NCBI GenBank assembly: GCA_963768055.1
Contig: CAVYGN010000001.1
Coordinates: 1,248,001-1,312,000, forward strand
From: an uncultured Spirochaetota bacterium
Lineage (GTDB): Bacteria; Spirochaetota; Brevinematia; Brevinematales; JAOACQ01
DNA length: 64,000 nucleotides
Direction of reading: 5' to 3'
Part shown: in pieces, positions 1 to 64,000 of the stretch
How the letters are laid out: the number at the start of each line of letters is the position of its first letter
Position numbering within the stretch: position 1 is the stretch's first letter
Made by a program: the position numbers and the translations under genes
The notes under the pieces: model-generated
What the model was told of the DNA's origin: nothing
Databases searched by the model: none
Seen by the model: the letters and a program-made list of their open reading frames with translations, nothing else

Positions 1-605
1 CTGGCGTCTCCGGCCAGGTCGATTAAAAGCTCCCTGGCCCCTTCCTCGAATTCTACCTTGAGTTTTGATAAAACCGAGTCGTCTGAAAGGGCGTTGTTCA
101 AAATGGTATCAAGCTCCTCCTTTGTATGGTTTTTGAATTCATAAATAAAGAGGCGGGACCTCAACGCCGGCTGCATTACGAAATAGGGATTTTCAGTCGT
201 GGCCCCGATTACAGCTATTTCGCCGTTTTCAAGGGATGAAAGAAAAGCGTCCTGTTTCGGCCTGATAAGCCTGTGGATTTCATCTATAAAAACTATCGTT
301 CTGACCCCGGCCGCGGCGCTTTCCTCTGCCGAGGCAAGGATTTTGCGGATGCCGTCATTATCAAGCTGAAGGGCATTTGTCCTTATGAAATCGCAGTTCA
401 GTTCGGCTGCTATAATCTCAGCGAGGCTTGTTTTACCCGTAGCAGGGGGCCCGTAAAATATCATTGAGTAGATAGTTTTGTTTTCAATCATTGTCCGGAC
501 AGGCTTGCCCTTATCAATAAGGTGAGACTGGCCTATAAAATCCTTGAGCGTCTTCGGCATCAGCCTTTTTGAAAGAGGCAGATTGGTATTCAAGAAAAGT
601 TCCAT
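1..605 (-). CDS. rarA: Replication-associated recombination protein A (MgsA/RarA AAA+ ATPase), 5' part; runs off the window
   Basis: Not in the ORF track. Manual translation from ATG at 605 gives MELFLNTNLPLSKRLMPKTLKDFIGQSHLI..., Walker A YGPPATGKTS, then IDEIHR and IGATTENPYF motifs; GGAG RBS upstream. Confidence 0.9.
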   Translation of the reverse strand, partial: MELFLNTNLPLSKRLMPKTLKDFIGQSHLIDKGKPVRTMIENKTIYSMIFYGPPATGKTSLAEIIAAELNCDFIRTNALQLDNDGIRKILASAEESAAAGVRTIVFIDEIHRLIRPKQDAFLSSLENGEIAVIGATTENPYFVMQPALRSRLFIYEFKNHTKEELDTILNNALSDDSVLSKLKVEFEEGARELLIDLAGDA

Positions 606-615
606 CGATCTTCTC

Positions 616-1698
616 CTAAGAACTTTTCATTATCCTCATGAAATCGTCGAAAAGATACCGGGAATCATGAGGCCCCGGAGAAGCTTCCGGATGGTACTGA
701 ACCGAGAACGCCCTGAATTTTTTATGCCTTAAACCCTCGACCGTCCTGTCGTTAAGATTTAAGTGAGTTACTTCTATATCTGACGGTATCGAATCCTCGA
801 CAATTGAAAAACCATGATTCTGGGATGTTATTTCTACACAGCCGGTCGATAAATTTTTTACCGGCTGATTTGCTCCCCTGTGCCCGAATTTAAGCTTGTA
901 AATTTGGGCTCCGGCCGCAAGGCCGAGAAGCTGGTGACCAAGGCAGATCCCGAATATGGGGACCTTGCCGAGAATACCCTTGATGGCGTTTATGGCATAC
1001 CTGACTTCCCTCGGGTCCCCTGGGCCGTTTGCAAGGAAAACCCCGTCCGGCTTCAAATCGAGTATCTGCCTGTCGGTATACATTGCCGGAATCAGTGTGA
1101 TATTCGCCCCCAAAGAGTCGAATATCCTCATGATATTATGTTTCACCCCGGTTTGCACAGCAACTATATGAGGATTGCCGCTTTTAAATTCCTTCCATCT
1201 GACCGGCTTGTCGATCGATACCTGGGGAACGAGATCCAGCCCCGACATATCGGGGACCTTTGACAATTTTTCCTTAAGGCTTTCTATATCGAAATCGATT
1301 GCCGACAGTATGCCGTTCATTGCCCCGGTAATGCGGATTATCCGCGTCAATTTCCTCGTGTCTATCCCCTCGATCCCGGCAACGCTGTTTTTTTCCAGGA
1401 GCTCCCCGATCGTGCCCCTGCTGCTCCAGTTCGAATCTATTTTTGACGCTTCCCTGACAATAAAACCGGCGGCCTGGATTTTTTCAGATTCCATATTATC
1501 CGGATTCACGCCGTAATTGCCGATCAGGGGATATGTCATTGTTATGATCTGCCCTTTATAAGACGGGTCTGTAAGGATTTCCTGGTATCCTGTCATAGCG
1601 GTGTTGAAGACTACCTCGCCCATCGTTTCGCCCTGAAACCCGAAGTTCCTGCCGCGGAATATCTCACCGTTTTTCAGAAGAAGCACGGCTTTACGCAT
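616..1698 (-). CDS. carA: Carbamoyl-phosphate synthase small subunit
   Basis: GEVVFNTAMTGYQE, NGPGDP, GICLGHQ and VQYHPEASPGPHD motifs. Confidence 0.97.
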   Translation of the reverse strand: MRKAVLLLKNGEIFRGRNFGFQGETMGEVVFNTAMTGYQEILTDPSYKGQIITMTYPLIGNYGVNPDNMESEKIQAAGFIVREASKIDSNWSSRGTIGELLEKNSVAGIEGIDTRKLTRIIRITGAMNGILSAIDFDIESLKEKLSKVPDMSGLDLVPQVSIDKPVRWKEFKSGNPHIVAVQTGVKHNIMRIFDSLGANITLIPAMYTDRQILDLKPDGVFLANGPGDPREVRYAINAIKGILGKVPIFGICLGHQLLGLAAGAQIYKLKFGHRGANQPVKNLSTGCVEITSQNHGFSIVEDSIPSDIEVTHLNLNDRTVEGLRHKKFRAFSVQYHPEASPGPHDSRYLFDDFMRIMKSS

Positions 1699-1867
1699 GA
1701 TTTTACTCCCGCCTTAATTATAATATTGAAAACGATTATTCTCAAATAACGGGGGAACGGGGAAACTGGGATTTACACAGAGAGACAGAGGAACGTAGAG
1801 TTTATATTTACTGCTGCTTTATCTGTATTTCTTTCTTTTATTAAATCTGCCGACAACCGGGTGTGGT

Positions 1868-2431
1868 TTACCGCAAACCATGAACCTTCAAATACAGCAG
1901 CGCTATGATCGTCTTCGAGTCTTCTATCTTCCCCTCGTCTATCATCGACAGGGCCTTTTCAAAAGGGACCCTCTCGCAGGCTATGAATTCATCGTCGTCG
2001 GGATCAGTCGAACCGGCCGCGAGGTCCGAAGCTTTGAAAAGGTGCAGCCTCTCCGTGCTGTAGCCCGGGCATGGAAAATACGAGCAGAATAGCTCGAGCT
2101 TTTGGGCTTTATATCCCGATTCCTCGAGCAGTTCCCTTTCCGCGGCCGACTTGAGGTCTTCCGACGGGCTGTCGAGTTTTCCCGCCGGGATTTCGTAAAT
2201 AACCCGCCCTATCGGATACCTGAACTGCCTCACAAGGATAATATCGGTTTTATCGATGAAGGGGACTATTCCGACCGCTTCCGGGTAGAACACATAATCC
2301 TTTTTCGCCTCCCTGCCGTCGGGAAGCCTTACAAGGTCGGATTTAAAGCTGAAAGATTTGCCGGTGTGAATAATTGAACTGTTTATCGTATGCTCTTTTA
2401 AATCGCTAAAATGCGTTCTGCCTGATTTCAT
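1868..2431 (-). CDS. NUDIX hydrolase, ADP-ribose pyrophosphatase-like
   Basis: RQFRYP plus Nudix box EIPAGKLD...AERELLEESGY; DDDEFI. Confidence 0.88.
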   Translation of the reverse strand: MKSGRTHFSDLKEHTINSSIIHTGKSFSFKSDLVRLPDGREAKKDYVFYPEAVGIVPFIDKTDIILVRQFRYPIGRVIYEIPAGKLDSPSEDLKSAAERELLEESGYKAQKLELFCSYFPCPGYSTERLHLFKASDLAAGSTDPDDDEFIACERVPFEKALSMIDEGKIEDSKTIIALLYLKVHGLR

Positions 2432-3830
2432 TCTCGAAACCGCCTTTTGAAAAATTGCTTATCGGCGAAGGGTATTCGCCGTCAAAACAGGCCTTGCAGT
2501 AATCGTCGAATACGGCTTCTTCGTCGAACAATCCTTCAGTGCTAATATAACCGACGGATTCAACCCCGATGAATTTAGCTATTTCTTCCAGAGAACCTGT
2601 TATATTGGCAAGCAATTCCTCGTAAGTTGAAAAATCGATACCGTAATAGCATGGATGTCGTACCGGGGGCGAAGCGACCCTGAAATGGACTTCCGCGGGG
2701 GAACAGCTTCTGACCAGTTTCACGATTTTACGCGAGGTGGTGCCCCTGACTATAGAGTCATCGATCAAAACAACCCTTTTACCCTCGATTATCTCCCTCA
2801 CCGGGATAAATTTCATCTTTACGCCGAAATCCCTTATTTTTTGCGAGGGCTCGATAAATGTTCTGCCTATGTAATGGCTCCTTATTAAACCGAGGGCGAG
2901 CGGAATTTTCGATTCGTGCGAATAGCCCAGCGCAGATACCATACCGGAATCGGGAACAGGGATAATATAATCCGCTTCGACGGGATGTTCCCTCGCCAGT
3001 TTTCTGCCGATTTCAAACCTGTAATTATATACGCTTTTATCAAAAACTTTCGAGGAAGGCTTTGAAAAATATATCAATTCAAAAACGCAATGGTTCGGTT
3101 TTACTTCTTTATCGGTAATCTTGTAACTCTCAATTCCTCTTTCAGTTACCACGGCAATCTCATTGGGCTTCACATCCCTGATTTTCGATGCTTCCACTAT
3201 TGAAAAGGCGCTGTCCTCAGAAGCGAATACTATGGTGTCGCCCATTTCAGGAATATTTGTCCCGATTTTCCCCATCGAAAGCGGGCGGAATCCCATAGGG
3301 TCTCTTGCGGCGATAAGCATGTCCTTTGAAAGAACAAGCAGAGAAAAAGATCCCTCAAGCCGGCCAAGGGCAAATTTCACTGAATCGATAAGGTTATCCG
3401 CAGGGGCATCCGCTATAAGCTGAAGAATGACCTCGCTGTCGCTCGAAGAATGAAAACTCATACCTTTCCCCATCAATTCTTCCCTTATCGCATTTGCGTT
3501 TGTGATGTTGCCGTTATGGGAGATAGCTATGGCCCCCTTGGAAATTGCGGCGGTGATGGGCTGCGCGTTGACCAATGCCGGCGAACCGGTTGTCGAATAC
3601 CTTACATGGCCTATCGAACTGTAGCCCTGAAGATATGAAAGTATGGGCTCGTCAAAAAAGTCGCTTACGCGGCCAAGACCAACCTGTTTATATAAAAATG
3701 AACCGTCCGAACTCACTATGCCGCAGGATTCCTGCCCCCTGTGTTGAAGCACAGTCAGTCCAAGATATACATATCTGGACGCCTCACTTAATCCGAAAAT
3801 CCCGAATACCCCGCATTCTTCCTTTATCAT
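2406..3830 (-). CDS. purF: Amidophosphoribosyltransferase
   Basis: EECGVFG, LQHRGQES, GHVRYST, PRPP motif LIDDSIVRGTTS, YCKACF. Confidence 0.97.
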   Translation of the reverse strand: MIKEECGVFGIFGLSEASRYVYLGLTVLQHRGQESCGIVSSDGSFLYKQVGLGRVSDFFDEPILSYLQGYSSIGHVRYSTTGSPALVNAQPITAAISKGAIAISHNGNITNANAIREELMGKGMSFHSSSDSEVILQLIADAPADNLIDSVKFALGRLEGSFSLLVLSKDMLIAARDPMGFRPLSMGKIGTNIPEMGDTIVFASEDSAFSIVEASKIRDVKPNEIAVVTERGIESYKITDKEVKPNHCVFELIYFSKPSSKVFDKSVYNYRFEIGRKLAREHPVEADYIIPVPDSGMVSALGYSHESKIPLALGLIRSHYIGRTFIEPSQKIRDFGVKMKFIPVREIIEGKRVVLIDDSIVRGTTSRKIVKLVRSCSPAEVHFRVASPPVRHPCYYGIDFSTYEELLANITGSLEEIAKFIGVESVGYISTEGLFDEEAVFDDYCKACFDGEYPSPISNFSKGGFENEIRQNAF

Positions 3831-3851
3831 TTAACCGATTCACCCCCTTCC

Positions 3852-4616
3852 TTATTTTACATAGAGTTTTCTTATTTTCAAATATTCATCTTTTTTAAGC
3901 GGCGAATAAATACAGAACTGGTTCTTGCCCAGGAATTTTGCCTCGTATAATGCATTGTCAGCTTCGTTCTGCAGCTTCTGAAACAACTTATCGATACCTT
4001 CAGGTTCAAGCAATTTTTTTTCTGTAAAATGATACTCTACAAACGATATTCCTGCGCTTACGCTTACAAAAATTTTTTCTCCAATGCATTCAAGGACTAT
4101 GCTTCTGATCTTTTCAAGTATTTTATCACAGAATATTATAGCACCCTTTAAATCCGTCGATGGAAGGATCACATCGAATTCTTCCCCGCCGAAACGGATC
4201 GCGTAGTCCGTAGGCCTTGAATTTCCCCTGATAATAGAAGCTATTTCAATAAGGACCTTGTCGCCGATATCATGGCCGTATTTGTTATTAAAATGGGAAA
4301 AATCGTCGATGTCGAAACGAACAAAGGAAATGGGATACACAATTCCCTTCATTCCAAAAAATATCCTGGATGCCGTTTTTATTATCGTAACAAGGTAATC
4401 GCCCCTGTATTTAAGAAGGTTTGTTTTTTCGTCTATATTGATCTTTTTTTCCAAAAGTTTGTACTTGTCAATAAGAGCAAAATAATCAAGTTCCGAAAGC
4501 CTTAAAGCTTCCACGATATCGTCCGTAACAGCGTCATAATTAAGCAGATGGGTCAGGAGCTGGATATTCCTGATCTGAAACTCGGATAATATTTTTTCTT
4601 CTTTTTTCGGTTTCAT
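3852..4616 (-). CDS. Diguanylate cyclase (GGEEF) with RxxD I-site
   Basis: DIDDFSHFNNKYGHDIGD, RPTD...RFGGEEF, ADNALYEAK. Confidence 0.9.
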   Translation of the reverse strand: MKPKKEEKILSEFQIRNIQLLTHLLNYDAVTDDIVEALRLSELDYFALIDKYKLLEKKINIDEKTNLLKYRGDYLVTIIKTASRIFFGMKGIVYPISFVRFDIDDFSHFNNKYGHDIGDKVLIEIASIIRGNSRPTDYAIRFGGEEFDVILPSTDLKGAIIFCDKILEKIRSIVLECIGEKIFVSVSAGISFVEYHFTEKKLLEPEGIDKLFQKLQNEADNALYEAKFLGKNQFCIYSPLKKDEYLKIRKLYVK

Positions 4617-4630
4617 ATTTTCCTCCTGAG

Positions 4631-7072
4631 TCAGGCCCCTAACACATCCATGGCGGTCTTTACTGCCTCAACTGCGTTGACGGAATAATGCGCTCCGATA
4701 CTGTCCGAGAAATCCCGCGTTACAGCCGCTCCCCCGACAAGGACTTTGAAATTCCTGCCTTTTTCATTCATAAGTTCCATGAATTCTTTCATCCTGGGCA
4801 TTGTAGTTGTCATTAACGCGGACAGCGCGATTAAATCGGCATGATTTTCCATCGCTTTTTCAAGTATAATATCGTTAGGCACATCTTTACCCAGATCTAT
4901 CACATCAAAGCCGTAATTCCTGAATAACAGGATAACAATATTCTTCCCTATATCGTGAACATCGCCTTTAACCGTTGCAAATACTACCCTGCCCTTCGAA
5001 TTGCTTCTGCCGCCCTTGTTCAATAGAGGCTCGATAACAGAAAAGGCTGTTTTCATTGTCTCGGCCGAAAGCATTAATTGCGGAAGAAAATATATTTTTT
5101 TTTCGTAAAGATTGCCGACCTCATTTACCGCGGGCAGTAAAAATTTATTCAAAATATCGTCTGGGCCTATCGGCTCTTTAAGCGCATCCTCAATCAATAT
5201 TGAAATATTCTCTTTGTTCCCCTTTAAAACGGCCTTGTACAACTTTTCCCCGACAGGCAAACTATCCCCTGATTTTTCTTCGTTTATAGTTTTAACTGTC
5301 TTAACACCCGCTTCGTTTTTGTCTTTTTCATAACCCGAGTAAGCGGTAATATATGCAGAGGCGTTGCCGTCCCTTGACAATAAAACATCCGATGCCCTGA
5401 CCATTCCCATCAGCTCGGAATCGAACGGGTTAACTATAGCCGAAGTAAGTCCGTTGGCAATGGCCATCGATAAAAAATTCCTGTTGATGAAAGAACGGGC
5501 GGGCAGGCCGAAGGAAATATTGGAAAGCCCGCATGTTGTGAAAAGGCCCAATTCCTCTTTGAATAATCTTATAGTCTTAAGCGTTTCAGCGGCCCCCTGC
5601 TGCTCAGCGCTTACCGTTAGAACAAGCGGGTCGGCGAGAATATTTTTTTTATCTATGCCGGTCCGAACGGCCTCATCGACTATTTTCCTCATCAAAGCCG
5701 CTCTTTCCCCGGCGGTTTTCGGAATTCCCTTTTCGTCTATCGGCAAAGCTATAAAAGCCGCTCCGTATTTTTTAACATCTTTAAGCAGGCCAAGCCGGCT
5801 CCCTTCGGCAGAAATGGAATTGAGAAGCGGTTTCCCCGGATATATCTTCATTGCAGCAGCAGCTGCCTCCGGATTTGCGGTATCTATTGATAGAGGAGTT
5901 TTAACGAGATTACCCAGGATCTCTATCCCCTTCTCAAAATATAAAGCTTCGGAAATCCCCTCGATTCCCATGTTTAAATCCAGTATCCCGGCTCCCGCAC
6001 TTTCCTGGGCAAGGGCTTCATCCCGGAATAACTCAAAACGCCCTTCCTTAATATCTTCCGATAGTTTTTTACGTGCCGTCGGATTTAATCTTTCCCCTAT
6101 TACAGTGAAAGGCAGGTCGAAGCCTATTTTCCTGACGGAATACCGGCTCGAAAGTTTCATAAAATCAATGACTGCCTTTTTCCTTTTAAGGAAAGGCTGT
6201 TGTTCTGCCGCTCTATCATGGAGAAATTTAATATGGTCGGGAGTCGTTCCGCAGCAGCCTCCTACGGCGTTCGCACCGCATTCAATCATACGGAGGGCGG
6301 TGTCCGCGTAGCTTTCAGGCGTCGTTTTGAAAACCGTTTTCCCGTTCGAAAGGACCGGCTTGCCGGCGTTAGCCTGGGCAATAATTGGAATGGAAATCAG
6401 AGATTCTATTTCACGAATTATCCTGAGCATGTCAATAGGCCCGGTGCCGCAATTGGTTCCGGCCATATCGACTCCGAGGGCTTCCATAAGGGTAAAAGAA
6501 GCACCTGCGGGACTGCCGGTGACTGTTCTTCCGTCCTCTTCGAAAGTAATACTGGCTATTACCGGAAGATCGCAGACTTCCCTGCAGGCTATTATACCCG
6601 CTTTTAATTCCAGTATATCAATGTGGGTCTCGAAAAATATGCAGTCTGCGCCGGCATCGGCGAGAATTTCTATCTGTTCTTTATAAATATCTCCCATCTC
6701 GTCGAAAGATATACTGCCCAGCGGCTTTACGAACTTCCCGGTAGGGCCGACATCTCCGGCGACAAGAGCCCTGTTTTGAGCCGCCTTCTTCGCCAGCTTT
6801 ACAGCCGCCCCGTTTATTTCTTTAAGCCTGTTTTCAAGATTAAACTCGGAAAGCTTTATCCTGTTTCCGCCTAATGTATTTGTAATGATCAGATCGCTTC
6901 CCGCTTCGATATAGCTTCTGTGCACCGATTCGATAATATCACCATTGGTAATATTCCAAAGCTCCGGACAATCCCCGCCTGAGAGACCATACTTTTGAAG
7001 CAGCACTCCCATCGACCCGTCGCTGAAAGCCACGGATCCAAGGGATTTTTCATAAAACTCCTTCCAATTCAC
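4631..7072 (-). CDS. metH: Cobalamin-dependent methionine synthase (Hcy-binding, pterin-binding, cap and B12-binding domains; no AdoMet reactivation domain)
   Basis: DGSMG, GGCCGTTP, IGERLNPT, DVHDIGKNIV, SALMTTT; protein ends after the B12 domain. Confidence 0.88.
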   Translation of the reverse strand: MNWKEFYEKSLGSVAFSDGSMGVLLQKYGLSGGDCPELWNITNGDIIESVHRSYIEAGSDLIITNTLGGNRIKLSEFNLENRLKEINGAAVKLAKKAAQNRALVAGDVGPTGKFVKPLGSISFDEMGDIYKEQIEILADAGADCIFFETHIDILELKAGIIACREVCDLPVIASITFEEDGRTVTGSPAGASFTLMEALGVDMAGTNCGTGPIDMLRIIREIESLISIPIIAQANAGKPVLSNGKTVFKTTPESYADTALRMIECGANAVGGCCGTTPDHIKFLHDRAAEQQPFLKRKKAVIDFMKLSSRYSVRKIGFDLPFTVIGERLNPTARKKLSEDIKEGRFELFRDEALAQESAGAGILDLNMGIEGISEALYFEKGIEILGNLVKTPLSIDTANPEAAAAAMKIYPGKPLLNSISAEGSRLGLLKDVKKYGAAFIALPIDEKGIPKTAGERAALMRKIVDEAVRTGIDKKNILADPLVLTVSAEQQGAAETLKTIRLFKEELGLFTTCGLSNISFGLPARSFINRNFLSMAIANGLTSAIVNPFDSELMGMVRASDVLLSRDGNASAYITAYSGYEKDKNEAGVKTVKTINEEKSGDSLPVGEKLYKAVLKGNKENISILIEDALKEPIGPDDILNKFLLPAVNEVGNLYEKKIYFLPQLMLSAETMKTAFSVIEPLLNKGGRSNSKGRVVFATVKGDVHDIGKNIVILLFRNYGFDVIDLGKDVPNDIILEKAMENHADLIALSALMTTTMPRMKEFMELMNEKGRNFKVLVGGAAVTRDFSDSIGAHYSVNAVEAVKTAMDVLGA

Positions 7073-7103
7073 GAAGGCTTTCTCCTTTCAATATGTCGAT
7101 TAA

Positions 7104-7257
7104 GGGCGCTTTTAATATACCCTAACGGACACCTTCGGCCCTTCGGATAGGAAGCGCACCTGTCCTGGGGCCAGGCACCAGGGCCCATAGGGCAAATATT
7201 ATAAATACACAGTTCTTTTAGAAGATAGGATGATATTCTTGATGCATTAGAACTGCC
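7104..7257 (+). repeat. MITE-like repeat family A, copy 1
   Basis: Imperfect inverted ends GGGCGCTTTTAA / TTAGAACTGCC; 37-nt core AAGCGCACCTGTCCTGGGGCCAGGCACCAGGGCCCAT at 7152-7188. Confidence 0.8.
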
Positions 7258-7381
7258 ATTAATTCTATATTATTTCATTGAAAATTCCTAATTATTGCAG
7301 GAATATATTGACTTACCCGGCTATGGGCAGTATATGGGTTTCAAAGATGTTACAATAAAATAAATTTTATTATATAAACTG

Positions 7382-7426
7382 TTGACAAAATCATTTCAAT
7401 TAGTTACAATGAGTATTCACTCATTG
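7382..7426 (+). promoter_or_regulatory. Sigma70 promoter with overlapping TetR-type operator
   Basis: TTGACA(7382)-N17-TACAAT(7405); palindrome CAATGAGT-attc-ACTCATTG at 7407-7426 directly upstream of the tetR gene. Confidence 0.8.
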
Positions 7427-7441
7427 AGTATGGAGTCATTG

Positions 7442-8029
7442 ATGAACAAATCTAAACGTCTGGAACATAAAGACCAGACTAGAAGGAAACTTATTAAAGC
7501 TGCTTTCAATCAATTCGCTGTCGATGGAATTTTATCCACTAAAACAGCTAAAATAGCGGACGCTGCAGGAGTAGCCCATGGGACGCTCTTTATTCATTTT
7601 CCAACCAGAGAAGACCTGCTGATAACGGTAATATATGAGTTCGGCCAAAAGGTTGCAGGCCGTATTCATGAATTAGCCGCAATAGACGGCTCTATCAGGG
7701 AAATGCTTGATGCGCATCTGAACGGATTGATCGAATATGAAAGTTTTTATAAGAAACTTGTAATTGAAGGGCCTTTACTTCCCGTTGAAGCCAGAATTTC
7801 GCTGGTTATGATCCAATCGGCCATTTCATTCCATTTTATCAAGGCCGCCGAACTGGAAATAGCATCAGGAAAAATCCGAAGTATCCCTCTTCATCTGCTA
7901 TTTAACACCTGGGTTGGACTGATCCATTACTATTTGGTAAATGGGGATATGTTTTCTGACGGAGGTTCTGTCCTGGCAAGGTATAGGGAAGAATTGCTGG
8001 ATCACTATATCAGCTTGATAAGAAAATAA
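7442..8029 (+). CDS. TetR/AcrR family transcriptional regulator
   Basis: HTH IADAAGVAHGTLFIHFPTREDL; start moved to ATG 7442 (GGAG RBS, downstream of the promoter). Confidence 0.9.
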   Translation: MNKSKRLEHKDQTRRKLIKAAFNQFAVDGILSTKTAKIADAAGVAHGTLFIHFPTREDLLITVIYEFGQKVAGRIHELAAIDGSIREMLDAHLNGLIEYESFYKKLVIEGPLLPVEARISLVMIQSAISFHFIKAAELEIASGKIRSIPLHLLFNTWVGLIHYYLVNGDMFSDGGSVLARYREELLDHYISLIRK

Positions 8030-8048
8030 AATATAGGAGGCATATTTC

Positions 8049-8414
8049 ATGCAAAATTACGACAACTTTTTTCTTCCGGTTGACGATTTAAAATCAGCTA
8101 AGGAATATTATGAAAATGTCCTTGGAATGAAAGTCAAGTTTGATTTTTCACCCCAGGGCATGATAGCGTTCCAGGTCGGGAAACTGGAACCGGCTGTAAT
8201 TTTGAAAGACCGGAACAAATTTCCGGATGTTAAACCCGCAATCTGGTTTGTCGTATCCGATGTTGCACAGGAATATCAAAAAATGAAGAAGAAGGGAGTG
8301 TTTTTTTTATCGGAACCATTTAAGATAAAAACAGGCATGGCCGTCGAGTTCGAAGACCCTTTCGGCAACAGAATGGGTATTACCGATTATTCTGGAATTG
8401 AAATTCATAAATAG
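8049..8414 (+). CDS. VOC/glyoxalase family protein
   Basis: V.DL..AKEYYENVLG and FEDPFGNRMGI motifs. Confidence 0.85.
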   Translation: MQNYDNFFLPVDDLKSAKEYYENVLGMKVKFDFSPQGMIAFQVGKLEPAVILKDRNKFPDVKPAIWFVVSDVAQEYQKMKKKGVFFLSEPFKIKTGMAVEFEDPFGNRMGITDYSGIEIHK

Positions 8415-8433
8415 TAATATCAGGAGAAAAAAA

Positions 8434-8679
8434 ATGAAAATTTGTATTGCATGCGGAATGCCAATGATAAAAGAGGAAGAGTTCGCAATGGGCGATATAT
8501 CAAAGGATTATTGCGTTCATTGCGCCCGGTCTGACGGCAGTATGCAGTCTTACGATGAAAAGCTTGAAAGCATGGCAGGGTTTATCATCAAAACCCAGGG
8601 CTTTGATAGAAAAGCGGCCAGGGAAGCTGCAAGAGGAATGATGAGAAAACTTCCGGCTTGGCGGGAGTATCATTTATAA
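8434..8679 (+). CDS. Zinc-ribbon domain protein
   Basis: CIACGMP...YCVHC and C-terminal LPAW; ATG 8434 with AGGAG RBS. Confidence 0.8.
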   Translation: MKICIACGMPMIKEEEFAMGDISKDYCVHCARSDGSMQSYDEKLESMAGFIIKTQGFDRKAAREAARGMMRKLPAWREYHL

Positions 8680-9897
8680 AGACCGGTTGATTTTCAGCCC
8701 CTTCTTCTTCAACTCAGGAAATATTTTTTCTATTTCGGCAATGATTTGAGACGATACGGGCGGGCATCCCCTGATGAATATCCCTCCCTCTTTATCATTG
8801 CGCCTGATAGTACAGTTTCCGATGAGGAGGGTACCTTCAGGCTGTTTTCCTATCGCCTTCCCGATTGCGATCCGAAGCGGCTTTCCGGGATCGAGATAAT
8901 CGGCGAAATCGGAGTAATAACGCTTCAGGAACATCAGGACTGTCGAAAGGCAGGCGCTGCAGGAATCCATATCTTCGACAACAATATTCGAATATTCAAG
9001 GGTTATTTTTTTGGGGGGCGCTTCGAAGGCTTCAATCCATTTTATATAATCTGCCGGGTCGGCATCTATTTTATTATTGATATCAAACCTTTTGTCCTTG
9101 ATATTAAGCATTTTCCAGGCTTCTCTAAGGTGGATCACTTCCCCCGGTTTAAAACCCATCAGTTCGACCCCAATCGTATCGGCGGCAAGACAGTTCAGCG
9201 AGGCCAGGACAATACCGGTTTTCCTGGCATTGCCGGCGCTGGGCCCCATGCCTTCCTGCGCTATTGAACCGTCAATAATTGTAAAATCAGGCATCAGTAC
9301 GCTTGCCATATCCGCTATGGCATAATCCAGCGGTTTCCCGGGCTCCTCAACCTCTTCCGACGGGGAAAGCTGATGCAGTTTGACCTTTTCCCTTCCGAAA
9401 AGGCACCCCTTCATGTTTTTAATCCCAAGCGAAACCTGTGTATGCATGTGCGTCTTCATTACAGGAACAGAAACAATGAAATTATCTTTCAGGATTTCCC
9501 TGCAGACCCTTATTTTATTTATTACCCTGCCCCCGGGAATATTGATAGTTTCATATCCCGAAGAATCAAGATCAATAAGCTCGACACCTCTCTTTCTCGC
9601 TGCTTCCGCAATACCGCTTTTTTCAAGAGATTCCAGGGCCCTGACCCCTATTATTGGGCTTTCGGCCACCGCAATGTTTTTTAATCCGGCCGCTATAAAG
9701 TGGTCGATAACGCCCGCGACGGCTTCCGGGTTTGTATTTATACCCCGGCCCGGCCCGGCCATTCTTCCGGCATTGGGCTTGATGAGAACACGCCTGTCGT
9801 TTATCCCGAGCTGATTAACCGGAAATTCCTGCAGAACCTCCCGGACTAAAACATATGCATCGTCACCTTTTCTGATCACTACTTTATTGAAATTCAC
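8674..9897 (-). CDS. DUF362 Fe-S protein with Cys-rich C-terminal extension
   Basis: VLIKPN, PVMKTH, SLGIKNMKG, EGMGP; C-terminal CSAC...GNC...GCPP. Confidence 0.8.
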   Translation of the reverse strand: MNFNKVVIRKGDDAYVLVREVLQEFPVNQLGINDRRVLIKPNAGRMAGPGRGINTNPEAVAGVIDHFIAAGLKNIAVAESPIIGVRALESLEKSGIAEAARKRGVELIDLDSSGYETINIPGGRVINKIRVCREILKDNFIVSVPVMKTHMHTQVSLGIKNMKGCLFGREKVKLHQLSPSEEVEEPGKPLDYAIADMASVLMPDFTIIDGSIAQEGMGPSAGNARKTGIVLASLNCLAADTIGVELMGFKPGEVIHLREAWKMLNIKDKRFDINNKIDADPADYIKWIEAFEAPPKKITLEYSNIVVEDMDSCSACLSTVLMFLKRYYSDFADYLDPGKPLRIAIGKAIGKQPEGTLLIGNCTIRRNDKEGGIFIRGCPPVSSQIIAEIEKIFPELKKKGLKINRSL

Positions 9898-9912
9898 TCT
9901 TTTATTTACTCC

Positions 9913-11670
9913 TCAGCGGTTTTTAATTCTAAAACCATCTTCAAAACTCCCGCCCCTCAGTTCAAGCCCTTTATAAGCCTGGGCAGTACTGGGAAAAGGA
10001 TCGTGCCAGCAGTAGGCGGTTGTAATATTGGGTATATAATATTTATGGTTTTTATCTAAATAATACTCTGAAATTCCCGTAGGGCTCTGCCCATAATCGG
10101 CGGGTATTATGATTCTCCCGGGAATGCCGGATACATTATCTTTTAAATATGTCAAACCCCTGTTAGAAAAAAAATACCTGTCGAAAAGAAAAACTTCAAA
10201 TACTATAATAAACACTATCAATGCGGCCGAATAAAATTTTGAAATCATTATAAGACGGGTATTATTATTAATAAAACGTATTAATGCCGGTAAAATAACC
10301 AGAAGGCTGAAAACAGTAAATAACCCGGCTCCATACCTGACATCAGGTGCGCTGTAAAAAAGAAATAATACCCCGCATGCTGCACTGATATGGCATATCA
10401 GATAATTTTTATATTTTTTTATATAGGCCGGTAATTTTTTAATATGAAACGGCAATAAGGTCATGTAATATACCATGGATAGAAAAGCCGCTGTAAAAAG
10501 GGGCCAGATAACAAACTTGTACTGTATATTAAGGCCCATAAGCCATAACGGCAGGTATTTGAAAACAGACATATTGCCGATAGGGAATGACCAATCTTTT
10601 ATCCCGTTGATGTCATCCAGAACTATGTACCCGGGCATTTTCCAATCTACATTAAAAATACCTGTTTGAATCACCGGATAAACGACATAACCGGAAATAA
10701 TTACATTTCGAACCAGCCAGGGAAATATTATTAAACAGGATAATAATACTAATAAAAAGGCCTTGAATTTTCTCCGGAATAATTCACGGGCGGTAATATA
10801 AATAGCAAATAAAAACAATGGCGCTCCCGCAAGCTTGACAGTAATCAAATACGAAGTAAAGATAACGATGATTACACTGATAATATCGAATTCATAAACC
10901 CCCTGCTCTTCAATTTTATTAATGAACATCAAGAAAATCGTCCATATAATAATCGCATCGGGCATATCCGTACCGGGCGATGAAGAAAAATTCGTGTATA
11001 AATAAACCGATATCGGAAAAACAAAAGAAGCGGCGAGCCCGCTCAATCTGTTATGTTTTCTAAAAAAATCATCCGCCGTCGATAAAAAATAAAAAGCCCC
11101 GAATAAAAAAAATATCCCGTTTAAAACATGAAACGATTGCAGCTTAAAAAATGAAAAGCTGAATAAAGCGCAGGGCAAAAACCAGTTGTTGTCATAAGCT
11201 ATATTTCGATGAAAATTACCCAGGCCCGGAACGGCCTTATATTCCTCGATCCAGTGAATGGATTGCGCATGATATAAAGCCGTATCGAAATTTTTCGGCG
11301 TATAAATGGAAGTCTCGAATAATATTATAAGGAAAAGAATAAAAAAGGCGGCAAGGGAAAATATAGTGTTTTTTTTTAATTCGTTCACATGGGCCGTAAA
11401 ATAACCAGATATCTTTTTGTGTTCAAATAACAGGTAAATTACTGCTATTGAAATTACAAAAATGTTAACGATTAAACCGATTTTCATGAATATGGAAAAA
11501 CATGTAGCGATAGTCCCCAGAATACAAACCCCAAGGATCAGTACTATGGGAAGACGTGTTGTATCCGTTTTTTCAAATCCGAAAATCGTTTTCAATAATT
11601 CGATAGTCATCAGCCCGTAAATATAGCTTATAATTGTTATCCAGATCCATATAAGTAATGTCAGAAGCAT
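9913..11670 (-). CDS. Polytopic membrane protein, GT-C glycosyltransferase-like
   Basis: More than 12 TM segments; DTALYH...I.WIEEY..VPGLGN, SPGTD, RNVIISGY.VYP, APDVRYG motifs. Confidence 0.6.
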   Translation of the reverse strand: MLLTLLIWIWITIISYIYGLMTIELLKTIFGFEKTDTTRLPIVLILGVCILGTIATCFSIFMKIGLIVNIFVISIAVIYLLFEHKKISGYFTAHVNELKKNTIFSLAAFFILFLIILFETSIYTPKNFDTALYHAQSIHWIEEYKAVPGLGNFHRNIAYDNNWFLPCALFSFSFFKLQSFHVLNGIFFLFGAFYFLSTADDFFRKHNRLSGLAASFVFPISVYLYTNFSSSPGTDMPDAIIIWTIFLMFINKIEEQGVYEFDIISVIIVIFTSYLITVKLAGAPLFLFAIYITARELFRRKFKAFLLVLLSCLIIFPWLVRNVIISGYVVYPVIQTGIFNVDWKMPGYIVLDDINGIKDWSFPIGNMSVFKYLPLWLMGLNIQYKFVIWPLFTAAFLSMVYYMTLLPFHIKKLPAYIKKYKNYLICHISAACGVLFLFYSAPDVRYGAGLFTVFSLLVILPALIRFINNNTRLIMISKFYSAALIVFIIVFEVFLFDRYFFSNRGLTYLKDNVSGIPGRIIIPADYGQSPTGISEYYLDKNHKYYIPNITTAYCWHDPFPSTAQAYKGLELRGGSFEDGFRIKNR

Positions 11671-11682
11671 CTGTTACCTCGA

Positions 11683-13035
11683 CTAATAATCAGGAATCCG
11701 GTAGATTCCGCGCTTAACATAAATAAAGAGTTCCCTGGCCGATGAATCGCCCCATTCATCGGCCAGGGGATGCAATCCTTTTCCTGTTTCTTTCCAATTA
11801 TTCAAACTCGTTATCAAATTCTCTCTGTGTCTTTTCACCGGTTCATATTTAAGGCAGTAAATCAATCCGCAATAAAAGACTGACGATACAAGCGAGGCGG
11901 TAAATAAACGCCTGATCCAGATTGCATTATCATCTATCAATTCTACAAGGCTCAGATAAACTAATATAACGAACTGGATTGAAACAACGCGATAGCGTGA
12001 TGTAATAGCCTGGTCAAGCCCGATAGTATTTCCTCTTTCAATCATCGCACCGAAAGCTGTCAGCATCAAAAATATGAAAACGGCAAAGAGAGCCGGATTT
12101 TTCCTATCGTACCTTATAAAACAAAGAAATATAAAGTATGATGCAACGATTATTCCCACAATCAGGGGAATTATCCGGCTTAGTGCACCTAACAGGTTTC
12201 CGCCCTGTTGAATTATATAACTTGTAAAACTGGCGCCGAAGCAGTTTCCGATAAAATAAAAAAAATATAAAGGCATGAGCTCCAGCCCCTGTAAGGTAAA
12301 AACCGGGGTTTCTATCTTTCCGAAATTCCAATATAAAAAATCACCGGAATAATAGCGGTAAAATAATATCACAGGAATAGACAATAAAAGCCATAAAACG
12401 GATTTTTTCAAGTCTTTCCTATACAGCAGGAACAAAAGGCCGATTCCAAGGAATAATACCCCGTTTGCTTGAGAGAAATAGGCAGCTACGCTTAAAAAAT
12501 ATGCCAGAACGGTCCAGCCCCAATTGTCTGATTTTTCAGAAAGAATCAGAACCGAAAGATATCCAAAAGCCATAACATAAAAATTAGTCAGCGATGCCAT
12601 GCCGAAAAAGCTGTTTTCCGAATATCCCGTCTGAAAGAACATGAATACAGCCGGGACAAAAAGCATTATTTTATCGGTTTTCGGCCGGAACATGCGGTAA
12701 AGTGCAGAAATGATTACTATAAGTCCGGCATTGCCTATAAACTGCATCAGTCTTACATTTACATTTCCGAATAATAAATACTGAAGCAGGGTAACCAGCT
12801 TATTGAAAGGCTGTCGATGATCGTTCCAGAAACCCATTATGAGATTGAATCGCTCAAGCAGGGTTTTACTATCCAGATACCGGACCATGAACATATAAAC
12901 CGTCGTATAATCGTCATTATACGGAATATTTACAGAAAATATTGCAAGATTAATAAAAAAAACAAAGAGCGGAACCAGCATAATGGATAACCATGACAGT
13001 TCTTTCCGGCTTAACTTTAAACCTGCAAAATCCAT
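11683..13035 (-). CDS. Polytopic membrane protein, GT-C/glucosyltransferase-like
   Basis: NIPYNDDY, WNDHR, ITSRY motifs; multiple TM segments. Confidence 0.55.
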   Translation of the reverse strand: MDFAGLKLSRKELSWLSIMLVPLFVFFINLAIFSVNIPYNDDYTTVYMFMVRYLDSKTLLERFNLIMGFWNDHRQPFNKLVTLLQYLLFGNVNVRLMQFIGNAGLIVIISALYRMFRPKTDKIMLFVPAVFMFFQTGYSENSFFGMASLTNFYVMAFGYLSVLILSEKSDNWGWTVLAYFLSVAAYFSQANGVLFLGIGLLFLLYRKDLKKSVLWLLLSIPVILFYRYYSGDFLYWNFGKIETPVFTLQGLELMPLYFFYFIGNCFGASFTSYIIQQGGNLLGALSRIIPLIVGIIVASYFIFLCFIRYDRKNPALFAVFIFLMLTAFGAMIERGNTIGLDQAITSRYRVVSIQFVILVYLSLVELIDDNAIWIRRLFTASLVSSVFYCGLIYCLKYEPVKRHRENLITSLNNWKETGKGLHPLADEWGDSSARELFIYVKRGIYRIPDY

Positions 13036-13102
13036 AAATCTAAATTCTCCAGTCTTAGATCAGTGCTGTACAGGAAACCTGATCCCCGATCAAAACTTTT
13101 AA

Positions 13103-14668
13103 TTATAGACTCGTTAAAGCATTATCGGATAGATACGGCCAGATATCATTTTTAGGGTCGTTAAACCTTTCCCTGATAGACGAGAAATTAATAGGATTGA
13201 TAATTGTAACCGAATCCTTATATAAATCTACTTTATAAGGCTTTATCCTGTTTAATTTTTCATCAAGAAATACAATGACAACCGGCTTATCCAATGATGA
13301 TTTATTGACATCCGCAACCAATCCGATCTTTTCATCCCTTAGAAAAACCCAGCTTCCTACCGGGTACATGGAAGCCGCGCGAATAAAAGCGTAAATAACA
13401 TCCCCGTCAAATTTAATCCTTTCATTGCTTAAAAGGTTCATTAAAAACTCCCTTGGATTCAGGGGTTTTTCTACAAAGGGATTTTTTGTAGTTGACTCGA
13501 TAAAGTGTTCCGCAAACATAAGGACGGGAGTATATTTAGAAAACAAATGAGGAAGAGTTCCGTTCGGCCTTCCGGAACCGTCAAAACGTTCATTATGCTG
13601 GAATACCGCATTCTGGACTTCGAAATCGATATTAAGCTTTTTTGATAAATGAAAACCCTCGCTGGGATGAAGCTCATTAATTCTCTGGTTAGTAACGCCG
13701 AATTTAAAGCCCGGATTCATATTGGGCACGTATTTTTTTAAGCTGATATCATGGAGAAAGGCAGATATTCCGACATTGATCAAATCCTCAAGCGAGAAGA
13801 ATTTTTTACTGAGGGATAAAAAAGTGTCAAATTCGTTTTCTTTTAAAATCTCTGTTTTTCCCTGTACCATTTTAGTCATTTCTATCGCTGTAATGAGTGA
13901 AATAATTACAACCTGCAGAGAATGATAGGATAAAAAATCCCTGAAATGATCTTCCTGAATAATCCTTGCCAGGAGCCCTATGGACAATCTATAACCGATA
14001 TCGCCCATAAGATCGGCGATAATATCTTCGACAAATGAGCTGTAAACAGTTTGATCGTTAATAACCGCATTTAAAAAGATCTCGGCGTTTGTTTCATAGG
14101 TTTCCATTTTTTTAGCTAAATCCAGCGCGGTTATTGATCCGATTTGTTCAAGGCCCTCCAGGTCAGAAGAGGAAATGGAAAACTCATTGATAACCTTCAT
14201 GGATTCTTCTATAAATTGAATACTGCTCTTTTTTAAAGCCTTGCTGAATTTGTCTTTCTGCTTCTGCTGTTTTTCATTTATCTTTTCCAGGTAATTTTCA
14301 CCCCTGATCCATTCCTTTTTTAATTCTACTATTTCCTGCAAATTGCCGCATTGAGTTATATCCGAAATGGATGTTATTTTTTGCTGACCGGTCATTTCCT
14401 TTTTTGAAATTTCATCTTTCAATTCCTTCCTGTAAATATCATTGACAGATATACCGGAACCGTCATCCTCTTCCGTATATTCGCTTTCCAGAAGAAAAAC
14501 CTGTGTTTTATGAATATTATGCTGTATGATTTTATTGATATCCAATAATGAAAGGACATGACCCCTGGTTAAACCGCATATATTGATATTCTCGCTGAGA
14601 ACATTACCGGGTTTCAATTCACTGACATTAACTTCCTTCAGATTCCGATAATATTTTTGTCCTGCCAT
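13103..14668 (-). CDS. HD-GYP domain protein, degenerate
   Basis: LHDI, QHNERFDGSGRPNG, KFDG, YPVGSWV. Confidence 0.75.
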   Translation of the reverse strand: MAGQKYYRNLKEVNVSELKPGNVLSENINICGLTRGHVLSLLDINKIIQHNIHKTQVFLLESEYTEEDDGSGISVNDIYRKELKDEISKKEMTGQQKITSISDITQCGNLQEIVELKKEWIRGENYLEKINEKQQKQKDKFSKALKKSSIQFIEESMKVINEFSISSSDLEGLEQIGSITALDLAKKMETYETNAEIFLNAVINDQTVYSSFVEDIIADLMGDIGYRLSIGLLARIIQEDHFRDFLSYHSLQVVIISLITAIEMTKMVQGKTEILKENEFDTFLSLSKKFFSLEDLINVGISAFLHDISLKKYVPNMNPGFKFGVTNQRINELHPSEGFHLSKKLNIDFEVQNAVFQHNERFDGSGRPNGTLPHLFSKYTPVLMFAEHFIESTTKNPFVEKPLNPREFLMNLLSNERIKFDGDVIYAFIRAASMYPVGSWVFLRDEKIGLVADVNKSSLDKPVVIVFLDEKLNRIKPYKVDLYKDSVTIINPINFSSIRERFNDPKNDIWPYLSDNALTSL

Positions 14669-14788
14669 CCCATTTCACCTCACTTCGAGTAACCCCTATC
14701 CCCTTTAAATAATATAGAATGCCGCCTGATATATATCAAATTTTCTTCGTCCCAATTTGAATAATTGATTTTTGGATGATATACTTAT

Positions 14789-14834
14789 GGGCAGTTCTCA
14801 TAATTCAAGAATATTGTACATAGCCTATGCGCCC
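14789..14834 (-). repeat. Minimal family A repeat (ends only)
   Basis: GGGCAGTTCTCATAATTCAAGAATATTG...GCGCCC matches both ends of the longer copies. Confidence 0.55.
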
Positions 14835-14870
14835 TTATTGATTTTTGTCGTTAAAATGGGGGAAAACCTT

Positions 14871-15413
14871 ATGCCTGAAAATAAATGGCATTCAACTACA
14901 GTCATTTGTGTTAGAAAAGAAGATTATATCGCGATGGCGGGAGACGGCCAGGTAACTCTTGGAGAAACTGTCATAAAGAGCAACGCAGTCAAGATAAGAA
15001 AGCTTTTTAAGGATACTGTTCTCGCCGGTTTTGCAGGCTCGGCCGCCGATGCATTCGCTTTGCTGGAAAAATTCGAGACAAAACTGGAGGAATATTCCGG
15101 GGACATAGTTAAATCAAGCGTTAGCCTGGCCAAGGATTGGCGGCTCGATAAATACTTAAGACAACTTGAAGCGATGCTGATCGTTGCGAATAATAAAAAC
15201 ACTCTGCTTATTTCCGGAAACGGTAATATTATCGAACCCGAGGATAATATCGCCGCGATTGGTTCAGGGGCTCCCTATGCCAGGGCTGCAGCGCTTGCTT
15301 TTTTATCCTCGAACCCGGACATGGCGATAAAGGATGTCGCTTACCAGTCGCTTAAAATCGCTTCAAGGATCTGTATATATACCAATGACAGCATAACCGT
15401 AGAAGTTCTGTAA
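14871..15413 (+). CDS. hslV: ATP-dependent protease subunit HslV
   Basis: HSTTVI...GDGQVT, AGFAGSAADA, IGSG, ICIYTN; start moved to ATG 14871. Confidence 0.96.
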   Translation: MPENKWHSTTVICVRKEDYIAMAGDGQVTLGETVIKSNAVKIRKLFKDTVLAGFAGSAADAFALLEKFETKLEEYSGDIVKSSVSLAKDWRLDKYLRQLEAMLIVANNKNTLLISGNGNIIEPEDNIAAIGSGAPYARAAALAFLSSNPDMAIKDVAYQSLKIASRICIYTNDSITVEVL

Positions 15414-15427
15414 TATCAGGATTAAAT

Positions 15428-16819
15428 ATGGCAAACCGCAGAAACTCAATCGTTGAAATAAATGAAACTTTGAATGATTTCAAACCTATTGAAATCGTGA
15501 AGTCTCTTGATAATTATATTATTGGCCAGGAAAGGGCAAAAAGGCTTGTCGCTATTGCTCTGAGGAACAGGTTAAGAAGAAAATTCGTTTCTGACGAACT
15601 GAAGGACGAAATTGCCCCCAAGAATATTCTTATGATCGGCCCTACAGGGGTTGGGAAAACTGAAATTGCCCGCAGGATGGCCCAGATCCTTGACGCTCCA
15701 TTCCTTAAAGTTGAAGCGACGAAATTCACTGAAAGGGGATACGTAGGAAGGGACGTCGAATATATGATAAGGGCCCTTGTAAACTTTTCTGTTAATATAA
15801 TAAAGTCCAGAATGAAAGAAGTGGCAAAAGAGGATGTTTATTCCGATGTGCTTAAAGTAATTCAAAAAAATGTATTTGATGAACTTGCCCATTCGGGAGA
15901 TTTGAACGGTGAAAATATAACGATTGACAAAACAAAGGCTAGAAACGATATCAAAAAAAGGGTAAGGGGCAATGATTTTGACAGTATGAAAATAAGCATC
16001 AAACTGCGAAAAAAGTCATTGCCTATATTCCCCATGGTTGAGATCTTTCCCGGCATGGACGAAGGCGAAGGATCTTTCCAATCTATGTTCAATGACATGG
16101 GTATGGGTATGGAATCGGAGGAGATGAAAAGGATAACCGTTAAAGAAGCCAAAGAAGCCTTGACGCAACAATATATGGAAGACAGGATTGATAAAGACAA
16201 GGCGATAGAAATCGGGATCAGGTGGGCCCAGGAAATGGGTATTGTCTTTATAGATGAAATTGATAAAATAGCAGATAAGGCAAAGGGTCAGGGACCAGAT
16301 GTATCGAGGGAAGGAGTCCAGAGAGACATCCTGCCGATTGTCGAAGGGACATCTGTGAGCACAAAATATGGAACAGTAAAAACGGATCATATGCTTTTTA
16401 TCGCTGCCGGGGCTTTTCATGTATCGAAACCGTCCGATATGATACCCGAACTGCAGGGCCGTTTTCCAATACGGGTAGAACTTAACAGTTTACGAAAAGA
16501 AGACCTGAAAAGGATCCTTGTAGAACCTAAAAATTCGCTGATAAAACAATATAAAGCCCTGCTTTACACAGAAGGCGTTGACCTGGATTTCGAAGAGGGG
16601 GCTTTCGATAAAATCGTTGAAATTGCATATGAAATCAACAAAACCGTAGAGGATATCGGGGCAAGAAGGCTGCATACGGTTCTCGAATACCTTCTGGAGG
16701 ATATATCATTCGAGGCGCCTTCAATGAAGGAGAAAAGTATAACATTAACCGAGGATTACGTGATAAAAAGATTAAGTTCGATAGTCAAGAGCATCGACCT
16801 TACAAAATATATTCTATAG
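15428..16819 (+). CDS. hslU: ATP-dependent protease ATPase subunit HslU
   Basis: GPTGVGKTEIARR, FIDEIDK, REGVQRDILP, ELQGRFPIRVEL. Confidence 0.97.
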   Translation: MANRRNSIVEINETLNDFKPIEIVKSLDNYIIGQERAKRLVAIALRNRLRRKFVSDELKDEIAPKNILMIGPTGVGKTEIARRMAQILDAPFLKVEATKFTERGYVGRDVEYMIRALVNFSVNIIKSRMKEVAKEDVYSDVLKVIQKNVFDELAHSGDLNGENITIDKTKARNDIKKRVRGNDFDSMKISIKLRKKSLPIFPMVEIFPGMDEGEGSFQSMFNDMGMGMESEEMKRITVKEAKEALTQQYMEDRIDKDKAIEIGIRWAQEMGIVFIDEIDKIADKAKGQGPDVSREGVQRDILPIVEGTSVSTKYGTVKTDHMLFIAAGAFHVSKPSDMIPELQGRFPIRVELNSLRKEDLKRILVEPKNSLIKQYKALLYTEGVDLDFEEGAFDKIVEIAYEINKTVEDIGARRLHTVLEYLLEDISFEAPSMKEKSITLTEDYVIKRLSSIVKSIDLTKYIL

Positions 16820-16827
16820 GTCAATTT

Positions 16828-17409
16828 ATGAATTTCATTAAATATTCAGCGGTATTGTTATTCATCATAAGCCTTATGGCAGTTCTTATGTACGGTATAT
16901 TTATTGAATTTATGCCTGTATCATATGATACGATAGCAAGGCATAGCATCGGCGTTGTTTTCGGTGCCGGCATTACAAAATCAAGCGAGCCAAGCCCGGC
17001 TTTAAAATTCAGGCTCGATAAGTCTATAGATCTTTACAGTGAGCAGAAAATTAAAATGATTTTCATCAGCGGCCAGTCCGCTGAAGCGACCGTTATGAAA
17101 AACTACCTCATAAAAAAAGGGATCCCTGTACGGAATATCATAGTTGATGAAAGAGGTGAAACAACTTTTATAACGGTTGAGAATGTTAAAAAATATATTC
17201 ATTTCTTCGATATTGACGACGGAGCTGTCTTCATAAGCCAGAAATATCACATCCCAAGAATAATTTTCATCGTTCAAAAACTGCATATTGAAAACGCCGA
17301 ATTTATTGCGGCCGTTCCGAACAAGGTTAATATTTTCGAAGTGTCAATGATCGTCTCAAGGGAGACTTTCGCATGGCTTAAGAATATGTTTTTTGATCAT
17401 GAGATATGA
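16828..17409 (+). CDS. SanA/YdcF (DUF218) family protein
   Basis: VVFGAG...RLD, ISG...EA..M, SQKYHIPR, RE.FA. Confidence 0.8.
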   Translation: MNFIKYSAVLLFIISLMAVLMYGIFIEFMPVSYDTIARHSIGVVFGAGITKSSEPSPALKFRLDKSIDLYSEQKIKMIFISGQSAEATVMKNYLIKKGIPVRNIIVDERGETTFITVENVKKYIHFFDIDDGAVFISQKYHIPRIIFIVQKLHIENAEFIAAVPNKVNIFEVSMIVSRETFAWLKNMFFDHEI

Positions 17410-18131
17410 CCGAAGCGAATATAACCGAGATATTCCATTCTTTTCAGGGTGAAGGGTTCCTGGCGGGTAAACCCTTTCTATTTGTAAGGTTCGGCGGATG
17501 CAATATCAATTGTTCCTACTGCGACACAAAATGGTCGAACCGGAAGAAAAAAAATTGTATTGTTAAAATGGATGATAAAAAAATAAAATTAAAAAACCCG
17601 ATAACAATAGATCAATTTGCCGGGCTCCTCAAGTATTTCAAATTTTCTTTCATTTCATTTACCGGCGGTGAACCATTGCTCTATTCCGATTTCATCGAGG
17701 AGGCCCTGCCGCTGCTTCAAAATAAACAGGTCCTTATTGAAACTAACGGTACCTTATTCGAAAAAGTCACTGAAAAGCTAATCGACAATATAACATATTG
17801 GTCGGTTGACATTAAGCTTTTCAGCACCTCGAAACTTTTAACGGACAGAAACCACAAGCGTTTTTTAAATAAGATATCGGGCGGGAAGAATATTTTGATT
17901 AAATGCGTATTTTCACCGGGATCAAAAAAATCAGAACTTTTTTCTGCATTTAAAATGGCCTGTGAAATTTGTAAAAAAAACGCCAATACCAATCTGACTT
18001 TTCAGCCTTTGACAGTAAATAACAATATAAAACCAGGAAAAAATATAGAAATTATCAGGGCTTTATCTGAAAAAGGCGGGGTCGATGTTCGCCTTATCCC
18101 GCAGATACACAGGATTTTACATATTAAATAG
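17406..18131 (+). CDS. queE: 7-carboxy-7-deazaguanine synthase (radical SAM)
   Basis: EIFHSFQGEG, CNINCSYCDT, TGGEPL, IETNGT, PQIH. Confidence 0.85.
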   Translation: MTEANITEIFHSFQGEGFLAGKPFLFVRFGGCNINCSYCDTKWSNRKKKNCIVKMDDKKIKLKNPITIDQFAGLLKYFKFSFISFTGGEPLLYSDFIEEALPLLQNKQVLIETNGTLFEKVTEKLIDNITYWSVDIKLFSTSKLLTDRNHKRFLNKISGGKNILIKCVFSPGSKKSELFSAFKMACEICKKNANTNLTFQPLTVNNNIKPGKNIEIIRALSEKGGVDVRLIPQIHRILHIK

Positions 18132-18136
18132 CATTA

Positions 18137-18997
18137 TCAGGATCTCTTTGAAAAGAACCGGTAAGCATTTTTCTTTATAAGGGGTAATAAAATAAAATAA
18201 TAAATCAGCCATATTACCGCCAGGATAATAAGGATCTTTTTATTGACGATGAATAGAAAGACAAAAGCTGAGCCTGTTAGCAAATAAAACAGTAACGGAT
18301 AATACTTATTCTTTTTTAAGATTTTTTTTTTCAGGTATGCTATCGATTTGATTTTGCTTTCTTTAATTATTTCTTTTTTACTTCTATTATGAAAATAATT
18401 TATTTTATAAAATTGAGACGACCTGTCCTCCGTCATTACTTTAATAAAAAAATAAATGCCTTTCATAGATACTAAAAAACTGGTCTTTATATATTCTATC
18501 TGCTTTGTCTTATCTGTAATGATCGAATCAAGCAGTCCGGACAGCGATTTGATAAAATTTCTGTCAAACCCGGTTTTCATATATGACAGCAGATACAAAG
18601 CAATCAACGTTGTAAGTTTTGTCCGGGGTGTTTCGATTGAAGCCCAGTCAGTATTTCTAACCTTAATAACAAGATCATTCTCTTTTTTAAAATCCATATC
18701 GGGGGAATAGTGGTCAATAATAGTAAGTATCATGTTATGGATACTGTCATCCAGTATGAATCCTACAGATTCATATGGGAAAAAAAACAAGCCCGGGGTC
18801 AACTCTTTGAACATTACGCCTTCCTCTTCCCATGCATCCCTGTTGACCAGGGTATTCCCCCCTTCATAATTCTCGACAAGATAATGCTTGAGATATGGCG
18901 TCTCAACAAGATATTTTAAAACATTCCAGTAAGAAATGACGTTTTCAAACTCTGCAGTGTATAGATCATTCCCGATATATTTTATTTTTAGCGGCAT
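18137..18997 (-). CDS. Hypothetical protein with two C-terminal TM helices
   Basis: Long ORF filling the gap; no motif recognised; start uncertain. Confidence 0.6.
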   Translation of the reverse strand: MPLKIKYIGNDLYTAEFENVISYWNVLKYLVETPYLKHYLVENYEGGNTLVNRDAWEEEGVMFKELTPGLFFFPYESVGFILDDSIHNMILTIIDHYSPDMDFKKENDLVIKVRNTDWASIETPRTKLTTLIALYLLSYMKTGFDRNFIKSLSGLLDSIITDKTKQIEYIKTSFLVSMKGIYFFIKVMTEDRSSQFYKINYFHNRSKKEIIKESKIKSIAYLKKKILKKNKYYPLLFYLLTGSAFVFLFIVNKKILIILAVIWLIYYFILLPLIKKNAYRFFSKRS

Positions 18998-19154
18998 TAA
19001 ATTTCCCCAGATTAGACTCGACAATTATAATACTATCTTATTCAAAATCCTGCAAATTTTTATTTTGAATCCTGATCTGAGCCACAGTTTTCGAAATTTC
19101 ATGAAGAATAAAAAATTTGCTTGCAAATTTCAGGGATTCTGTTATGATAGTTAT

Positions 19155-19240
19155 GGACGGCTTTCATATCGGCAATCTCCTGACTACATGCATGAGGCAC
19201 AGGTCCTGGAAGGGCTTGTCCCTGAGTTATAAAACTGCCC
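19155..19240 (+). repeat. Degenerate family A repeat
   Basis: Right end TATAAAACTGCCC, internal GCACAGGTCCTGG resembling the core, imperfect inverted left end. Confidence 0.45.
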
Positions 19241-19255
19241 ATAAGGATGATTTAA

Positions 19256-21451
19256 ATGAATTATATTGATGAAAATTCATTGGCAAAAATAATCAATTTT
19301 GAACATTATGATCCTTTTGAAGTTTTGGGTTATCATGAAATTTCTATAAACGGGGAAAAGTCCGGTTCTATAAGCGCTTTCATCCCGGCCGCAAAAGGTA
19401 TTTCTGTTATTGAGATTCAAACAGGCCGGGAAACGCCGATGGAACTCATTCATCCCGACGGTTTCTATATTTACATCAATTTATCGGGACCTGAATTCTT
19501 CCCCTATGAGTTAAAAATCATTTATGATAATGGATATACGCAAATAACACGCGATCCCTATTCGTTTCTTCCTGTAATTTCAGAGTATGACAGGCATTTA
19601 TTTAATGAAGGAAGCCATCAGGAAGCATATGAAAAACTCGGAGCCCATATTATTAATATTGACGGCGTTAATGGCGTCCATTTTGCAGTTTGGGCCCCGA
19701 ATGCAAGAGCCGCCAGTGTTATCGGAGATTTTAACGGCTGGGATACCCGGCGTCATCAAATGCGGGTATTAGGCCAATCAGGCATATGGGAAATTTTTAT
19801 TCCGGGCATTTCCGAGGGTGATATTTATAAGTTTGCAATTAAAACAAAAGACGGCTCGGTTTTTTTTAAAGCCGATCCATTTGCATATTATTCCGAACTT
19901 AGGCCCAAGACAGGCTCAATTGTCTGGAATATAGGCAAATTTGAATGGAGCGACAGGGATTGGCTGGTTAAAAGGGACAGCGGTCGCAATCTCGATAAAC
20001 CGATGACAATTTATGAGCTCCATCTAGGCTCATGGATGCGGGTGCCTGACGAAAACAACCGTTCCCTGACCTACAGAGAGGCCGCAGTCAAAATCACCGA
20101 ATATATAAAAAAAATGAATTATACTCATATTGAGTTGATGCCGGTTGCGGAACACCCTTTCGACGGGTCATGGGGTTATCAGATTACCGGTTATTTCGCT
20201 CCTACAAGCCGTTTCGGGACTCCGGAAGATTTCATGTATTTTATCGATTATCTCCATCAAAATGAGATTGGAGTACTTATTGACTGGGTTCCGGGCCATT
20301 TTCCCAAGGATGCGCATGGCTTATGCTGGTTTGACGGGACAGCACTTTATGAGCATTACGATGACAGGAAAGGAGAGCAAAGAGACTGGGGTACGAAGAT
20401 ATTCAATTTCGGCAGGAACGAAGTCAGGAATTTTTTGATATCAAACGCCCTGTTCTGGCTTGGAAAGTACCATATAGACGGGTTCAGGGTCGATGCTGTA
20501 GCTTCTATGCTATATCTTGACTACAGCCGGAAGGAAGGGGAATGGATTCCTAACCAGTACGGCGGAAGGGAAAATCTGGAAGCGATAGATTTTATTAAAA
20601 AGATGAACGAACTTGTTTACAACCGCTTTCCAGGCGCGATGACTATCGCTGAAGAATCCACGGCATTCGGCGGTGTATCGAGGCCGACATACGTTGGAGG
20701 GCTGGGTTTCGAATTTAAATGGAATATGGGATGGATGCATGACTCCCTGGTCTATTTCAGTAAAGAACCGGTTTATAGAAAATATCACCAGGGGACTCTC
20801 ACTTTCTCAATGATATACGCTTTTAGTGAAAATTTCATACTTGTACTTTCTCATGATGAAGTGGTTCATGGAAAAGCATCTCTGCTGTCCAAAATGCCGG
20901 GGGACATATGGCAAAAATTTGCTAATTTAAGGCTTCTGTACACATATATGTTTACTCACCCGGGTAAAAAAATGCTTTTTATGGGACAGGAATTCGGACA
21001 ATGGGACGAATGGAATGCGGATAAAAGTTTAGACTGGCATCTTACTGCATACGAACCCCATTACAGGCTCCAGAAATTAGTTTCCGATCTCAACTTTTTG
21101 TACAGGAACGAACCGGCCCTTTACGAGATAGATTTTGAACCCGGCGGATTCGAGTGGATAGATTTTTACGATTCCGACAATAGTATTATCAGCTTTATCA
21201 GGAGGGCTAAGGACGGAAAATTCATAGTTGCTGCACTTAATTTTACGCCTGTGCTCCGTAACAATTATAAAATAGGAGCTATAGCTAAAGGCTTTTACAG
21301 GGAAATTTTCAATTCCGATTCCGTCAAATACGGCGGCAGCGATAACGGAAACAACCCGGGAATTACATCATCCGACGAACCCTGGAACGGCAAACCCTTT
21401 TCTCTGGAAATAACACTACCGCCGCTCGCAGGTGTGGTTTTTAAACTGTAA
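19256..21451 (+). CDS. glgB: 1,4-alpha-glucan branching enzyme
   Basis: [45 protein letters not shown]. Confidence 0.97.
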
Positions 21452-21472
21452 TCGGAAAAGGGGGTATAGGCA

Positions 21473-23554
21473 ATGAAAACTGAAAAGGTAAAAAAAAGAT
21501 TAAACAAAAATTTTATGGTGATATCTCTTTCCACCCTTGTTTTCTGTATTATCGGAGGGCTGTACTATTTGGTACCGATGATAATTCCCGATTTTAATGT
21601 TTTTCAGGGTATCGAGAACAATTCGGTTGATTTCCGTTTTACTGCAAAAAATTACATGGATAGTGTAATTTTCAAAACAGGGAAAAACGGAATATATAAC
21701 AGGATAGTTATAGCCGCAATAGATGACGAAACGATCATCGATAACAGCGGATGGCCCTTCGACAGGAAAGTCTGGGCCGATGCCCTTAACTTCCTGAACG
21801 ATTCGCTCTCAAGGCCGGGCCTCACATTCTTCGATATTGATTTCAGCGACCCCAGCCAGAAGCCCGAAAGCGACAGAGCGCTTATTAAAGCCTTCAAAAA
21901 TTACAGGGGGAGCCTTGGCGAAGATATTATCCTTGAAGCTATCGAAGGGCTTGACTTAAACGCGCTTAAAACCGGCGGAGAGGAATCGATCGAAACCAGG
22001 GATAACATTATAATACAAAAAGCGATGGATTACGATTCTGAAAGGATAAAGGCCCTGAAAAAATTCGAAATAAAGGTTACAAATGAAATAAACACTCTTT
22101 ATCCGATAGTTTCCCCTCTTCTTAAAGAGCTCCCGGAATACCTCCAGTTTGTCGGCGCAGCCAATATCGAATCGCGTGAAAAGACATACAGGGCTGTTCC
22201 GGCTATCCCCTTCATCAATCCTGTTTTTTACAGGATATTGGGCCCGGATGGAAAATATTCCCTTACAAATATATGTTATCCTTCGATAATCCTTGCAATA
22301 GTCCTGAATGAACTTAAAGCAGGGCTCTCGGATGTCGTTCTCGGGGATCATGCAGTGATTATTAAAAATGCCTTATATAAAGGGCGGAGGTCTGATTTCA
22401 GCATACCGGTGGATGAAAACTTCCAGATGAGCATAAATTACAGGTCAGGCCCGCGCAGTTCATATATCATGAAAATACCGTTCAGAAATCTTACTACCGC
22501 AAGGCTGCCCGAGGATTCAATGCTTTTTATCGGCATGTATTCGACAAAGGGCAGCAGGGATTTATATAATTCGCCGGTGGGAGAGATGTTCGGGGTAGAG
22601 CACCTGGCATACGCAGTAGGCACCATACTCAGCAGGGATTTCCTCTATGATGCCCCCGAGTGGATGAATCTTATATACATGTTATTTTTGACTGTATTTG
22701 TAGGCTTTGCGACATCCCGGGGACTCAAATACATAGTAGGCGCGGCCTCATTATCCATAATACTGCCTATCGCTTTAGGAGTCATAGCTTTTCAATTCAA
22801 CTTTATCATCTCGACGCTGATCCCGGCAATAAGCGGAATAATAGCCCTCTTAACGATCCAGATTTACATGCTTTTCACCGAAGAGAAGGAGAAAAGTTTT
22901 ATAAAAACCACTTTCTCAAGTTATCTTAACCCCAAACTTGTCGACATCCTTATCCAGAACCCGGAAAGGATACAGCTCGGAGGCGAAGATAAAGAGATCA
23001 CTGTCCTTTTTTCGGCCATTAAGAACCTCGGGGACATAACAGCAGGCATGGGTGCAAAGGAGCTTATAGGCTTCTTAAACGATTATTTTTCAATGATGGC
23101 AGACATAGTGATGGACACAAGCGGAACTCTCGACAAGTACATCGGGGACTCGGTAATGGCGTTCTGGGGAGCCCCTATAGATATTCCCGACCACGCGATA
23201 AAGGCCTGCGAAGCAGGATTAAAAATGTTAGAGACGGTTAAGGATTTCAATAAAAAAAGAAGTGAAAAAGCCCTTGATCCGATCAATGTTAATATAGGGA
23301 TCAATACCGGCTGCATTATTGTCGGAAATGTCGGATCTGAGAGCCAGAAAAACTATACAGCGATAGGCGATCCGGTAAACCTCGCCTCGAGGCTCAAGGG
23401 CCTTAACAAGTTTTACCATACCCAGACCGTTATAAGCGAATATACATATGAAAAGATCAGGGACCGCTGCCTGGCAAGAGAACTGGACCTTACGCGGGTA
23501 AAGGGGAAATTAAAGCCTGTAAGAATATATGAACTCCTGGATCTTAAACTATAA
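21473..23554 (+). CDS. CHASE2-TM-class III adenylate cyclase, subunit A (first metal-binding Asp lost)
   Basis: CHASE2 motifs IDD...GWPFDR, FDIDF, GVEH; TM helices; cyclase LFSAIKNL, DKYIGD, YTAIGDPVNLASRL, VKGK. Confidence 0.9.
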   Translation: MKTEKVKKRLNKNFMVISLSTLVFCIIGGLYYLVPMIIPDFNVFQGIENNSVDFRFTAKNYMDSVIFKTGKNGIYNRIVIAAIDDETIIDNSGWPFDRKVWADALNFLNDSLSRPGLTFFDIDFSDPSQKPESDRALIKAFKNYRGSLGEDIILEAIEGLDLNALKTGGEESIETRDNIIIQKAMDYDSERIKALKKFEIKVTNEINTLYPIVSPLLKELPEYLQFVGAANIESREKTYRAVPAIPFINPVFYRILGPDGKYSLTNICYPSIILAIVLNELKAGLSDVVLGDHAVIIKNALYKGRRSDFSIPVDENFQMSINYRSGPRSSYIMKIPFRNLTTARLPEDSMLFIGMYSTKGSRDLYNSPVGEMFGVEHLAYAVGTILSRDFLYDAPEWMNLIYMLFLTVFVGFATSRGLKYIVGAASLSIILPIALGVIAFQFNFIISTLIPAISGIIALLTIQIYMLFTEEKEKSFIKTTFSSYLNPKLVDILIQNPERIQLGGEDKEITVLFSAIKNLGDITAGMGAKELIGFLNDYFSMMADIVMDTSGTLDKYIGDSVMAFWGAPIDIPDHAIKACEAGLKMLETVKDFNKKRSEKALDPINVNIGINTGCIIVGNVGSESQKNYTAIGDPVNLASRLKGLNKFYHTQTVISEYTYEKIRDRCLARELDLTRVKGKLKPVRIYELLDLKL

Positions 23555-23572
23555 TTTGTTAAGGAGGGGGGT

Positions 23573-25702
23573 ATGGCCGGGAAAAATAAAATCGGAAAAT
23601 CGAGCACCATAATACTTATATCTTTGGCTGTAATTCTGTTTATTGCCGGGATGTTTTACCTGCCGCATGAATATGACTTTCTGTCGGTCAGAAAAGTCCT
23701 CCATGCTTTTGAAGACCTTTCCATCGGCTGGAGGTTCGTCTCCAAGTCCTTTCAAACGGGCACTTTTGTGCAGGTCAAGGGCGCGATTCACCGCAACCAG
23801 GTCCCGGGCATTTATTCTAAAATGACCATCTTCGAACTCGATGACGACTCAATCAGTTATTATAAAAGCTATCCTATCGATAGAAAGGTATGGGCGAAAC
23901 TGCTGGACCATTTTAATTCATCCAACTCGATTTATAAAAAACCCCATTTATATCCCCCCGATCTTCTTTTGTTCGATATTTTCTTCGATAAACCAAGCCC
24001 GAACACCGATAGCGACGCCGCCCTGGCAAAATCATTCGCTTCATTCAGCCAGCCTGCTGGCGGAGATTTTATGCTTTACCCTATTCCTATGTTCCGCCCT
24101 CAGCTTGATTCAGATAATTACATAATCGATGAAAAAGACAGAAAAACTATTATAAAAGAAGGGCTTTCCTACGATTCTCCCGAAGCCGCCGCTTTGCAAA
24201 AATTCGAATTAAATACAGGCCTTAAACCCGGGGAAATAAGACCCTTTTACAAGGTAAAATCCATAATAGGAAAAATATCGGAGAACCTTACTTTTTCGGG
24301 CTTTGTGAATACCGAGCCTATCGAACCCGGGGAAGATATATACTGCAAAAATCCCCTGGTCCTTCCTGTGGGATACTATATCGAGGAAAACGGGAAATTA
24401 AAAATAACTAATATATACTACCCTTCGATAGCTTTGTCGGCCGCCGTAAAACTCCTTGGCGCGGATTTGAAGGATGTAGTTCTCGAAAAGGGCAAAGTAA
24501 TTATTAAAAACGCCGTCTGGCATGGCGGAAAAAGCGACTTTTCAATACCGGTGGATAATGAGTACAGGCTTTTGATAAATTATAAAGCGACAGGCCCTTC
24601 CGGCTTCATACAAATTATGCCCATTAAACTGGCTGAGCATGCCCAATTTCCTAAAAATTCAATATTTCTTATCGGTGTAGCCACTTCCGGAATATCGGAT
24701 AACAAATGGCTTTCCCCCCTTGGGGATATGTACAGCGTGGAACATATAGGATATTCCATCGGGACAATATTAAACAGGGATTTTATTAATGAAGTCCCAT
24801 TACCCTTTGAACTTGCTTACCTCATCGTTTTTACGATCTTGATCGGGATCCTGCTCTCAAGGGGGACCGGAACGGCCATTATAGCCCTTCTGCTTGCAAT
24901 AATATTTCCGCTTTTTCTCGGCTTCGCGCTATTTCAGATTAATATAATGATAGTTACACTTATACCTATTATCACAGGAGGTCTCGCCCTCGTTGCCGGT
25001 GAAATATTTATTATACTTACGGAGCAAAGGGAAAAACGGTTTATAAAATCCACTTTTTCTAAGTATGTCAGTCCGGATCTTGTTAATATCCTTGTGGCAA
25101 ACCCAGAAAAGATCGAACTTGGAGGCCAGGATACGGAGGCGACAGTCCTCTTTTCAGATATAAGAGGGTTTACAACCCTTTCGGAAGGTATGCAGCCGAA
25201 GGATCTCATAGGTTTTTTAAACCTGTATCTGACAAGAATGACCAACATTGTCATGGAGACAAAAGGAACCCTGGACAAATATATAGGAGACGCTGTTGTC
25301 GCGTTTTGGGGTACGCCGATCGAACTCCCCGACCATGCGCTTAAGGCATGCCAGGCAGGCCTTAAAATGATCGATTCCATGAACGCTTTTAACGAAGAAC
25401 AGGTAAAGTTGGGAAATAAGGCGATAAATATCGGAATAGGCCTGAATACAGGGAACATTACCGTAGGTAATATCGGATCGGAAAAGAAGAGAAATTATAC
25501 GGCGATCGGCGATAATATGGATATGGCTGAAGACCTTCAGGATGAAAATAAATTTTATCAAACCAATGTTATTATCAGCCAGTTCACTTATGAAAAAATC
25601 AAGGAATGGGCCGTTGTCAGGGAATTGGACAGTATTTATGTAAAGGGTCATAATAATCCGATAAAGATATACGAACTTATGGATTTGACTAAATGGGATT
25701 GA
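23573..25702 (+). CDS. CHASE2-TM-class III adenylate cyclase, subunit B (catalytic Asn/Arg lost)
   Basis: CHASE2 motifs YPIDR, FDIFF, SVEH; cyclase LFSDIRGFT, DKYIGD, YTAIGDNMDMAEDL. Confidence 0.9.
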   Translation: MAGKNKIGKSSTIILISLAVILFIAGMFYLPHEYDFLSVRKVLHAFEDLSIGWRFVSKSFQTGTFVQVKGAIHRNQVPGIYSKMTIFELDDDSISYYKSYPIDRKVWAKLLDHFNSSNSIYKKPHLYPPDLLLFDIFFDKPSPNTDSDAALAKSFASFSQPAGGDFMLYPIPMFRPQLDSDNYIIDEKDRKTIIKEGLSYDSPEAAALQKFELNTGLKPGEIRPFYKVKSIIGKISENLTFSGFVNTEPIEPGEDIYCKNPLVLPVGYYIEENGKLKITNIYYPSIALSAAVKLLGADLKDVVLEKGKVIIKNAVWHGGKSDFSIPVDNEYRLLINYKATGPSGFIQIMPIKLAEHAQFPKNSIFLIGVATSGISDNKWLSPLGDMYSVEHIGYSIGTILNRDFINEVPLPFELAYLIVFTILIGILLSRGTGTAIIALLLAIIFPLFLGFALFQINIMIVTLIPIITGGLALVAGEIFIILTEQREKRFIKSTFSKYVSPDLVNILVANPEKIELGGQDTEATVLFSDIRGFTTLSEGMQPKDLIGFLNLYLTRMTNIVMETKGTLDKYIGDAVVAFWGTPIELPDHALKACQAGLKMIDSMNAFNEEQVKLGNKAINIGIGLNTGNITVGNIGSEKKRNYTAIGDNMDMAEDLQDENKFYQTNVIISQFTYEKIKEWAVVRELDSIYVKGHNNPIKIYELMDLTKWD

Positions 25703-27432
25703 AACCTCTTAATTACGGGTTTGCACTGCTTCTGTTTGTTTTTTGTTCATGCACCTCCGGTCTTATAAAAGAAGAGCAGGAAAAGCAGCAAACAAATCTC
25801 TCTGCAGCTATTTTAGACTCTATAGTAAAGCGCTATACTATCATAATATACCCCTTCCGGAATCTCACAGGCGAAGGGGACCTCGATTATTTGACAAACG
25901 CAATTCCGGATATGCTTGAAAACCATTTAAAACCGATAGAAAGCGAAACATCATTTATACCCTTTGAAATTGTGGATTTCAGCTTGAATTCGAATGTAAT
26001 AAATCTCGTTGAGGCTTCGAATTCTATTTTTACAAATTATCTTATTTTACAGCCGGTTACATTGACGCAATACAAAGCTGATACAACGTTAGGCAATATC
26101 AATTCCATTATTACAACAAATTTGGTGAGTACAAATTCTACAAATTCAACAAATACAAATACTAATACGAATAAAGTGATTGTCGCCAATTATACAATCG
26201 GAGGCCAGCCCTATATCATCAGTACGAATATGAACACAAATATTATCACAAATTCAATAATTACAAATATAATACAGACCAACCTCCCAAAATTGACCAG
26301 GGAAAATTATATGGCCCTTATTTTAAACGAATACACGGATTTGACGAATATAATATGTTTCATGCCTATCGATATAACAAACAGGGGGATCGGACATACC
26401 AACGCGTTATCAAATTCAGTTAATTTATCGAATTCTATAAGCAATAATTATTCTATAAGCAATAACTATTGTGAAGTTCGTGGAAGCTACTCCCTGGTTG
26501 AAAAACGGCAGGGTCCGAACCTGCTAAAAGTCGATATGACCGCTGTTTTCGTTATGAATGGAACGAATATTATTAAAAGGGAAATAACAAGCAGAGAGGA
26601 CAGGCTTTCCGAAAAGATTTTCGATTTCGTGAAACCGATCAGAAGGCTTAGCCTGAATAAAGAAACCGGCGATATTATTATCGATTCCCAGCCGGAGGAC
26701 GCCAGCATTTATTATGACGGTATCTTTATTGGAAAGAGCCCCTTATATTATCCATCGATTCCCGCAGGACAGCATGTCTTTTCATTTTTAAAACAGGGGT
26801 TTTCTCAGGTTGTCGTTAAATCCGATATCCTTACGAACAGGACAAATATAATTTATAAACCGATAGAACAACTCCAGACCGGAGGGATAGTAAGTATCAA
26901 GTCCGAACCGTCCAATGCTCTAGTTTATATAGATTCTTCTTTTGTGGGCAAAACACCGATTGTGCTTACAGATCTGACTATCGATACCCTGCACAGGGTC
27001 ACAATAGAAACCACGGCTTCAAACTACTTTCCGTTTTATAATAACTTTACGTTGCATAATACAAATATCCAATATGAAATCGATGCGACGCTTACCGGAA
27101 TTCAGGGTACTCCTGATTGGGAACGGCGTTTGAATTGGTATGGAGTCTACGCGGGATGGGGCGTTACAGCCTTTTTCGTCGCTTTGAATATCTACGCCGA
27201 TTATGAAAAACAGTACTATGAGGATCAGGTTTTTAACCAGGGAAACAGCGATGCGCAGGCTGGCGTCAGCTTTTATGACAATCTTAATCATACAACGACT
27301 ACGTGGGGTGTGGTTTCCGGCATTGTGACATTGGGCTTTACCTGCGTTGCCCTCTTCAATGAGGAAGTCTACCTGGGATTGCGAAGCACATCGCCCTCGG
27401 ATATCGACGCGTATCTAGCCTTGAGATTTTAA
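25693..27432 (+). CDS. PEGA-domain lipoprotein with Asn/Thr-rich region
   Basis: Lipobox-like FVFCSC; PFRNLTGEGDLDYL (TolB/CsgG-like start); two PEGA repeats (DSQPEDASIYYDG...GKSPL; KSEPSNALVYID...GKTP); C-terminal hydrophobic helices. Confidence 0.75.
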   Translation: MGLKPLNYGFALLLFVFCSCTSGLIKEEQEKQQTNLSAAILDSIVKRYTIIIYPFRNLTGEGDLDYLTNAIPDMLENHLKPIESETSFIPFEIVDFSLNSNVINLVEASNSIFTNYLILQPVTLTQYKADTTLGNINSIITTNLVSTNSTNSTNTNTNTNKVIVANYTIGGQPYIISTNMNTNIITNSIITNIIQTNLPKLTRENYMALILNEYTDLTNIICFMPIDITNRGIGHTNALSNSVNLSNSISNNYSISNNYCEVRGSYSLVEKRQGPNLLKVDMTAVFVMNGTNIIKREITSREDRLSEKIFDFVKPIRRLSLNKETGDIIIDSQPEDASIYYDGIFIGKSPLYYPSIPAGQHVFSFLKQGFSQVVVKSDILTNRTNIIYKPIEQLQTGGIVSIKSEPSNALVYIDSSFVGKTPIVLTDLTIDTLHRVTIETTASNYFPFYNNFTLHNTNIQYEIDATLTGIQGTPDWERRLNWYGVYAGWGVTAFFVALNIYADYEKQYYEDQVFNQGNSDAQAGVSFYDNLNHTTTTWGVVSGIVTLGFTCVALFNEEVYLGLRSTSPSDIDAYLALRF

Positions 27433-28257
27433 AAATTCAGCAAGAACCCTCCCCCCTACCGGGTGGTTCTTTATATATAACAGCCATGATAAAAGATAGC
27501 TCTCAGGCTCTCCGGTATCAAGCATCGTTCCGCTGATTTCTAAAGCTTGCACCCTCCCCATTTCCGCCAGTTTGTTTATAGCCTCAATGTGGTAAAATTC
27601 ACCGCCGGTATGGTTTTTATAATCGGTTTCCAGAAAATCGAGTATCTCCGGTGTGTATAAATATCTGCCTATTGAAACAAAATTGGAAGGCGCATTTCCA
27701 TTATCCGGTTTTTCAACAATTTTTTCAATATCGAGGAATTCTCCCGACTTTTTAAATTTAACGACCCCATAACGTGATAAATTGACTTGTTCTTTTCTAA
27801 TTGCAAGAATATTTTTACCCGTACGGTTATACAAATCTATCATTGAACTTGTAAGTCCGGGATCGCTTAAAACAATATCGTCCGGATAGGCAACTATTAA
27901 GGGTTCCTGCTGAATAAACGGCTTTATCATCAACAGGGCCTGTCCCGTACCCTTCATTTCCTTCTGCCTGATAAAACAAAAGTTCATATTTCTCGGTTTT
28001 ATGCTGTTAAGCATTTTGCTTTTTTTACTCTTGCCGAGTTCCTGCTCCAGTTCAATCTCTTTATCGAGGTAATCCTCAAGCGGCTTCTTTCTTCTGCTCG
28101 ATATAATTATAACGTCCTTTATGCCGGCTTCTTCAAACTCATCAAGTATAAAATCGATGAGGGGCCTGTCGTACAAAGGAAGCATTTCCTTTGGAAGAGA
28201 TTTCGTCAGAGGTAAAAAACGAGTCCCGTAGCCTGCCGCGACGATCACGCCTTTCAT
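27415..28257 (-). CDS. galU: UTP--glucose-1-phosphate uridylyltransferase
   Basis: AAGYGTRFLPLTKSLPKEMLP, RQKEMKGTG, VEKP, GRY. Confidence 0.9.
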   Translation of the reverse strand: MKGVIVAAGYGTRFLPLTKSLPKEMLPLYDRPLIDFILDEFEEAGIKDVIIISSRRKKPLEDYLDKEIELEQELGKSKKSKMLNSIKPRNMNFCFIRQKEMKGTGQALLMIKPFIQQEPLIVAYPDDIVLSDPGLTSSMIDLYNRTGKNILAIRKEQVNLSRYGVVKFKKSGEFLDIEKIVEKPDNGNAPSNFVSIGRYLYTPEILDFLETDYKNHTGGEFYHIEAINKLAEMGRVQALEISGTMLDTGEPESYLLSWLLYIKNHPVGGRVLAEFLKSQG

Positions 28258-28530
28258 ATAAACTCCTCGATATAATTACCGGCTTCTATAACAAATTCAG
28301 CGAAGCCACGCAAAGACTCACAAGGAGGTTTTCAGGTTTGTATAGAAATACCCTCGCTTCCCGATCCTTAAATTATTCTCCCCGTTTATTAGCGTGGCTT
28401 AGCGGATAGACAGCCAAGGCCGTAAACGCTAATATTGACCGATTGTAATAAAAAATGCATATAATTATAAAACTTTTTATTAGCGATAACAAGAATTGCA
28501 ATAATACCGATATTATCTAAAGGAGCGGCT

Positions 28531-29025
28531 ATGAATCCTATCGATTTTGCGGTAATAGTTTTATTGATTGTCGGATTCGTCTGGGGTTTCAGCAAGGGTT
28601 TCATATACATGATATTCAGTCTCCTCGCTATAATCGGAGGCCTGTTTGTCGGCAACAAATTAGCCCCCATGATCGTTCCCGTTTTCCCGCAGCAATATTC
28701 GAAAATCGGTTACATAATAGTTTTTATTATAATATTTATTTTGATTTATGTTTTAATCAAGAAATTGACTTACCTTCTCAACGATATGGTCGAGTTCCTG
28801 GAGCTCGAATGGCTGGATAGCCTTCTCGGAGGCATTATCGGCCTGGTACAATTTCTTATAATCATCGGCGTCATTATATCTGTAGGAAATTCTTCCCGCT
28901 TTTTAAGTTTTATACCCGCTTTTCAGGATAGTAAAATTGCTTTTACAATATCAAATCTATCAATGCAGATCATCAACTTCGTGGCCGGCAACTTTTCCAT
29001 CGCATCAGTGAAGCCGCTGCTATAA
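28531..29025 (+). CDS. CvpA family membrane protein
   Basis: ID...GFSKGFI, LDSLLGGIIG; 4 TM. Confidence 0.85.
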   Translation: MNPIDFAVIVLLIVGFVWGFSKGFIYMIFSLLAIIGGLFVGNKLAPMIVPVFPQQYSKIGYIIVFIIIFILIYVLIKKLTYLLNDMVEFLELEWLDSLLGGIIGLVQFLIIIGVIISVGNSSRFLSFIPAFQDSKIAFTISNLSMQIINFVAGNFSIASVKPLL

Positions 29026-29120
29026 GTTATTCGATCCAAGTTCTATTTCTTTTTATTTTCTTTCTTGACTGCTTATAGTATATTAATTAATATGAATATC
29101 AAGCATTGTTGAGGTTATAC

Positions 29121-30383
29121 ATGAAGATTTTATTTTCACTTGCAATAATATTCTTTATAACTCAATTATCATATACGCTGGAAAAAAAGGTGGCTGTATG
29201 CGAGATCAGGGAAGCAATAACACCGGTAACTGAGAAATATATAATAAGGAGCCTGGATGCGGCAAAATCAGGTAAATTTGACGCCGTAATATTTAAAATG
29301 GACACGCCCGGAGGCCTGCTCGACAGTACGCGCAGCATTGTACAGGCACTGCTTAATTCAACAATCGATACCATAGTTTACGTTTCTCCCTCAGGGGCAC
29401 GTGCAGGGTCCGCGGGAGTTTTTATTACATTATCCGCCAAATATGCGGCCATGGCCCCTGCATGTAATATCGGCGCCGCACATCCGGTGACAATCGGAAA
29501 CCAGGGAGGTGTGGAAAAAGAGGATGAAAACGCGAAACATCTTTCACAGAAAATTGAAAACGACTCAATTGCATTTATAAAATCAATCGCAAAGGAAAGA
29601 AAAAGAAATATTGAATGGGCCGTCGACTCGGTTAAAGAAAGCGTATCAATAACCAGCGAAGAAGCCCTGAAAAAGGGTGTTATAGATTTTATAGCAAAGG
29701 ATGATTCCGACCTTGTGAGACAGATCTATGGAAAAGATACTGTTTATCTTTTTCAGCCGATTAAAAAAAATTGGGCCGAATCTTTACTTAGTGTTCTGGC
29801 AAATCCGAATCTTGTTTATTTCCTTATGATTCTTGGTTTTTACGGGATCCTATATGAAATAATTCATCCGGGAACTATTTTTTCAGGCGCCACCGGCGCC
29901 TTACTCCTTATTGTTGCTCTTTTTTCGATGCAGTATCTTCCATTTAGCTTCGCCGGTTTTTTCCTTATTGTTCTGGCTTTTGTACTTTTTTTAATTGAAA
30001 TTTTCACAACATCGCATGGTTTTCTAATCATCGGAGGATTGATCAGCCTTATAATCGGTTCTGCAATGCTATTCGACTCTCCCCTGCCCTTCCTGAGGGT
30101 TTCTTACACCTCGATAGCAGTTGTTACAATAACTACCTTCCTTGTTTTTACCGGCCTTGTATATCTGATTTCAAAAGTACTATACAGGAAGGCTATATCC
30201 GGCAAAGACGGGATGATAGGCCAGAAGGGGGTTGCCTTTACAGATTTTATCGGAGGAAAGGGCAAAGTATTTTTTCATGGTGAAATCTGGAAAGCTAATT
30301 CTGAAACAGATATAAAAAAGGACAGCGATGTTACGATTAAAAGCATAAAAGGGCTAGAAATATCAGTTAGAGAACAGAAATGA
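29121..30383 (+). CDS. nfeD: Long-form NfeD membrane serine protease (ClpP-like domain, TM region, OB fold)
   Basis: MDTPGG, RAGSAG, NIGAAHPV, QKIEND, GKVFFHGEIWKA. Confidence 0.88.
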   Translation: MKILFSLAIIFFITQLSYTLEKKVAVCEIREAITPVTEKYIIRSLDAAKSGKFDAVIFKMDTPGGLLDSTRSIVQALLNSTIDTIVYVSPSGARAGSAGVFITLSAKYAAMAPACNIGAAHPVTIGNQGGVEKEDENAKHLSQKIENDSIAFIKSIAKERKRNIEWAVDSVKESVSITSEEALKKGVIDFIAKDDSDLVRQIYGKDTVYLFQPIKKNWAESLLSVLANPNLVYFLMILGFYGILYEIIHPGTIFSGATGALLLIVALFSMQYLPFSFAGFFLIVLAFVLFLIEIFTTSHGFLIIGGLISLIIGSAMLFDSPLPFLRVSYTSIAVVTITTFLVFTGLVYLISKVLYRKAISGKDGMIGQKGVAFTDFIGGKGKVFFHGEIWKANSETDIKKDSDVTIKSIKGLEISVREQK

Positions 30384-30516
30384 TTATAAAATTATTATTA
30401 AAAAATAGTATTCTATTAATTTCATAAATGAGTTAAAATAAAAGTATTATATTATAACCGTTTCAAATTTAAGTTATTAGAGTTGACCTTTTAATGAAAT
30501 TTGCCGGGAGTATGGA

Positions 30517-31215
30517 ATGGCTTCAAATGATAACTCGTACATTCAAAGAATAAATAACGGAAGGTCCTTTTCTATCAAGTTATATAATAACGACAGGGGC
30601 ATAAATAACTCGATCAAGAGAACAATTGAAAGTATTTTTATTAAATATAACAGGAATGATTTGAACGATATCATCTATTTTTGCATAAAAGAACTGATCC
30701 TGAATGCGATAATGACTAATGTAAAATCCCTTTTTTTTCAAAAAAATAAGCTCAATATAAACAACATCGCGGATTATGTCGCCGGAATTACAAAGTTTAA
30801 CGATATGATTGAAAAAAACGAGGCAAAAAAATATTTCGCTGCGCTTCCTGAAGAAGATCTCTGGGTAAAATTCAATGTGAAGCATAGTAAACATGGATTA
30901 AAATTCGAAATAACGAATAATTCCCCTATTGTAGGAATAGAGGAAAAACAGATCAGGATGAAGCTCCAGAAATCGATGATTTCCATAGATTTGATAGATT
31001 TTAACAATGACCTCGGATATGACGCCTATGATGAAAAGATGGGACTTGCCATGGTCGCAATGCTGCTTAAAAAGGCAAACCTGGATGTCAGCCTTTTTCG
31101 CGTAGGAACGACTAACGGTATAACACTCTCCCGCATCGAAGTGCCGTTCTCTTCAAAGTTCAGGTCCAGCAGGAATAAAAAACCCGTAATAAAAAATGCC
31201 GGGGACGAGACTTGA
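30517..31215 (+). CDS. Hypothetical protein, possibly HATPase/anti-sigma-like
   Basis: KELILNA (N-box-like), ITNNS, MGLAMV; 3' end overlaps the tRNA. Confidence 0.55.
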   Translation: MASNDNSYIQRINNGRSFSIKLYNNDRGINNSIKRTIESIFIKYNRNDLNDIIYFCIKELILNAIMTNVKSLFFQKNKLNINNIADYVAGITKFNDMIEKNEAKKYFAALPEEDLWVKFNVKHSKHGLKFEITNNSPIVGIEEKQIRMKLQKSMISIDLIDFNNDLGYDAYDEKMGLAMVAMLLKKANLDVSLFRVGTTNGITLSRIEVPFSSKFRSSRNKKPVIKNAGDET

Positions 31216-31280
31216 ACTCACACAGGCTAACGCCCACTAGCCCCTCAAGCTAGCGTGTCTACCAATTCCACCACCCCGGC
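31197..31280 (-). tRNA. tRNA-Leu (anticodon GAG), CCA not encoded
   Basis: GCCGGGG acceptor stem, GGAATTGGTAGAC D-arm, CTAGC-TTGAGGG-GCTAG anticodon arm, long variable arm, GTTCAAGTC T-loop. Confidence 0.95.
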
Positions 31281-31336
31281 ACAATTGAAAAATATTATAA
31301 GGGGTCACATTCCTTTAGTCAAATTATCTTATTTAA

Positions 31337-32353
31337 CTAAAAATTAATTTCGTCACCGATATAAAACCTTGTATATACTCCATCGGAGCCGATCAAAATC
31401 CCAAACGAATCTACCTTGAAAAATTCCTTTTTAAGAGAAACCTCGTAAAGAGTTGGGGCGTAATTCATTATCAACTCCCTGAAACCCAGGGTAAATTCAT
31501 GCCAGGTTACCGCTTCCTCAAGCCTTACCCAGATATTTCCTGTAAGGGGATCATAAGTCTGGTCAGCGGAATTTGTTGTGCCTCCCCCCCAGTAAATCCC
31601 CTCAAGAATGCCATTGAAGGTAAAATCCCCAGCCTGGTATTTTCCCCCGAAACTCAACTGGCTGCAGGTCGCTATATTAGAAAGGCCGGTATCGAACCAG
31701 TTTGTAACTATCTCCGAATGCTGAAATAAAGCTCTTATATAGAAATTATCGAAAGTAATTTTCCCAAGAATCGCCTTGGGTATATCGTGCCTGAAATCCC
31801 CCTGGGAATAAGCCAGTTCGAAATGATCATCCATGTAGCCTGCCCTGATCCCCGCCGGCGGCACGACATAATTAATATTGTTGTTTACGTACTGCGGAGG
31901 CGAATCATAAGTCTCCGTCGAGTTATTTCCGTTTATATACGATGGAAAAAGCATGAAAGTTTCGGTATTGAACTGGTAGACGGCCGCTCCTCGCAGGGAA
32001 ATGAAAAACATTTTAAACAGCCTGTATTCCGAACCGTAATCGTAGAGATTGAGGTTGCCCAGGTCATACCCGTAGTTAGTATCCGGATTATGAGTATCTT
32101 TATAACCGTAAACAGTGGCGAATATCTGCAGATCGTTTATATCGTCGCTAAAATCGTAATTCCCTCTTGCATACATAAACCTCACCTGTGCCGTATCGGA
32201 GTGGAAACCGTAACTCGCCAGCCCGTAAGAATGAATGTCGAAAGCGTTTGTCTCAAAGTAGTCGTCAGATATGTAGTCGATTGAAAAAGCGGTTCCAGCG
32301 CAGATAACCATTGCCGCCGATATAGCAACCGCCGCAGAATACTTAAACATCAA
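31337..32353 (-). CDS. Exported protein, probable outer-membrane beta-barrel
   Basis: Signal peptide ending AFS; aromatic/Gly-rich alternating strands; C-terminal YIGDEINF. Confidence 0.55.
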   Translation of the reverse strand: MMFKYSAAVAISAAMVICAGTAFSIDYISDDYFETNAFDIHSYGLASYGFHSDTAQVRFMYARGNYDFSDDINDLQIFATVYGYKDTHNPDTNYGYDLGNLNLYDYGSEYRLFKMFFISLRGAAVYQFNTETFMLFPSYINGNNSTETYDSPPQYVNNNINYVVPPAGIRAGYMDDHFELAYSQGDFRHDIPKAILGKITFDNFYIRALFQHSEIVTNWFDTGLSNIATCSQLSFGGKYQAGDFTFNGILEGIYWGGGTTNSADQTYDPLTGNIWVRLEEAVTWHEFTLGFRELIMNYAPTLYEVSLKKEFFKVDSFGILIGSDGVYTRFYIGDEINF

Positions 32354-32383
32354 TAGCTCCTAAAAAATGATCATTAGTATAAA

Positions 32384-32554
32384 GGGCAGATAAAATAATT
32401 CAAGAATATTGCTTATTGCATTACGGGCGGTTCCAAAAACTATTTTTGAAATTAACAATTATTGTCCTGATTGTAATCAAGATCGTCCTATGAGCCCTGG
32501 TGCCTGGCCCCAGGACAGGTGCGCTTGTCCCCGTAGGGCCCGTAGGGAGCGCCC
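32384..32554 (-). repeat. MITE-like repeat family A, copy 2 (inverted)
   Basis: Reverse complement of the 37-nt core at 32490-32526 with 1 mismatch; ends GGGCAGATAAAATAATTCAAGAATATTG and GAGCGCCC. Confidence 0.8.
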
Positions 32555-32642
32555 TAAAGCGAAATATTAAAATTTTAAAGATAAGGGACAGTAATCCTGA
32601 AAAATGATTGAACGGGGTTTACTTGCTACTTGCAGCTCGTAA

Positions 32643-33746
32643 CTAAATAATATCCAGATGGCTGTACAATATGAAAAAAGATATCAGAAATGACAGAATC
32701 AGGATCAGAAAACCGGAGGCTGTTTTTAAAAAGACGCTTTTCCTGTTTCTAACCCGGCCCATTAACGATATATCCAGTAAAGCCTTGATCCTTAACAGCA
32801 GCGGCGATGATTCGGTATAAAGGCACGACATGAGGGAAAATTGAGGGGTTTTTATATAAAAGGCGGCTTTTTTTAAAAGCTCCGCAAGGGTAATCGAATT
32901 GCAGTCATAGTTAACGCAGTTGTTATCACAGGTCAATTCCCTCGTCAGGTTGATCTTTTTCACATATTGGTGGATAAAGGGTATAAACCAGAAAAATGAT
33001 TTCATCAAAATCACTAAATGCTGGGTCAACGCGTTCAACCAGCCTATATGCCCTATCTCATGCACTATCAGTGCCTCATATTCTTCATCTGTCAGCTTTT
33101 TATAAAAATTAGCCGGGATTATAATTTTAGGGTTCATTATTCCATAGGAGAAGGGTGAAAAACCCTTTTCAGCGGATATCCATATTTTAATCTTTTTACT
33201 TTCCAGACGCTTAATGAGCTGCGTATTCGTGATCACGCGCTTTGACAATTGCGAACCTGCCAAAATGATTTTTGTGGTTATTATGGAATAAGCGGTTTTA
33301 ATAACGCTAATTATCAACAGGAATAATGATACAGTTAAGAGAGACAAAACTATCATGAGGGTGTATTTAAAACCGATATGCTGAGTAAAGATATCGGTAA
33401 GAGTAACCATATAGTTATTGTAAATCGAGATATACATATAAAATGTAGGAATATAATAATATGTAGGACCAGCTCCCATGTGAAGGGTCATCGACTGTGG
33501 AAGTCGATTGACAATGTCAATTCCCCTCGCGACAGCCCAGGAGGCGGTATTAAAATTAAATATTATATCATAAATAATTTTCAGAAATGGAAGCATTCTA
33601 AAAAAATAAACAGTCTTGAACATTTTCTTCCTGTTGAAGCCCAGGATCAGGATAAAAAACTCTACCATAAGGGCAGATATACCGAAAGCTATAATGCTGT
33701 TGAAAACAATATTAGCCAAATAATAAATTAAAATTTCACCCGGCAT
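32643..33746 (-). CDS. M56 family (BlaR1/MecR1-type) membrane metallopeptidase without a penicillin-binding domain
   Basis: PFSYG..NPKIIIP, HEIGH, FFWF.P, RELTCD. Confidence 0.88.
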   Translation of the reverse strand: MPGEILIYYLANIVFNSIIAFGISALMVEFFILILGFNRKKMFKTVYFFRMLPFLKIIYDIIFNFNTASWAVARGIDIVNRLPQSMTLHMGAGPTYYYIPTFYMYISIYNNYMVTLTDIFTQHIGFKYTLMIVLSLLTVSLFLLIISVIKTAYSIITTKIILAGSQLSKRVITNTQLIKRLESKKIKIWISAEKGFSPFSYGIMNPKIIIPANFYKKLTDEEYEALIVHEIGHIGWLNALTQHLVILMKSFFWFIPFIHQYVKKINLTRELTCDNNCVNYDCNSITLAELLKKAAFYIKTPQFSLMSCLYTESSPLLLRIKALLDISLMGRVRNRKSVFLKTASGFLILILSFLISFFILYSHLDII

Positions 33747-33753
33747 TTTCTAA

Positions 33754-34140
33754 TCAAACCCTCTTTAATTCCTTTTTTCTTTTTTCGATCAATTTGCTGA
33801 TAAGAGCAAGTTCTTCGTCATGAATATCATCCGCGTTGTCGATAAGGTAATTAACCATTTGAAAAGATTTCCCGCCGAAAATCGATTTCTTGATTTTATC
33901 GAGCATTGAACTGATAGCCTGGCTCTTTTCCATTTTGATGCTGAATACGTAGTTTTTACCGACTTTCGACCTGTCAACCATTCCCTTTGTAAACATCCTT
34001 GAAAGAACGGTTAAAATCGTCGTATAAGCCACATCTTTTCCTATTGAATTCTGCACATCAAAAACGCTCGCTTCCTTTTTTTCCCATAAGACGTTCATAA
34101 CCTTAAGTTCCAGTTCTCCGAAAATTCTTTTTTGTTCCAT
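33754..34140 (-). CDS. BlaI/MecI/CopY family repressor
   Basis: GELELKVMNVLW, AYTTILTVLSRM..KG. Confidence 0.92.
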   Translation of the reverse strand: MEQKRIFGELELKVMNVLWEKKEASVFDVQNSIGKDVAYTTILTVLSRMFTKGMVDRSKVGKNYVFSIKMEKSQAISSMLDKIKKSIFGGKSFQMVNYLIDNADDIHDEELALISKLIEKRKKELKRV

Positions 34141-34177
34141 GGGCCATCCTTAAGATCAATTATTTAATAACAATATT

Positions 34178-34206
34178 ATTATACTACATATGTAGTATGA
34201 TGTCAA
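34178..34206 (-). promoter_or_regulatory. Consensus sigma70 promoter containing a BlaI/CopY operator
   Basis: Minus strand TTGACA-N17-TATAAT; perfect palindrome ATACTACATATGTAGTAT (34181-34198) with TACA-NN-TGTA core. Confidence 0.88.
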
Positions 34207-34542
34207 GCAATATTTTTCGGAAAAATATTAGTTATAAGCAAAAGTTGAAACCGCAGATTATTTATGCCCGCAGGGTACACAGATTAAGTGGAATCCGAGG
34301 TTCAAGTTCTCGATTTATAACAGATGCACAATAAATCTCTCTAAATGTTCTCGTTTTAATTGAATAATTTGAATTAAAGGATTAAAATATATCGGATAAT
34401 GCGTTGTTTTTTTTTAACAAACTATCACTAATAATTTAAAAATACTTAACTGCGCGGGGTAAATGGTCGAAAATTTAAGTAGGATAATTTTGCCCCCTGT
34501 TAAACCGCTTCTTTTGCCTTTATATTGGAAGATGGAGTTAAA

Positions 34543-35781
34543 ATGCCGGAAGAGATCGTATTCGAGGTAGCCAACTTTAAAAAAAATTCCTATATCATCA
34601 TTGAAGACCAGGAAGATTCCAACGAATTTTTTATAATTAAACAGGGCAAAGTCATTGAAAACCGCTTTGCATCGGCGATCGAATCGGAGAGCGGTACAAA
34701 CCTGACAGTCGGAGATTTCTTCGGGGTAATATCCTGCATGACAAAAAGGCCCAGGATTGAAACCGTACAGGCAGTCGAAGACACCTCTACGATAGTTGTC
34801 AAAAGAGAATACTTCGGCTCCCTCATTCAGAAGAACACGCCTATTGCCATGAAAATACTCAGGTATTTCGGCAGGCAGCTCAGATATTACGATTCGCTAT
34901 TGACAAAAATGACTCTTAAATCCTCTATTGAAGAAAATCCCAATTATCTCTTCAACATCGGCGAGTATTATAATTCGATGAATATGCCGACCAATGCCGC
35001 TTATGCTTATCTCCATTATATAAAATTTTGCCCTGACGGCGGCTATGTCCCCATGGCTAAAATGAAACTGGCTAAGATCAATCCGTCGCAGGATGCGCTC
35101 CTGCCTGCAAAGGAAAGTTTTTATTCGCTGTATAAAGACGGCCAGATAATTTTTCTTGAACATGAACCCGGAGCTGAATTATATATACTGCAGGAAGGAA
35201 AAATTAAGATAACAAAACTGGTCAATAATAATGAGATCCTTTTAGCCGTTCTTAAGAAAGGGGATATTTTCGGCGAAATGTCTTTACTTGACAACAAGCC
35301 CAGAAGCGCCAGCGCTATCGCTTTCGGGAACGCTAAATTAATGGTTGTAAGTAAGGCCAATTTCGAACCCATGGTTCAGGCCCATCCTGAAATTGCAACA
35401 AAAATAATAGAACTTTTGAGCGAAAGAACATGGATAATATATAAGCAATTTTCCAATGTTTTAATAAAAGATCCTATCGGGAAATTATATGATGCTCTAT
35501 ATACACATCTGCAAAAGGCCCGGGTACCGATAAACCCGAGCACGGCTCATACTTTTGATTTCGGGTCTGAAGAGCTGATAAAATTAGTCGGTTTCAACTC
35601 CGAGGAAGGTCATATCAATATAAAAAAGTTTTTCGACGAGGACAAAACTTTAAGTATTCAGGACGGTAAAATTTTCTCAAAAGATGTAACCAGTATAGAA
35701 AAGATGGTACATGTTTACAGAAGGAATATGGAACTTGAGAAAAAGCGTTTGGCCCCTCAGCAAACCTCCTCGTTGTATTGA
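34543..35781 (+). CDS. Tandem cNMP-binding domain protein (Crp/Fnr-like) with central TPR-like segment
   Basis: GDFFGVISC...PRIET and GDIFGEMSLLDNKPRSASA; LFNIGEYY...AYAY; ATG 34543. Confidence 0.85.
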   Translation: MPEEIVFEVANFKKNSYIIIEDQEDSNEFFIIKQGKVIENRFASAIESESGTNLTVGDFFGVISCMTKRPRIETVQAVEDTSTIVVKREYFGSLIQKNTPIAMKILRYFGRQLRYYDSLLTKMTLKSSIEENPNYLFNIGEYYNSMNMPTNAAYAYLHYIKFCPDGGYVPMAKMKLAKINPSQDALLPAKESFYSLYKDGQIIFLEHEPGAELYILQEGKIKITKLVNNNEILLAVLKKGDIFGEMSLLDNKPRSASAIAFGNAKLMVVSKANFEPMVQAHPEIATKIIELLSERTWIIYKQFSNVLIKDPIGKLYDALYTHLQKARVPINPSTAHTFDFGSEELIKLVGFNSEEGHINIKKFFDEDKTLSIQDGKIFSKDVTSIEKMVHVYRRNMELEKKRLAPQQTSSLY

Positions 35782-35883
35782 TTCCAGCCCCTTTCCTTTA
35801 CCTTTTTTAAGAAGTATGTTAAAATTACTTTAAGGATAAATGTTTTTTTATTTGCTTTTTCAATATCTTTTGCAGAGGTTTTT

Positions 35884-36474
35884 ATGGCCCTTTACCGCCT
35901 TCAGAAATGCAGCATCTGCGGTGAAGAAGAAGCCCTGATATTTGTCAAGCTTATAGGAAATGATAAAATTGAGGAAAAGGGGCTTTGCGCGCATTGCGCC
36001 ATCAGATATATGAACGGCAAAGAAAAGATAAAAAGTCTCCAGTTTATCGACAGGCGAGTTCTCGATGCGCTTGAAGAGATGAGGACCCTCCTGACTGCCA
36101 TTGTTTCAAACATACAATTCATAAGTGATGTCCTGGGCAAAGACGACAAGAATGAGGTTAAATGCCCTAACTGCGGAATATCTTATAATGATTTAAAAGC
36201 AAATGTATTTTTCGGTTGCCCGGTCTGCTACCAGACTTTCAGGGAATTTATTAAAGAATTTATTGTTGAAGTTGAAAGGGGGCCTTTGCATAAGGGCCGA
36301 ATGCCGAGAAAATATATACGATTGTATCTTCTAAAAAAAGAGGTCCTTTTCCTAAAAAATCAGTTGAAAAAGCTTATTTTCCAGGAAAGATACGAAGAGG
36401 CCGAAAAAACGAAAAAGAGGCTCGAAAGGCTGATAGGCAGCTATCCTGTCGGAAAGGAAGATGAGATCAATTGA
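35884..36474 (+). CDS. mcsA: McsA-like protein (CxxC motifs and UVR domain)
   Basis: CSIC, CAHCA, CPNCG, GCPVCY, HKGRMP, ERYEEA; lies upstream of mcsB-clpC. Confidence 0.85.
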   Translation: MALYRLQKCSICGEEEALIFVKLIGNDKIEEKGLCAHCAIRYMNGKEKIKSLQFIDRRVLDALEEMRTLLTAIVSNIQFISDVLGKDDKNEVKCPNCGISYNDLKANVFFGCPVCYQTFREFIKEFIVEVERGPLHKGRMPRKYIRLYLLKKEVLFLKNQLKKLIFQERYEEAEKTKKRLERLIGSYPVGKEDEIN

Positions 36475-37492
36475 TTTTCCCAAGCATCAGGAGAGAAAAA
36501 GAAACTCTCTTGATCAATTGGTTTTTACTACTAGAGTAAGAATCGCCCGTAATCTTGACGGCATTAAATTTCCGCTTATTCTATCTGAGAAGGAAAAGAG
36601 CGATATTAACGATCAGGTCAGTAATTATATTACAAAACTTCCAATAGACATTAAAATCGAGACCCTTGACGATATGCCCAGGGAAAAGGTATTAATATAC
36701 CTGTCAAACCATATAATAACCAACGAATTTATCAGGAACGGCAGGGTATTGGCCTATGACATCAATGGAAATTGGGTCATTCTGCTCAATGAAGACGATC
36801 ATATCCGTATATTTGCGATCGAGGAAGGGTACAATGTTAAAAATATATATAACAGAATATCCAGTATATTGATCCAGCTTGAAGATGAAATAGATTTCGC
36901 CTTTGATGAAAAATACGGCTATCTGACTGCATCGGCTATGAATTTCGGTACAGGGCTCAGGCTATCAACTCTTGTAAATCTTTACGGGCTGACTGCGGAA
37001 AAGCACATTGAAAATTTCATCGCGAGCGCTAACAAAACCGGCTATTCTGTTACTAACATAGCCGCATCTTCAAACGATTCCCCTTTGTTCTATATCTGCA
37101 ATGTCTTTTCCCTGGGATTATCGGAGGAAGAACTGGTTAATGAATTCGAGACTTTTCTTCAAAGGCTTAACGAACTGGAAATGGAATCCAGATTGTCTTT
37201 TTTCAGCAAAAAGGATGAGCTTGAACTTTCCCTGGAAGAAATAATGGAACTCAATAAAAAAGATAGGATAGATTGGAATAATCTTATTTATTACATCGCT
37301 CTTATCGATGCCTTGAACAAAAAGCATATTGTGGCCGATAATGTTAACCGGATCAGAAACCTTATATTCCAGTGTACCGATGAATACATACAGTATAAAT
37401 TGATGGCCGAAGCGAACGATATACCTAATATAAGGATCAGGATGCTGAAAAAAAGCATTTCGAATTTGAAATATAAAAATCGGAGCGTCTGA
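36461..37492 (+). CDS. mcsB: McsB-like ATP:guanido phosphotransferase, catalytically degenerate
   Basis: TRVRIARNL, NEDDHIRI, FAFDEKYGYLTASAMNFGTGLR; located between mcsA and clpC. Confidence 0.8.
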   Translation: MRSIDFPKHQERKRNSLDQLVFTTRVRIARNLDGIKFPLILSEKEKSDINDQVSNYITKLPIDIKIETLDDMPREKVLIYLSNHIITNEFIRNGRVLAYDINGNWVILLNEDDHIRIFAIEEGYNVKNIYNRISSILIQLEDEIDFAFDEKYGYLTASAMNFGTGLRLSTLVNLYGLTAEKHIENFIASANKTGYSVTNIAASSNDSPLFYICNVFSLGLSEEELVNEFETFLQRLNELEMESRLSFFSKKDELELSLEEIMELNKKDRIDWNNLIYYIALIDALNKKHIVADNVNRIRNLIFQCTDEYIQYKLMAEANDIPNIRIRMLKKSISNLKYKNRSV

Positions 37493-40005
37493 TGAATGAT
37501 TTTACTGGTTTTACACCCAGAGCGCAAAAGGTCATAACCATTCTTGCCCAGCAGGAAGCAAGAAGATTGTTCAACGACCAGGTTCTGCCCGAACATCTCT
37601 TTCTGGGCATTTTGAGAGAATCCGACAGCGCCGGCATCAGGACCCTTGTTTATATAGGCCTTGATCTTGATGATATAAAAAGAGAGCTTGAAATGATTTT
37701 GAGGAGTAAATCGACCAATACTCTTACTCTCGGCGGCATACCGCCTTCCAACAGGTTTAAAACCGTAATCGAGCTCTGTAAACAGGAATCAAAAGTTATC
37801 GGGCATAATTATATAGGGACAGAGCATATTTTGCTTGGATTATTGGCTGAAGAAGACCCCGACGCTCTTATACCCATAATTTTCGCAAACAGGAATATTG
37901 AATTACATTTTATGCGCCAGTCAGTTATCAAGACAGTCGGATACGGCGAAATAAATGTGACAAAACTTAAGAAAAAACAGGTTAAAACCCAATTTCTTGA
38001 CCGGTATTCCAAAAATCTCACCCAAATGGCTGCTTCGGATAAGCTTGATCCTGTTATCGGCAGAGGGGTTGAGTTAAAAAGGATAGTCCAAGTCCTCTGC
38101 AGAAGGCAGAAGAACAACCCGATCCTGATCGGTGAACCGGGAGTGGGTAAAACTGCTATAATTGAAGGTCTTGCACAATTAATTGCAAATAATACCGTCC
38201 CGGATAAACTTATTGACAAAAGGATCATGCTGCTTGACCTTGGCCTTGTGGTAGCAGGCACTAAATACAGGGGCGAATTCGAAGAAAGGATGAAAAATAT
38301 TATTAAAGAAGCTGAAGAATCGGAAGATGTAATTCTTTTCATCGATGAAATTCATACAATATTGGGTGCCGGAAACGCAGAGGGGGCCCTGGACGCCTCA
38401 AATATGCTCAAACCCGCTTTGGCAAGAGGTACAATAAGGTGCATTGGGGCCACGACTTTCGATGAATACAGGAAACGGATCGAAAGGGACAAAGCTCTTC
38501 TGCGCAGGTTCCAGCCTATTACAGTCAATGAACCGACTATCGAAGAGACCATTGAAATATTGCTGAAAATAAAGTTCAAGTACGAACAATATCATAATGT
38601 CGCTTATACCGACAGGGCAATAGAGGCTGCAGTGAAACTTGCCAACAGGTATGTTACTGACAGGAAACTGCCGGATAAAGCCATAGATCTTATAGATGAA
38701 GCCGGAGCATTTTGCGGAATATCCCTGGATGGAAAACCTGAAGAGCTTCTTAAAGTCGAACGGGAAATAAATGTCCTGGAGGAAAAAAAGAACAACATGG
38801 TAAAATCCCAGGTTTATGAAAAAGCCGCCTATATAAGGGATAAAATCAAAGAACTCAGAGGGATTTATGAAGAGGCTAAATCACAATGGCTTTCGGAAAA
38901 TAAAATGGATAAAATTTTGATCGATCAAAAGGAGATTGAACTCGTCCTTTCTTCAATAACAAATATCCCTATTCACCGGCTTGACGATGAAAATAATAAA
39001 AAAAGATATTTGAATATAAGCACGGAATTAAAAAAAAGTATAAAAGGCCAGGACAAAGCAATTGAAACAATTTCAAACGCTATCAAAAAGAGCGTCGCCG
39101 GCCTTAAAAGGATCGGCAAACCTATATCCAGCCTTATCTTTATCGGGCCTACAGGGGTTGGAAAGACAGCTCTCGCAAAGACCCTTGCTAAATTTATCTT
39201 CGGGTCTGAAGAGGATCTGATCAGGGTGGATATGAGTGAATATATGGAAAAATTCAACGTATCCAAACTTGTAGGAGCCCCTCCCGGATATATTGGCCAT
39301 GAATCCGGGGGAGAGTTGACGGAGAAGATTAGAAGAAAACCCTATTCGGTTGTGCTTTTCGACGAAATTGAGAAAGCACATCCTGAAATATTCAATATGC
39401 TTCTCCAGATTCTTGACGAAGGATTTATTACAGACAGCCTTAGTAATAAAGTCGATTTTAGAAATACTATTATTATTCTCACTTCGAATCTTGGAACCGA
39501 TAAACTTGCAAATAAAGGTAATATGGGCTTCCTGGACAACGCTTCAAGCGATGACAAGAATAAGGAATTTCTCTATAACGAGTTAAAGCAGTACTTTAAA
39601 CCTGAATTCCTGAACAGGATAGACGATATTGTAATATTCAATCCGCTTGAAGGTCCGGTCCTGATGGAAATATTTGACAGGATGATCTTTGAGCTCAATG
39701 AAAATCTTACTCTCAAGGGGATTAAATTCAAGATCAGCGATGAAGCCAGGGATTATATAATTGCCGGCGGATTTGAAAGCAAATATGGAGCGAGATCACT
39801 GTCCCGCGCCATCAGCAAATATATTGAAATTCCTTCGACCGAACTCCTGCTTAATGAAAATATCAGTACGGATGATTTAAAATCCCCGATTGAAATAGCA
39901 ATATCAATCAAAAAACAAAAGATATCCCTCAAAATAAATTATAAGGGCGTTAAAAAAATATCCAACGGCAGCGATACTTCAATTGAAAAAGCCGGGCTGT
40001 TATAA
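37492..40005 (+). CDS. clpC: ATP-dependent Clp protease ATPase ClpC
   Basis: Clp N repeats, GEPGVGKT, UVR-like middle domain, GPTGVGKT, MGF loop. Confidence 0.93.
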   Translation: MNDFTGFTPRAQKVITILAQQEARRLFNDQVLPEHLFLGILRESDSAGIRTLVYIGLDLDDIKRELEMILRSKSTNTLTLGGIPPSNRFKTVIELCKQESKVIGHNYIGTEHILLGLLAEEDPDALIPIIFANRNIELHFMRQSVIKTVGYGEINVTKLKKKQVKTQFLDRYSKNLTQMAASDKLDPVIGRGVELKRIVQVLCRRQKNNPILIGEPGVGKTAIIEGLAQLIANNTVPDKLIDKRIMLLDLGLVVAGTKYRGEFEERMKNIIKEAEESEDVILFIDEIHTILGAGNAEGALDASNMLKPALARGTIRCIGATTFDEYRKRIERDKALLRRFQPITVNEPTIEETIEILLKIKFKYEQYHNVAYTDRAIEAAVKLANRYVTDRKLPDKAIDLIDEAGAFCGISLDGKPEELLKVEREINVLEEKKNNMVKSQVYEKAAYIRDKIKELRGIYEEAKSQWLSENKMDKILIDQKEIELVLSSITNIPIHRLDDENNKKRYLNISTELKKSIKGQDKAIETISNAIKKSVAGLKRIGKPISSLIFIGPTGVGKTALAKTLAKFIFGSEEDLIRVDMSEYMEKFNVSKLVGAPPGYIGHESGGELTEKIRRKPYSVVLFDEIEKAHPEIFNMLLQILDEGFITDSLSNKVDFRNTIIILTSNLGTDKLANKGNMGFLDNASSDDKNKEFLYNELKQYFKPEFLNRIDDIVIFNPLEGPVLMEIFDRMIFELNENLTLKGIKFKISDEARDYIIAGGFESKYGARSLSRAISKYIEIPSTELLLNENISTDDLKSPIEIAISIKKQKISLKINYKGVKKISNGSDTSIEKAGLL

Positions 40006-40009
40006 AATC

Positions 40010-40723
40010 CTATAATTTTTTCTGGAGATTTTTCAGCTGATTGATCTCTCCCTGGTCTTCGTAAATATTTCCCTCATCGAGCGGAATATTCAGACCCTGT
40101 GTTATTATTTCAGCCGCTTTTTTCCTGTCTAAATCCATCAATAATTCAGCGTAAAACCTGAAAGCGACCCTATTGCCAGGCCCGTATTCGATCGCTTTTT
40201 CATAGTCGCTCTGCGCTTTTTTTGTGTCTCCCACGCTGATAATGGCCGGCGCAAGATGATAAACCCGGGCCCTTAGCATGTAGCCCGAACCGTTTTCATA
40301 TGAAGGATCTATATTAATAGTCTTAGTCGCTTCTTTAATAATAAGGTCTGCTGTGAACAAACTGTCAAGAATACCGTTTGCTTCAGCCCAGGAACCGACG
40401 CTTATCCCCAGGTAATAATGGCCTTCGACCTTGCCCGGCTCCAGATTGGTGGCATTCTCAGCCGCTTTTTTCGCTTCCAGGAAGATCGGTTTTTTTTGTT
40501 CCGCTTTTTGTATATAATTATCAGCTAAATAATGAGCTGAACGCGCAAATTTCCATGCATTTTCGTAATTTGTTTCTTTACTGTACATTTCTTTATAATA
40601 CTCGTAAGCCTTCTTCGCTCCTTCAACACTATTCCTGTTGCTTCAGTAACTATCGTCCGAATCCGAATATACAGCCGCAGTGAAAATAAATAACACAGCG
40701 CTCAGGATGAAAGCCTTAAACAT
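40010..40723 (-). pseudogene. Exported TPR-like helical protein interrupted by an in-frame TGA (40643-40645)
   Basis: ATG 40723 with AAGGAGGT RBS and signal peptide, in frame with ORF 40010..40588; reads SDDSY*SNRNSVEGAKKAYEYY. Confidence 0.65.
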
Positions 40724-40938
40724 AGAAACCTCCTTAACCAGTCAATTATATAATCTTAATCTTAAATTAAGTTATTTTCAATATATTTATGTTTTAATAT
40801 AAAACATTGTAATATATAGTCGATAGTCGACAGTCGACAGTCATACTATCAGTATCCTTTCAACTGTCGACTAACTATAAATTTGCTATATCATTAAGTA
40901 AAATATAAAATCTTCAAAAAGGTTTTCAGGATTGGTAA

Positions 40939-42045
40939 ATGAGGGCTGTAATCAGCGGCGGAAGGACCGGGGGGCATTTAATCCCAGGAATATCGATGTA
41001 TAGGGAAATTAAAAGCAGAAATATTAATTGCCGCTATATAATGAGCTCATTCGATCTTAATTACCCCGTCGTTGAAATCGTTGAAAAGGGCGACCGTTAT
41101 CTTCTCCCCCTTAAAAACATGTCAAGAAAATTATCCATAAAAACTCCTGTTTACATTATAAAAATTCTTATGACTTTTTTCAGGGTGCTGTGGCAGATAA
41201 GAAAATTCAATCCGGATTTTATTGTCATAACAGGAGGATATATATCGAATCCCGTCGCTTTATCCGCTGTCATTCTCAGGAAACCCCTTTATATAATAGA
41301 ACAGAACAGCGTCGCCGGCATCACTAACAGGTTTTACGCCCCGTTTTCAAGGAAAATATTTACTTCCTTTCCTGATACTAAAAAAATACCGTTAAAAAAA
41401 ACAGTCTTCTCCGGAAACCCCTCACTTTTCCATGAGAGGATTTCAGGAGATGTTGCAAGATCTTTTTTTAATCTTGGTGATTATAAAAGGATAGTAGGCG
41501 TAATTAGCGGAAGCCAGGGATCAAAAACAATCAATGAATGTTTAATTAAAATACTTCCGGAATTAACAAGAGACAATATCGGAATAATCTGGAGCGCAGG
41601 CTCGGTTGAATATGCAAAACTTTTAAATTCGAATGAGATTGACCGGCTGAAAAGTGAATACCCTAACCTGAGGGTCTATCAGTTCATTGAAAGGATGGAT
41701 TACTTTTTTTCAGCAGTTGACTGCGTGATTTCACGGGCCGGAGCTTCATCCATATCGGAACTTTTATATTATGAACGTCCGTCTCTATTGATACCTATAA
41801 AAAATTCCCCCGATAATCATCAGGCCCTTAACGCGTATTACTTGACATCGAACAACTGCGGGGTTGTAATTGATGAGGACGATTTGTCGCCCTCAATCTT
41901 ATCTGAAAAGTTGCTCCGGATGTTTGAAAACCTGTCTTATTACACTGAAATGATTAAAAAAATAAGCGGCATAAAGCCTCAATGCCCTGAAAAAGTCATA
42001 GTTGATAATATTATCGCTGATTATTTCGGTTTTAAGCCCTTTTAG
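40939..42045 (+). CDS. murG: Undecaprenyldiphospho-muramoylpentapeptide beta-N-acetylglucosaminyltransferase
   Basis: GGRTGGHLIPG, TGGYIS.P, EQNSVAG.TN, GSQG, SRAGASS, HQ..NA. Confidence 0.92.
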   Translation: MRAVISGGRTGGHLIPGISMYREIKSRNINCRYIMSSFDLNYPVVEIVEKGDRYLLPLKNMSRKLSIKTPVYIIKILMTFFRVLWQIRKFNPDFIVITGGYISNPVALSAVILRKPLYIIEQNSVAGITNRFYAPFSRKIFTSFPDTKKIPLKKTVFSGNPSLFHERISGDVARSFFNLGDYKRIVGVISGSQGSKTINECLIKILPELTRDNIGIIWSAGSVEYAKLLNSNEIDRLKSEYPNLRVYQFIERMDYFFSAVDCVISRAGASSISELLYYERPSLLIPIKNSPDNHQALNAYYLTSNNCGVVIDEDDLSPSILSEKLLRMFENLSYYTEMIKKISGIKPQCPEKVIVDNIIADYFGFKPF

Positions 42046-42070
42046 GGCACTTCTACTAACCGCCCTTTAG

Positions 42071-43435
42071 TCACCTTCTTCGGACTTCCTCAAAAATTGA
42101 ATTGAGCTTCGACAGGGTTTCATCATAATTAGATTTTTCAAATATACCTTGTTTAGTGAATTGTTCTATCTTCTGGATCTTACCCAGGGCATAATCGATA
42201 GATGGATTCGACCCCCTGACATAAGCCCCTATATTAATAAGGTCTTCAGAATCTCTGTATGTAGCAAGGACTTCCCTCAGCTTGTTCGCGTTCTTTTGCT
42301 GAACGTCCCCTGTAACATCGACCATAAGCCTGCTTATACTGTTCAGGATATCTATGGAAGGGTAGTGATTCTTTGAAGCCAGATTCCTGGATAGAATGAT
42401 ATGACCGTCAAGTATACCTCGTACTGCGTCCGAAATAGGCTCATTTACATCGTCGCCTTCGACGAGAACTGTATAAAATGCTGTAATGGTCCCTTTTTCA
42501 GCGGCTCCTGTCCTTTCAAGCAGTCTGGGAAGTACCGAGAAAACGCTTGGCGTATAACCCTTTGTAGCCGGAGGTTCCCCTATAGCAAGCCCCACCTCTC
42601 TCTGCGACATAGCAAACCTTGTTATCGAGTCCATCATCAGCATAACATCAAGGCCCTGGTCCCTGAAATACTCGGCGATAGTCGTTGCAACGTACGCCCC
42701 TCTTATCCTCAGAAGCGGGGGTTCGTTCGACGTAACAGATACTACTACTGATCTTTTCAATCCTTCCTCGCCAAGGTCCCTTTCTATGAAATCCCTTACT
42801 TCCCTTCCCCTTTCCCCTATTAACCCTATTACATTGATATCGGCTGTAGTATTGCGTGCAACCATGCCCAGCAGTGTAGATTTCCCGACTCCGCTTCCCG
42901 AAAATATGCCAATTCTCTGGCCCTTGCCGATTGTAAGCACGCCGTCTATTGCCTTGATACCCGTCGTTATAGGCTCTGTAATCCTTTTTCTCCTGTAAGC
43001 GTCTGGCGGTTTCCTGTCGACAGGATAATAATCCATCGCTTTAACGTCGCCCTTTCCGTCTACCGGGGTTCCGTCGCCGCCGAGGACCCTGCCGAGAAGC
43101 TCTCTGCCAACTGGAATTTCGAGCTTTCTTCCAAGATTGAGGATACGAATGCCCGGCGAAATCCCTTTGACTTCTCCGAGAGGCATTATTAAGGTTTTAT
43201 TTTTTTTAAATCCTACTACTTCCGCCTTCAGACTTCCCGGAGACTGCCCGTTAGTGTTTATCTGGCATACATCGCCAATTGAAGCGAACGGACCGACAGA
43301 TTCAATAGAAATTCCAACGACATCGCTTACCCTTCCGATTGTTTTAATAGTTACTGCTCTATCGAGCGACTTTTCATATTTAGTAAAAACATCTTTGTTT
43401 TTTGTATCTATTTCATCGGTAAGAGTTTCGGCCAT
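42071..43435 (-). CDS. fliI: Flagellar export ATPase FliI
   Basis: GSGVGKSTLLGM, IGERGREV, DSITRFAMSQRE. Confidence 0.96.
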   Translation of the reverse strand: MAETLTDEIDTKNKDVFTKYEKSLDRAVTIKTIGRVSDVVGISIESVGPFASIGDVCQINTNGQSPGSLKAEVVGFKKNKTLIMPLGEVKGISPGIRILNLGRKLEIPVGRELLGRVLGGDGTPVDGKGDVKAMDYYPVDRKPPDAYRRKRITEPITTGIKAIDGVLTIGKGQRIGIFSGSGVGKSTLLGMVARNTTADINVIGLIGERGREVRDFIERDLGEEGLKRSVVVSVTSNEPPLLRIRGAYVATTIAEYFRDQGLDVMLMMDSITRFAMSQREVGLAIGEPPATKGYTPSVFSVLPRLLERTGAAEKGTITAFYTVLVEGDDVNEPISDAVRGILDGHIILSRNLASKNHYPSIDILNSISRLMVDVTGDVQQKNANKLREVLATYRDSEDLINIGAYVRGSNPSIDYALGKIQKIEQFTKQGIFEKSNYDETLSKLNSIFEEVRRR

Positions 43436-43440
43436 GCGCG

Positions 43441-44469
43441 TTATCCTTTATCTTCAAGCAAAGATTTCTCTGCTATCTGAGATTCTTCAATTTCGTTTTC
43501 CAGTGCAGAACCGTTTTCCTTTGTTTCGGGCATTTTACCCTGAACTTTCATCGGCATATAATATTTAATTTTATTCTCGATTTCTTCAAGCTGAGTCGAT
43601 ACTTTGGCATCAATCTCACCGATATCGGTCTCGATATAAACCCCTCCCCGGTCGATTGCCGGATCTTCCAGTATTTTAACTTCAGGCATGCCTTCTATCA
43701 TTTTTATCAAATCTGCCTTGTGCCTGGTCACAAAATCGAAATCCTCACGGTTTACATGAATAAAAACCGTCATCGCTCCACGAACAAGCGACAGGGATTC
43801 CCTGACGTTGTTGATGACCATTTTATTATCTTCCTGGCTTAATTTTTTTACGATCTTTCTTACCATCGTCAGGACCAGATTGATAATCTGTCTTTCACTG
43901 TTAACAAGGATCTTCTCCCTTTCTTTTATAGTAGCTGCTATGATCGAATGAAGCCTTTCTACGACATTTTTCACTTCCTCGACGCCTTCCTTGTAACCCT
44001 CATCCCTCCCTGCTTCATAAGCTTCTTTTCTCGCCTGCCCGGTAAGTCTTTGCGCTTCTTCCCCGGCCTGTCTCAATATTTCGGATTCCTGTTCTCTTGC
44101 TTCGCTGATAATCCTTTCAACTTCGGCGGCCTGATCTTGCAAAGCTTTTTCTTTTTCTTCCATGGACTTTTTGACTCTTTCGAAGGCGTCCTTCTCCGCT
44201 TCTTTTTGAATGGCTTCCGCGTCAATTTCTGCTTTTTTGATTATTTCATCAGCTTCTTTTTCCCCGGCTTCCAGTTTAGCTGCTATTTCATTTTCAAGTT
44301 TTTTTATTTCATTATGAAGGTCATCGATCCTTTTATCCGATTCATCGACATCCTGCTCTTTGGTTTTCCTAAAAACTTTAGGCGCCTGGACAACAAATTT
44401 TGTATTCTCAATTAAATACTGTCCGGAGCGAAGTATTTTAGAATGAACATCGTTGAACGATTTTGCCAT
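43441..44469 (-). CDS. fliH: Flagellar assembly protein FliH
   Basis: Coiled coil with GxxxG repeats, GGVYIETDIGEIDA; sits between fliG and fliI. Confidence 0.9.
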   Translation of the reverse strand: MAKSFNDVHSKILRSGQYLIENTKFVVQAPKVFRKTKEQDVDESDKRIDDLHNEIKKLENEIAAKLEAGEKEADEIIKKAEIDAEAIQKEAEKDAFERVKKSMEEKEKALQDQAAEVERIISEAREQESEILRQAGEEAQRLTGQARKEAYEAGRDEGYKEGVEEVKNVVERLHSIIAATIKEREKILVNSERQIINLVLTMVRKIVKKLSQEDNKMVINNVRESLSLVRGAMTVFIHVNREDFDFVTRHKADLIKMIEGMPEVKILEDPAIDRGGVYIETDIGEIDAKVSTQLEEIENKIKYYMPMKVQGKMPETKENGSALENEIEESQIAEKSLLEDKG

Positions 44470-44491
44470 TATAATCCCCCGAAAAAACAAC

Positions 44492-45604
44492 CTAAACTAT
44501 AATCTCGTCTTCTGCATTTCTGGACAGGACGATCTCTCCCTGTTCCTCCAGCTTCCTGATTATATTTACTATTTTTTGCTGAGCTTCTTCAACGTCTTTC
44601 AGCCTTATCGGCCCCATATATTCCATATCCTCCTTGAGCATCTGAGCGGCCCTTTTCGACATATTCCTGTATATCTTATCCTGGACTTCAGGATCAACCG
44701 CTTTAAGGGCTTTAGCAAGATCGGAGGTATCGACATGCCTCAACACTTTCTGAATAGACCTGTCGTCAAGAGTTATCACATCTTCGAAAACGAACATCTT
44801 CTTCTTGATTTCTTCAGCCAGGTCGGGATCGTCTTCTTCAAGCGCTTCTATGATGTTCCTCTCTGTCGACCTGTCGGCATTGTTTAGTATCGCGACGACC
44901 GAATCGATACCTCCGGCCGATGTATAATCCTCGCTTGCCAGTGTGGAAAGCTTCCTCTCGAGCACCCTTTCAACTTCCCGCAATATTTCCGGAGAAGTCC
45001 TGTCCATCGTTGCTATCCTTTTAGCAACATCAGCCTGAATTTCATGGGGCAGGGCGCTTATAATATGAGCGGCCTTTTGCGAATCAAGATAAGACAGGAT
45101 AAGGGCTATTGTCTGGGGGTGTTCGTTTTGAATAAAGTTTATCAGATGAACAGGGTCTGTTCTTCTGATAAAATCAAACGGCTTTGTCTGCAATGATGAG
45201 GTAAGCCTGTTGATAATGTCGACGGCTTTTTGAGTTCCGAGGGCTCTTTCAAGGACTTCCCTGGCGTAATCCACACCGCCGTTTACTATAAAGTCCTGGG
45301 CCATCATCAATTCCTGGAATTCCATCAATACGGAGTCCCTTTCTTCAGAATCGACCCTATCGATCCTGGCTATTTCAAATGTCAGTTCTTCCACTTCATC
45401 TTCTTTTAGATGTTTGAATATATCAGCCGAAACTTCCGGACCAATGGATACAAGGAATACTGCAGCTTTTTCCCTTCCTGTGAGCGCCTTTTTCTTTTCC
45501 CTCTTTCCACCGGCTTTACCCTTATGTCCGCCGGTTCCCTGGGTCTGTTCGGCTGTTGCGGTTAAATCGGGATTTCCCGACGCAGGCATTTTATTTTCAG
45601 CCAT
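44492..45604 (-). CDS. fliG: Flagellar motor switch protein FliG
   Basis: KAAVFL, GGVDYA, EHPQTIALILS, MFVFED, NMSKRAA. Confidence 0.97.
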   Translation of the reverse strand: MAENKMPASGNPDLTATAEQTQGTGGHKGKAGGKREKKKALTGREKAAVFLVSIGPEVSADIFKHLKEDEVEELTFEIARIDRVDSEERDSVLMEFQELMMAQDFIVNGGVDYAREVLERALGTQKAVDIINRLTSSLQTKPFDFIRRTDPVHLINFIQNEHPQTIALILSYLDSQKAAHIISALPHEIQADVAKRIATMDRTSPEILREVERVLERKLSTLASEDYTSAGGIDSVVAILNNADRSTERNIIEALEEDDPDLAEEIKKKMFVFEDVITLDDRSIQKVLRHVDTSDLAKALKAVDPEVQDKIYRNMSKRAAQMLKEDMEYMGPIRLKDVEEAQQKIVNIIRKLEEQGEIVLSRNAEDEIIV

Positions 45605-45613
45605 ATATTCCTC

Positions 45614-47317
45614 CTATTCCTCAGCCAGCCAGGTTCTGATAAGGCGGGAGACATCGTCTGGCCTTTCCCTGGAAATATTGATGGCATTTTCCAGTAGTTC
45701 CGCCCTGGCTTTCTCTTCAATCGAAAGTTCGACTGTCGCAGCTTCTTCCTCCGCCGCTCTTAATGCAGCTTCTCTCATTGCCTGCTGCTGGCGTGAGATT
45801 TCTTCTTCTCTTAACCTTCTTCTTCTCTCAAATTCCCTGGCAACGGCTCTGTAAGCCAGGGTCGCCAGGAACAGGAAAAACAGCACGACAATTGATGCCA
45901 AAAGCGTTCTTCTAAGCTGGATCTTTTTTCTTATGCTTTCATTATCCTTTTCAAATTCTTTTGTATGATCAAAGGGTATCGACCTTACAACTACTTCATC
46001 GCCGCGTTTTATATCATAATTTACTGCACCTTTCAGCCAATCTTCGAAACCTTTCAAGCTGGCATCGTCAACCGGATGATAGATCCGTGCGACTATTCCC
46101 CCGTTTGTAATTATGGGGTCTCCATCGTCTTTACGAAGTATTTCCCATATTCCATCAATAGCTACAGCCACCGAGATCCTCTTGATTTCATAAGGGGCTT
46201 TCTCTTCAGTGACTTTTTCTTTACTGTTTTGATAATTTACAATATTCTCATTCTTCTGATAATGAGTAAAACGGTCCATTTTATCCTTTAACGCCGGCGG
46301 GACGTTGTTCTCAACGCCTGCAGGACCTTCGGGAACATACGCAGGACCCTGGAAGTCCTCCTTGGTTTCTTTTTGACTTACAGGGATATTTACCTCGTTC
46401 GAACTATTGTCATAAGAAAGCGTAGGGTCCCTTTCCCTGACGACAGTGGGAATGATCTTGTCCGCTTCGGATTTTTTCTTGGTCCAGTCGAATTCAATAT
46501 CCGCTGAAACTGCCAGTCTTTCAGGGCTTACAGATTTGGTCAGTTCATTTTTAATTTTGGCTATCAGAATGGCCTGTTCCCTTTCTTTAATTTTCAAGTG
46601 TTCCCTTGCCAGTTTTATACCGTCCGAGCCCTCGTCCGGAACCAAAAGGTCCGAAAGGACATTGCCTTTATCATCGACAACGACAATATTTTCAGGTTTT
46701 AAATTTGGGATGCCGTAAGCGACAAGATTGACAATGCCCTTTACCTTGTTTTTATTTTCAATAAAATCCGAATAAGGTTTCGGCGTTATAAGCACAGAAG
46801 CCGTAGTCGGCGATTGATAGTCGGAATAGAGGGATTCTTTCGGGAAACTAATCTCGATCGAAACATCTTCTATATCGTCAAGATTTTTCAGGTGTTTTAC
46901 CATTTCGCCTATTATCGCCCTCTGCAGGTTGACATTCCTTTCGAAATCGGTAGTGGTAAATTTCTCGGTGTCGAATAATTCCCAGCCCTTAACGTTGGAC
47001 GGAATGATCCCTTCCTGGCCCAGTCTCATCCTGATGGTGCGGCTCTGGGTTTCATCATTCAGCAAAACATACTTATCGTCTTTAGTTTCGAACTTGATGT
47101 TCCATTCGCTAAGTTTTTTTGTAACCCTGGCATATTCCTCCGCTGAAAGCGGGGATTTGTAAAGCATCGAATAGCTCTGCTTGGTTGAAATATTCGCCAG
47201 GAAAATTACCGAACCAATGACGCCCAGGAGTATTGCGCCAAGTATAAGCCTTTGTGTGAGGGTCATCTTATTAAAGATTTCCTGGAACCTCTTCAGAATT
47301 TCACTAAAATCTGGCAT
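45614..47317 (-). CDS. fliF: Flagellar M-ring protein FliF
   Basis: GWELFD...TTDFER, RISVAVAIDG, C-terminal LIRTWL. Confidence 0.95.
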   Translation of the reverse strand: MPDFSEILKRFQEIFNKMTLTQRLILGAILLGVIGSVIFLANISTKQSYSMLYKSPLSAEEYARVTKKLSEWNIKFETKDDKYVLLNDETQSRTIRMRLGQEGIIPSNVKGWELFDTEKFTTTDFERNVNLQRAIIGEMVKHLKNLDDIEDVSIEISFPKESLYSDYQSPTTASVLITPKPYSDFIENKNKVKGIVNLVAYGIPNLKPENIVVVDDKGNVLSDLLVPDEGSDGIKLAREHLKIKEREQAILIAKIKNELTKSVSPERLAVSADIEFDWTKKKSEADKIIPTVVRERDPTLSYDNSSNEVNIPVSQKETKEDFQGPAYVPEGPAGVENNVPPALKDKMDRFTHYQKNENIVNYQNSKEKVTEEKAPYEIKRISVAVAIDGIWEILRKDDGDPIITNGGIVARIYHPVDDASLKGFEDWLKGAVNYDIKRGDEVVVRSIPFDHTKEFEKDNESIRKKIQLRRTLLASIVVLFFLFLATLAYRAVAREFERRRRLREEEISRQQQAMREAALRAAEEEAATVELSIEEKARAELLENAINISRERPDDVSRLIRTWLAEE

Positions 47318-47336
47318 TTTCCCCTCCTCCCCTGTA

Positions 47337-47669
47337 CTACCTCAACATCATGATATCGTTATAGGCCTTCATCGCTTTTTCAGTGATACTCTTTAAAAAT
47401 GACAATGACATTCTTGCTTTTTCAGAAGCAATCATGACTTCATGAACATCTACCTTTTCGGGGCTAAGTACCATTTGTTTCTCAAGATCGTCATAGTCGT
47501 TCGAGAGATCATCAGCTTTGTTGACCGCATCGAATAAAACCTGGGAGAATGGAGCAGTGTTCTTTTCCATTTTGTGAGCAATCACACCGTTTTCGTCGAA
47601 ATGTAGATCGCTTGTGGTTTTAAGTCCGGGATTACTCCCTGTAACCTGATCTCTTGTAATAGGTTGCAT
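47337..47669 (-). CDS. fliE: Flagellar hook-basal body protein FliE
   Basis: DVHEVMIASEKA...AYNDIM. Confidence 0.9.
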   Translation of the reverse strand: MQPITRDQVTGSNPGLKTTSDLHFDENGVIAHKMEKNTAPFSQVLFDAVNKADDLSNDYDDLEKQMVLSPEKVDVHEVMIASEKARMSLSFLKSITEKAMKAYNDIMMLR

Positions 47670-47765
47670 CTTATACCCCTCCTCTCCGTAGTAATTTTTT
47701 AACTACTATAATTATGACTCTATTTTTTTCAATTTTGCAAGCTTTTTAAAAAAAATATTTTTCAT

Positions 47766-48221
47766 TTATTTACCTATGCTTAAAGCTTTTTCAAACATCT
47801 GCCTTGCGGAGTTTATGACAGTTACATTTGCTTCATAACTCCTGTTGGCAGCTATCATATCTACCATTTCCTCTACTATATTTACATTTGGGTACATAAC
47901 GTAACCCTTAAACTTACCGGATTGAATAGCATCCGGATGCGTCGGATCATATACCATCCTCGGTGGTTTTTCATCTTTTTCAATTTTAAGGACCCTTACG
48001 CCGTCGCCGATCTGTTTTTTTAAATTATCTGGCAGAAGATAAGACTTAAATGTCAGACTGTCGTCGATCGGCCGTAAAATGATACTTGAACGCTGGAAAG
48101 GACCTCCTTCGGTCGTTCTCGTTGTTGTCGAATTGGCTATGTTATTCGCTATAACATCAAGTCTGAGCCTCTGTGCAGTCAAGCCGCTTCCGCTTATATT
48201 TAACGTACTGAACATTCCCAT
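47766..48221 (-). CDS. flgC: Flagellar basal-body rod protein FlgC
   Basis: SGLTAQRLRLDVIANNIAN, YDPTHPDA, RSYEAN. Confidence 0.96.
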   Translation of the reverse strand: MGMFSTLNISGSGLTAQRLRLDVIANNIANSTTTRTTEGGPFQRSSIILRPIDDSLTFKSYLLPDNLKKQIGDGVRVLKIEKDEKPPRMVYDPTHPDAIQSGKFKGYVMYPNVNIVEEMVDMIAANRSYEANVTVINSARQMFEKALSIGK

Positions 48222-48232
48222 CTATCCCCTCC

Positions 48233-48655
48233 CTATCTCATCATCAAATCAAGGATTTTTAAATTACGAGAATAACTTTCAACGAGGGCGTTGTATTGAA
48301 GCGAATTCTTAGTGGCGTCAGTCATTTCTTTATCGATATCCACATTATTTTTATCATTTTTACTTATGGAGTCGTATTCTACCTGGATCTTGGGTTTTAC
48401 AGTCCTGTAATCAATCATATCGTCGAAAGATATATGCCTTTTGTCGGTAAGTAATGCCGGAAACTCAGGTTCCTTCTCCGATTCAACAGCCCTCTGAAGC
48501 TGTGATTCGAAAGTCACTTCGGATCTTTTAAAAAAGGGGGTATCGGCGTTTGCAATATTGTCGGCGATTACATCCCTTCTGAGAACATTCGCATTAAGCG
48601 CCATTTCGATCATTTCCATCTTTTTCCCGTAACCGGTACTGACATCGAAAAACAT
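48233..48655 (-). CDS. flgB: Flagellar basal-body rod protein FlgB
   Basis: IADNIANADTP, NNVDIDKEM. Confidence 0.95.
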   Translation of the reverse strand: MFFDVSTGYGKKMEMIEMALNANVLRRDVIADNIANADTPFFKRSEVTFESQLQRAVESEKEPEFPALLTDKRHISFDDMIDYRTVKPKIQVEYDSISKNDKNNVDIDKEMTDATKNSLQYNALVESYSRNLKILDLMMR

Positions 48656-48692
48656 ACGATCTCCTTAATAATTATAAGGTTCTCTTTAAAAA

Positions 48693-48719
48693 ATATCGGA
48701 AAATAATTAACTATGATTA
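48693..48719 (-). promoter_or_regulatory. Putative sigma28 (FliA)-type promoter of the flgB operon
   Basis: TAAT-N15-TCCGATAT on the minus strand, versus consensus TAAA-N15-GCCGATAA. Confidence 0.45.
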
Positions 48720-48743
48720 GTATTTTCTTAAAAACTTGATCTG

Positions 48744-48871
48744 TGTCATTTCGAGCGAAGCGTTTATCCTGTAGGGTTTATCCCGTCCTAGCGGGGAAGA
48801 AATCTTCCCTGACTCCAAAGAAGATTTCTCGTCATACAGCCCCTTCAGGGGCTGTTATCCTCGAAATGACA
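48744..48871. repeat. REP/REPIN-like palindromic element, family B
   Basis: Terminal IR TGTCATTTCGAG / CTCGAAATGACA; inner IR AGAAATCTT / AAGATTTCT; hairpin ACAGCCCC-TTCA-GGGGCTGT. Confidence 0.75.
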
Positions 48872-48891
48872 AGGTTTTCAAATCAACTATT

Positions 48892-49311
48892 CTATTTCCA
48901 ATAGGCCAGTATTACTCCCATGACTAAGAGCGATATCAGCCAGAAAGCGTTATCCAGGATCCAGAGCTTCCATGGTCTTTTTTCATAAAGTACACCGTAA
49001 AGAGTCACTGGAGCGAAAAACCCTATCCAGTTGAAAAACCCGACCATCAGCCCCCCGGCAAAACTCGTCATAGGCCAACCCGCTGTTTTAAAGTAGCCTG
49101 AAGCGAAAATCAGGGCATGATCGAGAACGTAGCTTATCAGAAGGGCCCCGATAATGCCCAGAATTATAGTACCTGCGTTAGGCTTCATTTCTTTTAGTCC
49201 TGTCAGTTTCAGCCAGGTTTTCTGGAAGATCAACGAATACCAGATGTAGGCAATTATATAATTAGCTATCGCAGCTACAACTACCGCCAAATAGTTAATA
49301 GGAACTGTCAT
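48892..49311 (-). CDS. DUF1761 family membrane protein
   Basis: INYLAVVVAA...IWYS..F.K.W, YEKRPWKLW. Confidence 0.8.
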   Translation of the reverse strand: MTVPINYLAVVVAAIANYIIAYIWYSLIFQKTWLKLTGLKEMKPNAGTIILGIIGALLISYVLDHALIFASGYFKTAGWPMTSFAGGLMVGFFNWIGFFAPVTLYGVLYEKRPWKLWILDNAFWLISLLVMGVILAYWK

Positions 49312-49478
49312 ATATTCCTTCTTTATTTATCTATATATAAGATATTTAAATAAGCAGGATTAAAACGTCAAATTTTTTTCCGGCATACTTCAGCCTGCAG
49401 TCGATAGTCGGCAGTCGCCATTTTGTTCTCTGTTGACTAATTAATTGTGCTTTAATGTGCTTTATTGTTCTTTTTTAA

Positions 49479-49646
49479 GGTCGCTTCTAAATACCTTCGG
49501 ATAGGAAGCCTCCCCTATCGGGGATAAACCCATCCGGGGACAAGCGCACCTGTCCTGGGGCCAGGCACCAGGGCCCATTGGGCATATATTTAAAGTTATA
49601 CTGAACCTGATTCAATGGTAATATTCTTTAAATATTAGAACTGCCC
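49479..49646 (+). repeat. MITE-like repeat family A, copy 3
   Basis: Identical 37-nt core at 49542-49578; ends TTAA-GGTCGCTTCTAA ... TTAGAACTGCCC-TTAA. Confidence 0.8.
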
Positions 49647-49702
49647 TTAACCGAATATTAATTTTTTCTTAATAAAAATTAAATGATTACCGGTTTATAA
49701 TC

Positions 49703-50482
49703 ATGCAAAAAAGAAGAATTTCAATGAAATTTAATTCAATTTTCAGGAAAAAGCTTCCCTATTTAACCATGCCTGAACGCATTGTTCTCAGATCCATTCT
49801 CTTTCTTTTCAAAGGCCTGATAACTGTTAATAATGAAAATTCTCTTGCAGGCCTCGAAGACCCGGTAATTTTTGCCTTTAATCATAATTCTCATTATGAA
49901 ACATTTTTATTAGGAAGCTATCTGATATTTAAGAGGGATGGAAAAAAAATTTCATTCATCATCGATTGGATGTTCAGGTTCCTGCCTATAGCCGGCTGGA
50001 TAATCAACAGGTCAAATCCTGTTTATGTTTATAACAAGCCCTCAACGATAGGCTTATTAAACAGGTTTTTTAAAGCTGAAACCGGAACAAAAGTATATGA
50101 ACAGTGCTCAAGATTAATTTCGGATAAAGTGAGCCTTGGAATTTTCCCGGAGGGAACCATAAATCGCGACCCCGGTTTTTTAAAGAAGGCTAAATCAGGG
50201 GCAGCCAGGATAGTGTTGAATACAAACGCAGGAGTCGTTCCGATTGGGATTGATTTTCTCCATAGGGAAAAGAGGAAAACAAGCCCATTGTTCGGCCCTA
50301 TTATTTTCAATATTGGAGAAAAAATGTGTTTCTCAGAATATTATGAACTCGCCTGTAAACTCAGGGATTCAGAAATCCCGGAACATGAAAGAAAGATATC
50401 TGAGATCAATATACGGAATATCATTACTCATAAAATTATGAGCGAAATTTCCCGTTTATCGGGAAAGATTTATCCTTTTTAA
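49703..50482 (+). CDS. PlsC-type lysophospholipid/lyso-aminolipid acyltransferase
   Basis: NHNSHYE (HX4E variant), IFPEGT, GAARI, VVPIGI; start could be 49724. Confidence 0.8.
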   Translation: MQKRRISMKFNSIFRKKLPYLTMPERIVLRSILFLFKGLITVNNENSLAGLEDPVIFAFNHNSHYETFLLGSYLIFKRDGKKISFIIDWMFRFLPIAGWIINRSNPVYVYNKPSTIGLLNRFFKAETGTKVYEQCSRLISDKVSLGIFPEGTINRDPGFLKKAKSGAARIVLNTNAGVVPIGIDFLHREKRKTSPLFGPIIFNIGEKMCFSEYYELACKLRDSEIPEHERKISEINIRNIITHKIMSEISRLSGKIYPF

Positions 50483-50511
50483 AAATTATATGCCTTATAT
50501 AGGAGGGGTTT

Positions 50512-51180
50512 ATGTCAAAATTAATTCCAATAATCAGGGCAAAAAAAGTAAAAACCAGGGATGACCGGGAGGAAGCGTTAGAAATCATCAAAGAGGTTTA
50601 TTTAAAAGAAAAAAACTGGATACATACAATAAGCGACCAGATTCCCGAAGATATCGACAAAAGGAAAGATATGTCGTGGTTTTTAGTAAAGATCAATAAA
50701 AAACCTGCCGGGGTACTGCGTTTGGTTTTCGATCCTATTCTGGAATTTCCGCCTGAATTACAGGTTACATTGAATAAAGATATCGATATCGACAAATTAA
50801 AATCAACTGGTAAATTTGCTGAAATCGGCAGGTTCATGATAATCCCGAAATACAGAAAATATATAACTGTGGTTTTAAGACTTATGAGGGCGGCCATTAA
50901 AGAGGTGCTTGAAAGGGATTATTCACATTTCATAACGGATGTGTTTGAAAATGAACCGAATTCTCCATATAAATTCCATACCAGGATTTTGGGCTTTGAG
51001 GTTATTGGGAAACATCTTTACGGGGACCTTAACTGCAGTTGCACCAGGATTATTTTAACTCTTGATATATTGAAGAATTATCAAAGATTAAAAGAACATA
51101 AAAATAAAATTTTCAACACGCTGACTGAAGGTATCAGGGACATTTTCGAAAAAAAACTTTCAGCCAGGCAGATGATATAG
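50512..51180 (+). CDS. GNAT-fold N-acyltransferase (N-acyl amino acid synthase/OlsB-like)
   Basis: VYLKEKNW, GVLRL, AEIGRFMI.P.YR, LGF motifs. Confidence 0.6.
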   Translation: MSKLIPIIRAKKVKTRDDREEALEIIKEVYLKEKNWIHTISDQIPEDIDKRKDMSWFLVKINKKPAGVLRLVFDPILEFPPELQVTLNKDIDIDKLKSTGKFAEIGRFMIIPKYRKYITVVLRLMRAAIKEVLERDYSHFITDVFENEPNSPYKFHTRILGFEVIGKHLYGDLNCSCTRIILTLDILKNYQRLKEHKNKIFNTLTEGIRDIFEKKLSARQMI

Positions 51181-51325
51181 CCTTTTATATTTTTTATTAT
51201 TAGCCTTTTATTGACTCCCTTCATCAATGGAAATATAATTAAATGAATATCTAATTGCTTGTTTTTTTTCACATGGCGGACATCCTCTTTGAATATATTT
51301 AAAAATCTATTAAGGCGGGCCTGTA

Positions 51326-52141
51326 ATGAGAAGCTTCCTTAAAATTATTACAATTATAATCATCTTTTATCCGCTTGCCGGTATAAAAGCTCTTGAAAGG
51401 CTTAGCGATATAGCTCCTCCCATTGAACAATTTTCTGTTTTATTCCCGGAGCATCAATCGTCAAAATGGGTCGAGATCATCTACGGCGTCAATGTTTACA
51501 ATGCATTTTCATACGAGGTATCAAGAAACACCAATAATAACGAACTATCGGTCAAAGCCGATTCTATGAGATGGTCTTTTTCAAGTGAAATGTCCCCGGC
51601 AGTGAGATTGAAAAACTATCAGATAGTTGTCAAATCACCGGCGATAAAAAACTCATGGGGCTGCGATTTAGTCGATGTTGTAAATTATCCCGACAAAAAA
51701 ACGCTCATCGCAAAAAAAATTTTATCAGGAGTCGTAAAAAAAACAATGTCCGTAACCTATGACGAAAATTCCCTTGAAAATCAGGAATTAAATATGTTTC
51801 TTCGGGCATTGCTGCTCCATGGCATAAGGAAAAGCTTCAATTGTGATGCCATAATAGGAGATGGATGGAAGATAAACGTCAATTTAACACTTTACGAAAC
51901 CAACGATTTTCAAAAAATATCCCCTTCCTACCCTTTCCCGGATGATCTGAAAATTTGGTCGAATTCCGGTGAATCATTTTATATATATGAGATGAGCGCT
52001 ACGGGACTCCTCGGAATTTTTTATTCATATAAATTCTATTCGGTATATAGAAAAAATGAAACTTGCGATTATATAGCGGCCTGGGGAGGCGACCCTAAAT
52101 ACTGTACTTTCCACATAATGTATTACGGTTCGGTAAAATGA
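51326..52141 (+). CDS. Hypothetical exported protein
   Basis: Signal-peptide-like N-terminus; no motif recognised. Confidence 0.6.
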   Translation: MRSFLKIITIIIIFYPLAGIKALERLSDIAPPIEQFSVLFPEHQSSKWVEIIYGVNVYNAFSYEVSRNTNNNELSVKADSMRWSFSSEMSPAVRLKNYQIVVKSPAIKNSWGCDLVDVVNYPDKKTLIAKKILSGVVKKTMSVTYDENSLENQELNMFLRALLLHGIRKSFNCDAIIGDGWKINVNLTLYETNDFQKISPSYPFPDDLKIWSNSGESFYIYEMSATGLLGIFYSYKFYSVYRKNETCDYIAAWGGDPKYCTFHIMYYGSVK

Positions 52142-52142
52142 T

Positions 52143-52679
52143 ATGAATTATCTGGATAATAAGGTCATTGTTCAGATAGGAGATATTACTGAACAGGATA
52201 CCGACGCTATTGTCAACGCCGCTAATTCGAGCCTATTGGGAGGCGGCGGGGTCGACGGGGCTGTTCACAGGAAAGGGGGCCCGGAAATTTTAGAAGCCTG
52301 CAGGGAAATCAGGAAAAACTTGTATCCCGGAGGATTGCCCGCAGGTTCCGCGGTTTCAACTACGGCGGGCCGTTTGAAAGCGAAATGGGTCATTCACACA
52401 GTCGGGCCGGTATGGCATGGCGGCTCTCAAGGCGAGGACGGATTGTTAAAGAGCGCTTATATTACCTCTTTAAAAGAAGCCTTACGGCTGGGGTGCCGTT
52501 CAATTTCCTTCCCCGCCATTTCAACAGGCATATATTCATTTCCTCCTGAAAGGGCATCTTCGATAGTATCTTCTGCGATTAAAGGTTTCATTAATGAAAA
52601 TAATCCGCTTATTACAATTTACCTTGTTTTTTATTCAAAACAGGATTACGATATTTTTATAGAAAACCAATTATTCTAA
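52143..52679 (+). CDS. Macro domain O-acetyl-ADP-ribose deacetylase (YmdB-like)
   Basis: GDIT, IVNAANSSLLGGGGVDGA, IHTVGP, FPAISTGIY. Confidence 0.92.
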   Translation: MNYLDNKVIVQIGDITEQDTDAIVNAANSSLLGGGGVDGAVHRKGGPEILEACREIRKNLYPGGLPAGSAVSTTAGRLKAKWVIHTVGPVWHGGSQGEDGLLKSAYITSLKEALRLGCRSISFPAISTGIYSFPPERASSIVSSAIKGFINENNPLITIYLVFYSKQDYDIFIENQLF

Positions 52680-52691
52680 CGGAGAGTTTAT

Positions 52692-53897
52692 ATGCCCGCC
52701 CTGCTTATTGAAACAATCGATTACAACAAATTTCTGCCTGTATCGCGGACAAAAAATATCTGGGATATTACAAGCGGAATATACAACCCCCGGCAAAGAT
52801 TCGAAATTTTCTTTCCCGGCTCCCTCTTCCATTCTCCACGTTTTAATGAAAAACCTTTTTCTTTACTCAAAAACGAATATCCGGAAAAAGCTTGTTACAA
52901 TCCGGATTCGGAAGTTTACGCAATAATAAATTCCCAATATATACCATCAGGTAATTACAGCCGGAATATGAATACTCTTAGTATAACACCCGAAGGTTTT
53001 TTCATTTCCCTCTTTTCCGATAAAATTACTCCGGCTGTGATAGAATCTATAGAAAATAATGACTTTAAAGTTCTTTTTGCAGATAATAAGGTCGTAGAGG
53101 TCAATGCCGGTATTTTTCTTCAAAGTATACCTGATATCATAAAATATAACGCCGAAGCTGTTTTACTTGATTCCCGTATCATCAAAAACAGCCCGGGGTA
53201 CAAATCGCAGGGTAATAATATCCTGATTGGAAATACCGCCGATATTCAACAATTCGTTTCAATACAGGATGCTTCGGGACCGGTCATAATCGACAAAGGC
53301 GCTGTTGTGAGATCCTTTTCAATTATAGACGGGCCGGCTTATATAGGTAAAAACACACTTATTGACAGCGCCAGGATAAGGAGCGGCACTACCATTAAAG
53401 ACGTGTGCAGGATCGGGGGAGAAGTTGAATGCTCTGTCGTTGAAAATTATTCGAATAAACATCACGAAGGTTTCCTTGGGCATTCGTATATCGGAGAATG
53501 GGTAAATATCGGCGCTATGGCGACTACAAGCGATTTAAAAAACAATTACAGCGAAATTAAGATCAATAACGGTTCTTTAATTATTTCCACGGGATCTGAC
53601 AAATTCGGGTCGGTAATAGGGGATTTTACGAAAGTCGGAATAGGAATAATGCTTAATACCGGAACAGTTATATCAGAGGGCTGCAGCCTCTTCGGTGAAA
53701 ATGCCTTCATACCTTCTTACGTTCAGCCCTTCAGCTGGGGGGTAATGGGAAAAAGATACGAGATCGATCGTTTTATTTCCGACACAAAAAAAATTATGAA
53801 GAGAAGAAATGTTGAATTGTCGGGATCGAGGGAGGAATTTTTAAGAAGTCTTTACGATTCACTGTCTATTAGCGTGTCTTCAGAGGTTATCCGCTAA
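52692..53897 (+). CDS. GlmU-related putative sugar nucleotidyltransferase/acyltransferase with hexapeptide repeats
   Basis: GPVIID, IGGEVECS, SNKHHEGFLGHSYIGEWVNIGA, SDLKNNY. Confidence 0.8.
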   Translation: MPALLIETIDYNKFLPVSRTKNIWDITSGIYNPRQRFEIFFPGSLFHSPRFNEKPFSLLKNEYPEKACYNPDSEVYAIINSQYIPSGNYSRNMNTLSITPEGFFISLFSDKITPAVIESIENNDFKVLFADNKVVEVNAGIFLQSIPDIIKYNAEAVLLDSRIIKNSPGYKSQGNNILIGNTADIQQFVSIQDASGPVIIDKGAVVRSFSIIDGPAYIGKNTLIDSARIRSGTTIKDVCRIGGEVECSVVENYSNKHHEGFLGHSYIGEWVNIGAMATTSDLKNNYSEIKINNGSLIISTGSDKFGSVIGDFTKVGIGIMLNTGTVISEGCSLFGENAFIPSYVQPFSWGVMGKRYEIDRFISDTKKIMKRRNVELSGSREEFLRSLYDSLSISVSSEVIR

Positions 53898-53928
53898 GCG
53901 GAAGATTTTTAGATTAAGGAGTCTTACA

Positions 53929-54330
53929 ATGGAAACGATTACCATATCGGATAACATTCAGGCAAGTCCTGAAAGAATCTATAACGCCTGGCTTTCGAGC
54001 GAGGAACACTCCGCTTTCACCGGCTCAGCGGCGGAAATCGAAGCTATGGTCGGGGGTGTTTTCAATACCTGGGACGGTTATATACAGGGTTTGACCCTTG
54101 AATTAATTCCATTCAGCAAGATCGTTCAAGCATGGAGAACGACCGAGTTCCCTCCGGAGTCGGAAGATTCCAGGCTTGAAATACTACTCTCGCAAACGGA
54201 CGACGGCACAAAAATCACCTTATATCATTCAAATATTCCTGACGGCCAGGGAGAAGAATACCGAAAGGGGTGGATTGATTTTTATATTAAGCCTATGAAG
54301 GAATACTTTTCTAAAAAAGGAAAAAAGTAG
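53929..54330 (+). CDS. SRPBCC/AHSA1 domain protein
   Basis: ASPERIYNAW, KIVQAWRT, GW..FY. Confidence 0.85.
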   Translation: METITISDNIQASPERIYNAWLSSEEHSAFTGSAAEIEAMVGGVFNTWDGYIQGLTLELIPFSKIVQAWRTTEFPPESEDSRLEILLSQTDDGTKITLYHSNIPDGQGEEYRKGWIDFYIKPMKEYFSKKGKK

Positions 54331-54397
54331 CGGGTGACGAGTAAAGTTATTAAAGTCTGTAAATCTCTCAACTGTTTATTATCTCAAAGAAGAATTT

Positions 54398-57300
54398 ATG
54401 AATAAATATGCAATCGGAAGTTTTATCCGTAAAAACATCATTACGCTGATCGTATGTATTATTCCCGTTTTTATTATAGCTATTATCTATTTTGCTTATC
54501 GTCTTCCGGATGGATACAAGCCTTATATTTTTAATATGGCAGGCACATGGAAAATTCAAGAGGGTAAAAATGATGAATGGATAAAGCCGGGTTTCAATGA
54601 TTCGGGATGGAAAGAGATTCAATTTCCAGGAAGCTATTATAATCAGGGCTTCAGGGACCGTTATTCGGTAGTCAGAAAAAAGTTCATTTTAAATGAAAAC
54701 ATGAAGGATAAAGATCTCTTTTTTATAATAGGCGGCACCCGGGGATTAATGGGAAACGTTTATGCAAACGGGCATAAAATCGGGGAGATCGGACTCAGTA
54801 TTAACGGTAAAAAAACACAGGATGCTCATTATGTATACGGTTTTTTTATCAACCGTGAATTTATTTTTAATGATAAAAATCAGCCTGATAATATTCTTGC
54901 CATACAATTCGAGGATGAAACAATAGGAAACGACTGGCTACAGGATCCGCGAATTCTCATAGGAACATCGGAATATATAAAACCCTACTATGAAAGAAGC
55001 ATGTTCGTTTACGCTTTCTTTCAATACGGCATCAATTTATCCTGTATTTTAGTTCTGGCTATCATTTCACTGCTTGTAATAACAGAATGGAAATCCTCCG
55101 AGAGGTATAAATATATATCGGCCATGATTTTCATTTTCTCGGCTATTGTTTACAATCTGACTTTTTCAAATTCTTACCTGAAATATTTTATAGACTTCCC
55201 CCTGTCAACCAGATTATTAGCGGCTTCAATCGCATTTGTATGCTTTGCCGCATTGGATTTTATTCAGTATTTCTTTTTTAAAAAAATTAATATTCTGGCA
55301 AAAATAAACAGGATCGTCTGCGCGGTTATTATGATATCATATTTCCTGGCCGGCAGTTTTTCAATTGTTATGAAAATATATAACTACTTTATCTTTTATT
55401 TTTTTATTGTAATCCTGTATGTTTTCGCCCTGCTGGTAACAGGCACAATAAAAACAAAAAAAAACAAATACGGGATCATTATAACGACATCGATGATTGT
55501 CGTATGTGCGTCGGGAATTTCAGATATGATGACGGACCTCGGTTTGATATATACCCCGTTAATGTTCAATATAACCATTTCGGTATATATATTAATGAGT
55601 TCAATCATCATTATAGCCGAGTTCATTCAGATCAGCAATACAAATAAAATCCTTTCCATTGAACTTCAGCAGTTGAACTCCTCGCTGGAAACAAAAGTTG
55701 TCAAAAGTACCATGGAACTGCGCGAAGCCAATGAAAAAATGAAAAAACTGGATTCGATTAAGAGCGATTTCATAGCGAATATTACACATGATTTCCGGTC
55801 GCCCCTCACCGTTATCCTTAACGCCGCCGACCTCGCCATCCGTTTTGACGACAATATAGACGATGAGGAGAAAGAAAAATTCCGCATGATATACAAATCG
55901 TCCCTGCGGCTGAAAGACACGATCGACAAGCTTCTTGAACTCGCAAAAATAGACGCCAGGGGCATTAAATTGAAGATTGAAAAAGTCGACCTGGCGGCAA
56001 ACATCAATTCCCTGCTGGATTATTACGAGTCTTCGGTAAGTTCGAGCGGAATAAAAATAAAAAGGATATTGCCCGCCAAAAAAATTGAAGATTTTTACAC
56101 GGATACTGAAAAGCTCGAGGAGATACTCGATAACATTCTATCGAACGCGATCAAATTCGTCAATCCCGATACCGGGGTTATCATAACCGAGCTTGAAGAA
56201 AAGGCCGATCATATTTTAATCAGCATCTCGGATAACGGCATCGGAATACCCAAGGAGAAATTGAAGATTATTTTCAACAGGTTTGAACAGCTCCATGACG
56301 GGAGAAACAGCCAGTACCATGGGACCGGCATCGGGCTTGCCTTCTCGAAGCAGCTTACCGACTTTTTAAAGGGGGAAATCTGGGCGGAATCCGAGGGGCC
56401 GGGAAAGGGATCGAGATTCCTCATAAAGATGAAAAAAGGGAGGGCGCATTTTAACGAAAAGGATATAAGTTCGGATGAGAACACGTTCAGAAGGAGAAAG
56501 GATTTAAAGACGCTGATAGAGGCCGAGCTTGACGAAAAACAGCGTATTGAAAACATTCGTACCATTTTTATGGATTTGAACAGGGAAAACGAGTCGGACT
56601 ACAAAAAGGGCATAATATTGATAATAGACGACGATAAGAGCATCTGTGAAATTATTTACACATATTTGAACAAAAACGGCTTCAAGAATTTCATCATCGC
56701 TTCGGACGGCAAGCAGGGGCTCGAAGCCGTTTATGAATATTCGCCCGACATAGTCATCTGCGATTTCAATATGCCCAATATGAAAGGAGACGACCTGCAT
56801 AACCGCCTTGTGGGAAACCCGGTTCACAAGGAAATACCCTTTATATTTTTATCCGCCGTAGCTGACGAAGGGCTGATGCTTGAGAGAAGGGAATTGGGTG
56901 CGGCGGCCTATTTAAAAAAACCTATCGAGGAAAAACTGCTCATCATTACTGTGGACGAACAATTGATGAAATATTACGAACTAAAAAAGATCAGGCAATT
57001 GGCCTCGAAGGACGAATTGACAGGTTTGAATAACCGGAGGGCTGCCCTTGAAAACCTTAAGCGGGAGTTATCCGTGAGGCAATACCGGGATATATCGATA
57101 ATATTTATGGACCTGGATTTTTTCAAGCGAATAAACGACTCGCATGGTCATCAGGCCGGGGATTTGTTCCTCGCGATGACAGGTAAAATAATTAAATCCG
57201 CGATCAGGAAATACGACATAGCCGGAAGGTACGGCGGGGACGAGTTTATTGTAATCCTTCCGGAGATCAATCTGAAAAATGCCGCGCATGTTGCAGAGGG

Positions 57301-57604
57301 TCTCCGGAACTCGATCGGCAATACGATAATAAATTACGGGGACAAGGCCCTGTCGATCACTTCAAGTTTCGGAGTTGCGTCTCTCCGGGACAATTCGGAT
57401 TATATAAATAAGACTCTCGGAATCGGCGATTTGAAGGATCTTTACGAAGTCAGGGACAGGGAAGGGGCCGATTGGGAAAAGATCGATAAAATCAAGGAAG
57501 AGATCGCCGAATTGCTTTTGAAAATGGCCGGCGAGGCGCTGAAACAGGCAAAAATCAGGCGTGATACGGTAGTGAAATTCGGCGAAGGTCCGTTAAATCT
57601 GTGA
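54398..57604 (+). CDS. Hybrid sensor: sugar-binding-like domain, multi-TM region, HisKA, HATPase, REC and GGDEF
   Basis: GTWKIQEG...FNDSGW..I.FPG; THDFRSPL; NILSNAIKF, DNGIGI, GTGIGL; IIDDD/CDFNMP; RKYDIAGRYGGDEF. Confidence 0.88.
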   Translation: MNKYAIGSFIRKNIITLIVCIIPVFIIAIIYFAYRLPDGYKPYIFNMAGTWKIQEGKNDEWIKPGFNDSGWKEIQFPGSYYNQGFRDRYSVVRKKFILNENMKDKDLFFIIGGTRGLMGNVYANGHKIGEIGLSINGKKTQDAHYVYGFFINREFIFNDKNQPDNILAIQFEDETIGNDWLQDPRILIGTSEYIKPYYERSMFVYAFFQYGINLSCILVLAIISLLVITEWKSSERYKYISAMIFIFSAIVYNLTFSNSYLKYFIDFPLSTRLLAASIAFVCFAALDFIQYFFFKKINILAKINRIVCAVIMISYFLAGSFSIVMKIYNYFIFYFFIVILYVFALLVTGTIKTKKNKYGIIITTSMIVVCASGISDMMTDLGLIYTPLMFNITISVYILMSSIIIIAEFIQISNTNKILSIELQQLNSSLETKVVKSTMELREANEKMKKLDSIKSDFIANITHDFRSPLTVILNAADLAIRFDDNIDDEEKEKFRMIYKSSLRLKDTIDKLLELAKIDARGIKLKIEKVDLAANINSLLDYYESSVSSSGIKIKRILPAKKIEDFYTDTEKLEEILDNILSNAIKFVNPDTGVIITELEEKADHILISISDNGIGIPKEKLKIIFNRFEQLHDGRNSQYHGTGIGLAFSKQLTDFLKGEIWAESEGPGKGSRFLIKMKKGRAHFNEKDISSDENTFRRRKDLKTLIEAELDEKQRIENIRTIFMDLNRENESDYKKGIILIIDDDKSICEIIYTYLNKNGFKNFIIASDGKQGLEAVYEYSPDIVICDFNMPNMKGDDLHNRLVGNPVHKEIPFIFLSAVADEGLMLERRELGAAAYLKKPIEEKLLIITVDEQLMKYYELKKIRQLASKDELTGLNNRRAALENLKRELSVRQYRDISIIFMDLDFFKRINDSHGHQAGDLFLAMTGKIIKSAIRKYDIAGRYGGDEFIVILPEINLKNAAHVAEGLRNSIGNTIINYGDKALSITSSFGVASLRDNSDYINKTLGIGDLKDLYEVRDREGADWEKIDKIKEEIAELLLKMAGEALKQAKIRRDTVVKFGEGPLNL

Positions 57605-57676
57605 ATCCTTACAGGACTTAATCTGTGGTTTCAAATTGTGATTTTTTTTAGTAATAAATTTATTGGAGATTGATTT

Positions 57677-59824
57677 ATGAAAAGACTGGCTTGCCTTATT
57701 CTTCCTCTCCTGCTGAGCATTACATCCAGCGGGCAATGGAATTACCCCCCGACCAAAACTGTTGACGCATTTGATGTTTACTTCGGTAAGACCTATAAAG
57801 ATCCCTATCGCCGGCTTGAAAACCTCAAGGATAAAGATACCGAAGCATGGTTCAGGAAGCAGGCTCTTCTGACGGACAGCCTTATGGAAAAGATTCCCGG
57901 AAAGGATGCCCTTGTGCAGGTATGGCTGAACCTTGACAAGCAGAGACCGGCAAAATATACCTCCATTAACTTTGAGAATGGCCGCGTCTTCTACAAGAAG
58001 ACCCTCGGCGGCGAGAATGTGGGCAGGCTTTTCTTCCGTGAAGGATGGAACGGCCCGGAAAAACTGCTTTTCGATCCGGCTGGTTATAAGGAAGGGGTGA
58101 CAACAACAATTCAGGGAATTGTACCTTCTTTCGATGGACGGTATGTTGTCCTGGGATTTTCGTCCGGAGGGGCAGAATACTCGGATATCCGGGTTCTCGA
58201 GGTCGATACTGGAAAGCTTCTTCCCGAAAGCATCTATCCATCATACGGACCGATCGGATGGACGCTTGACAGCAAGTCCTTTTTTTACGATGCAGGAAAA
58301 GAAACCGATATCAGGAGTCTTAACATTGAACTGAATCGTAAGACCAGGCTTCACAAGCTTGGCACCGACACAGCTCTGGATATAGATTTCTTCAGCGATG
58401 AAAGCAGCCCTGAACTTTTTATCGATCCAAAGGAGATCCCTACGGCCTATATCGATGAATCTTTCCCCGGCTACATCTTCGGATTTGTCGGCACTGTTCA
58501 AAGTGAAATCCGGGCTTACTATGCCCCTATTTCCGAAATGAAAAACCATAAGATAAAATGGAACGTGTTATGCAAGCCTTCGGATAACCTGGTCCGTAGC
58601 TTAGAGTTCTCCGGAGATTATGTATATGCGGTCACCCACACAAATGCGCCGAAGTACAAAGTCATTCGGACAACAGTAAAGAATCCGGATTGGAATAAAG
58701 CTGAAACAGTCGTTCCGGAAGGGCCGAATTCCATCCAGTATATCACAAAGAGCAGGAACTTTCTTTTTATTGTTTATTCCGATGGGATTGTCAGCAGCAT
58801 CATGAAATACAACCTGAATTCCGGGAAATTATCAGGGGTCAAACTGCCTTTTTCAGGAACAGCCGATATTTCATGTCCGGATTGGCATACGGATCAGTGC
58901 CTTTTAAGCATTTCCTCCTGGATCACTCCGGTAACTCTTTACAATTTTGATGCGGAGAAGGACACATTCACAAAGAGTATCTTCAACATTGATGTTTCGT
59001 ATCCGGGATTTGAGAATCTTGCTGCTGAAGAGATCGAAGTACAGGGTCAGGACGGCGTTCTTGTCCCCCTTTCGATAATCTACAGAAAGGGTCTTCCGCT
59101 TGACGGCAACAATTGCTGTATTCTGGAAGGCTATGGAGCATATGGAATAAGTTATACCCCGCATTTCAGCATCATAGATTCAATCGCCTTGCAGGGAGTG
59201 GTGTTAGCGTACGCCCATACCCGGGGCGGAGGAGAAAAGGGAGAGGCATGGTACAAGGCAGGATATAAAACGACCAAGCCTAATACCTGGAAAGACTTTA
59301 TATCCTGCGCGGAATACCTTATTAAAAAGGGTTATACAAGGCCTGAAAAGCTCGGAGGCATGGGCACCAGCGCCGGGGGAATTCTTATCAGCCGGGCTAT
59401 CACGGAACGTCCGGACCTATTCGGGGCTGCAGTCTGCAATGTCGGATGCGCAAACTCAATGCGTATGGAATTCTCTCCGAACGGACCTGTCAATATACCG
59501 GAATTCGGCACGGTAAAGGACCCTGTCGAATGCCGGGCGCTGTATGAAATGGATGGCGTCGCCCATGTTATGGATGGTGTGAAATATCCTGCCGTTCTCT
59601 GTGTCGGCGGATGGAACGATCCCCGCGTTCCGCCCTGGCAGCCGGGGAAGTTCGCCGCTGCCCTGCAGAATGCCAGCGTATCCGGAAAGCCGGTACTAAT
59701 GAAGGTAAACTACGACAACGGACACTTCACGGAAGAGAAGATCGTCACCTTCAAGAATTTCGCCGGCCAGTACGCATTCCTGCTCTGGCAAACCGGGCAC
59801 AGGGATTTCCAGCCGGAACCGTAA
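57677..59824 (+). CDS. Prolyl oligopeptidase family (S9A) serine peptidase, secreted
   Basis: DPYRRLE, GYGAYG, RGGGE.G..W, GTSAGG, NDPRV, GH. Confidence 0.92.
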   Translation: MKRLACLILPLLLSITSSGQWNYPPTKTVDAFDVYFGKTYKDPYRRLENLKDKDTEAWFRKQALLTDSLMEKIPGKDALVQVWLNLDKQRPAKYTSINFENGRVFYKKTLGGENVGRLFFREGWNGPEKLLFDPAGYKEGVTTTIQGIVPSFDGRYVVLGFSSGGAEYSDIRVLEVDTGKLLPESIYPSYGPIGWTLDSKSFFYDAGKETDIRSLNIELNRKTRLHKLGTDTALDIDFFSDESSPELFIDPKEIPTAYIDESFPGYIFGFVGTVQSEIRAYYAPISEMKNHKIKWNVLCKPSDNLVRSLEFSGDYVYAVTHTNAPKYKVIRTTVKNPDWNKAETVVPEGPNSIQYITKSRNFLFIVYSDGIVSSIMKYNLNSGKLSGVKLPFSGTADISCPDWHTDQCLLSISSWITPVTLYNFDAEKDTFTKSIFNIDVSYPGFENLAAEEIEVQGQDGVLVPLSIIYRKGLPLDGNNCCILEGYGAYGISYTPHFSIIDSIALQGVVLAYAHTRGGGEKGEAWYKAGYKTTKPNTWKDFISCAEYLIKKGYTRPEKLGGMGTSAGGILISRAITERPDLFGAAVCNVGCANSMRMEFSPNGPVNIPEFGTVKDPVECRALYEMDGVAHVMDGVKYPAVLCVGGWNDPRVPPWQPGKFAAALQNASVSGKPVLMKVNYDNGHFTEEKIVTFKNFAGQYAFLLWQTGHRDFQPEP

Positions 59825-59851
59825 GGGGCCGTTCAAACAACATACAGCTTG

Positions 59852-60079
59852 TATGGAGTCAATTTTTATCTCGCACTGGATTCGAAAACTTGAACTGCAT
59901 CATCTCAAAACGGCGGCAAGCGTTTGATGGAATACTTTTTTAAATGAAGAATTTTATTTATAAATCTATAAGAATCGGTTGAATACTATAAACGGTCTTG
60001 GATGAAACGCTTGCTTCGCTGTTTTTCGATGGCAGTTCTACGTTTTCTTCATAAATGCGGGATAAAAATTGACTCCATA
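59852..60079. repeat. Long imperfect inverted repeat (arms about 59852-59928 and 60002-60079)
   Basis: TATGGAGTCAATTTTTATC(T/C)CGCA matches 23/24; weaker similarity continues to GCAAGCGTTT. Confidence 0.75.
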
Positions 60080-60174
60080 AAAAACGGCATATTGTTTTGA
60101 ATCCGGCGGGAAAGGACAAATGATTGTCGACTATGGACTTTGGACTTGCTTTCACCTTTTTTTGTTGGCTGTAT

Positions 60175-60259
60175 TGTCTTTTCGAGGACCCCTCACCATT
60201 TTGTGGGCTCAACCCCTAAACCCGACAAAATGGTGAGGGGGACGAGAAATCTTCCCTGA
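60175..60259 (+). repeat. Family B repeat unit with perfect 16-bp hairpin
   Basis: TGTCTTTTCGAGGA-[CCCCTCACCATTTTGT...ACAAAATGGTGAGGGG]-GACGAGAAATCTTCCCTGA. Confidence 0.7.
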
Positions 60260-60403
60260 TTTTTTAACAAAGAATAATACAACATGTAAATCGGCCTTGA
60301 TTTACAAGGCTTTGATATGAACCACCTGAAAAAATGAGATGAAAATGTGATGAATTGAATAATTGTTTGCTCTAATAAAAATATGTAACAAAACAATTTT
60401 TCC

Positions 60404-60989
60404 CTAATTCTTTATAAATGATTCCAGCGAAATAGTGTTTATATTTTTTAAATCCAAATCATTTCTCCAACAAATTACAATTCCATTAAAATTCAAAGGA
60501 TGACAATGCTGTTTATAATTTGAACTTAAATATTCAAACTCAGCTTCAATTTCTTCATTTTTATCATTTATAAGTAAAGCATCTGGGAAATCAGATTGAA
60601 TATGTTTAATCTTAAAACCCAGCTTTTGTGATAAAATCACAAATAATGCAATAGTCTCATATTCATTTGAAGGCTCATAAAGCATATTACAATCATAATT
60701 TAATGGCATGTTTTTATTCTTTTTATTCTTTTTTTGGGAGGATTCAAGTTCAAATTCAAATTTATCTTTATAATTTGCAGTAATATAATCAACCGCTATT
60801 TTAAAACCACCCCATTTAGTTTTATAAGGAGTCCAAGAATATTTAGAATTTATTCTAAATTCATTATTACTTGGAATTTTCATTAATTTGTTTGCGACCT
60901 TTATAAATTCATCTACCAATTCTTCCCTTGAGATCTCAGGCTGTCTTGGAGGAGATTGAGGTGGATTTGGAGTTAACCCGGCTTCCAAG
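60404..60989 (-). pseudogene. 3' part of an IS-split gene: helical repeat plus PD-(D/E)xK-like nuclease
   Basis: IQSDFPDAL...EAEFEYLSSNYKQH; joins in frame with 63525-63707 once the IS is removed. Confidence 0.75.
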
Positions 60990-61089
60990 TGTCGAGGACC
61001 GGGTAGATTCCCCAGTGGCAGGGGCATGAGATTCCCCACCTTTTCCTGAAAAATACCGTTCTTGATTTTAGAGAGAAATCATAAAACTT

Positions 61090-61836
61090 TCAAATAGTTT
61101 TCCCTTCCTTCCGGAAAGATTTTCCATCTTTGGATTTTACCAGGATTTTAATTGAGCCTGAAACAAGGCGGTCAAGCATAGCCCCTCCAATCACAGGATC
61201 AGGGAAGATTGCCAGCCAGTCCTCCGGAGGCCGGTTGCTTGTCAGAATAATGGACCTGTTTCCAAGCCTTTCATCGACAATCCGGTATAGGTATTCCGTT
61301 TCTTCATTGTCGAGTTTTTTAAATCCGAAATCGTCTATTATCAGGAGGTCTGTTTTAATACACTTTCTGAATAGAGTATTCTTAAACATAAGCTTTTCGC
61401 TTTTCAAGTCTTCAAGAAGAACCGCGGCTTTCTTGAAAAGAACTGTGTTTCCTCTTCTGCAGGCCTCATGGCCGACTGATTTTGCAATGCATGTTTTACC
61501 TATGCCGGGAGGCCCGGCGATGACAACAAACTGTCTCATATCCATGAAACGGCAGGACGCGATTTCACGAATAAGCCTTGAAGGGATAGCGCTCTCATTG
61601 AAATTAAAATCAAACCCCTCGAAAGTGTTTTCCTGGCCGAACTTCGCTTCTCTCAGCCTCTTTTTGAGCATGTTATTATCCCTCTGGCATAATTCATCCT
61701 GAACTAACAAAGAGAAAAATTCTCCATAGTCCAGGTTTGATTCTTGAGCCTCCCTGATCCGCATAGGAAGGTTGAATAGCATCCCAGGAAGCTTTAACCT
61801 CCTTAAGTTTGCCTCAAGCTGATTCTGATGTTCCAT
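61090..61836 (-). CDS. istB: IS21 helper ATPase IstB
   Basis: GPPGIGKT, LLIIDDFG, LTSNRP, AMLDRL. Confidence 0.93.
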   Translation of the reverse strand: MEHQNQLEANLRRLKLPGMLFNLPMRIREAQESNLDYGEFFSLLVQDELCQRDNNMLKKRLREAKFGQENTFEGFDFNFNESAIPSRLIREIASCRFMDMRQFVVIAGPPGIGKTCIAKSVGHEACRRGNTVLFKKAAVLLEDLKSEKLMFKNTLFRKCIKTDLLIIDDFGFKKLDNEETEYLYRIVDERLGNRSIILTSNRPPEDWLAIFPDPVIGGAMLDRLVSGSIKILVKSKDGKSFRKEGKTI

Positions 61837-61854
61837 ATTTCCTCCTCATTATCT

Positions 61855-63398
61855 CTATTGAAAGTAATAGCTGCCGTCCCTGGTCATTTCAGACCCTTCT
61901 TCTGAAATTTCAAACAGGGTGTCCTATTTATCCTTTCCTTCATTTTCCATCCAGCTTTTGAATAGTTTGGGATCGGTTATTTTTGCCGATATTGCTCTTT
62001 CACAGACTTTATTAAAGTATTCTTCTTTCGAGAATGTTTCCATTACACTTAAGAACCCCAGGGCCCTCCGGCAATTCAGATTAGCATGAACAGCAAGGAT
62101 TTGAAAGATCAACTGGTATGCGGCTTCTCCGTATTTCCTCGACTGGTCTAATAAATACTTGGGGTATCCCCCGGATAGCATCTCCCTTGTATTCTCCGGA
62201 AAATCAGTCTTTTCATATGCTGCATGTCCTCTTGGTACGACAAATTCCCGGATAAGTTTGTACTGGAAGAAGATCTTCACTAAATTGCCGGTTCTCCTGA
62301 CAAAGACTTCCTCTCCACGATACCTGGGAGGCAGGGAATACCTCTTTTTCTCGAACTGGACAAATTGGTCCGGGTGTACCTTGGCCTTTTTCCATACGGG
62401 AGTCTTAAACCTTTCTTCAGGAAGCTTCTTAAGCAGGGGCTTCTCTATCGTTTCAAATACCTCTATTGGTTTCAAACCTGTTGTTCCATGGTTCCTCATC
62501 CCGTATTCATACCTGCACCATTCCAGAGCTTTGATGTTTAATTCCTTTAACGAGGCTCCGGGATTAAGGGCTTTAAGTTTTCTGAAAAGCTCTCTGGCAA
62601 CAGGGACCATTCTCTCTATCTTGGCTTTATCCTTTGGTTTCCTTACCCTGCAAGGATCAAGAAAAGTATTGTAATACTCCGCATAATCAGCATATGCCTG
62701 ATTATATTTAGGATCGTAAAGGTCCGATGATATGATGCCGGTTTTCAGATTGTCCAGGGATATTCTTACAGGCACACCGCCGTAAAACTCCAGCATATCC
62801 ACATTGCTTTCAACGAATGATTCCTGGTTTTGTGAATAGACATATTGAACAAATGGCAGCCTTGAACTCGACATTATTCCGATAAAAGACTGCACGATCT
62901 TGTTGTGCCCCAGGTATTCCATTGTGCCGGCCCTGCCGTAGTCAAGCTGGATCTCCTGACCAGGGTTAGTTTCAATCCGGATGGTTTCCTTTAATTCTTT
63001 AGCTGTAAGGCCGCTCTTTATCGAGAATCTCTTGAAACTTGTATAGCTTATGTCCAGATTATGCCTTATACAGACAACTTCAAAGGCTGTCTTGGGTTTC
63101 ATTCCGTTTTTCGGGTCATTTATGAGCCCGTACAGCTCATCTTTATATCGTTCAAGTATGCTTGTGCCTTATTTTCATTTTTTGGAGGCCCTACAAAGGG
63201 GCGTTTCAGATGGAATTCTTCCCGGCTTATTGTTTCTCCCGCCTTTTCAAAGCCGTAATCGATAATTTTTTGAATCGCTAGTCGGACTGTTTTCCTATCC
63301 CTGTTTTCCTGTTCGGAAATTTCACTTATGCTTTGATCGGCTTTCCATCGTCTGTAAATGTCATAGTAATCCTGTTCGTTCATAAATCTGTACCCCAT
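61855..63398 (-). pseudogene. istA: IS21 transposase IstA with a frameshift (near 63160) and a premature TAG (61924-61926)
   Basis: HTH RDRKTVR; PGQEIQLDYG, DNLKTG, KAKIER; the frame continues past the TAG to TRDGSYYFQ*. Confidence 0.85.
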
Positions 63399-63524
63399 CC
63401 ATTCCCCTCCGGTTTTTTCCGGAGAGTATGTTTGATTTTTTAGATTCTGAACAGGAAAAGGTGGGTGGGGAATCTCATGGCCCTATTTTGCCTTTTTACT
63501 GGGGAATCTGGGTGGCCCCGGACA

Positions 63525-63707
63525 TTCCAAGAGAGCATTTGAATAATTAGAAAATCTATAATATATTTGTTCAATGCTAAGTTCCCCCGGCAAACGTAAT
63601 TGTTTATAATCTTTTTGTGTTGGGGTTTTCCCTAATAAATTAGAAATTCTTTTAAGTGCAGATATGATATTTTGCTTTTCTTCAATTTTGTCATATTTAT
63701 GTTTCAT
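63525..63707 (-). pseudogene. 5' part of the IS-split nuclease gene (homing-endonuclease-associated-repeat-like)
   Basis: LGKTPTQKDY...YYRFSNYSNALLE; GGAGG RBS upstream of ATG 63707. Confidence 0.75.
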
Positions 63708-63708
63708 T

Positions 63709-64000
63709 TCAATGTTTTTTCCTCCAAACATATTTATCTTTTATTAATTCTATTTGATTCCTATCTCTTAATCTATAAAAAACATTCTTCATAGTATTTT
63801 CTGACTTTATACCAGTTATTTCTCTGGCAATTGAATTGGATATTTCTAAATTACTTTCAAGATATTCCATCACTATCTGCTCTGGGGAACCAAGGGATTC
63901 ATGTCTTAATATCACTAACACAGAATTGTCATTATTATTTATTATAGGTGGTTTTAACCGTAATTTATTCATTGATTCATATGCTGTATTTAATCCTTCC
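63709..64000 (-). CDS. C-terminus of a probable AlbA_2/HATPase_c_4 ('RecG C-terminal') ATP-binding protein with wHTH; partial
   Basis: EGLNTAYESM...PII...SVLVILRH, ISNSIAREITG; the frame stays open to the window edge. Confidence 0.6.
   Translation of the reverse strand, partial: EGLNTAYESMNKLRLKPPIINNNDNSVLVILRHESLGSPEQIVMEYLESNLEISNSIAREITGIKSENTMKNVFYRLRDRNQIELIKDKYVWRKKH

Follow-up and report, generated by a model that had tools for sequence, protein, structure and literature searches.

The window analysed here, the whole 64,000-nucleotide stretch of DNA from an uncultured Spirochaetota bacterium, contains two adjacent cyclase genes, A and B, whose products most likely work only together. 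Their residues point to a mixed pair with a split catalytic site, which is known from animal cyclases but has not been described for those of bacteria. With a probability of roughly 0.78, we propose that A and B form an obligate heterodimer. It would have a single ATP site, to which B would contribute the metal-binding Asp residues and A the Lys, Thr, Asn and Arg, and one degenerate, acidic pseudo-site. The heterodimer would constitute a receptor adenylate cyclase, with A and B as its subunits.

Both genes, defined by their open reading frames and backed by Pfam matches, residue alignment and conservation in the clade, lie on the forward strand, as do all features mentioned below. Gene A (21473..23554) encodes 693 aa and gene B (23573..25702) 709 aa. 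CHASE2 sensor domains (PF05226, curated cut-off 26.3 bits) span aa 40-411 of A (21590..22705, 88.7 bits) and aa 79-426 of B (23807..24850, 65.3 bits). The matches to Guanylate_cyc (PF00211, curated cut-off 21.9 bits) at aa 507-681 of A (22991..23515, 78.6 bits) and aa 522-702 of B (25136..25678, 80.0 bits) identify both products as class III nucleotidyl cyclases. Each protein has the layout of a CHASE2 receptor with an N-terminal transmembrane helix, CHASE2 and a C-terminal hydrophobic block, placed at approximately aa 400-465 by a crude hydropathy scan too coarse to count helices. A and B are 42% identical over 707 aligned columns (E 2e-179), their CHASE2 regions 36%. Reading frames, domains and identity agree with the initial annotation of the pair as adjacent paralogues 18 bp apart, each combining CHASE2, a membrane segment and a class III cyclase.

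The 18-bp spacer (23555..23572) holds an AGGAGG motif at 23562-23567, 5 nt upstream of the ATG of B. With this short distance and a Shine-Dalgarno site of B's own, the two genes are probably co-transcribed. On the left, glgB for a glycogen branching enzyme (19256..21451; Pfam, synteny) ends 21 bp before A and is the neighbour in 20 of 20 loci fetched from the order Brevinematales. A frequent right neighbour encodes a PEGA-domain protein of 579 aa (25693..27432; ORF, PF08308, synteny), and its start overlaps the 3′ end of B by 10 bp.

Catalytic residues were placed by alignment to CyaB (PDB 3r5g), a solved class IIIb cyclase of Pseudomonas aeruginosa. The six canonical positions are occupied by A515/K555/D559/T629/N636/R640 in A and by D529/K569/D573/T643/D650/D654 in B, exactly as first numbered from the sequence. 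The FSDIRGFT motif of CyaB has become FSAIKNLG in A, with the codon GCC (23015..23017) at the first metal-Asp position, and VNLASRL has become MDMAEDL in B. Whereas a single chain of CyaB carries both motifs intact, A and B each lack one, and the full set of six residues is complete only across the two proteins. A is "C2-like" in that it retains Lys, Thr, Asn, Arg and the VKGK lysines but has lost the first metal Asp; its transition-state segment NLASR (N636 to R640, 23378..23392) is invariant in 14/14 A orthologues. B is "C1-like", with both metal Asp and the phosphate loop kept and Asn, Arg and the second VKGK lysine lost. The stretch F527 to E538 of B (FSDIRGFTTLSE, 25151..25186), which includes D529 and the phosphate loop, is invariant at 11 of its 12 residues in 14 B orthologues. 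The decayed Asn/Arg face of B, D650 to K660 (DMAEDLQDENK, 25520..25552), is variable at the Asn position and D or E at the Arg position among the B orthologues, with E653, D657 and E658 as a fixed acidic motif. In the PDB, the cyclase domain of A matched 6fht, 3r5g and 2w01 (E 2.8e-33 to 1e-30; 3r5g, 6.6e-31), and the matches of the B domain ranged from E 7e-39 to 7.3e-33, the latter being that of 3r5g. The phytochrome-cyclase fusion 6fht scored slightly above 3r5g against both proteins.

Class IIIb cyclases carry Lys plus Thr, the latter in place of Asp, at the substrate-specifying positions. This signature is present as K555/T629 in A and K569/T643 in B and is invariant in all orthologues. 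In adenylyl cyclases, a Lys-Asp/Thr pair constitutes the substrate-specifying residues, according to PMC6005667, and the A:B enzyme would be expected to use ATP and to produce cAMP. As the genome contains 13 matches to cNMP-binding domains, receptors for cAMP exist in this organism.

In class III cyclases, one protomer supplies the metal Asp and the other the substrate and transition-state residues, as set out in PMC4174876. Because the sites form across the dimer interface, only A:B has a complete one: one subunit keeps the metal Asp and the other the transition-state residues. B would bring D529, D573 and the phosphate loop, A the adenine-specifying K555 and T629, the transition-state N636 and R640 and the VKGK lysines. 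An A:A dimer would be devoid of a metal ligand and a B:B dimer of the Arg; both homodimers are predicted to be inactive, and activity of either protein alone is unlikely. The second, pseudo-site would be composed of the decayed metal face of A (A515) and the decayed Asn/Arg face of B, the latter turned into the fixed acidic motif A-E-[D/E]-L-Q-D-E-N-K. The same complementation logic has been demonstrated with engineered Rv1625c, in which the D300A and R376A variants are each inactive alone and active together (Guo et al. 2001, cited in PMC4821796). In contrast to A and B, these are laboratory constructs of a homodimeric enzyme, and the Asp removed is the second metal Asp and not the first as in A.

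The initial annotation had proposed looking for adjacent pairs with the same pattern in related genomes, and a search of the entire order Brevinematales (35 species genomes), extended to metagenome loci, recovered them. Fourteen complete tandem pairs, spanning two GTDB families and six genera, all show the reciprocal loss. In the upstream gene, the first metal Asp is replaced by A, T, G or S in 14/14 pairs while N and R are kept; in family f4, the second metal Asp has also changed, to Glu. The downstream gene retains both Asp in 14/14 pairs and carries D or E in place of Arg, while its Asn position holds D, E, N, Q, T or I (Asn is retained in G003 and G004). The Arg replacement by D or E likewise holds for 14/14 B-type proteins of the protein collection. 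A fifteenth genome, G024, has both types on two small contigs, and a metagenome pair, L153, reads AKNTNR and DKDTNE at the six positions, so that the reciprocal loss is found in all 16 pairs. The pair is carried by 4/4 f4 genomes and by 10/11 f1 relatives, the exception (G009) being a 57% complete genome. The order A to B is invariant, with gaps of 10-20 bp in 13/13 relatives and of 10-21 bp overall. Single-copy orthologues, in contrast, read DKDTNR in 13/13 cases, and the seven of them that belong to the order occupy the same site, 3′ of glgB and 5′ of the PEGA gene. DKDTNR was also found in 73 of 74 CHASE2-cyclase genome loci outside the Brevinematales, the 74th being misaligned, and in the main cyclases of 79/79 other metagenome loci. 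To judge from these comparisons, the deviations in A and B exceed chance, and the reciprocal-loss pattern is old, under selection and no error.

These data bear on the alternative that A, B or both are dead pseudo-enzymes, i.e. sensors or regulators that pair promiscuously with canonical class III cyclases instead of forming a dedicated A:B enzyme. Dimers of A or B with such a partner would have one site, and partners are available: among the 11 evaluated of 13 other cyclase domains in the genome, 10 have both Asp, Asn and Arg and one is devoid of Arg. Moreover, class III domains are alike enough to cross-dimerise in engineered systems, as described in PMC4821796. Promiscuity is at odds, however, with the constant adjacency, order and spacing of A and B, split over contigs only in G024, and no genome with the A type alone or the B type alone was found among the 35 species genomes of the order. 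It also leaves the exactly complementary losses and the invariance of the retained halves unaccounted for, and dedicated membrane anchors would usually drive pairing. We regard this explanation as unlikely.

Column entropies reveal where constraint has been lifted. Twelve columns are relaxed in A only (515, 519, 520, 523, 524, 531, 543, 560, 606, 607, 641 and 653), and these include the phosphate loop and metal face. Ten are relaxed in B only (567, 633, 635-637, 676-679, i.e. VKGK, and 683 in A numbering) and correspond to the Asn/Arg/Lys face. The relaxation is thus mirror-imaged between the two proteins. Among 187 cyclase-domain columns, 63 are invariant in A and 79 in B (14 orthologues). 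Together with the reciprocal loss in every pair found and the canonical state of the single-copy orthologues, the mirror-image relaxation strongly supports, as a prediction, the heterodimer that the initial annotation had deduced from the reciprocal half-site loss.

A and B might instead each function as a homodimer through substitute residues, perform another chemistry or retain weak activity. Although such a function would be in line with the strong overall conservation of both proteins, the invariance of D, K, D and T in B and the Asn kept in G003 and G004, the replaced positions are variable and hold no new fixed catalytic residue (A/T/G/S at the first Asp; D/E/N/Q/T/I at Asn). Moreover, the phosphate loop of A and the VKGK loop of B are relaxed, and in Rv1625c, according to PMC4821796, mutation of one Asp or of the Arg leaves an enzyme that is inactive by itself. 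Taken together, we consider independent homodimers distinctly improbable.

Errors of sequencing or assembly, or decay of the two genes into pseudogenes, are hardly conceivable as the source of the deviations. GCC is one base away from GAC, but the same losses are seen in 15 additional pairs of different genomic origin, the codons are identical in contigs of two studies, and both reading frames are intact with the invariant columns given above. The comparison used assembled Logan contigs, not raw reads, from studies X1, X2 and X3. Positions 23015-23017 are covered without difference by X1 record 1 (22700-23415) and X3 record 17 (22920-23071), and positions 25520-25534 by contigs of all three studies. 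The concern raised earlier that GCC at 23015 might be a misread GAC is thereby settled in favour of GCC, and the loss of the first metal Asp is shared by all 14 A orthologues. Error and pseudogene decay are ruled out as far as sequence data allow. No difference was seen anywhere in X3, which may be the source sample.

Among known systems, the proposed A:B heterodimer matches the C1/C2 pseudo-heterodimer of the mammalian membrane adenylyl cyclases, which likewise have one active site and one pseudo-site, with the metal Asp supplied by one domain (PMC4174876). B takes the part of C1 and A that of C2. The mammalian enzymes, however, carry both halves on a single chain with 2 x 6 transmembrane helices, belong to class IIIa and are regulated by G proteins and forskolin, whereas A and B are encoded by separate genes, have a CHASE2 sensor each, belong to class IIIb and would form an acidic pseudo-site. 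There is no TM1-C1-TM2-C2 fusion: a stop codon and 18 bp lie between the two reading frames, and the anchors are of the CHASE2 type. The alpha and beta subunits of soluble guanylyl cyclase are also two polypeptides with their own sensor-type N-terminal domains, one catalytic and one pseudo-symmetric site. This pseudo-site binds nucleotides. Soluble guanylyl cyclase differs in being a eukaryotic, soluble GTP cyclase regulated by haem and NO, whose genes are not adjacent operon paralogues. The chytrid rhodopsin-guanylyl cyclases RGC1/2 and NeoR have clustered genes, heterodimerise obligately and join two unlike sensors (PMC8815786), but are eukaryotic. CyaD1, CyaD2 and CyaK of Sinorhizobium meliloti share the CHASE2, membrane and class III cyclase architecture (PMC13001267), as does the CHASE2 guanylate cyclase Cya2 of Synechocystis, described as a homodimer (PMC6005667). 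The consulted texts mention no reciprocal half-site loss for these four proteins.

In the A:B enzyme, output would be set by a heteromeric pair of CHASE2 ectodomains. Among 14 A orthologues, 37 columns of CHASE2 are invariant, of which 13 are common to B. A tentative extension is that the pair represents a natural bacterial two-sensor receptor cyclase, in which unlike ectodomains gate one ATP site and the acidic pseudo-site has been recruited anew. Engineered complementing Rv1625c halves with unlike membrane anchors were active but not ligand-regulated (PMC4821796); thus, regulation through unlike sensors is not a given. A recruited pseudo-site could combine E653, D/E654, D657 and E658 of B with the decayed metal face of A and its lineage-fixed K517 and K642. 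It could serve as an electrostatic latch, excluding B:B in favour of A:B, or bind a cation or small ligand allosterically, and would parallel, in a prokaryote, the forskolin site and the pseudo-symmetric site of soluble guanylyl cyclase. The adenine-specifying Lys and Thr of B are invariant and the second metal Asp is kept in most A orthologues. The pseudo-site has thus decayed only in part and may bind some molecule; alternatively, some function may persist in the homodimers.

The tree supports an A clade (100), a B clade (100) and their sister relationship (85.9). Branching within the two clades is largely parallel, with mismatches; f4 sequences group with G005 in the A clade and with genus g4 in the B clade. 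The duplication falls inside the Brevinematales, and this placement makes its origin independent of the mammalian enzymes and bacterial. In the AU test, a tree joining B to the single-copy genes was not rejected (p 0.108), which leaves the timing of the duplication undecided. A canonical CHASE2 class IIIb cyclase gene was probably duplicated in tandem between glgB and the PEGA gene in a Brevinematales ancestor, after which one half of the active site would have decayed in one copy and the other half in its sister.

Bacterial class III cyclases have been portrayed as monomers that homodimerise, a feature said to set them fundamentally apart from their eukaryotic counterparts (PMC4821796), and the duplication behind pseudo-heterodimeric cyclases has been placed in an early eukaryote, with bacterial enzymes homodimerising (PMC9552081). 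The initial annotation had taken characterised bacterial enzymes to be generally homodimers, in agreement with both sources. Literature text searches returned no natural bacterial class III cyclase with a reciprocal half-site pair. If the heterodimer is true, it would be an independent, unfused bacterial replay of the path to pseudo-heterodimeric cyclases, and if the two-sensor reading also holds, a duplication whose copies stay unfused can give rise to a C1/C2-type division of labour in a non-eukaryotic lineage. The pair is small enough for expression in E. coli and could directly address the evolution of an asymmetric cyclase from a symmetric one, the purpose for which a pseudo-site is kept and whether one catalytic site can be under the joint control of two unlike extracellular sensors. 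In public annotation, A and B alike are named "adenylate/guanylate cyclase domain-containing protein" and nothing more, and annotators should be aware that this generic name hides genes unlikely to be active singly.

Genes A (21473..23554, plus strand, a 693-aa ORF) and B (23573..25702, plus strand, a 709-aa ORF) share one strand with a spacer of 18 bp between them, and an AGGAGG sequence stands 5 nt upstream of the ATG of B. Both proteins exceed the curated Pfam cut-offs for CHASE2 and Guanylate_cyc and share 42% identity across 707 aligned columns (E 2e-179). A crude hydropathy scan points to a TM helix at the N-terminus and, preceding the cyclase domain, to a hydrophobic stretch around aa 400-465. 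The closest solved structures by sequence are 6fht (a phytochrome-cyclase fusion), 3r5g (Pseudomonas CyaB) and 2w01, matched by A with E values of 2.8e-33 to 1e-30 and by B with 7e-39 to 7.3e-33. Alignment to 3r5g bore out the motif changes described in the initial annotation, namely FSAIKNLG instead of FSDIRGFT in A and MDMAEDL instead of VNLASRL in B. Its numbering of the six catalytic positions (first metal Asp, Lys, second metal Asp, Thr, Asn and Arg; canonically DKDTNR) is likewise right, both for A (A515/K555/D559/T629/N636/R640) and for B (D529/K569/D573/T643/D650/D654). The only public name shown for B-type proteins is 'adenylate/guanylate cyclase domain-containing protein'.

The alanine codon GCC at 23015-23017, which had been flagged as a single base away from the GAC of the lost aspartate, is real: Logan contigs, as distinct from raw reads, from two studies agree with it without a difference. 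One of these is a peat run (X1) about 99% alike, the other a freshwater sediment run (X3) that is identical and is possibly the source sample itself. Positions 25520-25534 are covered by contigs of X1, X3 and a third run, X2, with zero differences. As an argument against sequencing error, the sequences of the orthologues described below are stronger than the public contigs. One X2 contig carries an inserted nucleotide A after 23571 and has C at position 23551 (depth about 3), so that a related strain varies in the A-B spacer just ahead of the start of B.

We searched 40 relatives of the window's genome (3.69 Mb, 2 contigs) and then the entire order Brevinematales, 35 species genomes with the window's own included, counting a full-length relative at E <= 1e-80 and fetching all such loci. 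Two copies per genome are present in 10 of 11 relatives of family f1, the exception being G009, a genome 57% complete, and in 4/4 genomes of f4. Families f2, f3 and f5 have a single copy per genome (7/7), as does the sister family f7 at class level, with one copy in each of six genomes. In f6, which comprises 12 small genomes of 1.4-2.3 Mb (G016, G020, G023, G026-G034), neither the pair nor its single-copy ancestor has a full-length relative at E <= 1e-80. Each f6 genome contains a single other match to a cyclase, with E of about 1e-40 to 1e-45.

In all 14 complete pairs, the first metal Asp of the upstream gene is replaced by A, T, G or S, and its K, T, N and R are retained. The downstream gene, again in 14/14, retains D, K, D and T; its Arg has given way to D or E, and its Asn position reads D, E, N, Q, T or I across the 14 pairs. 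The reciprocal pattern proposed from the window recurs in every complete pair. It was also found in G024, where a B-type gene (DKDTIE) and an A-type fragment (SKETNR) lie on two small contigs, and in one more pair on the metagenome contig L153 (AKNTNR and DKDTNE). Single-copy orthologues read DKDTNR in 13/13. The protein collection holds 14 B-type proteins, the window's B included; the Arg position is D or E in each of them, and the second Lys of the VKGK loop is gone from 13. The A-type proteins of f4 (L056, L057 and L058) have also exchanged the second metal Asp for Glu (SKETNR), and that of L153 (2389-4470) has exchanged it for Asn (AKNTNR). These changes suggest that the metal face of A is still decaying, as would be expected if it were unused.

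A comparison of column entropies among 14 A, 14 B and 13 single-copy sequences revealed a mirror-image relaxation of the active-site faces. Twelve columns (515, 519, 520, 523, 524, 531, 543, 560, 606, 607, 641 and 653) vary in A only, with little or no variation in B or the single copies, and among them is the whole D-I-R-G-F-T-x-x-S-E phosphate loop. Ten columns (567, 633, 635, 636, 637, 676-679 and 683 in A numbering) are variable in B only and conserved in A and the single copies; they correspond to the G-D-x-V-N-L stretch and the V-K-G-K loop. By analogy with mammalian C1/C2, we take the A-relaxed set to belong to the protomer holding metals and phosphates and the B-relaxed set to the protomer that deals with ribose, transition state and gamma-phosphate. 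A division of C1/C2 into Asp residues on the one side and substrate and transition-state residues on the other is described in PMC4174876. Under this division, the faces lost from A and from B would share one pocket of an A:B dimer and the other pocket would be complete. Outside the relaxed faces, conservation indicates that both proteins are still strongly constrained, with 63/187 invariant cyclase-domain columns in A and 79/187 in B. Beside its lost Arg, B has fixed S to E (653), G to D (657) and an E at 658, with Q at 656 in 13/14, resulting in the motif A/T-E-[D/E]-L-Q-D-E-N-K. In A, K is fixed at 642, where single copies have E, and position 517 is mostly K for R.

We predict that A and B form an obligate heterodimer and give this reading a probability of roughly 0.78. 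The same interpretation in the initial annotation, with A:A and B:B inactive, has gained strong comparative evidence and remains a prediction. A:B would be the enzyme, with one ATP site and one pseudo-site. The ATP site would combine D529, D573 and the phosphate loop from B with K555, T629, N636, R640 and the VKGK lysines from A. A:A would be short of a metal ligand, and B:B would be short of the Arg and the Lys and, in many cases, of the Asn. According to PMC4821796, which cites Guo et al. 2001, the engineered Rv1625c variants D300A and R376A behave likewise, being inactive singly and active in combination. The acidic helix of B would face two Asp in B:B, leading to repulsion, and would face A515 and K517 in A:B. 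Placed in this way, the motif would select the partner or else be a cation or ligand site. As the CHASE2 regions of A and B are only 36% identical and share just 13 of about 35 invariant columns each, the ectodomain pair would be heteromeric too and might integrate two signals. Engineered halves with unlike anchors were active and not regulated, according to PMC4821796. The genome has 13 cNMP-binding domain matches, so receptors for cAMP are present. A 425-aa frame about 9 kb downstream of A and B contains two such domains, at about 34573-35385 (G000:C1:1282573-1283385 in the window's genome). That A binds B, that the dimer is active, what its substrate is and that the genes are co-transcribed are all inferred.

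Throughout the order, the locus reads glgB > cyclase (> cyclase) > PEGA gene. A always precedes B, and with each ORF taken from its first start codon the two genes are separated by 10-20 bp in 13 relatives, by 18 bp in the window's pair and by 21 bp in that of L153. In a maximum-likelihood tree of 49 full-length proteins, among them 8 outgroups chosen from the related loci in genome contigs, support was 100 for the A clade, 100 for the B clade, 85.9 for A and B as sisters and 96 for the in-order single copies. Clades A and B branch internally in a largely parallel way; the f4 sequences differ, falling with G005 in A and with genus g4 in B. The simplest history would be a single tandem duplication, in place, in the common ancestor of families f1 and f4. 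A tree that unites B and the single copies was not rejected by an AU test (p 0.108), so that an older duplication followed by loss is a possible alternative.

The single copies of f2, f3 and f5 occupy the same slot and are followed by a 264-266-aa ORF that is missing from pair-bearing loci. It is conserved between the cyclase and the PEGA gene at L059:3417-4211 (minus strand), L060:6737-7537 (plus), L061:6863-7660 (plus) and L064:3534-4331 (minus). This ORF sits in the slot held by B in pair-bearing genomes. A Pfam search with it (orf265) gave no match, and the window's genome has only a weak, 29%-identical paralogue. By eye, it carries motifs that may be GHKL-ATPase-like. To the right of B, a gene for a 579-aa PEGA-domain protein (25693-27432, plus strand) starts 10 bp inside the end of B. 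The N-terminus of this protein is a hydrophobic leader with a Cys, resembling a lipoprotein signal. Of the 20 loci retrieved from the order, 14 have the PEGA gene as right-hand neighbour of the cyclase gene(s), and this frequent adjacency suggests that its product may be a functional partner of the CHASE2 sensors. A scan for promoter-like sites (31 versus 25.1 expected) and terminator-like sites (11 versus 9.4 expected) gave counts near expectation. The public runs listed for the window included none of RNA.

In its predicted function, the A/B pair would be like mammalian C1/C2 and sGC alpha/beta. Unlike the mammalian family, it consists of two genes, with CHASE2 anchors, class IIIb residues and an apparently separate origin inside Brevinematales. 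Bacterial class III cyclases are presented as homodimerising monomers in PMC4821796 and PMC9552081, and the latter dates duplication and fusion to an early eukaryote. A natural bacterial heterodimeric class III cyclase was not found in the literature searched, which lay outside the main subscription-journal reviews, and an earlier printed remark is possible.

CHASE2-cyclase loci in genome contigs were found with alignment A1 as query; protein A alone returned no relative. In none of the 74 such loci from outside Brevinematales does another cyclase ORF lie within about 4.5 kb, and 73 read DKDTNR, the remaining one being misaligned. In 79/79 other metagenome loci, the main cyclase has the canonical residue at each of the six positions. 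Two metagenome loci, L157 and L170, have a second cyclase gene upstream with the second metal Asp, Asn and Arg intact; its first metal Asp is readable in L157 only, the L170 gene ending at the contig edge. No further independent reciprocal pair was found among these 74 genome and 79 metagenome loci of other phyla, samples that say little about unrelated cyclase families because both were ranked by similarity to A or B. The window's own genome has 15 PF00211 matches. Besides A and B, 10 of them retain both Asp, Asn and Arg, and two weak matches were left out of the scoring. The remaining match, L013 (G000:C1:698522-698920, outside the window), belongs to a 179-aa stand-alone cyclase-domain protein that reads DKDDNL, with Leu at the transition-state Arg position, and has no sensor domain. 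This protein may be another non-autonomous cyclase subunit.
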